From Candidatus Aminicenantes bacterium (lineage in GTDB: Bacteria; Acidobacteriota; Aminicenantia; Aminicenantales; JAFGBC01), in assembly GCA_022867325.1 (NCBI GenBank), contig JALHUR010000013.1:1-38058 (forward strand): a DNA stretch of 38,058 nt. The letters are read 5' to 3'. Below are positions 1 through 38,058 of this stretch, piece after piece. Under the pieces are notes generated by a model. The model was not told the DNA's origin. It saw nothing but the letters and a program-made list of their open reading frames with translations, and did no database searches. A program made the position numbers and the translations under genes. The stretch's first letter is position 1. Each line of letters begins with the position of its first letter.

Positions 1-102
1 AATAAGACGGCGATATCGCTCCTCGCTCTCCCGCAGCGCCTCCTCCGCCCGTTTGCGCAGGTCGGCGGAGCTAGGGTGTCCGGTTTTCTTCTTTTCGGTC
101 AT
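1..102 (-). CDS. PAS-domain sensor/signalling protein, 5' end only (runs off the window)
   Basis: Manual translation from ATG at 102: MTEKKKTGHPSSADLRKRAEEALRESEERYRRLI, the typical coiled-coil linker preceding a PAS domain. AAGAGG RBS upstream. Not in the ORF track. Confidence 0.8.
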   Translation of the reverse strand, partial: MTEKKKTGHPSSADLRKRAEEALRESEERYRRLI

Positions 103-154
103 CTTGCGCCTCTTTTAATCATCATTGCCCCGGGGGGTCTCCGCAACCCGGACT

Positions 155-343
155 TCAGCCTCTTTCCTCTCGGCCGACTCGCCGCCTCGTCTTCGCCAGG
201 GTGAACCGGAACGTCGTGCCCTTGCCGGGGCCTTCCGATTCCACCCAGATCATGCCGCCGTGCAACTCTACGATCCGCCGCACCAGCGCCAGGCCGATGC
301 CCTCGCCCCCCGAGCCGAGATAACTCACGCCCACACTCCACAC
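155..343 (-). pseudogene. Histidine kinase C-terminal (HATPase_c) fragment
   Basis: [37 protein letters not shown] is the G2 box and terminal strands of HATPase_c. The H, N and G1 boxes are absent. The fragment directly abuts the abiEii stop codon. Confidence 0.8.
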
Positions 344-1132
344 TCAAAGCCGCGGCACGATTTCGCGTTCGACAACCGCAAAGCCTGCTTCGAAATTGTA
401 ATCTGCTACGACGGGCAATAAATCCCCAAGATCGGCCGTGAATCCCGGATGCCGACGCTTCGCCGCCAGGTTCTCGACAAACTCCGCGCGACTCACCTGA
501 AGGCCCGCGAATTCCATGTATTTTCGAAATGCGCCGACGATCTGTTGTCCATCGGCCTTCCCCTCGGTCAGCCCGAGCCACAGATCGAACAGGTCCCGGC
601 CTTTCCGGCGTTGATACAGGGCGCGAAGCTTGGTCGCCAGAAGCTCGTTCAGGCTGAAGGTGGAAATGTCGCAATGCCCCGTGAACCAGGGCGATGTGAT
701 GGAGAACGGCTTCTTCTGCGCGCCCAGCACGGTAAAATGTTCCCTGGAGTTGATCTCCACTTTCAGCTTCAGGGGAATGACCGGAGGACTTTCGGACATC
801 ATGCGGTACGTCAGAGTGACCACACCCGGGCCTTGCTTCCTCTGCGGCGTCCCGAGGATGGGCGTCAGCGTATCTCTCAGCACATCAAAGATGGGTCCGA
901 TGGGCCCTCCTTCGATCTGCACGAGATCAATATCTTCCGAATAGCGGCGCGGCGGGCTGAAGAACAGCTTGTGCATCGCCGTGCCGCCGCGCAACACAAG
1001 ATGCTTCGACAAAACGGGATTTTTAAAGATTTCGACCATCGCGCGGCAGATGATCAAATCCTGCTCGACCTTTGCATCCGAACGCCAAGGGGCCTGCGCC
1101 CGCCACGCGTTGATGTAGGCCCTTGGAATCAC
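344..1132 (-). CDS. abiEii: Type IV TA toxin, AbiEii/AbiGii nucleotidyltransferase
   Basis: Motifs LVLRGGTAMHKLF, RYSEDIDL, KLRALYQRRKGRDLFDL. Likely GTG start at 1132 overlapping the abiEi stop (GTGA). Confidence 0.92.
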   Translation of the reverse strand: MIPRAYINAWRAQAPWRSDAKVEQDLIICRAMVEIFKNPVLSKHLVLRGGTAMHKLFFSPPRRYSEDIDLVQIEGGPIGPIFDVLRDTLTPILGTPQRKQGPGVVTLTYRMMSESPPVIPLKLKVEINSREHFTVLGAQKKPFSITSPWFTGHCDISTFSLNELLATKLRALYQRRKGRDLFDLWLGLTEGKADGQQIVGAFRKYMEFAGLQVSRAEFVENLAAKRRHPGFTADLGDLLPVVADYNFEAGFAVVEREIVPRL

Positions 1133-1944
1133 GACAAATCCCCCTCGACCTCCGAGTTGATCCAGAGGTTCCATCGTTTATCGCGTATTGATCCCCGCAG
1201 CGGCAGGGAAGGTTCAAGCTTGGTCGGCAACGGCTTCTGCTTTGAAACCCAACAAGCCAACCGGCCGGCTTTTGCGCCGAAGGCGCTCTTATCCAACAGC
1301 CAACCCAATCGCTGCGCGGCGGCGACATGGCCGTCGATCTTCGCCGCCTCCACCAGCTTGATCGGGCTCAGAACTTCACCGAGTTCCTGCAGCACGGTCA
1401 GCACCTGGTCCAGCCCGCCAACCCGACGGCTGTATCGAATCAGGTCAATCGCGGTTGCCTCGGGGGTCGAAACGGGAATATAGCCGGTCACGCCCTTGAA
1501 CTGCTGAACCGGGGTTTCCTTGAGCTTGCTCTTGACCAGGAAACGTATGCCGACACCCCGGCATGCGATGTCACGCAGAGGACGGTCAGTAACCACTTGA
1601 TATCGCTGGGGACGCTGATGGGCGGCGCCGTGGTATTCCGCCGCGCTGAGCGCGCCAACGTAGAAAGGCCGCCCCAAGTGCTCCATGAGCTTCACGATGA
1701 ACCAGTCGGCGGGCACCACTCCCACGGCGGCATACTCCAGCGGCACGACGACATAGAACTTGCCATGGATTCGAGCAATCTTCTTCCTGGAGGACAGACG
1801 ACCGGCCGACCGATTGAAGGCCTTTCGGTTCAGCCCGAAAGCCTTCATGGCCTCGTCCCGAGTGAACGAGTACCGCCCCTGGGAGGGCAACGCCTCAACC
1901 CAAGCTTTAAAAGCTCCATTTTGCTTGCTTCCGGGCACTTTCAT
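1129..1944 (-). CDS. abiEi: Type IV TA antitoxin, AbiEi family transcriptional regulator
   Basis: N-terminal wHTH-like region (GRYSFTRDEA), then YVGALSAAEYHGAAHQRPQ and VSTPEATAIDL. Translationally coupled to abiEii. Confidence 0.9.
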   Translation of the reverse strand: MKVPGSKQNGAFKAWVEALPSQGRYSFTRDEAMKAFGLNRKAFNRSAGRLSSRKKIARIHGKFYVVVPLEYAAVGVVPADWFIVKLMEHLGRPFYVGALSAAEYHGAAHQRPQRYQVVTDRPLRDIACRGVGIRFLVKSKLKETPVQQFKGVTGYIPVSTPEATAIDLIRYSRRVGGLDQVLTVLQELGEVLSPIKLVEAAKIDGHVAAAQRLGWLLDKSAFGAKAGRLACWVSKQKPLPTKLEPSLPLRGSIRDKRWNLWINSEVEGDLS

Positions 1945-1972
1945 TTAGTTACCAGCCTAAGTATCTGTTTGC

Positions 1973-2010
1973 ATATGTATACATATAGCGTATCCAAATG
2001 TAAATATCAA
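1973..2010 (-). promoter_or_regulatory. abiE promoter with palindromic putative AbiEi operator
   Basis: Perfect 14-bp palindrome ATATGTATACATAT (1973-1986) in an AT-rich stretch. Minus-strand TTGATA-17-TATATG overlaps it. AbiEi proteins are known to autorepress via promoter inverted repeats. Confidence 0.55.
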
Positions 2011-2011
2011 C

Positions 2012-2143
2012 TTATTCGGCGACATCGAGCGCGTCTTTTGCCCGTTCGAGCGCGGCGATTTTGTGTCTGGCCGCGCGGAGTTCTTCGATGGGCCGGGCTT
2101 TGCTCTTGCGTTCATCCTCGCGGAGCACGGCTTTATTGTTCAC
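2012..2143 (-). pseudogene. Truncated N-terminus of a PAS/histidine kinase-type protein
   Basis: GTG start with GAGGG RBS. MNNKAVLREDERKSKARPIEELRAARHKIAALERAKDALDVAE* resembles the 'D..KTKEQLIEEL..LR..IAELE' N-terminal coiled coil of PAS sensor kinases. Confidence 0.5.
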
Positions 2144-2363
2144 TTTCCCTCATGAAACGCCCCCGGCCGGAATTCCATCAATCCCAGCTATCATCGTTTA
2201 GATTAATCCCATCGGTGATAGAAAGCAAGTCTTTAAAAAGGGCGATCATCTTTTCAAGCCGGGGGTGGAATAAAAAGGCGGCTGGTGCATAATACTTATG
2301 CCGGGAAAAGCCCCTGCGGAAAGCGGTCGTATGATCGTCATTTCCGGTGAAAGAAGGAAACGC

Positions 2364-5300
2364 ATGAAACATCGGATGCTTTTCGGTCTGGCTCTCTTGG
2401 TTGCGGCGGGAATCGCGATCTCCGGCCATCCGGACGCCCGGCAGGATATCTCTAAGGAAAGCCTGAAGGCGCAATATAACCTGTCCGGTCCGCTCAAGGA
2501 TATCGAGAATAAGGAGCTGGTGGTCGTCTTTTCCGAGGACATGATCGCCCTTGGGACAAATCCCGATGGCGCCGCTTTTCTCGAGATCACGCCGGCTTGC
2601 GCGGGCAGGTATACCTGGCGCGGCACCAAGACCCTGGCCTTCAGGCCGGAAGGCCGCTTTCGCTATTCCACCCGCTACCAGGCCGTGATACCGGCTGCGG
2701 TGCGTTCCCTGAACGGCAAGAAGCCGGATAAAGCGGTCAGCTGGGATTTCACGACGCCGCTGGCGGAGCCCAAGGAGTTCCGGCCGTCCTCGAAGAAGTA
2801 TTTCGACGATATCAGTCCTGAGGAGCGCTATTCCGACCTGGTTTGGGTGACCGGTTCATGGTTTTTGAGATTCAACCAGGCCGTCACGGCGGACGAGGTG
2901 CTGCGGGTGCTGAAGGTGGCGGAAAAGAAGGGCGGACGGCCGGCGGTCTTTTCCGTTATCTCCGCCGACGAATCCGTGGTCGAGATTGTCTTCGCCGCGC
3001 CCTTTCGGCGCGAGATGGAATACGAACTCCGGCTGTCCCGGGGGCTGCGCGGGAAAGAAGGCAATACCGGGACAACCAAGGATTTCGCCTTTTTTATCTC
3101 CACCATCCCGCCTTTTCGGTTGGAGACAGACAAGGACATTTCGATAGGCTGCGATGAGCCGAACCTGCGCCTGGAGTTTTCCAACGATTTGGCCGCCGAG
3201 GAGCTGTATGAAAAAAAATGGCGGCAGAGCTTGCGGCTGGAGCTGGAGAGAAAAGGAAACACCCGTCCGCTTTCCTTCGATTTGGACGTTTCCGGCGAGG
3301 CTCTCATCATCTCCATCAAGGAGTCTCTTTATCCGGGCGATCTTTTGCTCCTGAAATTGCCCCCTGACCTATTCAATAAATACGGCGAAACGCTCGGCGC
3401 GACCCCGGAAATGAAGATTCCGGTCTGCTCGGCGGCCCGGCCGATTCTGATCGCCAACCTTGAGTCCGAGCCGGCGCAATTGAGGTATAAAAGCATCAGG
3501 CAGGCCGAAGTCTCCCTTTTTAAGTTTTCAGATGATTTGCTCTTCGAGTTGAACGATCAGGAAGGACGTTATTATGGCTACGGCCGGGATGATGGACAAC
3601 TGGGGTTTTTATCGCAAGTGGCGCTCCAGAAAAAGCTTGTGGAGCGTCACAAAGCGGTTTTCTTGGAGGGAAAAGACGCGAATGAAACCCTGACCCGGAA
3701 ACTGGACTTCGAGAAAGAGCTGGGCGATAAAAACGGCTTTTTCGGCGTCTTGACCAAGCGGGCGCTGCCGTTCAATTCCTGCGGCGATTGGAGGTTGTAT
3801 CATTATCCCCTGGCTGAACCTTTCACTCTGCAGGTTGTGCACCGCCGCAGCAGCGATTTCCTGGTCCGCAGCGGCCCCGGCCAAATGCTGCTTTGGGCTT
3901 ACGACAACCGCAGCGGCGCCGGGGTCGAGGGCGGCGACGTCAAGCTGAGAAGGGGCGGTCAGGACATCGCGATCGGATCGACGGGAAAAGACGGATTGCT
4001 GCGGAGCGACGAGGAGATCAAGCGGGGCGATATTATAGTCATGCGCCGAGGGGAAAAGTCGGACCTGGCCTTCAAACGCGTCACCTCCGAGCCTTGGGAC
4101 AGGCGCCCCGATTTCCGGGCCGAGCTCTTCACCGACCGCGACTTTTACAAGCCCGGAGACGAGGTCCATATCGGCGGCGTTGTCCGCGAGTACAGCCAAG
4201 GCGGATTGGTTCGCTCCAGCCTCAAGCAAGTGACCCAGGAGCTGGTTGACCCCGAAGGCCAAAGCGTCCACACCCGGATCCTGAACCTGGATGACTGGGG
4301 CGGCTTTTACGCTTCCTACAGGTCGACGGCGGATGCCAAAAAAGGGCGCTACTCGGTCATTATCAAAGGAAGCGGACTATACCACAGCCGGTCGATCCGC
4401 ATCGATTATTACCAGCCCAATGTCTTTGAAGTGACCATCGGAAAAACCGAGGCCGTCTACACCCGCGCCGATACGTTTGCCGCCGCGGTTTCCGGGGCCT
4501 ATTTTTCCGGCAATCCCATGGCCGGCGACAAGTTGGTCTACGGCTTATCGACCTCTGCCTGGCCCGACATGTCCGGACTGGGGTCCAAAGAGGACCTATC
4601 CGGTTACCGTTTCGATCTGCATGAGCACTTCCGCCGGACCGATCCCGAATATAAAAAGGAGGCCGTTTTTGACCGCGGCGGCGCAGTTGCCGTTTCCATC
4701 CCTCTGAAGCATTATGGCTTGCTCAACCACGCCGCCGGTCTCCAATTCGCCGCCACCGCGAAGTCGGCGGAGGGCAAGGAATACACCGCCTCCTCATCGG
4801 CATTGATTCTTCCCGGGAAGCGGATTTGCGGCCTGAAGACGCCCTTCTACGCCGATGCCAAGAACGAGATCAAGGCGAAGATGCTTCTGCTGGATGATAA
4901 GGGGAAGCCGGCATCGGGAATGGTGCTCGTTTCGCTTTACAAACAGCGTTGGGTATCGGGGGAATGGCAGTTCAAACTGATCCAGGAGGGGATGGCGCTG
5001 AAGGTGGCGGAGGGAAAAAAGGAATATGCTTTCCGCGTGCCCGAGCCCGGCTATTACACTCTGAAAGCTGACGCCCGGGATGACGACGGCGTCGTCACGT
5101 CTTCCTCCTCCGAGTTCATGGCCTGGGATTATAGTTGGAAAAGCGAGGCCGAGGATCTGGAATTGCGTTCCGAGAGCGAGATTTGCCGCATCGGCGATGC
5201 TTTGACATGCTACCTGCAGTCTCCCCAGGAGGGGCAAGCCCTGGTGACGATCGAAACCGATCGTATTCTCGAGGCCTGGACGATCGATGTCCGAAAAACC

Positions 5301-8150
5301 ACGCCCATCGAGTTCAAGGTTAAAAAGGAGTATTTCCCGCGCTTCACCGTTCATGTCGGCGCGTTCTTCGGCGGCAGCCGCTGGGCTGAGGCCGAGCGAG
5401 AGTTCCGGGTCGAAGACGCCGCCCGGCGCCTGCTGGTTCGGATCGAGGCGCCCGAAGAGGTCAAACCCGCAAGCCGTCAGAAAGTTACGGTGCGCGTCGT
5501 CGATAACCGGGAGCAAGCCAGGAAAGCCAAAGTTTTTATCTATGCCGTGGACGAGGGCAATCTCTCCCTGACCGGCTACCGCACCCCCGGGTGGCACGAT
5601 TCCCTCTATTATCGTTCGCCCGTTAACCGTACGCACAACTTGTTTTCAAAGGACAATGCGCGCTGGATCTTCAACCGGCCCTTGATGGATATCAGTCTCT
5701 CCGGTGCCGGCATCTTCGGCTGCGTGATGATGCCCGACGGAACTCCGGTCGCCGACGCCACGGTCACATTGCGCAAGGAAAAGTCGGACCAGGTCTTTAA
5801 GGCCCGGACATCGGCGGCCGGCTACTACTTCTTCCCGAATCTCAAGGCCGCGGATTACGAGATCCGGGCCCAAAAGGGCGATCTTGCAACGATCCTGTAC
5901 ATGGTAGATTACGGCGGTCATAGGGAAGCCCGCGACATGATTCTCGTCCCCCGCGCCCTGGCCGATGAATGGAATGCGACAATTATGGAGGGCGGTATTG
6001 AAGGGGGTGTCGTGGGAGGCGTATTGGGCGGCGTTGTACAAGCCGTGCCGACGGCTCCGGCGGAAGCCAGAATGAGTTCGATGACGAGATCAAGGGAAAA
6101 GGGCGCCGGGGAAGAAGCGGATGTTTCCGGAATCCGCGTACGCAGCGATTTCCGGGAGGTCCTCTTCTTCAAGCTGGTGGAAACCGACGAGAGGGGAGAG
6201 GCGGCTCTGGATATCGAGACGTCCGACCTCCTTTCGACTTATCGCCTCATGACGGTGGCCTATACCGAAGACGCATATGGCAGCGCGGAAAAAAGGTTGC
6301 TCGTCTCCAAGGACGTCCTGCTGGCCGAGGCCATGCCCGAGTTCGCCCGGAGCGGCGACGCTTTCGCCGCCGGCGTCCAAGTTTCCAACCGCACCAAGGC
6401 GGCGCTTGAGGTCCAGGTTGTCGCCGAGCCCGTCGGGATTTCGATCTCCGGGGAAAAACAAAAACGGCTGACGATGGATGCAGTCAGCAACCTGCTCGTT
6501 TCCTTTGCCTTCCGCGCTGCGGCGCCGGCCGACGCCGAGATACGTTTCTATGCGCTTTCGGCCGCCGACAAGGACGGGCTTCTTAAGAAGCTTCCCGTAT
6601 CGGACAACCTTATATCAGAGTCGCAGCTCGATTTCGACAGCGGCAGCCGATTGAACAAGCGCATTCATCCGCCCGAGCGGGCCGAACAGCCGTTGCTGAG
6701 GCTGACGGTGGCGCCTTCGATCCTGAGGCCTGTGGGCAAGATCGCCGAAAAGCTGATTTTCTATCCCTATGAATGCCTGGAACAGCGCACGTCCAAGCTG
6801 ATGCCCTATTTGCTGTTGACGCCGGATTTGATTGGCCGGATGGGTTTGAAGGTGGATGCCGTCCAAGTGCGCCAGGCGGTCGATGAGTATATCCGGGTGT
6901 TACCCGAGTTTCTATCCGCAGACGGCGGGCTGTCCTATTACCGCGGCTCTTCCTGGTCATCCGACTACCTGACCGCATACGCGATCTGGGCCCTCCAACT
7001 GGCGCGCCGGGCCGATTACCGAGTGGACCCTCAGCTGCTTTCAGGTCTGGAAAACCACCTGGCCAAGGCCCGGCTTTCTCCCTATTGCGGAGCCTTTTTT
7101 CAGTTTATTCTGAGCCAGGATAAAAGGGCGAACCCGAAAGAGCTCGCCCGGCTGTACGAGACCCGTGACAAGCTGTCGCTTCCCGGCCAAGTCTTCCTCT
7201 ACCGCGCCCTGGGCTTTCAGCTTCAGGACCGCGAGAAACAATCGGTCATGGCCCGGGAGTTCGCTAACGGCCTGCAGGTGGAGGCCGACTTCGCCTACTT
7301 CGATGCCAAGGAATTCGCCTACGACCGTGACCTGCCGTTCTATTCGTCGCGCTACGGCACGGCGCTGCTGCTGCAAGCGTTGCTGGAATGGCAGGACGAT
7401 TTCGTCCTGGCGCCGAGGGTGATGAACTGGCTGCTGGAAGCGCCGCCTTATGCTTGGCACACCACGCAGACCAATTTCTGGATCCTGTATGCCGCGAGCG
7501 AATACGTCAAAAAAATCGAGAAGGGCGGCGCGACCCAAGCCCGGGCCGAGCTTTTAGGGAAGGTCGAGGAGAAAAAATTCGCCGGTCCGCGCGATGCTTG
7601 GAAAATCGAGAAGGATATTTCGACCCAGAAGGACGATTTCGACGTCAAAGTGAGCGGCGACCAAATGGTCTACTTGACGAGCGAGCTCAATTACAAGCTG
7701 CGGCTGCCCGGCGCGGAGAGCCGGGGCATCAAGGTTGCGCGCAACGTTTACGGCGAGGACGGCAAACCGGCGGCGGGTTTTAAAAAAGGCGAAACCTATA
7801 TGGTGGAGCTGCTGCTGGACCTGGACAAGGAGGTGCCCTACGCGGTCGTCGACGAGCCGCTGGCCGCCGGGTTCGAGGTGCTGCGCCGGGATATCGCCAC
7901 GACGCGCGAGCTGAAAGAGTTCAACAGCGGCTACGCCAAGCAATACCGGGACGCCTGGCTGCGTCAGGAGAATGCCGCCGACCACACCGTGTTTTATACT
8001 TACGGCTTACAGGGGAAGATCCGGGTCGTCTATTTCATGAAGGCGATGTATGCCGGGGTGTTCACCTGGCTGCCGGCCGTGGTCCAAGGCATGTACCACC
8101 CGCAGTACTTCGGCCGCTGCCCCACGCGCTCGGTAACGGTTACGGACTGA
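2364..8150 (+). CDS. Bacterial alpha-2-macroglobulin family protein
   Basis: Signal peptide (MKHRMLFGLALLVAAG), Ig-like N-terminal domains, MG2 motif LFTDRDFYKPGDEVHI, AVDEGNLSLTGY, RSDFREV, intact thioester YPYECLEQ (CLEQ at 6774-6785), C-terminal VVDEPLAAGFE...GMYHPQYFGR. ATG at 2364 follows AAGGA. Confidence 0.93.
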   Translation: MKHRMLFGLALLVAAGIAISGHPDARQDISKESLKAQYNLSGPLKDIENKELVVVFSEDMIALGTNPDGAAFLEITPACAGRYTWRGTKTLAFRPEGRFRYSTRYQAVIPAAVRSLNGKKPDKAVSWDFTTPLAEPKEFRPSSKKYFDDISPEERYSDLVWVTGSWFLRFNQAVTADEVLRVLKVAEKKGGRPAVFSVISADESVVEIVFAAPFRREMEYELRLSRGLRGKEGNTGTTKDFAFFISTIPPFRLETDKDISIGCDEPNLRLEFSNDLAAEELYEKKWRQSLRLELERKGNTRPLSFDLDVSGEALIISIKESLYPGDLLLLKLPPDLFNKYGETLGATPEMKIPVCSAARPILIANLESEPAQLRYKSIRQAEVSLFKFSDDLLFELNDQEGRYYGYGRDDGQLGFLSQVALQKKLVERHKAVFLEGKDANETLTRKLDFEKELGDKNGFFGVLTKRALPFNSCGDWRLYHYPLAEPFTLQVVHRRSSDFLVRSGPGQMLLWAYDNRSGAGVEGGDVKLRRGGQDIAIGSTGKDGLLRSDEEIKRGDIIVMRRGEKSDLAFKRVTSEPWDRRPDFRAELFTDRDFYKPGDEVHIGGVVREYSQGGLVRSSLKQVTQELVDPEGQSVHTRILNLDDWGGFYASYRSTADAKKGRYSVIIKGSGLYHSRSIRIDYYQPNVFEVTIGKTEAVYTRADTFAAAVSGAYFSGNPMAGDKLVYGLSTSAWPDMSGLGSKEDLSGYRFDLHEHFRRTDPEYKKEAVFDRGGAVAVSIPLKHYGLLNHAAGLQFAATAKSAEGKEYTASSSALILPGKRICGLKTPFYADAKNEIKAKMLLLDDKGKPASGMVLVSLYKQRWVSGEWQFKLIQEGMALKVAEGKKEYAFRVPEPGYYTLKADARDDDGVVTSSSSEFMAWDYSWKSEAEDLELRSESEICRIGDALTCYLQSPQEGQALVTIETDRILEAWTIDVRKTTPIEFKVKKEYFPRFTVHVGAFFGGSRWAEAEREFRVEDAARRLLVRIEAPEEVKPASRQKVTVRVVDNREQARKAKVFIYAVDEGNLSLTGYRTPGWHDSLYYRSPVNRTHNLFSKDNARWIFNRPLMDISLSGAGIFGCVMMPDGTPVADATVTLRKEKSDQVFKARTSAAGYYFFPNLKAADYEIRAQKGDLATILYMVDYGGHREARDMILVPRALADEWNATIMEGGIEGGVVGGVLGGVVQAVPTAPAEARMSSMTRSREKGAGEEADVSGIRVRSDFREVLFFKLVETDERGEAALDIETSDLLSTYRLMTVAYTEDAYGSAEKRLLVSKDVLLAEAMPEFARSGDAFAAGVQVSNRTKAALEVQVVAEPVGISISGEKQKRLTMDAVSNLLVSFAFRAAAPADAEIRFYALSAADKDGLLKKLPVSDNLISESQLDFDSGSRLNKRIHPPERAEQPLLRLTVAPSILRPVGKIAEKLIFYPYECLEQRTSKLMPYLLLTPDLIGRMGLKVDAVQVRQAVDEYIRVLPEFLSADGGLSYYRGSSWSSDYLTAYAIWALQLARRADYRVDPQLLSGLENHLAKARLSPYCGAFFQFILSQDKRANPKELARLYETRDKLSLPGQVFLYRALGFQLQDREKQSVMAREFANGLQVEADFAYFDAKEFAYDRDLPFYSSRYGTALLLQALLEWQDDFVLAPRVMNWLLEAPPYAWHTTQTNFWILYAASEYVKKIEKGGATQARAELLGKVEEKKFAGPRDAWKIEKDISTQKDDFDVKVSGDQMVYLTSELNYKLRLPGAESRGIKVARNVYGEDGKPAAGFKKGETYMVELLLDLDKEVPYAVVDEPLAAGFEVLRRDIATTRELKEFNSGYAKQYRDAWLRQENAADHTVFYTYGLQGKIRVVYFMKAMYAGVFTWLPAVVQGMYHPQYFGRCPTRSVTVTD

Positions 8151-8197
8151 TAGCTTATTCTAATTCTAACCGCTTATAACGTCCGATTCGGCTTCGC

Positions 8198-8237
8198 CTA
8201 CAGCTGCGGGTAGAGGAGCGCGTTGAGCAGGAACTTG
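8198..8237 (-). pseudogene. Orphan 3' tail of an M14 peptidase homolog
   Basis: Encodes KFLLNALLYPQL*, versus KFLLNALLYPQI* at the end of 10746-13346. 8204-8237 matches 10752-10785 at 32/34 nt. Confidence 0.75.
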
Positions 8238-8301
8238 GCGGTTCCCTTCCACGCCTAAACCCCGTTTTCGGCATGCACATACGTCGGCGCGAAGGGGTGC
8301 C

Positions 8302-9729
8302 TCAGTACTTGAATATGTACGCGCGCCCGCAGTCGGAGGGGCTCGAACCGGGGTCCTCGTACGGGGCGCCGACTAGGACGTAACCCTTGGCTTTTCTAAC
8401 CGAGCTGGGCAGGCCCACGACGCCGAACCCGAAGTTGCCGCCGCCCTCTTTACTCGGCGAGACCAACGTCTTGAACAGCGTGCCCGTCGCTCCGGAGAAG
8501 ATGTAGGCCCGCCCGGCGTCCGACAGACCGCCGGCGTTCTCGTAGACGGCGCCGATCACGATGTCGCCGCGGCCATCGCCCGTGACGTCTTGGACACCCG
8601 AGGCGGAGAAGCCGAACCAGCCGTTGATCTCCTTGTTGGGCGACACGAACTGACGCAGCAGGGCGCCGGTGGCGCCCGAGTAGAGATAGGCCATTCCCGA
8701 TGATTCAGGGAGGCTGCTCGCGGGGTCATGCCCGGGAGCTGTGATGAGGATGTCGCCGCGGCCGTCTCCGTCGACATCGGGGATGCCGGCGACGACCTCG
8801 CCGAAACCGCCGAGTTGGACCTGCTTGGGAGAGGTGAAGGTGCGGAGACGGACGCCGGTAGCGCCGGAAAAGAGATAAGCGCGGCCCTCGGTGTAGGAGA
8901 CGTTGGGGATGGTGCTCTCGTTCATGGCGCCGACGATGACATCGCCCCGGCCGTCGCCGTTGACGTCCTGCACTCCCGAGACGTAGTTGCCGAAGTGGCC
9001 AAACTGTACTGGAGTCGGCGACGCGAGCTTCCGGAGCAGAACGCCGGTGGCGCCGGAGTAGATGTAGGCCCGGCCGCAGTCCGTCGGGCTGTTGCCGGGA
9101 TTTTCGTACAACGCGCCCACGACGACATCGCCCCGGCCATCGCCGTTGACGTCCGGCACGCCCGCCACCGTGAGCCCGAAGTTTCCAAAGAGCTGATCGG
9201 CGGGGGACTTGAGGGTGCACAGCAGCGCGCCGGTCGCGCCCGAGTAGATGTACGCCCGCCCGGCGCCGGCCGGGCTGTTGCCGGGCGATTCCGACGGCGC
9301 GCCGACCACGATGTCGCCCTTGCCGTCGCCGTTGACGTCGGGAACGCCCGACACCGAGCTGCTCTGGAAGACGAGGGCAGCCTGGAATGTCCCCCACGCG
9401 ACGGGCAGGAGCGACCGGAGGAATTTGCCGCCGGCTCCGGAGTAAATGTGCACCCGCCCGCAGCTGCCGTTGTCGTTGGGGAAGTTGGGTTCCAGCACGG
9501 CGATGTCCGCGCGCCCGTCGCCGTTCACGTCCGGGACCGCGCCGACACTCAGCCCGAAGTACCCATAGATCAAGGGCGTGGGCGATCCGAGCCCCTGCAC
9601 CTGTGATTTCAGATTTTCCTTGAGATTCTTCAAATCAAAAATCTTCCCGCTTTGCCTTGTTTCACCCGACATGGAAACAATCAGAATGACGAAGGTCAAT
9701 AACCCTAAGCCTGCAATCATTTTCTTCAT
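8302..9729 (-). CDS. Secreted FG-GAP / integrin-alpha-like beta-propeller protein
   Basis: Signal peptide and about 7 repeats of FG..V.GVPDVNGDGRGD.VVGA..E...GRAYIYSGATG with Ca-binding DxNGDG loops. Confidence 0.9.
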   Translation of the reverse strand: MKKMIAGLGLLTFVILIVSMSGETRQSGKIFDLKNLKENLKSQVQGLGSPTPLIYGYFGLSVGAVPDVNGDGRADIAVLEPNFPNDNGSCGRVHIYSGAGGKFLRSLLPVAWGTFQAALVFQSSSVSGVPDVNGDGKGDIVVGAPSESPGNSPAGAGRAYIYSGATGALLCTLKSPADQLFGNFGLTVAGVPDVNGDGRGDVVVGALYENPGNSPTDCGRAYIYSGATGVLLRKLASPTPVQFGHFGNYVSGVQDVNGDGRGDVIVGAMNESTIPNVSYTEGRAYLFSGATGVRLRTFTSPKQVQLGGFGEVVAGIPDVDGDGRGDILITAPGHDPASSLPESSGMAYLYSGATGALLRQFVSPNKEINGWFGFSASGVQDVTGDGRGDIVIGAVYENAGGLSDAGRAYIFSGATGTLFKTLVSPSKEGGGNFGFGVVGLPSSVRKAKGYVLVGAPYEDPGSSPSDCGRAYIFKY

Positions 9730-9879
9730 GGGCCTCGCTTCCTTTGCTAAAAGCTTAATTCATCCTTCTCAATTAAGCTAATGAAATTTCCAGCCGAATA
9801 GTATTTCCGCAGGAAAGGGCGCCGGCAAAAAAAAGGGACACGGGCCGGGATGAACCGCCCGGCCTCCGCCGACCGCGGC

Positions 9880-9908
9880 TTGACAGATACATAACGCCCC
9901 CCTATCAT
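9880..9908 (+). promoter_or_regulatory. Sigma70-type promoter
   Basis: TTGACA-17 nt-TATCAT, about 20 nt upstream of the 9928 CDS. Confidence 0.65.
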
Positions 9909-9927
9909 TTCCGATGGGCGTGGGAGA

Positions 9928-10725
9928 ATGGCGCGCGGTCTCGCCGGAAAGGTCTTCATCCTGGTCGCGGCGGTCTGCGTGTCCTCCCTCCGGCTCACTC
10001 CCCATCCACCCGCCGACCAGCCGAGGCTGGCCGCGATCCTGAAAAAATCGGAAGATTACTGCCGGCGCCTGGATGGGGCCGCGCTCGACTTCGTCTGCCT
10101 TGAGGAAGTGACGGAGATGTCGCGCTATTTCTCCCCCCATACCGACGTCTATCTCTACGACTATCAATTCATCCGGAAGAATAGGGCGGCCCAGGAGAAA
10201 AGAAGCCTTTTAGCGGTCAACGGAAAGAAGGCGGATATCCGGGACTCCACCCTGAAAACGACCATGTTCCGGTACGAGAATGTCTTCTTCGGGCCGATCG
10301 GGCTGCTGAGCGAATCCTGGCAAGCTTATCTTGACTATCGAATTGTCGGGGAAGAGATCCTCAACAAGGAAAAGGCGGTGGTGATCGAGGCGATGCCGGG
10401 GCCTCGGCTTAATGAGCCGCATCCTTGGGGGAGGGTCTGGATTAAGGAGGACGACGGCAGCGTCCTGAAGATCGTTTGGGACCAAAAGTCGCTCGGGAAC
10501 TTCCAGAGCTTTGAAGAGTGGGCCAAGGCCCACAACGCCGTACCCCAGGTCACGGCTTTTTCCGAATACGACTTCGAGAAAAACGGGCTGCGTTTTCCCA
10601 GCCGGAATTTCAGCGAGCAGGCCTATGTCGATGAAGACGGACAAAAATTCGTAAACGCCCAAATCTCAGTCATCTATAAGAACTATAAATATTTCACGGT
10701 CGAAACCGAGATCAAGTACGAATAG
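9928..10725 (+). CDS. Exported hypothetical protein, beta-rich (possibly LolA/RseB-like fold)
   Basis: 265-aa ORF with signal peptide, promoter and GGGAGA RBS. The fold is a guess from the ...GRVWIKEDDGSVLKIVW pattern. Confidence 0.7.
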   Translation: MARGLAGKVFILVAAVCVSSLRLTPHPPADQPRLAAILKKSEDYCRRLDGAALDFVCLEEVTEMSRYFSPHTDVYLYDYQFIRKNRAAQEKRSLLAVNGKKADIRDSTLKTTMFRYENVFFGPIGLLSESWQAYLDYRIVGEEILNKEKAVVIEAMPGPRLNEPHPWGRVWIKEDDGSVLKIVWDQKSLGNFQSFEEWAKAHNAVPQVTAFSEYDFEKNGLRFPSRNFSEQAYVDEDGQKFVNAQISVIYKNYKYFTVETEIKYE

Positions 10726-10745
10726 AAGACGAATTCCGGCCGCGT

Positions 10746-13346
10746 TCAGATCTGCGGATAGAGGAGTGCGTTGAGCAGGAACTTGTAGGTCCCGTGCGAC
10801 TGAGCCCGGCTCTGGGAGACGATCCCGATCAGGATGATGCGGCCCTTTTTGTATTGGAAGTCGACGACAGCCGCCTTGCGGGCGATGACGTCCTCTCCCA
10901 GCAGCCAGCCGCTCATCAGCACGCCCTCCTCCGGATAGCCGGCCACGACCTTGCGGTCCCACTCGTTGGGGGGGACCCGGGTCTCGTAGCCCGGGCTGTC
11001 CGAGAATACGGCCGGCGTCGTCTTGGGGAGCCCGTAGCCGATCGGCGTCGTGTTGTCGACTTCGAGCTTGAGGATCGACATCGGACAGAAGAACTTGGAG
11101 GATTCGACCTTGTCCAACCCGTCGCGGGCCGGGACCTGGAGCTCTTTGATGGCGAACTGGCCGGCCCCGTTGAGGGCCACCAGGATGCCGCCCTCTTCGA
11201 CGAAGGCTTTGAGGGCATCGACGCCGGCCTGCTCGATCCCGCCCTCGTACTCGGGGGGCATCGGGGTGATCCAGCGGGCGAACGGAGAGTTGGGGTCGGG
11301 TTTTCCGCTCTTGATGATGTCCGCGTTCTCATCGGGGAAAACGATGACGTCGTAGTTCGCCTTGAGGTCGAGCTTCTTTCCTTTCTCGACCTTGAAGTCC
11401 TTGTTGTGGATGGTTGTAAAGGGAATGCCCAGGTCATCGAAGACGAAGCGCGTCCAACCCTCGTCCATGTTGGACTTCCAGGACTGGTACAGGCCGACCC
11501 GGTTGAACTTGAGCGGGGCCTTGTCGATATCGGCCGTATCGTCGAGGTCGAGGACGGCCATGATGTATTTCGAGGCCAATCCGGGCAGGGCCTTTTTGAC
11601 CTCGGGCGTGTTCTTGACGATAAAGCTCCCGGCCGGGATGTCGATTCCTTTGCGGGTGACGACCGCCTTGGTCCGGTAAACCTCGGCTTTATCTTTGAGC
11701 AGGGCGAAAACCATCGGGTAGGCGGCGTTCGGCCGGCAGTCGAGGGCGAACCAGGCCGCGGCGCCCAGTTCGGGGGGCGGCTGGGGATATTCGACCTTGG
11801 CGATTTTCTCCAACTTGGCCTTGAAGGCGCCCTCGATCCGGTCGCAGGCGACGCCCATCTGGAGCGGCAGCGTCCAGCCCGCGTTGTCGTAGGGCGGAAC
11901 GGGCGGGCCGCCGGGATACTCCCGGAGGTCAGGGTATTTCTGCTTGTCGAGGAGGGCCCAGGCGTAAGGCTTGAAGGGTTGGGCCATCCTGACCACATAG
12001 GAGCCGGCCGGGTAGAGCTTGCCGTCGGCGAGGAAATCGGCCGCGGCCCGCTCGACCTCGACGCCGCCGAACATGAGGACGTCGATCATCTTGAGCATGG
12101 TCAGGTAATCGTGCTGGCGCGAGGGGATGACGAAGGCGTAGGGCTGGTTCTTGTCCTGGGTCTCGATGCTGGTCTTGGACATGAGGTAGGAATTGAACAG
12201 GAAGTCCTCTTTGCGGAGAAAGGCCGTGTTGACCAGGCTCATCGACAGGATGAGCTCGTACTCGACCAGGTCGCGGAGCCGCCACCAGCCGCCCGGCCAG
12301 GGGTCGGGGAACTCCATCCGCTTTTCGGCGTAGGATTTCTGCACCTCGCCCGGCTCGATGTTGATGGGTGTCGCGCCGCGGACCGAGGCCATCTCGCTCA
12401 GGAGCCCGACCGTGTTATGGAGCCAGCTCGTGTCGTCGCAAGCGCCGATCCACCAGCCCGTGAAGCTCCGGCCGTGGACGACCCCGCTCTTGCCGTTGGC
12501 CTGTAGGTCGTAGGCCATGGCGGCGCCGCACAGGTTGACGCCCCGCCAGAGAAGGGGCTGGACGTTGGGGATGGGCGGGTCCATGAAGGGCGGGATGAAC
12601 AGGCGCGCGCCGTTCGAGCCCATCTGGTGCTCGTCGATGTGGATCTGGGGGAACCAGTCGTGGTAGAGGACCTTGGTCACGGCCCGCGTCTCGGGGAGGT
12701 TGAACATGAACCAGTCGCGGTTGTTGTCGTGGCCGGCGTAGACATGGTAAAGCCAGGGCATGTTGCCGCCCTCGAACTTGGTCCCCAGGTACTTCCGGTA
12801 CCATTCGACGACCATCTGGTTGCCGTCCGGATTGTGGGTCGGGACGAGGAGGACGATGACGTCTTTGAGGACGGCGGCGGCGTCGAAGGGCGTTTTACCG
12901 ACGACGAGGTCGTAGGCGAACTCCATCGACATCTGGGAGGCCGCGACCTCGGAGGCGTGGAGGCTGCAGGTGATGAGGACGATGACCTTGCCCTCGCCGG
13001 CCAACTTGCGGGCGTCGTCGGCCGAGAGGCCGCGCGAGTCTTTAAGCTTGCGGGCGATTTCGCGATAGGCGTCGAGCTTGGCCATATTCTGTTCGGCCGT
13101 GATCACGGCCATGATGATAGGCCTTTTCTGGACGGATTCGCCGATCGTGAAAAGCGTGAGCTTGGGCGACTCCTGGTCCAGCTTCTCGAAGTAGGCTTTG
13201 ATCTGGTTGTAGTCGGCGAGCTTGCGGTCGGCGCCGACCTGGTGGCCCAAGAACTGGTCGGGAGGAGTCTGGGCGGATGCCGCGAAGGGCACGAGAAGCG
13301 ATAAAACAAGGATGAAGGCTTTCAGGGATGGGGAAGAAATTCTCAT
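10746..13346 (-). CDS. M14 family zinc carboxypeptidase with C-terminal glutamine-amidotransferase-like domain
   Basis: Signal peptide, HASE (HxxE), NPDG, HDNNRDW, DEHQMG, MDEGWTRFVFD. GAGGAGG RBS. Confidence 0.9.
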   Translation of the reverse strand: MRISSPSLKAFILVLSLLVPFAASAQTPPDQFLGHQVGADRKLADYNQIKAYFEKLDQESPKLTLFTIGESVQKRPIIMAVITAEQNMAKLDAYREIARKLKDSRGLSADDARKLAGEGKVIVLITCSLHASEVAASQMSMEFAYDLVVGKTPFDAAAVLKDVIVLLVPTHNPDGNQMVVEWYRKYLGTKFEGGNMPWLYHVYAGHDNNRDWFMFNLPETRAVTKVLYHDWFPQIHIDEHQMGSNGARLFIPPFMDPPIPNVQPLLWRGVNLCGAAMAYDLQANGKSGVVHGRSFTGWWIGACDDTSWLHNTVGLLSEMASVRGATPINIEPGEVQKSYAEKRMEFPDPWPGGWWRLRDLVEYELILSMSLVNTAFLRKEDFLFNSYLMSKTSIETQDKNQPYAFVIPSRQHDYLTMLKMIDVLMFGGVEVERAAADFLADGKLYPAGSYVVRMAQPFKPYAWALLDKQKYPDLREYPGGPPVPPYDNAGWTLPLQMGVACDRIEGAFKAKLEKIAKVEYPQPPPELGAAAWFALDCRPNAAYPMVFALLKDKAEVYRTKAVVTRKGIDIPAGSFIVKNTPEVKKALPGLASKYIMAVLDLDDTADIDKAPLKFNRVGLYQSWKSNMDEGWTRFVFDDLGIPFTTIHNKDFKVEKGKKLDLKANYDVIVFPDENADIIKSGKPDPNSPFARWITPMPPEYEGGIEQAGVDALKAFVEEGGILVALNGAGQFAIKELQVPARDGLDKVESSKFFCPMSILKLEVDNTTPIGYGLPKTTPAVFSDSPGYETRVPPNEWDRKVVAGYPEEGVLMSGWLLGEDVIARKAAVVDFQYKKGRIILIGIVSQSRAQSHGTYKFLLNALLYPQI

Positions 13347-13393
13347 GAAGACCTCCTCGTGATCGAAAAGTCGGGGTTCATGCGCAAGACCTC

Positions 13394-13422
13394 TTTCTAC
13401 ACCCGGGAAGGCGCCCTGTCAA
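13394..13422 (-). promoter_or_regulatory. Sigma70-type promoter for the M14 peptidase
   Basis: Minus-strand TTGACA-17 nt-TAGAAA. Confidence 0.5.
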
Positions 13423-13434
13423 GGCCGGAAAGTC

Positions 13435-13477
13435 GGGGTCAAACCTGCACTTTGTGACAAAGTGCAGGTTTGACCCC
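13435..13477. repeat. REP-like perfect palindrome (copy A)
   Basis: GGGGTCAAACCTGCACTTTGT-G-ACAAAGTGCAGGTTTGACCCC, 21-bp perfect arms. Confidence 0.9.
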
Positions 13478-13624
13478 TTTGAGGTTGACTTTGATCATCG
13501 GCTGGAGTTATGGTTTTATTAGTGGAGGGCAATACAAATTCCGGGTTCAAGGGAAGTCCAACATGGCTTTCCCCGGGGTTTAACATGATCCGGAGGGCCG
13601 GAGCGCTTTTTTAAGGAGGGAACC

Positions 13625-13879
13625 ATGGACACTTGCATCGGTCAGGTAACCCACTTTTTTAATCACCTCGGCGTCGCCGTCTTGCAGCTCAGCGGCGAGC
13701 TGAAAGTCGGCGAGACCATTAAGATCGTAGGGCATTCCAAGGAATTCACACAGCCGGTCTCTTCCCTCGAGGTTGAACACCGGAAGGTCGAGTCGGCCGG
13801 GCCGGGGATGGAAGTGGCCATGAAAGTGGCCGAGCCCGTTCATAAAGGCGACAAGGTGTTCAAAGTCTCTCCGCAATAA
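13625..13879 (+). CDS. Small translation-elongation-factor-like beta-barrel protein (EF-Tu domain II / U32 C-terminal-like)
   Basis: IGQVTHFF..LGVAV..L...LKVGETIKI.G....F.Q.V.SLE.....V..A..G..VA.KV..PV..GDKVFKV pattern. Strong AAGGAGG RBS. Confidence 0.85.
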   Translation: MDTCIGQVTHFFNHLGVAVLQLSGELKVGETIKIVGHSKEFTQPVSSLEVEHRKVESAGPGMEVAMKVAEPVHKGDKVFKVSPQ

Positions 13880-13890
13880 AGATCGGTAAA

Positions 13891-14081
13891 GATCGGGGTC
13901 AAACCTACACTTTTGCCTTTAGTGCAAATTGACCCGTTCGCCGACGCTAAGCCCCGCCTTTAAAGGCGGGGACGAGAAGCGAGGCTCAGGGTTAACCCTG
14001 AGCAAGCCCCGGCATTCATGCCGGGGAGTCGATGGGTTGACTTTTTGCACTTTGTGACAAAGTGTAGGTTTGACCCCGATC
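13891..14081. repeat. REP-like palindrome (copy B) interrupted by a 108-nt element
   Basis: 23-bp perfect outer arms GATCGGGGTCAAACCTACACTTT (13891-13913) and AAAGTGTAGGTTTGACCCCGATC (14059-14081). Same family as copy A. Confidence 0.88.
13934..14041 (+). mobile_element. 108-nt non-autonomous multi-hairpin element (IS200/IS605-end-like, PATE/MITE), copy 1
   Basis: Follows TTGAC and ends in TTGAC. Hairpins: CCCCGCC-TTTAAA-GGCGGGG, GCTCAGGGTTAACCCTGAGC, CCCCGGC-ATTCAT-GCCGGGG. 102/108 identical to copy 2 in an unrelated context. Confidence 0.85.
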
Positions 14082-14232
14082 GCTAGTGGGCGGCGATGCC
14101 GAGGGCGGCGATCGAGTTGCTGTCATGGACGCCGGCCGCGGGACTCCTCCCGTCTCCTCCTCCCGCATTTTGCCGCCGGTCGAATGAATTTCTCTTTTTT
14201 CAGGGCTTCTGCGGCACAGGGCTCCCGGGAAT

Positions 14233-14261
14233 TTGACAGGTATCGGCTATTCGCGTACCCT
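14233..14261 (+). promoter_or_regulatory. Possible sigma70-type promoter
   Basis: TTGACA-17 nt-TACCCT upstream of 14291. Confidence 0.45.
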
Positions 14262-14290
14262 GTTTAAGGCGTTTTGAAAGGACGGAGATC

Positions 14291-15544
14291 ATGGACCGAC
14301 ATCGTCTCCCCAAGCCCGCGCTGGCCCTGATTGCGGCCGGATTCCTCTGCGCCGGGCTCGCCGGAGGGTTGGCCGGCCAGGAGCCGACGCAAGCCCAGGA
14401 TCGGGTGGGGCGGCTTTTCGCCGCGGCCGACGCGGCCTTCGATCAGGGCGATTTCGCGACCGCCCTCGAAAGCTACTTTGAAATCACGACCCTGGCCCTC
14501 GACCGCGCGGAGCTCGCCCGGGCCTCGGTCGGCCTGGCCATCAGCTATTTTTCGTTGAACGACCGCGTCGGCGCCTCCAAATGGCTCCGCCAGGCGCTTG
14601 TCTACGACCCCAAGAAAGAGCTTATCGACCGGATCTATCCCGAATCCTTCGTCCTTCTCTTCATGGAAATCCGCAAGGAAGGGACGGCCGCGGCCGAACC
14701 CGCCCCCCAGGAACCTCAGCCGGCGGCCCCGCCGGTCCAGGCCCCGGTCCGAGAGCCTCCCAAGCAGGAACCTCAGCCTCCCCCGCAAGAGCAACCGGCG
14801 GGCGGTTTCCGGCTGCTGGGCGAGACCGACTGGAAGGACAAATGGGAGATCGAAACCCATCTCTCCTCCTGGAACGTCAACCTGATCAAGGGTATCTTCG
14901 AATCCTTCGTCACCGACAACATGGCCGAGGAGATCCGGGACCAGGTCCTCGCTAAGCTCCGGAAATTCTACTCGCCTCTGTATCAAAGGGGGTATGAAGA
15001 AAACATCACCTTCGATTCGGACGGCTCAAACTACGGGTTCGGGGCCAGATACTATCCGAGAGGACGGGAAAGCGGTTTCAGCTTCGCCCTGTCCTTCGAG
15101 AAAACCCATATCAAGCTCATCATGGCCGGCCCGGTCAAGCAGACCTACGCTCCCGGCGGCTCCTCCCAGGTCAATTCGAACAGTACCATCGAGACGAGCC
15201 CGTTCTCGACGAACCTGAGCTTCCGCTGGGAGTTCATTCCCGCTTGGCGGGTGACGCCCTACTTTACCTGGGGCCTGGGGCTGGCCGCCCTGGACGGCGA
15301 GGTCAGCTACACCTGGCAGGGGACGGTCCAGTACTTGGGGCGGGAGGAGAGCATCGGGGACAGCATCGTCAAGACCTTTGCCGAAACCGAGGAAGAAAAC
15401 GACTTTAACATTCCCAACATCTTTGTCATCCTCCACTTTGGGTTCGGCGTCAAGGGCGAAATCGTCCCCGGGCTGTCCGGGATCGCCGAAGCGAGTTTCT
15501 GGGACGGGATCCTGTTACGGGCCGGAGTCGCCTATCGTTTTTAA
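14291..15544 (+). CDS. Exported protein: TPR-like domain, Pro/Gln/Glu linker, outer-membrane beta-barrel
   Basis: Signal peptide, helical TPR-like segment, EPAPQEPQP linker, amphipathic strands and a C-terminal AGVAYRF beta-signal. Confidence 0.75.
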   Translation: MDRHRLPKPALALIAAGFLCAGLAGGLAGQEPTQAQDRVGRLFAAADAAFDQGDFATALESYFEITTLALDRAELARASVGLAISYFSLNDRVGASKWLRQALVYDPKKELIDRIYPESFVLLFMEIRKEGTAAAEPAPQEPQPAAPPVQAPVREPPKQEPQPPPQEQPAGGFRLLGETDWKDKWEIETHLSSWNVNLIKGIFESFVTDNMAEEIRDQVLAKLRKFYSPLYQRGYEENITFDSDGSNYGFGARYYPRGRESGFSFALSFEKTHIKLIMAGPVKQTYAPGGSSQVNSNSTIETSPFSTNLSFRWEFIPAWRVTPYFTWGLGLAALDGEVSYTWQGTVQYLGREESIGDSIVKTFAETEEENDFNIPNIFVILHFGFGVKGEIVPGLSGIAEASFWDGILLRAGVAYRF

Positions 15545-15562
15545 GATAACCGAGGAATATAA

Positions 15563-15835
<273 letters not shown>

Positions 15836-15870
15836 TTTTTTAAGACTTTGGAGATTCTGAGGAGGATGTC

Positions 15871-19888
<4,018 letters not shown>

Positions 19889-19977
19889 TTATATTCTCAA
19901 GAATCGCCCGTTAAGTAAAGTCCATCCATCTTGCCCCGAGCGAGGCCGGTCTCAAACAGGATTCTGCTCGGCCGGAC

Positions 19978-20028
19978 ACCATGCCCACGATGCTCCGGGT
20001 CTTTTTCTAGGACAACCGCAAGCTCCTC
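19978..20028 (+). pseudogene. IS91-family transposase relic
   Basis: Translates TMPTMLRVFF*DNRKLL, resembling the FT(I/L)PK.LR.FF...RKLL motif after the Zn-binding domain. Contains an in-frame stop. Confidence 0.45.
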
Positions 20029-20088
20029 CCTATTGTCGAGGATGAGTTCCCTAGCCTAATAGAGCGGACTTCCGGGCCGGCCGTCGCG

Positions 20089-20117
20089 TTGACAAGCCCT
20101 TTGCCCGGTGCTATGTT
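20089..20117 (+). promoter_or_regulatory. Sigma70-type promoter for the kinase gene
   Basis: TTGACA-17 nt-TATGTT with an extended TG. Confidence 0.6.
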
Positions 20118-20143
20118 TAAGGCCAACGGGGAGGAAGGGACTG

Positions 20144-22639
20144 ATGTCCATCGAATGTCCGAAGTGTCATTCCGAGAATATTGACACGTCAAGATTCTGC
20201 AGCAGTTGCGCCGCACCTTTGGGCCAGGCCGCCGCGCCCCTCGTCTCCCTGACGAAGACCCTGGCGATACCTCTTCCTGTTTTATCCAAGGACATCCTCA
20301 TCGCCGGGAAGTACCGCATCGTGGAAGAGATCGGTCGCGGCGGGATGGGCATTGTCTACAAGGCCGAGGACATCAAGCTTAAGCGCTGTATCGCCCTGAA
20401 ATTTCTCCCGCCTCATCTCATGAGCTCGCCCGAGTTCAAGGAGCGTTTTCTCATCGAAGCCCAGGCGGCCGCGGCTCTGTCCCATCCGAACATCTGCGTC
20501 ATCCATGAAGTCGGGGAGAGCGAAGAACGCCCCTACATCGCCATGGAATATGTGGAAGGGGAGACCCTCCGGGACAAGATCAAGAAAGGGCCGTTAAGGA
20601 CTGAAGAGGGTCTGGATATTACCATCCAGGTCGCCGCCGGTCTGGGCGAAGCCCACCACAAGGGCATCATCCACCGGGACATCAAGAGCGCGAACATCAT
20701 GGTCACGAATAAAGGCCAAGCCAAGGTCATGGACTTCGGGCTGGCCAAGCTTCGGAGTGGGAGCTCGCTGACAAAGAGCCAGACGACGCTGGGCACGGTC
20801 GCCTACATGTCCCCCGAGCAGGCGCGAGGCGGCGATTTGGATCAGCGGACGGACATCTGGTCGCTGGGCGTCGTTCTTTACGAAATGCTATCGGGAAAGC
20901 CGCCTTTCCGGGGAGATCACGACCAGGCCGTGATTTACTCTATCCTCCATGAGGAACCGGAGGCCCTGACCAAGGCCCGTTCCAACGCTCCGTCCGGGCT
21001 GGAGCAGATCGTCGGTCAGGCTTTGGTCAAGAACCCTGCCCATCGCTACCGGACCATGGAGGAATTCCGCGAAGACCTCGAGGCCGTCGCCGAAGGTCTC
21101 AAACCCCGCATAGCTAGGCCGCAGTGGATCAGGGCCAAGATACTCGGGATCAGAAAGGCTTATCTCTATGCCGCGGCCGCCGTGCTGGCGGTTCTTGTGG
21201 GTCTCAATGTGGGTGGGGTGCGCGACCTCCTCCTGGGGAATCCGAAGGGAACCATCATCCGTTCGCTGGCCGTTTTGCCCCTGGAGAATCTCTCGGGCGA
21301 CAAGGAACAAGAATATTTCGCCGATGGCATGACCGAAGAATTGATCACCACCCTGGCCAAGATGGGATCGCTCCGCCTGATCTCGCGGACCTCGATGATG
21401 CAGTACAAGGGTACCCAGAAGCCCTTGCCTCAGATCGCCAGGGAATTGAATGTCGAGGCTGTGATTGAAGGTTCGGTGATGCTCGAGGGCGGCCGGATGC
21501 GCATCACGGCGCAGCTCATCCAAGCCTCGTCGGACCGGCACCTTTGGGCCGAGAGCTACGAACGCGACTTGAGCAGCGTGCTAGCGTTGCAGAACGAAAT
21601 CGCGGGTGAGATTGCCGAGAAGGTCCATGCGGTGCTGACCCCAGCCGAGCAGGCCCGGCTGGCCGCGGCCCGGCCGGTCAATCCCGAGGCGTATGAAGCC
21701 TATCTGAAGGGAAAATTCTATTTGAACAAGATGACGCCGGAAGGATACGAGAAGGGCCTAGCCTACCTCAATCAGGCCATCGAAAAAGACCCGACCAACC
21801 CCATGCCTCATGCCGCGCTGGCGCTGGCGTACAGCATCATCGGCCACGAAAGGTTTCCCGATGCCCTTGCTCTGGCCAAAGCGGCCGCGCGCAAGGCAGA
21901 AGAGTTGGGCGGCGACCCTCCGGCGGAGATGTTACTGGCCTTCGGCATGACCAAACTCTATTCCGATTGGGATTACGAGGGGGCGGGCAAAGATCTGAAA
22001 CGCGCCATCGAACTGAACTCGAGTCTCGGCGAGGCCCATAGAGATTACTCGTGGTATCTCTTCCTCCCCGGCCGGCGGGATGAAGCCCTGGCGGAAATGA
22101 AACGGGCACAAGAGGTTGAGCCGCTCAATCCCCTGTTCTACGCCGATCGGGGCTGGCAATATTGGTGGGCGGGGCAGATTGACAAAGGGATAGAGGAGGC
22201 CCAAAAAGCGCTCGAGCTGGATCCTAATTTCAATGAGGCGCTCTGTCCCCTTGGATCGATGTATGCTGAAAAGGGGATGTTCGCCGAAGCCATTGCCACC
22301 CACCGGAAGCTCGCCGAGGTGGATCCTGCCTGGAGGTGGTCTCTGGTCACGACCCTTGCGCAGTCGGGCCCTGCTAGCGAGGCGCGCCAGACGCTGGCCA
22401 AGTTCTTCAAAGAGAAACCCGAGGCCACGGGCGCCTGGGCGGGATGGTTTCTGGCTGAAGCTTATGCAGCCCTCGGGGAAAAGGATGAAGCTTTTCGCTG
22501 GCTAGAAGCGGCTTACCAGGAGCGCCATAGCTTCCTTCCGTGGATCAATGACAATCCCGCTTACGCGCCTTTACGCTCGGACCCGCGTTTCCAGGACCTG
22601 CGGCGCCGGATGGGCCTCCCCGTAGAAGAAAGGAAATAG
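20144..22639 (+). CDS. Hanks-type Ser/Thr kinase with Zn ribbon, TM segment, TolB-like and TPR domains
   Basis: CPKC..CSSC, GRGGMGIVYKA, ALK, HRDIKSAN, DFG, YMSPEQ, SLAVLPLENLSGDKEQEYFADGMTEELI, TPR repeats. GAGGAAGG RBS before ATG 20144. Confidence 0.93.
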   Translation: MSIECPKCHSENIDTSRFCSSCAAPLGQAAAPLVSLTKTLAIPLPVLSKDILIAGKYRIVEEIGRGGMGIVYKAEDIKLKRCIALKFLPPHLMSSPEFKERFLIEAQAAAALSHPNICVIHEVGESEERPYIAMEYVEGETLRDKIKKGPLRTEEGLDITIQVAAGLGEAHHKGIIHRDIKSANIMVTNKGQAKVMDFGLAKLRSGSSLTKSQTTLGTVAYMSPEQARGGDLDQRTDIWSLGVVLYEMLSGKPPFRGDHDQAVIYSILHEEPEALTKARSNAPSGLEQIVGQALVKNPAHRYRTMEEFREDLEAVAEGLKPRIARPQWIRAKILGIRKAYLYAAAAVLAVLVGLNVGGVRDLLLGNPKGTIIRSLAVLPLENLSGDKEQEYFADGMTEELITTLAKMGSLRLISRTSMMQYKGTQKPLPQIARELNVEAVIEGSVMLEGGRMRITAQLIQASSDRHLWAESYERDLSSVLALQNEIAGEIAEKVHAVLTPAEQARLAAARPVNPEAYEAYLKGKFYLNKMTPEGYEKGLAYLNQAIEKDPTNPMPHAALALAYSIIGHERFPDALALAKAAARKAEELGGDPPAEMLLAFGMTKLYSDWDYEGAGKDLKRAIELNSSLGEAHRDYSWYLFLPGRRDEALAEMKRAQEVEPLNPLFYADRGWQYWWAGQIDKGIEEAQKALELDPNFNEALCPLGSMYAEKGMFAEAIATHRKLAEVDPAWRWSLVTTLAQSGPASEARQTLAKFFKEKPEATGAWAGWFLAEAYAALGEKDEAFRWLEAAYQERHSFLPWINDNPAYAPLRSDPRFQDLRRRMGLPVEERK

Positions 22640-23030
22640 ACAGATCACGTTCGCCGTCGAGGGCAGATCCGCCCGGGTCGAAAAGCCTCCGTGAACCGAT
22701 TAGGGGGGCTTCTGCGGCGGAAAGGACCCGCCGCCTAAAGCCGCTTGTCTCGAATTTTTGTTGGCCGCTCGTCCGCCGGTCGAATATTTCTCCTAAAGCT
22801 CTCTCATGCCGGATGAGGAGGCCGCGATGAACGGCCGGATGAAATAATTTCCTCTCCTATAAAGCCGACGAAATCCCCACTTCGAGCTTTTAAAAGCGAA
22901 TAGTTGATCCCGAAAAGTTGCCGATTGCGTGGGCCGCGATTGAGTGCTATAGTGCCCGAGAGTCGACTCCCTGCCTTTCCGAGGAAGGGTTCTGCCTGGT
23001 ATTGAGCTCGACATGAATAAGGAGGCAGCC

Positions 23031-24599
23031 TTGAACAAAAAGTCATCCCGGCGTTTACTTGCCGTCATCATCCTGGCCCTGATTTTTACCGTTCAGATCG
23101 TCGCCCAGGAAAAGGTCGATCTTCAAATCGTCCAACGCATCCGCAAAGAGGGGCTGGAAAATTCCAAGGTCATGGACTACTTGAGCTATCTCAGCGACGT
23201 CTGCGGCCCCCGCCTGTCGGAGTCTCCCCAATACCGCAAAGCGGGGGAGTGGGTGGTGGGCAAGCTCAAGGAACTCGGCCTGGCCAACGCGCAAATGGAG
23301 CCGTGGGGAACCTTCGGCCGCGGCTGGGAAATGCAGAAGATCTACGCCGCGATGACCGCTCCCCAGTACATGCCTTTGATCGCCTATCCCAAGGCGTGGA
23401 CCCCCGGCACCAATGGAATCGTCAAGGGCAATCCGGTCCTGATCGAAGTCACTAAGGCCGCCGACTTCGATAAATACAAGGGCAAGCTCAAGGGAGCCAT
23501 CGTCCTGACCCAGGCCGAAAAACCGCTCGAGATCTCCTTCGAACCGATGGCCGAACGACTGTCGGAGGATGGGCTGAAGAAGCTCGTCATTGCCCCCGAA
23601 CCGGGCGCCAGGCCGCCCTTCGGGCCAACGATGCAGGAGATGATGGCCCGTCAACAGTTGCAGGCGGCGATTAATAAATTCTTAAAGGACGAAGGAGCCG
23701 CCGTCCTGCTCGAGCCCAGCCGGGGAAAATACGGGACGGTCTTCGTCCAGGGCGGCGGATCCCAGATGAAGGGCGCCACCGAGCCTCCGCCCTCGGTCGT
23801 CGTCTCGGTCGAACAGTACAATCGGATCGTCCGCATCCTGAAGCTGAAAGTCCCGGTCGAGATCGAGGTCGAAGTCCAGGCCCGTTTCCTGGACGACGAT
23901 CCCCAGGGAACGAACGTCATCGCCGAAATCCCGGGCGTCGATAAGAAGCTGAAGGGGGAGGTCGTCATGCTGGGCGGACATTTCGATACCTGGCATGCGG
24001 GCACCGGGGCCACGGACGACGGTGCCGGCTGCGCCGTGGCCATGGAGGCGGTCAGGATCTTGAAGGCCCTGGGCGTCCGGCCCCGCCGCACCATCCGAGT
24101 GGCCATGTGGGACGCCGAGGAGCAAGGATTAATCGGCTCGCGGGAGTACGTCAAGAATCATTTCTTCGATCGGGTCAAGAAAGAGAAAAAGCCGGAATAC
24201 GACAGGCTGTCGGCCTATTTCAACTTCGACAACGGCAGCGGGAAGATCCGCGGCGTCCACGCCCAAGGCAACCTCGCGGCCGCCCCCATCCTTGAGGAAT
24301 GGCTGAAGCCTTTCCATGATCTCGGGGCGCAAACCGTGACGCTTCGCAACACGGGCGGCACCGACCACCTGTCCTTCGACGGGGTCGGCTTGCCGGGGTT
24401 CCAGTTCATTCAGGATGAATTGGAATACGACACTCTCACCCATCACTCGAACATGGACGTTTACGACCATATCTCGAAAGGGGACTTGATCCAGGCGGCG
24501 ACGATCATGGCCTCGTTCGTCTACAATGCGGCCATGCGGGACGCGAAGCTGCCCAGGAAATATTTCGACCCCAACGCCCCGCCGCGGGGCATGTTTTAG
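23031..24599 (+). CDS. M28 family peptidase (carboxypeptidase Q-like, PA insert)
   Basis: GPRL, GGHFDTW, GATDDGAG, AEEQGLIGS, NFDNG, GGTDH, HHSNMD. AAGGAGG precedes TTG at 23031 (ATG 23013 is an alternative start). Confidence 0.92.
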   Translation: MNKKSSRRLLAVIILALIFTVQIVAQEKVDLQIVQRIRKEGLENSKVMDYLSYLSDVCGPRLSESPQYRKAGEWVVGKLKELGLANAQMEPWGTFGRGWEMQKIYAAMTAPQYMPLIAYPKAWTPGTNGIVKGNPVLIEVTKAADFDKYKGKLKGAIVLTQAEKPLEISFEPMAERLSEDGLKKLVIAPEPGARPPFGPTMQEMMARQQLQAAINKFLKDEGAAVLLEPSRGKYGTVFVQGGGSQMKGATEPPPSVVVSVEQYNRIVRILKLKVPVEIEVEVQARFLDDDPQGTNVIAEIPGVDKKLKGEVVMLGGHFDTWHAGTGATDDGAGCAVAMEAVRILKALGVRPRRTIRVAMWDAEEQGLIGSREYVKNHFFDRVKKEKKPEYDRLSAYFNFDNGSGKIRGVHAQGNLAAAPILEEWLKPFHDLGAQTVTLRNTGGTDHLSFDGVGLPGFQFIQDELEYDTLTHHSNMDVYDHISKGDLIQAATIMASFVYNAAMRDAKLPRKYFDPNAPPRGMF

Positions 24600-24622
24600 G
24601 CCGACGCTCCGGGACCGCGGCC

Positions 24623-25513
24623 TCAGCGCAACAGCCCGAGCTTTTCGATGAGCCCGCGCAGCTCGGTCTTGCCTTTATCGGGCACATCGCCCAGCGGCAA
24701 CCGGCACGGCCCGCCGTGGAATCCCTGGAGGTCGAGGCAGTACTTGAGGCCCGGGATGCCGTACGTCTCCATCACGGCCCGGTTGAGGGGGATGAGGGCC
24801 TTCTGTATCTCGAAGGCCTGTTCCAGCTTCTTCTCCAGAAACAGGGTGTAGACTTCGGCGCAGAGACCCGGCGCCGCGTTGGCGACGGCCAGGATGGCGC
24901 CGCTCGCGCCCAAGGCCAGGCCCGGCAGGAAGACGTAGCCCGAGCCGAGGAGATAGCTGAAGTCGGATTTGACCTTGAGCAGGACCTCGGCGATCATGGC
25001 CAGGTTGCCGCCGCTCTCCTTGATCGCGACGATCTTGGGGTGGGCGGCCAGCTCGACGACGAGGGCCGTCTCGAGATTGATGCCCGTGTTCGGGGGGACG
25101 TTGTAGATGATGACCGGGACGCGGCTCTGATCGGCCACGGTCAGATAGTGGCGGCGGAGCGCCTCGCGATCCATCTTGGCCTTGTAGTAGGCGGGCGGCC
25201 GGACCAGGACGGCGTCGATACCGAGGCCGGCCAGGCGGTTGCCGAATTCGATCGTCTGCCGGGTCGATTCCCGGGCCGTGCCGGCGATGACCTTCATCCC
25301 GGCCGCGGCCGACTCGCGGGCCGTCCGGACCAAACGCTCCGATTCGCCGTCGTCGAGGTGGACGCATTCGCCGGTCGAACCCAGGACGACGAACCCGGAC
25401 AGGCCGTACTTGTTGTACATATGGATGTTGTCCCGGAATCGGTCGAAGGCCACGGCGTCCCCGGAGAAGGGCGTCGTCAGGGCCGGGAAGATGCCGAAGA
25501 GCGGGGTTTTCAT
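24623..25513 (-). CDS. DapA/NAL family aldolase (4-hydroxy-2-oxoglutarate aldolase-like)
   Basis: GIFPALTTPF, GSTGE, IIYNVP, Schiff-base lysine in IKESGG. AGGAGG before ATG 25513. Confidence 0.88.
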   Translation of the reverse strand: MKTPLFGIFPALTTPFSGDAVAFDRFRDNIHMYNKYGLSGFVVLGSTGECVHLDDGESERLVRTARESAAAGMKVIAGTARESTRQTIEFGNRLAGLGIDAVLVRPPAYYKAKMDREALRRHYLTVADQSRVPVIIYNVPPNTGINLETALVVELAAHPKIVAIKESGGNLAMIAEVLLKVKSDFSYLLGSGYVFLPGLALGASGAILAVANAAPGLCAEVYTLFLEKKLEQAFEIQKALIPLNRAVMETYGIPGLKYCLDLQGFHGGPCRLPLGDVPDKGKTELRGLIEKLGLLR

Positions 25514-25542
25514 GTCGGGTATCCTCCTGGATTTTATCCGCG

Positions 25543-25920
25543 TCACCAGTCGTCGTCGCCTTCGATCTTCCGGAGCTCCCGGTCGCTCATGCCGAAGAAG
25601 TGGCCGACCTCGTGGAGGACGACCTCGCGGACCTTGGCCTTGATCGCCTCGTCGGTCCGGCAGAACTCCTCGATCGGCTCCTGATAGATGACGATGACGT
25701 CGGGCGGTATATTGCCGTAGTAGGGGCCTCGGTGGTGAAGGGGGACGCCGTGGTAGAGACCGAGAAGGGTCCGGCCGGGAGAGGCGCCCATGTCCCGCAG
25801 GGTCCGCGGCGAAGGCCGGGCTTCGACCATGACCGCGATGTTCTCGAGATGCTTCTTGAACTTGGGAGGGAGGTGGACCAGGGCCTCCTCAACGAGCTTC
25901 TCGAACTTCGCTCTGTCCAT
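25543..25920 (-). CDS. Zincin-like metallopeptidase family protein (DUF1025-type)
   Basis: LLGLYHGVPL, PDVIVIYQEPI, VVLHEVGHFFG (HExxH). Confidence 0.9.
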   Translation of the reverse strand: MDRAKFEKLVEEALVHLPPKFKKHLENIAVMVEARPSPRTLRDMGASPGRTLLGLYHGVPLHHRGPYYGNIPPDVIVIYQEPIEEFCRTDEAIKAKVREVVLHEVGHFFGMSDRELRKIEGDDDW

Positions 25921-25940
25921 GGCTCAGTCCCGTCGCATCG

Positions 25941-26480
25941 TCATTTCTCGATGCCTATCCGGGCGCGGACGCCTTTGTCCGAGTAGTGCTTGCGTTCCTT
26001 CATCTCGGTCACCAGGTCGGCCCGGCGCAGGATGGAGGGCCGGGCTGATCGGCCGGTCAGGACGACCTCGACATCGGCGGGTCTCCGGTCGAGGAAAGCG
26101 AGGACGTCCTTTTCCGGGATGAGGTCCAAGTCGACCGCGACGTTGACCTCGTCGAGGACGACGATCCGGTAGCGGCCGGAGAGCATGGCCTTGAGGCAGC
26201 GCGCCAGGCCGCGCCCGGCCCTGTCGATATCCTCGCGGTCGGGGTCTCCGTCAAGCCGGACGAATCCCCGGCGCCCGAACCGCTCGATCGCGATAAGAGG
26301 CGATAGACGACGGGCCGCCTTGAGCTCGCCCGTCGGCCGGCCCTTCAGGAACTGGCCGATATAGGTCGCGAAGCCGTGGCCGGCGGCGCGGAGGGCGAGG
26401 CCGAGCGCGGCCGTCGTCTTGCCCTTGCCGTCGCCGGTGTAGACCTGGACGCGGCCTTGGAACGACGAAGGAGCGGACAT
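25941..26480 (-). CDS. cobO: Cob(I)yrinic acid a,c-diamide adenosyltransferase (CobA/CobO/BtuR)
   Basis: VQVYTGDGKGKTTAALGLALRAAGHG, QFLKG, VVLDE, EVVLTGR, ADLVTEM. Confidence 0.92.
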   Translation of the reverse strand: MSAPSSFQGRVQVYTGDGKGKTTAALGLALRAAGHGFATYIGQFLKGRPTGELKAARRLSPLIAIERFGRRGFVRLDGDPDREDIDRAGRGLARCLKAMLSGRYRIVVLDEVNVAVDLDLIPEKDVLAFLDRRPADVEVVLTGRSARPSILRRADLVTEMKERKHYSDKGVRARIGIEK

Positions 26481-26542
26481 AGTGAAATTTTAACATAAAA
26501 AACGGTGACGCCGCTGCCGTTTCCTTATGATATAATTTCGGC

Positions 26543-27814
26543 ATGCTGGATCCCAAATTCGTCCTGGAGAACAAGGACCTCGTCCTGGCCAAGACCGTCT
26601 CGCGCGGCCTCGCCATCAACCTCGACGAATTCGTCCGCCTGTCCGAGGTCAAGAAGGACACCCTGCGCAAGGCCGAGGAACTCCGGGCCAAGCGCAACTC
26701 GGCCTCCGAACAGGTCGCCAAGCTCAAACGCGAGAAAAATGACGCCTCGGCCATCATCGCCGAGATGAAGGGCGTCGGGGACGAGATCAAGGCCCTCGAT
26801 GACGATCTCCGCCGCCTCGAGGACGAGATCCGGCTGACCCTCCTCAACATTCCCAACCCGCCCCACGACTCGGTCCCGGTCGGCAAGGACGCTTCCGGGA
26901 ACGTCGAGGTCCGGCGCGCCGGCGAGCCGCCCCGCTTCGACTTCAAGCCGCTCGCCCATTGGGATATCGGTGCGAACTTGGGGATCCTCGACTTCGAGCG
27001 GGCCGCCAAGATCGCCGGCTCCCGTTTCGCCGTCTATCTCGGCCCGGGCGCGCGTCTCGAGCGGGCCCTGATCAATTTCATGCTCGACATCCACACCCGG
27101 GAACGGGGTTTCCTGGAAGTCCTGCCCCCGTTCATCGCCAACGCCGAGAGCTTGACCGGGACGGGCAATCTCCCCAAATTCGCCGCGGACCTTTTCAAGA
27201 TCGAGGGTGTTCCTTGGTATCTCGTCCCGACGGCCGAAGTGCCGCTCACGAATTATCACAGGGACGAGATCCTCGATGGCGCCATCCTGCCGCGGCGCCT
27301 GGCGGCCTATACGCCCTGTTTCCGGAGCGAGGCCGGGTCCTACGGCAAGGACATCCGCGGCCTCATCCGCCAGCATCAGTTCAACAAGGTCGAAATGATG
27401 ACCTTCAGCCTCCCCGAGGCGTCCTTCGACGAGCTCGAGTGGATGACAACCGGCGCCGAGGAGGTCCTGCGGCGTCTCGGGCTGGCCTACCGGGTCGTCC
27501 TCCTCTGCGCGGGCGACATGGGCTTCGCGAGCATGAAAACCTACGACCTCGAGGTCTGGATGCCGTCCCGGGACGGCTACCTGGAGATATCCTCCTGCTC
27601 GAACTGCGGCGACTTCCAAGCCCGGCGGGCCAACATCCGCTTCCGCCGCGAGCCCAAGGCCAAGCCTGAATTCGTCCATACCCTGAACGGATCGGGGCTG
27701 GCCGTGGGCCGGACGGTGAGCGCCATCCTCGAGAACTTCCAACGGCCCGACGGCTCGGTCGTTATTCCCGAGGCGCTCCGCCCCTACATGGATGGCCTGG
27801 AGCGGATCTCCTGA
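26543..27814 (+). CDS. serS: Serine--tRNA ligase
   Basis: N-terminal coiled coil, [60 protein letters not shown]. Confidence 0.98.
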
Positions 27815-27957
27815 AAATTCGGCGGCGCCTCATCAATGAGGCGGGCCCGACGTTAAGGACATCGTCGAGAAGTATCTGGGCTGCGGCAACCCGCGCGAGA
27901 TGGTTTTTGCGCCCCAAGATGCTTTCCGGGCGTCGATTCACGCGATTTTCGTGGTGA

Positions 27958-27987
27958 TTGACATCGCCGCGCGGCCGGCGATATATT
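27958..27987 (+). promoter_or_regulatory. Sigma70-type promoter facing into the island
   Basis: TTGACA-18 nt-TATATT. Confidence 0.5.
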
Positions 27988-28203
27988 ACCGACATGGTTA
28001 GGAGGGGAGATTTAGTACGCGGAGCGAAAATCCGCCGCCCCGCGGAAAAAGCAAATTCTTAAACATCCCCATGACGTGAACTCATTTATTACCGGGAGCG
28101 ATAAATTGATTGCATGTTAGATTCTCAACAACCCAGAGTGGATCGGCATAATGCAGCAATCTATTTGATGCTTCCCTTAATAAGTCACTGCCGGGAGGTT
28201 TTC

Positions 28204-29511
28204 ATGAAAAAGATTTTTGTGATTTGTTGGTGTGTCATCAGTCTGTCAGCCATAGCAAGCGCTCAAACTCTGGTCACCAGGAGCGTTGTGAGCGATCAGA
28301 AGGGGAAAGACTATGCGCCAAATATCGTGCCGACGAGCGACGGCCAGTGGGCCGTCTTTTGGGCCCGGGACAAAGGTAGTGAAAACGTGATGATCCGAGG
28401 CCGAGGACTGCAGTCAGATGGGACGATCCTTACCGGCATTAGAAACCTGATCGGAGCGACACTCTATCGCCAGACGACTTTTGGAGGAGCGTCTCTCGGC
28501 AAGGGGCAGATCGTGGTGGGAGGGACACGTGAATCCGATCGCCAAATCGTGACGCGCGTCTATGACTCGAAATTGATAGCCAAGGCCAATCTTGTCGCTA
28601 CTGGGCAGACAGGGTTTAACACGACGTTTGCGCCATGCGCTTCGGGTGTGCTTTTGGCCTGGACAGACGCCATCGGCGCCCACATTGCTCCGCTCGACCC
28701 GTTCGCCGACGCTAAGCCCCGCCTTTCAAGGCGGGGACGAGAAGCGACACTTTTGTACTCAGCCCCTTGAGAGGAGATGGGGCTGAGTGGGCTCAGGGTT
28801 AACCCCGAACAAGCCCCGGCATTCATGCTGGGGGGTCGAGGGGTTGACTCGACGGGCCGATTCACCTCTTCCCCCCTTGAGCTGCCGACAGCCTCAAAGG
28901 CGCATTTTCTTCAACCAACCCGCATCGCCGCGACTCCCAATGGATACCTGGTCGTGGGCCTTGAGACGTACGCTGACTACAGTTTGAGACGTACGAGCGG
29001 CAATCTTGTAACCACCGATTTATCGAAGGCTAGCAAGGCCATCATCTACGAATCATCATTCAGCGAGCACGCCTTTGCAGCCGATGCCGCATGGGAGGGG
29101 AAGACCGGTTACACGCTGTTCGGACGGCGCGTCAACGACTCAAAAACCAGCGGTTATTTTCGAAAAATTAACGCCGCCGGAAAGCCGGCCGCGGCAGCGA
29201 AAAAGTTTCCGCCCAACAAAGCTCCTAACACCTGTAACTACCGAATCATCCCCCTCACGGGCACCGGCTGGTTTGCCACAACATGGTATGACTACAGCCA
29301 GGAGCTCATGTATCTGCAAATACTGTCCTCAAAGGGAACCTTCATGGGCAGCCCCGTCCCCATTTCGGAAAATGCCTATCGCATCCTGGACGACGTCGTC
29401 GACATGGCGTGGGACGCGGCATCGCAGAGGATCCTTGTCGCATACGCCGAGTACGCGGCAGCGCCGTCAACACCTGAGGACATTTGGGTCGCGATCTTCA
29501 GCCTGGAATAA
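28204..29511 (+). pseudogene. Secreted beta-rich hypothetical protein interrupted in frame by a 150-nt element
   Basis: ORFs 28114-28770 and 28777-29511 share one frame. Removing 28699-28848 gives ...HIAPLD|STGRF..., a continuous 385-aa ORF with a signal peptide (MKKIFVICWCVISLSAIASA). GGAGG RBS. Confidence 0.8.
28699..28848 (+). mobile_element. Multi-hairpin element copy 2 (108 nt plus a 42-nt extra hairpin)
   Basis: Same sequence as 13934-14041 with 6 substitutions. Preceded by TCGAC, ends in TTGAC. The extra segment 28748-28789 contains the stem ACTCAGCCCC/GGGGCTGAGT. Confidence 0.88.
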
Positions 29512-29639
29512 TCTCGGTGCCGCGGGCCGCCCAAAGAGGACAATATCACGTTGGCGGAACATACTGAAAGAACGGCCTTGACAACGCTTAAGAAATGGAT
29601 TTTTCTATTATGTAGAATTCGTTGGGAGGAGGTCCCGAC

Positions 29640-31385
29640 ATGAAAAGCCTCTTCGTCTCGCTTTTGCTGCTTCTGGTCAGTAATCCGGTCGCGGCGGCGG
29701 ATGAGCCGTTCTTCGCGCCCGTGAAATCTAGCGGGAACATCACCGCAAAGCTGTATCCGACCGAGGTCGTGAAAACGGGGTTCTCCGTTCTGGTCAGCTT
29801 CGGGATGCCTTTTTCTCGCGGTTCGATTACGACGGCGGCGCTGCGGACCGTCCGTGTCCTGATAAACGGCACGGAGATACCGGCCTATGTCGACCAGCTG
29901 ACGCCGTGGCGGCACGCGACGAAAAATTCAATCGATCGCAAGTCCGTGCGCGTCGCTCGCATCCAATTCAGCTACACCTTCTCGGCGGCCTATCCCGCCT
30001 TCGAGAGCCTGACGATCGAATGGGGACTTCATGATCGCGCCAAGAACATCGCGACCCTCCGGAAGCCGCGATCGGCCTGGCACCTTGTATCGAGCGGCAC
30101 GTTCGTGGCCGCGGACCTGGTCTATGAGCCCGACGTCTACGTGGTCCTACCCACGGCCGCGCTGACGCAGGGAGTCCTCCGACCGGGCCGCATGAATCCG
30201 TTTTCCAATTCGGTCGCCTCCAAGCGAGACTCGCCGACCGCCATGTGCAATAAATGGAATTGGCCCGGATACCAAGAGCTGGAGCACGCGGCGAAGAACA
30301 ACTTCTATGCGATCATCAACGAGGATGACCCGCATGTGACGAAGGAGAACCTCTGCGATTACAAGAACGCGTTGTCGGACACGAACGGCGAGCCGTGGCT
30401 CTATGATCGCTCGTCGGCGATGTTCGGACTCTATTTCCGGAGCGGGTTCTTCAGGGCCCTGCGGGAGGCCGTGCGGAGCGCGGAGTATTACCGAAACCAT
30501 CTTTCTCGTGCCGGGTTCTTCACGCTCAAGGATTACGATGATCCCAAGTACAGCTACAGTGAATGTCTCGCCTACCTATGCTGGACGACCGGCGATCAGC
30601 AATCGCTCGCGGGTACTTCGGCGGTTGTGTCGGCCTTCAAGGACGTCACGGCCAGATGGAACTCCAGCCTCAACTTCTGGACCGAGCGCCATGCCGGATT
30701 CAAGTTGCTGGCGAACGTCGTCGCCTACGAAGTCTATGGGACATCCGGCTATCGCGACGCCGTGTTGTCCGAAGCCAAGGACTTCATCTGGCATCAGAAC
30801 GGGGCCGGAGGATTGATCCCCGCGAATCACGTCGACGGCGGGCTCTACCACCTCGGCTCTCAGCACGATTGGGATTGGGACCAGGATTCCTACGGCGCCT
30901 CGCCCTGGATGACCGTGCTGCTCCTGGATGCCATGGTGCGCGCTTATGCGGTCACTGAAGATCCGCTGATCGCGAAATTCATCCAGCGAGTCGGCGCCTT
31001 CGAGAAGGCGGCGATGAACGTCACGAAGAATCATCTTTACGAATACGGTCCGTACGAAAACCAGGCTCTGGCCGTCCCGGTCTATGCGTTGCTTGCCGAC
31101 GGCACTTTCGGAGCCACCAGCTGGGAAGACTCCGAGCACGCGCTCGACGTCGCCTCGGCCCTTGCCTGGGCCTCCTATTTCGCAAATCTTCTCGGTTCGC
31201 CCGACCCCACCCTCCGGCAGGCCGCCGTTTCCTACTACAAAACTTATCAAATCGGCGTGAACTACTGGATCCGTCCCGACTCCCCGGTCCAGTACGGCAA
31301 GACGGCCTTTCGCGTCTCACCGTGGCGAAAGTACGGGTGGGAGCACCGCGTGAGCGCGAGCTTTTCCTGGATCATTAGCCCTTAG
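29640..31385 (+). CDS. Secreted hypothetical protein, possibly YetA/PcRGLX-like carbohydrate-active (beta domain plus alpha/alpha toroid)
   Basis: GGAGGAGG RBS and signal peptide. N-terminal VSFGMPFSRG...GTEIPA....L.PW...SVR pattern, aromatic-rich helical C-terminus. The function is inference. Confidence 0.6.
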   Translation: MKSLFVSLLLLLVSNPVAAADEPFFAPVKSSGNITAKLYPTEVVKTGFSVLVSFGMPFSRGSITTAALRTVRVLINGTEIPAYVDQLTPWRHATKNSIDRKSVRVARIQFSYTFSAAYPAFESLTIEWGLHDRAKNIATLRKPRSAWHLVSSGTFVAADLVYEPDVYVVLPTAALTQGVLRPGRMNPFSNSVASKRDSPTAMCNKWNWPGYQELEHAAKNNFYAIINEDDPHVTKENLCDYKNALSDTNGEPWLYDRSSAMFGLYFRSGFFRALREAVRSAEYYRNHLSRAGFFTLKDYDDPKYSYSECLAYLCWTTGDQQSLAGTSAVVSAFKDVTARWNSSLNFWTERHAGFKLLANVVAYEVYGTSGYRDAVLSEAKDFIWHQNGAGGLIPANHVDGGLYHLGSQHDWDWDQDSYGASPWMTVLLLDAMVRAYAVTEDPLIAKFIQRVGAFEKAAMNVTKNHLYEYGPYENQALAVPVYALLADGTFGATSWEDSEHALDVASALAWASYFANLLGSPDPTLRQAAVSYYKTYQIGVNYWIRPDSPVQYGKTAFRVSPWRKYGWEHRVSASFSWIISP

Positions 31386-31407
31386 ACATTGAATATGAGG
31401 TCTGGGT

Positions 31408-32187
31408 ATGTCTGAATATCTCAAATTGCTGGCCACGCCCATGGTGTGTGTGATCGTTTTTCTTGCATCCGGCTTAGTCTTGACGCGCCGTGCGAAACAG
31501 AAGTCGTTACGGGCTGCAATCGGCTGGTATCTGGCAAGTGGGGCGCTTTTAATCCTGTTCCTGCTGAGTTTCAAGCCCGTTGCCAACATTCTGGTGAACA
31601 CGCTTGAATCGCCATATAAGCCGGTAACGCAGGCAGACCTGGAAAAAACGGATATTATCGTCATCCTGACAGGCGGGATAGCGCCGGTAGGCAGTTATCA
31701 AAGGACCGCGGAGGCAAGCGGCACGTCGTATTCCCGGATATTCAACGGAGTCGAGATGTTCAAAAAAAGTCACGCCCGGCTATTGGTTGTTGCGGGCCTG
31801 GGGCGTGAAGGAGAGGCAGTGTCGGAAGCGGCGGTCATGAAAGACCTGGCGATTAAGCTGGGCGTGGCGCCGGATATGATCATTACGGAAGAGCGATCGC
31901 ATACGACTATGGAGAGTATTATGGAACTGCGTAAGATGGGGCTGTTCGATAAGAATACCACAGTCGGGCTTGTTACGTCCGCGATCCATATGATGCGTTC
32001 GGTCTGGACGCTACAGAAGGCATTTCCTGATATTGAGATCGTTCCCCTGCCGGCCGAGTATCTGTCTGACCAGAAATTGTTTTCTTTTCATAAATTAGTC
32101 CCGTCAGGGGATGTCTTTGTGAATAGCACCAGCGTTATACATGAATGGAGCGGCCTTCTGTGGTACAAGCTTAAATTGAGGAAATAG
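31408..32187 (+). CDS. YdcF/ElyC (DUF218) family membrane protein
   Basis: Two N-terminal TM helices, IIVILTGG, SEAAVMKDLA..LGV, EERSHTTME, LVTSAIHMMRS, HEW.GLLWY. Confidence 0.9.
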   Translation: MSEYLKLLATPMVCVIVFLASGLVLTRRAKQKSLRAAIGWYLASGALLILFLLSFKPVANILVNTLESPYKPVTQADLEKTDIIVILTGGIAPVGSYQRTAEASGTSYSRIFNGVEMFKKSHARLLVVAGLGREGEAVSEAAVMKDLAIKLGVAPDMIITEERSHTTMESIMELRKMGLFDKNTTVGLVTSAIHMMRSVWTLQKAFPDIEIVPLPAEYLSDQKLFSFHKLVPSGDVFVNSTSVIHEWSGLLWYKLKLRK

Positions 32188-32391
32188 TGCAAATACAAAG
32201 ACACATATGTGAATTTCATAAAAATGGGATCACGGAATATTTTATCTATTCAACTTAGGCGCAAGTTACCAAAAATCAGGCCAATTCTGAATGACTTTCG
32301 CTTTTGCTCCGGTGTTTTAATCCTACGCCGTCATCCGGCTTACATCTGAGAAATACTCATGGAAGAATTTCTCAAGTCTTTGGAAGTGAGC

Positions 32392-32460
32392 CGAGGATTC
32401 TGCCGCTCGTGCCATGCCAGGCGGCTGGAGGAGTGGGGCGAGTGGATGCGGGAGACGCTT
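32392..32460 (+). pseudogene. IS91-family transposase zinc-binding domain fragment
   Basis: GC-rich patch within AT-rich DNA translating RGFCRSCHARRLEEWGEWMRETL, matching the (SCK.)RGFCPSC..R...W motif. Confidence 0.7.
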
Positions 32461-32591
32461 AAGCGTCACCGATTATTTTCGCCTGGCATCTGCGATAATT
32501 TCAGCTTAATCCGGTCTGAATGATTCCTGTCATCCCTGTTTAAAGCTTGAAAGAGCTGCGGCCCCTCCGGCAAGGAATTCGGGCGTCAGGC

Positions 32592-32620
32592 TTGCGGCCG
32601 ATCCCGGCGGCAAGTACAAT
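32592..32620 (+). promoter_or_regulatory. Promoter for tRNA-Ser(TGA)
   Basis: TTGCGG-17 nt-TACAAT, 8 nt before the tRNA. Confidence 0.55.
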
Positions 32621-32628
32621 AGCGCTGC

Positions 32629-32718
32629 GGAGGGATGGCCGAGTGGTTTAAGGCGGCGGTCTTGAAAACCGCTTTCCGGTCTTCCGGAACGGGGGTTCGA
32701 ATCCCTCTCCCTCCGCCA
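32629..32718 (+). tRNA. tRNA-Ser(TGA)
   Basis: GGAGGGA acceptor stem, GCGGT-CT-TGA-AA-ACCGC anticodon arm, long variable arm, GGTTCGAATCC, encoded GCCA end. Confidence 0.97.
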
Positions 32719-32729
32719 GACACCCCGGT

Positions 32730-32757
32730 TTGATTCCTCCCCGAAACGTGCTAAAAT
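32730..32757 (+). promoter_or_regulatory. Promoter for tRNA-Ser(GCT)
   Basis: TTGATT-16 nt-TAAAAT with an extended TG. Confidence 0.5.
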
Positions 32758-32777
32758 AACTCCGCTTTTCAGGCCGC

Positions 32778-32871
<94 letters not shown>

Positions 32872-32953
32872 GTTCTCCCCCCCGCGACGCAGTTTCGACC
32901 CTAGGCTTGTCTATTCCGGCCTTTTCCATTATCCTTTAAGCAAAGGAGCGATC

Positions 32954-34921
32954 ACGATCCGCCATCGAAACGCGTTGCGTTTTGTCTGCTGTGTCTGGGC
33001 TTATTTGCTGGCAGCGGCTCCCGCTCCCGGGCAGGATGAGGAAAGCCTCCAGGAACTCCAGAAGCTCCTCAAAACCCGTATCAGCACGGCCGCCAAATAC
33101 GAGCAGCTCGCCGGCGACGCCCCGGCCTCCGTCGCCATCGTCGGCTCGGAGGAGATCCGGCGATACGGATTCCGGACCCTGGACGAGGTCCTCCGGATCG
33201 TCCCCGGATTCGCCGCGAGCTACGACCGGAATTATGCTTACCTCGGCGTCCGGGGCTTCGGCCGTCCCACCGACTACAACGACCGGGTCCTTCTGCTCCT
33301 CAACGGGAACGCCCTGAACGAAGGGATGTACGGCAGCGCCGCGATCGGAACGGACCTGGGGCTGGACCTTGGGGCCGTCGAGCGGATCGAGATCGTGCGC
33401 GGTCCGGCCTCCGCCCTGTATGGGACCGGGGCGATGTTTTGCGTCATCAACATCGTTTCCAAGAAAGGGAGCGACCTCAACGGGTTTCGCATGTCGGCCG
33501 AGGTTGGGAGCTTCGGGCGGACCGGTATGTCGGCCGCGTTCGGAAAAAAGTTGGCGGATGGGACCGATATCCTGCTGGCAGCCCAGTTTTCCGACGTCAA
33601 GGGGCGGGACCTCTACTTCAAGGAATTCGACGATCCCGAAACCGACGGAGGATGGGCTCGGGGACTGGACTGGGACGTCAACTTCGGCCTTAACGCGAGG
33701 CTCGTCCGGGGCGGCTTGACGTTCCAGGCCATGGCCGCGTCACGCGGGAAGGGCATTCCGACCGCCCCCTGGGACACCGTCTTTGACGACCCTCGGGCCA
33801 AGACGCTGGACGTTAGGAGCGTGCTCGAACTCCGCTATGACCTCGATCTCGGGGCGGCCTGGATGGTCGGGCTGCGGAGCTATTACAATCATTGTCTATA
33901 TGAAGGCTATTATTCTTACGGATATCTCAACAGGGACGAGACAACCGCCGAAAAGCTGGGCGGGGAGATCCAACTTCGCTGGGACCCGAGCTCGGAGCAC
34001 CGTTTATTCGCCGGCGTCGAATATCAGAACCATCTCCGGGCCGATTATCGCAACTGGGATCCCCAGACGGTCAATTTCGACGGGAATTTTCCCTACCGGA
34101 TCTGGTCGCTGTACCTTCAGGATCAGATCAAGATCCGCTCGAACCTCTCCCTGACCCTGGGGCTGCGCCGGGACGAATATTCGACGGCCGGGAGTTCGAC
34201 GACGCCCCGGCTCGCTCTCGTCTATCATCCCTGGGCGGACGGCACCTTCAAGCTCCTCTACGGGGAGGCCTTCCGGGCGCCCAATCCCTACGAAGTTCAT
34301 TACGAGCTCCCGAGCGAAGGCTATAAGTCGAACCCGGGACTCCGGCCGGAAAAAATCAGATCCTTCGAGGCTATCTGGGAGCAGAAGTTGGGCCGCCCTC
34401 TGCTCGGCTTCGTCAACGTCTACCGCTACATCCTGTCCGGCCTGATCGACCAGGCGCCGGACCCTGCCGACGGGCTCCTCCAGTTCCGGAACTTGGGGAA
34501 GGTCCGGGCGGCCGGGGTCGAGCTGGGGCTGACCAGCCGTTGGGCGAGCGGCGTCTGGGCCCAAGCGTCCTATGCCTTTCAGTCGGCCGAAGACGCGGCG
34601 ACCGGAGCCAAGCTGACCAATGCCCTCACCCATGTCTTCAAGGCCGGCCTGTCCTGCCCCGTCTTTAAACTCGGTTTCGTCTCGATTCAGCTCCTGGCCG
34701 AATCGGAGCGGCTGACCGTGGCCCGGACCGCGACGAAACCCTTCCGGCTCGCCGACCTGGCGTTTGTCTCGGGCGATCGCCTGGAGCCGTTCAGGATCTC
34801 GGTCAGAATCCGCAATATTTTTAACGAGACCTACGCGCTGCCCGGAGGATTCGAGCACCGGATGCCCGCCATCGTCCAGGATCCCAGGAATTATTCCGTG
34901 AAGCTCGAATACCTCTTTTAG
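32954..34921 (+). CDS. TonB-dependent receptor (start uncertain: ACG 32954 or TTG 32975)
   Basis: Plug motifs DAPASVAIV..EEI..YG.RTL and VERIEIVRGPASALYG.GA...VINI, beta-barrel strands, NIFNETY, C-terminal Phe. The ORF-track start at 32792 lies inside a tRNA and is not credible. Confidence 0.9.
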   Translation, partial: TIRHRNALRFVCCVWAYLLAAAPAPGQDEESLQELQKLLKTRISTAAKYEQLAGDAPASVAIVGSEEIRRYGFRTLDEVLRIVPGFAASYDRNYAYLGVRGFGRPTDYNDRVLLLLNGNALNEGMYGSAAIGTDLGLDLGAVERIEIVRGPASALYGTGAMFCVINIVSKKGSDLNGFRMSAEVGSFGRTGMSAAFGKKLADGTDILLAAQFSDVKGRDLYFKEFDDPETDGGWARGLDWDVNFGLNARLVRGGLTFQAMAASRGKGIPTAPWDTVFDDPRAKTLDVRSVLELRYDLDLGAAWMVGLRSYYNHCLYEGYYSYGYLNRDETTAEKLGGEIQLRWDPSSEHRLFAGVEYQNHLRADYRNWDPQTVNFDGNFPYRIWSLYLQDQIKIRSNLSLTLGLRRDEYSTAGSSTTPRLALVYHPWADGTFKLLYGEAFRAPNPYEVHYELPSEGYKSNPGLRPEKIRSFEAIWEQKLGRPLLGFVNVYRYILSGLIDQAPDPADGLLQFRNLGKVRAAGVELGLTSRWASGVWAQASYAFQSAEDAATGAKLTNALTHVFKAGLSCPVFKLGFVSIQLLAESERLTVARTATKPFRLADLAFVSGDRLEPFRISVRIRNIFNETYALPGGFEHRMPAIVQDPRNYSVKLEYLF

Positions 34922-34928
34922 AGATCCG

Positions 34929-35498
34929 ATGAGGACCCTGCGGCCGGCCGCCCTGTTGTTGCTGGCGGTCGTGCTGTCCTCCGGCCAGGAGCCGGCCGTC
35001 CCGGTCGAGCTCCAGTATGACCTTATGATCAAGGTCTTGACCTTTGACCGCAACCTCAGAAGCCGGGTCGGCGCCGAGATCGTCATCGGGATTCCCTACC
35101 AGAAGTCCGTTCGCGAATCCGTCGCCGCCAAGGACGCCCTCCTCAAGGTCATCCGGACATCGGGCCCCTCGCCCTGGGACGACCTTTCCGTCCGCGCGGT
35201 CGCCTTCGAGCTCGACGATCCCAACGATTTGGACGAAATCTTCGGGCGGGAGGGGATCGACATCCTTTATATCCCGCCCCTCCGGGCGTTCGACGTCAGG
35301 GCCATCGTACCCGTCTGCAACGCCAGGCGGGTTCTAAGCTTCACGGGCCTCCCCGATTACCTTAAAGCGGGGGTCTCGATCGGATTCGACCTCAAGGAGG
35401 AAAGGCCCGAGATCCTGGTCAACCTGGTCAGCGCCCGTCTGGCCGGCGCCGACTTCAGTTCGAAGCTGCTGAGACTCGTCCGCGTGGTAGAGGAGTGA
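34929..35498 (+). CDS. YfiR/HmsC (DUF4154) family periplasmic protein
   Basis: Signal peptide, KVLTFDRNL, VLSFT...Y..AGVSIGF, ILVNL..ARLAGADFSSKLLRLVRVV C-terminal signature. Confidence 0.82.
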   Translation: MRTLRPAALLLLAVVLSSGQEPAVPVELQYDLMIKVLTFDRNLRSRVGAEIVIGIPYQKSVRESVAAKDALLKVIRTSGPSPWDDLSVRAVAFELDDPNDLDEIFGREGIDILYIPPLRAFDVRAIVPVCNARRVLSFTGLPDYLKAGVSIGFDLKEERPEILVNLVSARLAGADFSSKLLRLVRVVEE

Positions 35499-37703
35499 AT
35501 GAAGATCATGGCCGCGCCGTCGTTCCTCGCCCCCCGCCGAATCAGCATCAAGCTCATCCTTGTCCTGATGCCCCTCGTTTTGGCCTTCAGTCTCTTGATC
35601 GTCCTGCTGGGCCCGCGCTACTTCCGGATCCAAGCTATCCACGAGCTCGAATACAAGTCGCTCAGCATCGCGGAGATGACTGCCTACAGCCTGGCCCCGG
35701 CCCTCTACCTCAACGACCGGCCGACGATCGACGAGGTCATCTCCAGCGTCCGGAAAAGCCCCGACCTGGACTACCTGGTCGTTTCAGACGGTTCTGCTAA
35801 GCCGCCGGCCTCCTACGGCCTCGAAGCCGCTGTCCGCTCCCGCTACCTGGAGATCGAGCGGGCCGGGATTTCGGCCGATGGCCTGGTCTACGGCGTCAAG
35901 GTCCCGGTCATCTACAACGACAGGAAGCTGGGCGATCTCCACCTCGGTTTCTCGATGAAGAGGGTTTATGAATTTATCGGAAACCTCAAGCGGACCCTCG
36001 CCCTGGTCGGGCTCGCTTTCTTCGTCATCGGGCTCGCCGCCGTTTTCCTGATCAGCAATGCCATTGCCGGGCCCTTGCGCCGCATGGCCCAGACGGCCGG
36101 CCGGATCGTCGAGGGAGATCTGACCCGGCGGGCCGACGTCTCCTCCCGGGACGAGACGGGCGATCTGGCCAGGTCCTTCAACACGATGGTCGATCACCTC
36201 GAAACGGCCCGCCGGACCCTCGAGCAGAGGGTCGAGGAGCGGACCCGTGAATTGAAAACGGTCGCCGACGCCCTCCGCGAAAGCGAGGAGCTGTTCCGGA
36301 GCATGGTCCAGTCGATGGGCGAAGGGGTCGGGATCGTGGACCCCGACGAGAAATTCATCTTCGCCAACGCCGCCGCCCACGCGATCTTCGGCCTGTCCGA
36401 AGGCCGGCTGATCGGCCTCGGTCTGGACGAGTTTATGACGGACGAACAGTTCGCGCTCATGCAGGAACAGACCCGGGCCCGCCGGCGCGGCCAGAAATCG
36501 GCCTACGAGGTCGAGATCAAATCGGCGGACGGGAAGAGCCGCACTCTTCATGTTTCGGCCATCACCCGCTTCGACCGGGACGGAACCTTCACCGGAACGC
36601 TGGGCGTTTTCTCCGACGTCAGCGAACGGAAATGGACCGAAATATCCTTGCGGGAAGCCAACGAGAGGCTCAGGCTGAGCGTCAAGGAACTGGAGGCCCG
36701 GACGGCCGAAATGACCTTCCTCAGCGAACTCTACGACTCCTTCCAAAGCTGCAAGAAAGAAGACGAGATCTATGAGTACTCAGCCCAGTTCGCCCGGAAG
36801 CTTTTCCCGGAGACCGGCGGAACCCTCTTCATTTTCAATGCCTCCCGGAATGTGCTCGAAGCGGTCGCCCGCTGGGGCGACGCCGCGCCGGTCCCGGAAT
36901 TCATGCTGGAGGACGATTGTTGGGGCCTGCGGCGGGGGAAAGCCTACGTCATGGATAATCCATCGACCCAACTCATCTGCCGGCACGTCGAACAATCCGG
37001 CCGGACGCCCGCGGCAACTATCTGCGAGCCCGTCGTCTCGGGCGGGCAGATGATGGGGCTTCTCTATTTAGAGGGATTGCCGGCCGCGTCCGGCGCCAGG
37101 ACCGATTTCGCCCGGAGGCTCTGGGCCCAGCTCGCGGCGAACTTTAGGGAGCGGATCTCGCTGGCCCTCAGCAACCTCCGCCTGAGCGAGAAGCTCCTCC
37201 AGCAGTCCATCCGGGATCCGCTGACGAACTTATTCAACCGGCGCTACATGGAGGAAACCCTCGAGCGCGAGATCTTCCGGGCAACGCGGTCCCAGCTTCC
37301 GCTCGGCGTCATCATGATCGACATCGATCATTTTAAAAGCTTCAACGACAGCTACGGCCATGAAGCCGGAGACGCCATGCTCAAGGCCATCGCCGCTTTC
37401 CTCCAGGATCAGGTCCGCAAAGAGGATGTCGCCTGCCGCTTCGGGGGGGAGGAGTTCACCCTGATCATGCCCGGCGCCGGCCTCCCGATCGTCCTGTCGC
37501 GAGCCCAATTCCTCCTGGAGCAGGCCCGCCTTGTTCATATTCCTTTCGCCGGGGGGGCGCTCGGTCCGGTGACGCTCTCCCTGGGCGTCGCCATGTTCCC
37601 GGAGCAGGGCCGGACGGGCGGCCTGGTCATTCATGCCGCGGACGAAGCCCTGCTCAAGGCCAAGCGTTCGGGTCGGAACCGGGTCGTCGTCAGCGACCGT
37701 TGA
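35499..37703 (+). CDS. Membrane diguanylate cyclase (periplasmic sensor-HAMP-PAS-GAF-GGDEF)
   Basis: Two TM helices, HAMP (PLRRMA...DETGDLARSFNTM), PAS/PAC, GAF (DDCWGLRRG), DPLTNLFNRR, DIDHFKSFND.YGH, RKED I-site, GGEEF. Confidence 0.93.
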   Translation: MKIMAAPSFLAPRRISIKLILVLMPLVLAFSLLIVLLGPRYFRIQAIHELEYKSLSIAEMTAYSLAPALYLNDRPTIDEVISSVRKSPDLDYLVVSDGSAKPPASYGLEAAVRSRYLEIERAGISADGLVYGVKVPVIYNDRKLGDLHLGFSMKRVYEFIGNLKRTLALVGLAFFVIGLAAVFLISNAIAGPLRRMAQTAGRIVEGDLTRRADVSSRDETGDLARSFNTMVDHLETARRTLEQRVEERTRELKTVADALRESEELFRSMVQSMGEGVGIVDPDEKFIFANAAAHAIFGLSEGRLIGLGLDEFMTDEQFALMQEQTRARRRGQKSAYEVEIKSADGKSRTLHVSAITRFDRDGTFTGTLGVFSDVSERKWTEISLREANERLRLSVKELEARTAEMTFLSELYDSFQSCKKEDEIYEYSAQFARKLFPETGGTLFIFNASRNVLEAVARWGDAAPVPEFMLEDDCWGLRRGKAYVMDNPSTQLICRHVEQSGRTPAATICEPVVSGGQMMGLLYLEGLPAASGARTDFARRLWAQLAANFRERISLALSNLRLSEKLLQQSIRDPLTNLFNRRYMEETLEREIFRATRSQLPLGVIMIDIDHFKSFNDSYGHEAGDAMLKAIAAFLQDQVRKEDVACRFGGEEFTLIMPGAGLPIVLSRAQFLLEQARLVHIPFAGGALGPVTLSLGVAMFPEQGRTGGLVIHAADEALLKAKRSGRNRVVVSDR

Positions 37704-37720
37704 CCGTCTTTCGCCTTGCC

Positions 37721-37749
37721 TTGACTTTTAAGATGAGGTCTTTTACCAT
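37721..37749 (+). promoter_or_regulatory. Sigma70-type promoter
   Basis: TTGACT-17 nt-TACCAT upstream of the last gene. Confidence 0.5.
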
Positions 37750-37830
37750 TCTTCCGGCCGTGATGCCCCCTACCATTGCTACTCAACTCAATCCCGGCTC
37801 CCATCCTTTTCTAGTGACAGGAGGACTCCG

Positions 37831-38058
37831 TTGAAGCTAAGCCCGTCCTGGAAGCTTTTCATTCTGGCCCTGGTCTCGATCGGCTCGGCCGGCTGTGCGC
37901 CCAAACCCTTGTCGACGGACGGCTATGCTGAAGTCCTGGCCGCCTTCCGGGAGCCGCCGTCCGAATACCGGAGCGCGCCGCTCTGGGTTTGGAATGAGCG
38001 GGTAACCGAGACGGCCATCGACGAGCAACTGGCCGACTTCAAGGCCAAGGGAATCGGC
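37831..38058 (+). CDS. Glycoside hydrolase lipoprotein (GH106/alpha-L-rhamnosidase-like N-terminus), partial
   Basis: AGGAGG then TTG. MKLSPSWKLFILALVSIGSAGC (lipobox-like)...FREPPSEYRSAPLWVWNERV.....EQLADFKAKGIG. Runs off the window. Not in the ORF track. Confidence 0.8.
   Translation, partial: MKLSPSWKLFILALVSIGSAGCAPKPLSTDGYAEVLAAFREPPSEYRSAPLWVWNERVTETAIDEQLADFKAKGIG

Follow-up and report, generated by a model that had tools for sequence, protein, structure and literature searches.

A high-copy, gene-less hairpin element with TTGAC ends in an Aminicenantes genome, probably a non-autonomous member of the IS200/IS605 type

Two insertions of a hairpin-rich element

In this study, we have explored a short element that encodes no protein of its own in the window (the whole stretch of 38,058 nucleotides that was analysed), where it is present in two copies. 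Copy 1 lies downstream of an 84-aa gene and is an insertion of 108 nt (13934..14041, + strand) which starts CCGTTCGCC... and ends ...GGGGTTGAC. It directly follows a host pentamer TTGAC (13929..13933, +), the putative target or transposon-adjacent motif, delimited by contig joints in three metagenome runs, and its own last five bases (14037..14041, +) are TTGAC again, a word encoded by the element (the presumed transposon-encoded motif) and present in 155 of the 175 right ends found in the genome. Counted with the TTGAC at each side, copy 1 occupies 13929-14041, that is 113 nt with 103 nt of hairpin-rich DNA between the two words, exactly as the first-pass annotation had delimited it. The target TTGAC is within the loop of a host hairpin with 7-bp arms, itself inside a long variant of a REP palindrome, and this palindrome is split by the element into a left half (13895..13928, +) and a right half (14042..14077, +; repeat family D9).

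Copy 1 contains three hairpins: a left subterminal GC hairpin (13951..13973, +) that begins 17 nt past the target pentamer, a central hairpin formed by a 20-nt palindrome (13984..14003, +), and a right subterminal GC hairpin (14007..14026, +). Both subterminal hairpins are on one strand and in one orientation, and they share a stem type (GCCCCG...CGGGG). Folded as single-stranded DNA, both copies give a closed multi-hairpin structure and fold far better than shuffled sequences (z = -5.26 for copy 1 and -4.88 for copy 2, with none of 200 shuffles as good). Among 168 right ends that were scored, the pair closing the loop of the right hairpin is A:T in 110 and C:G in 17, and is thus a covarying pair. 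The architecture described beforehand from these two copies, namely two GC hairpins each preceded by AAG, a central palindrome that is perfect in copy 1 and degenerate in copy 2, and termini able to pair, was recovered in both of them.

Copy 2 measures 150 nt (28699..28848, +) and lies in frame within a gene for a secreted protein of unknown function, for which no Pfam match was obtained. Its left flank is the host pentamer TCGAC (28694..28698, +), also found in the empty sites described below, and its right end is TTGAC, the flanks that had been read at first; with the target pentamer it covers 28694-28848 (155 nt). The two copies align in two halves, identical at 51 of 52 and at 55 of 60 positions, whose offsets differ by 42 nt, and this difference is an optional hairpin module (28748..28789, +) which copy 1 does not have. 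The earlier figure of 102 identical positions out of 108 is valid only when this module, which had gone unmentioned, is taken out; as it stands, copy 2 with its pentamer is 155 nt long and not 113. The host gene is split into two ORFs in the same frame (28114-28770 and 28777-29511), and the in-frame TGA that ends the upstream one is inside the module. This bears on the proposal that a length divisible by three favours tolerance within genes: copy 2 is indeed in frame, but it brings a stop codon, and only 52 of 91 full copies in the genome have such a length. Selection for a 3n length was rejected as an explanation, the 108- and 150-nt subfamilies dominating this count.

Copies, ends and empty sites

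The two copies of the window, which were all that the first-pass annotation had to work with, are a large underestimate of the family. In the host genome (3.73 Mb in 498 contigs, 61% G+C), a blastn search with the element returned 609 matches, merged into 244 loci, and a fuzzy search for the ends returned 197 left ends and 175 right ends, which puts the copy number at about 200. Left and right ends could be paired in 129 cases, with spans of 58-292 nt and modes at 113, 143-145, 153-155, 185 and 198 nt, and no gene-bearing copy was present among these pairs, the longest of which is 292 nt. All of the 91 full copies retrieved with 30-nt flanks begin CCGTTCGCC... and finish ...GGGGTTGAC, and the DNA outside these limits is unrelated from copy to copy. 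The two ends are not inverted repeats of each other. Between them the body is a mosaic, with constant ends and optional hairpin modules in the middle, some of which are placed within the loop of the first hairpin.

The family was found in 8 of 41 relatives, and in 31 of 339 genomes and 12 of 95 genera of the class. In four genomes of another family, the best copies are 92-96% identical to copy 1, against 74-77% for serS in the same genomes. As the copies are far more alike than serS, this suggests recent transfer of the element between lineages, although constraint on the element could contribute to the likeness. Our literature searches yielded no description of this family. None of the papers found to bring together IS605, TTGAC and TnpA deals with a gene-less element of this kind; one of them proposes TTGAC as a TnpB TAM (PMC12415229).

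Empty sites, which the first-pass annotation had proposed to look for, exist for both copies. Around copy 2, two metagenome contigs (L068 and L069) that are 94-95% identical to the window read ...CTCCGC-TCGAC-TCGAC-GGGCCG..., and the window has its 150 nt exactly between the two TCGACs. Since both TCGACs are already in the empty site, the left one belongs to the host, and the TTGAC on the right arrived with the element. The junction has a 3-nt ambiguity (GAC), and this site taken alone is compatible with a 3-bp GAC duplication. For copy 1, one contig in each of three metagenome runs (X2, X5 and X6) joins 13928 directly to 14037 and skips 108 nt, which agrees with the earlier claim that removal of the element restores the host hairpin. 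The sides of these joints are 38, 45 and 34 letters long, with 5, 3 and 5 letters that fit either side; the contigs were matched at 90% likeness and their flanks are REP-like. The single paralogue in the genome that bridges the site (on contig C475, 87% identical) is without TTGAC at its centre. No such joint for copy 1 was found in run X1, which holds the largest share of the stretch, and none for copy 2 among the 15 joints listed of 168. The empty sites of both copies are compatible with precise excision as well as with a state in which the element had never inserted.

Other candidates for empty sites were set aside. Joints with short sides (21-24 letters) around 13455-14058 are cross-matches between REPs. 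A complete 4.31-Mb genome of the same genus (G001; serS 89% identical, 136 left-end matches) was also rejected as a source, because the stretches that align around copy 1 are only 79-87% identical and the flanks are too diverged for exact comparison; its corresponding site has a different REP, without the element. Separately, the match of one X6 contig begins at 28846, in copy 2, an observation that carries no weight as evidence, and in G001 a 68-nt mini copy is located at the -35 of the small upstream gene, where the window simply has TTGAC with a -10-like hexamer.

The comparison of left and right ends across the genome is informative about the origin of the pentamer. TYGAC had been expected on the left and TTGAC on the right. 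The right side behaves in this way (155/175), whereas the left is mostly TTGAC (130/197; Fisher p = 1.9e-7 for left versus right) and includes TTTAC (10 ends), TTAAC (7) and TTCAC (6), the variation being mainly at positions 1 and 3. In these variants, which change the G, the right side has no matching change, and full copies with a variant left pentamer retain TTGAC on the right in 28 of 32 cases. Departure from the consensus, counted per site, amounts to 9.5% for the left pentamer and 2.0% for the right one, with 4.1% for the adjoining ends of the element. The same imbalance holds among the 63 least-diverged copies (at most one change in 33 terminal bases), with 18 variant pentamers on the left and 6 on the right. 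Some of the variation on the left reflects decay, since the ends are more diverged in copies whose left pentamer is a variant (1.97 versus 1.02 changes, p = 0.035). Selection on promoters does not account for the asymmetry, because right ends without a -10 box vary in 18 of 127 cases. The 12 bases upstream of the left pentamer are of flat composition. In two copies, the left and right pentamers are one and the same variant (TCGAC at G000 C366:8047 and TTCAC at locus L010 of G002), as a duplication would give. Overall, the empty site of copy 2 and the asymmetry between left and right say that the target pentamer is not duplicated on insertion and that the right one is encoded by the element, as had been supposed from the window, with the 3-nt GAC ambiguity at copy 2 remaining.

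Replication strand, transposases and promoters

The orientation of the element relative to replication was followed in the complete genome G001, in which dnaA is at 0.504 Mb. Its 80 exact left-end matches are on the + strand in 33 of 40 cases between 0.5 and 2.577 Mb, and on the - strand in 36 of 40 elsewhere, which places the hairpin strand (the one reading TTGAC-CCGTTC...) on the lagging-strand template in 69 of 80 copies, a figure that comes from one genome and from a terminus set at the strand switch, i.e. from the data themselves. When the terminus was instead fixed diametrically opposite the origin, a scan again arrived at 69 copies and placed the origin at 0.46 Mb. Among genes, 112 of 196 point in the direction of replication (Fisher p = 1.7e-6 against the bias of the element), in a control that relies on a crude gene caller of our own and on 15 of 20 sampled regions, five beside the switch points having been dropped. 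Left ends with one mismatch obey the strand rule in 13 of the 20 that are among the matches listed, 36 further ones falling outside these. All 11 IS200 tnpA copies of G001 obey the same rule, and GC skew in the sampled regions is weak and of the expected sign. A preference for the lagging-strand template is described for IS608, ISDra2 and other IS200/IS605 members (PMC5027513, PMC8612924), and such a bias is the known signature of IS200/IS605 single-strand transposition.

The host genome encodes one short IS200 TnpA (contig C497, 147 aa, Pfam Y1_Tnp, E = 7.8e-40) and three longer, RAYT-like Y1 proteins, and a search for TnpB (Pfam PF07282) gave no match in this genome, which is 92% complete. 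The stem type GCCCCG...CGGGG is common to the element and to the hairpins of the resident IS200. This IS200 has TTTAT in its left flank and TTTAC at its right end, and since both these end words and its terminal sequences differ from those of the element, the latter is not a simple deletion derivative of it. More generally, the IS200 lineage of the host genome, G001 and G136 uses end words other than TTGAC. A search of the class for tnpA elements with the same ends, another suggestion of the first-pass annotation, was more productive: tnpA-bearing IS200 copies in G225 (contig C9) and G151 (C12) have TTGAC both in the left flank and as the last five bases, and those of G134, G019 and G181 have a TTGAC right end with other left pentamers. 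None of these relatives has the exact terminal sequences of the element. In the IS200 of G225, the tnpA of which contains an internal stop, the left pentamer is separated from the hairpin by 17 nt, as in the element. Of 339 genomes of the class, 20 have a right end of the TTGAC-type IS200; the host genome is among them, with a solitary remnant on contig C147. Single-hairpin miniatures of this type exist, one of them on TTGAC-N17-TATATC (G159). We found no description of this lineage of the class in the literature.

The partnership between the element and any particular transposase is less direct. Of the 31 genomes with the element, no more than 5 have a TTGAC-type IS200 right end as well. In G131, with 118 first-look candidates for the element in 5 contigs, the only Y1 proteins are longer and weakly matching, and G005, G013, G025 and G040 are likewise without a short TnpA; the case of G131 argues for caution on IS200 TnpA as the mobiliser. 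In the IS200/IS605 members studied, target recognition depends on a DNA guide that belongs to the element itself (PMC10055086, PMC5027513), so that a resident TnpA accepting the hairpins could move an element with a different target word. When guides were compared by eye in four IS200 variants, the second base of the left guide tracked the target by Watson-Crick pairing (A:T, C:G, G:C); neither the IS200 right end nor the two left-end types of the element follow this rule, and no persuasive code linking guide and target emerged.

The TTGAC at the right end is also the core of a -35 box, and the first-pass annotation had proposed that insertions could hit or create promoters. Among 170 right flanks, 76% have T or A directly after the terminal TTGAC, and 4% have G. 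Of 152 copies, 25 have a TAnnnT hexamer starting 19 bases past the terminal TTGAC and 16 have one starting at 20 bases, against 0-4 copies for each of the other 38 offsets; as judged from the sequence, this spacing is that of a canonical TTGACn-N17/18-TAnnnT promoter, in which the terminal TTGAC would serve as the actual -35. Right ends are intergenic in 136 of 174 cases (by crude gene calls) and a -10 is present in 41 of these 136 (about 30%), compared with 398 of 1798 (22%) other intergenic TTGACs (odds ratio 1.5, p = 0.034), where gene calls on both sides of the comparison come from our own crude caller. Relative to all other TTGACs, the figures are 43 of 152 element ends and 478 of 8244. 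This enrichment shrinks against intergenic TTGACs, and an active "promoter homing" was rejected on these grounds. Promoters are hit, then, but at a frequency barely above that of a plain intergenic TTGAC, and because the control TTGACs are nearly as often on a -35, we take the promoter hits to be mostly a by-product. Where a neighbouring gene was called, a gene start lies ahead of the right end in 57 of 80 cases and ahead of the left end in 38 of 78.

A possible consequence is that an element arriving in a promoter would push the old -35 upstream and place its own TTGAC at the same base, with the -35/-10 spacing kept. Because the end word of the element is its target word, intergenic TTGACs, many of which are -35 boxes, would be tolerated as landing sites. 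In our reading, the element would target TTGAC, survive between genes, and be harmless in promoters by restoring the -35.

Interpretation and known systems

Based on our results, we consider it probable (about 0.8) that we are dealing with one member of a high-copy family of non-autonomous IS200/IS605-type elements without genes, i.e. a PATE. The evidence that leads to this reading is the empty site, the asymmetry of the pentamers, the strand bias, the hairpins on the same strand and the existence of IS200 relatives ending in TTGAC. The core of the initial proposal, a minimal IS200/IS605-like peel-and-paste element that inserts 3' of T(T/C)GAC and carries its own TTGAC end, passed every test that was run. 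In the mechanism that we envisage, one strand of the element presents similar GC hairpins near both ends, and a Y1 (HUH) TnpA supplied in trans would recognise them on single-stranded DNA at the replication fork. Its left cut would follow the host pentamer and its right cut the terminal TTGAC of the element, and the single-stranded circle thus released would be pasted in 3' of another pentamer resembling TTGAC (roughly NTNAC, in most cases TTGAC itself) without duplication of the target. Boundaries, lack of duplication, presence/absence polymorphism, strand bias, hairpins and correctly spaced -10 boxes were observed here, and the single-strand chemistry and the TnpA responsible are inferred.

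Several other explanations deserve to be weighed. One that we hold to be improbable is that the element is a REP- or REPIN-like repeat mobilised by a longer RAYT-type Y1 transposase, not by an IS200 TnpA, through a similar single-strand hairpin chemistry; this would make it a family of repeats tied to the host and served by a dedicated enzyme present in single copy. RAYT-like Y1 proteins are present in 11 of 11 element-bearing genomes searched (G000, G001, G005, G013, G025, G040, G131, G136, G140, G184 and G225), of which G131 and the four genomes similar to it have only those, and the strand bias and the hairpins would suit any Y1 enzyme. However, the RAYT-like gene on contig C140, and also its counterpart in G001, is flanked by a 43-nt REP palindrome (also present in the window, at 13436-13478) and not by the element. 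When 12 RAYT-like loci were searched by blastn-short with the element and this REP as queries, the REP was found at two and the element was adjacent to none, the other ten included; its sole match there is an incomplete copy within the C140 gene, at the 3' end. In addition, the element has two different ends and a TTGAC pair at left flank and right end, like an IS, rather than a single palindrome with a conserved head. A cut-and-paste MITE moved by a DDE transposase, with duplication of its target (5 bp, TTGAC, or 3 bp, GAC), would fit the TTGAC at both sides of most copies, the two copies that have the same variant on both sides and the GAC ambiguity at the copy 2 junction. We regard it as very unlikely nevertheless, for the copy 2 site had both TCGACs without the element, 28 of the 32 full copies with a left variant keep TTGAC on the right, many left variants alter the G of GAC with the right side unchanged, inverted repeats are lacking at the ends, and a replication-strand bias of 86% is unexpected for DDE elements.

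The same word at both junctions could also come from a crossover within a common TTGAC core, carried out by a site-specific recombinase of the IS110 or integrase-like kind and leaving core flanks without duplication, and the hybrid of a left TCGAC with an intact right TTGAC could arise from a crossover inside that core. We give this explanation very little credence: no recombinase-bearing copy is among the 129 left-right pairs, the strong bias towards the lagging-strand template is common to the element and the IS200 copies, and the paired hairpins on the same strand look like IS200 ends. Finally, the fold that far exceeds that of shuffles, the covarying stem pair and the many copies just upstream of genes might indicate a structured RNA or a promoter-upstream regulatory module, non-mobile and conserved for its function. 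This is the most improbable of the explanations considered, since presence and absence are polymorphic at exact boundaries, one copy splits a gene, and some 200 copies are in unrelated contexts. No Rfam family came near its threshold either in a scan of 13300-14400 with Rfam 15 (E up to 10), where the best hit over the element was HgcC at 19.4 bits against a threshold of 50. A copy sited in a promoter would not be transcribed from that promoter, because it lies upstream of the -35.

The family illustrates that a selfish element can multiply to hundreds of copies in a compact genome with little visible burden, as an end matched to the target would leave -35 boxes, the commonest intergenic TTGAC sites, geometrically intact. 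It also matters for the annotation of uncultured sediment bacteria, in which such repeats fragment assemblies (498 contigs for the host genome), interrupt genes, with copy 2 as an example, and can pass for structured RNAs. Since each genome has about 200 copies, oriented with a strong strand bias, and public metagenomes contain polymorphic sites, the family constitutes a natural data set for single-strand transposition, and one that can be used for the rules of guide and target in a lineage where TAM and TEM are the same word. A bolder idea, which we put forward as speculation and which is more apt to be wrong than right, has two joint parts: that the family evolved to use promoters as safe harbours, its target, right end and -35 core being one word and each insertion swapping the -35 at the same base without duplication, and that the optional modules (the CACTCA...TGAGTG hairpins and others) are in their own right very small single-strand elements whose landing sites are the loops of further hairpins. 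Were this the case, a promoter that received a copy would keep working and gain an upstream block of GC hairpins, possibly insulating it from read-through, and modules would nest as copy 1 does in the REP loop, forming a self-nesting ecosystem of hairpin transposons across families of the class.

PATEs, the gene-less derivatives of IS200/IS605 elements, were reportedly first named in Haloquadratum walsbyi (PMC3119063). Like them, the element is gene-less and numerous, would need TnpA in trans, bears its subterminal hairpins on a single strand, inserts 3' of a short motif that is not duplicated, and ends on the right in a similar motif. Unlike them, it has the same word as left-flank and right-end motif, this word being a -35 core, its body is a mosaic of optional hairpin modules (58-292 nt), and no parent IS with the same terminal sequences was found in our searches. 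PATE-like elements are also described for ISGst of Geobacillus stearothermophilus (PMC10055086).

Among the well-studied IS, ISDra2 has TTGAT as its target, one base away from the TTGAC of the element, and IS608 has TTAC (PMC8612924 and PMC5027513). Insertion 3' of the target without duplication and a bias towards the lagging-strand template are common to the element and these two IS. Directly 5' of its hairpins the element has an A-rich run ending in G, at the place where IS608 has its AAAG guide. The element differs from both in being devoid of tnpA and tnpB, and any pairing of guide and target in it is putative.

REP/BIME and REPIN repeats, linked to RAYT transposases (PMC3333891, PMC3116915), resemble the element in their high copy number, intergenic location, hairpin formation, connection with Y1 enzymes and BIME-like mosaics. 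They differ in that the element does not flank the RAYT-like gene, and in that it has two distinct ends and a defined target word. Lastly, the IS200 lineage of the class (G225:C9, G151:C12, G134, G019 and G181) differs from the element in encoding a TnpA of about 150 aa and in its terminal sequences outside the hairpin stems, and shares with it the TTGAC right end, a TTGAC left flank in two of five cases, the GCCCCG...CGGGG stem type and the 17 nt between left pentamer and hairpin.

The gene split by copy 2 and other features of the window

In two related metagenome contigs that carry the empty site of copy 2 (L068 and L069), the gene for a secreted protein that is split in the window has TGA in place of the window's TGG (Trp) codon, at a point that matches window position about 28655 and precedes the copy 2 site by about 40 nt. 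Several strains may therefore be losing this gene or be able to do without it. Elsewhere in the window, 8454-9375 consists of a tandem array, presumably a coding region of repeat domains, with five to six units that are 186-189 nt long and 66-84% identical (families D1-D5), and a single unit resembling them lies at 26421-26452. Two adjacent tRNA-Ser genes with anticodons TGA and GCT are found at 32629-32718 and 32778-32871.

Hairpin modules and a copy with TTCAC on both sides

Among the modules within the TTGAC element are small CACTCA...TGAGTG hairpins, some of them capped by GAAA loops. Both these hairpins and the other modules are also part of longer composite arrays and in some cases stand by themselves (for example at C57:7198-7226, C416:2380-2600 and C15:15251-15314 of the source genome, G000). 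In this genome, the optional 42-nt module of copy 2 has 34 matches inside the 129 paired copies versus 19 outside, and hairpin B 18 inside versus 28 outside. These hairpins and the other modules may be separate tiny mobile hairpins. One copy of the element in another genome (L010; G002 C337:166-278) is flanked on both left and right by TTCAC, representing either a subfamily whose end word has changed or an unusual case that resembles a duplication.

IS200 relatives, remnants and miniatures

A lone IS200-type right-end hairpin whose last letters are TTGAC, with no adjoining tnpA, is located upstream of a gene start at G000 C147:6868-6887 (-). Single-hairpin miniatures of the TTGAC-ending IS200, about 45-50 nt long, were found at L091 (G034), L095 (G138) and L097 (G159), the last being followed by a -10-like TATATC at a spacing of 17 nt. 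The complete genome of the same genus (G001) has 11 near-identical IS200 copies encoding a 150-aa TnpA (L026, L031, L033 and L035-L042), all preceded by TGCAC and terminating in CTTTAC, several of which are hosted by REP palindromes.

The REP palindrome and a RAYT-like gene

A 43-nt REP palindrome with perfect arms lies at window 13436-13478 and is repeated across the G000 genome. It also stands on either side of a RAYT-like Y1 gene (297 aa; C140:1485-2376), the 3' end of whose open frame extends into an incomplete TTGAC element. The arrangement of this gene and its bordering REPs is REPtron-like.
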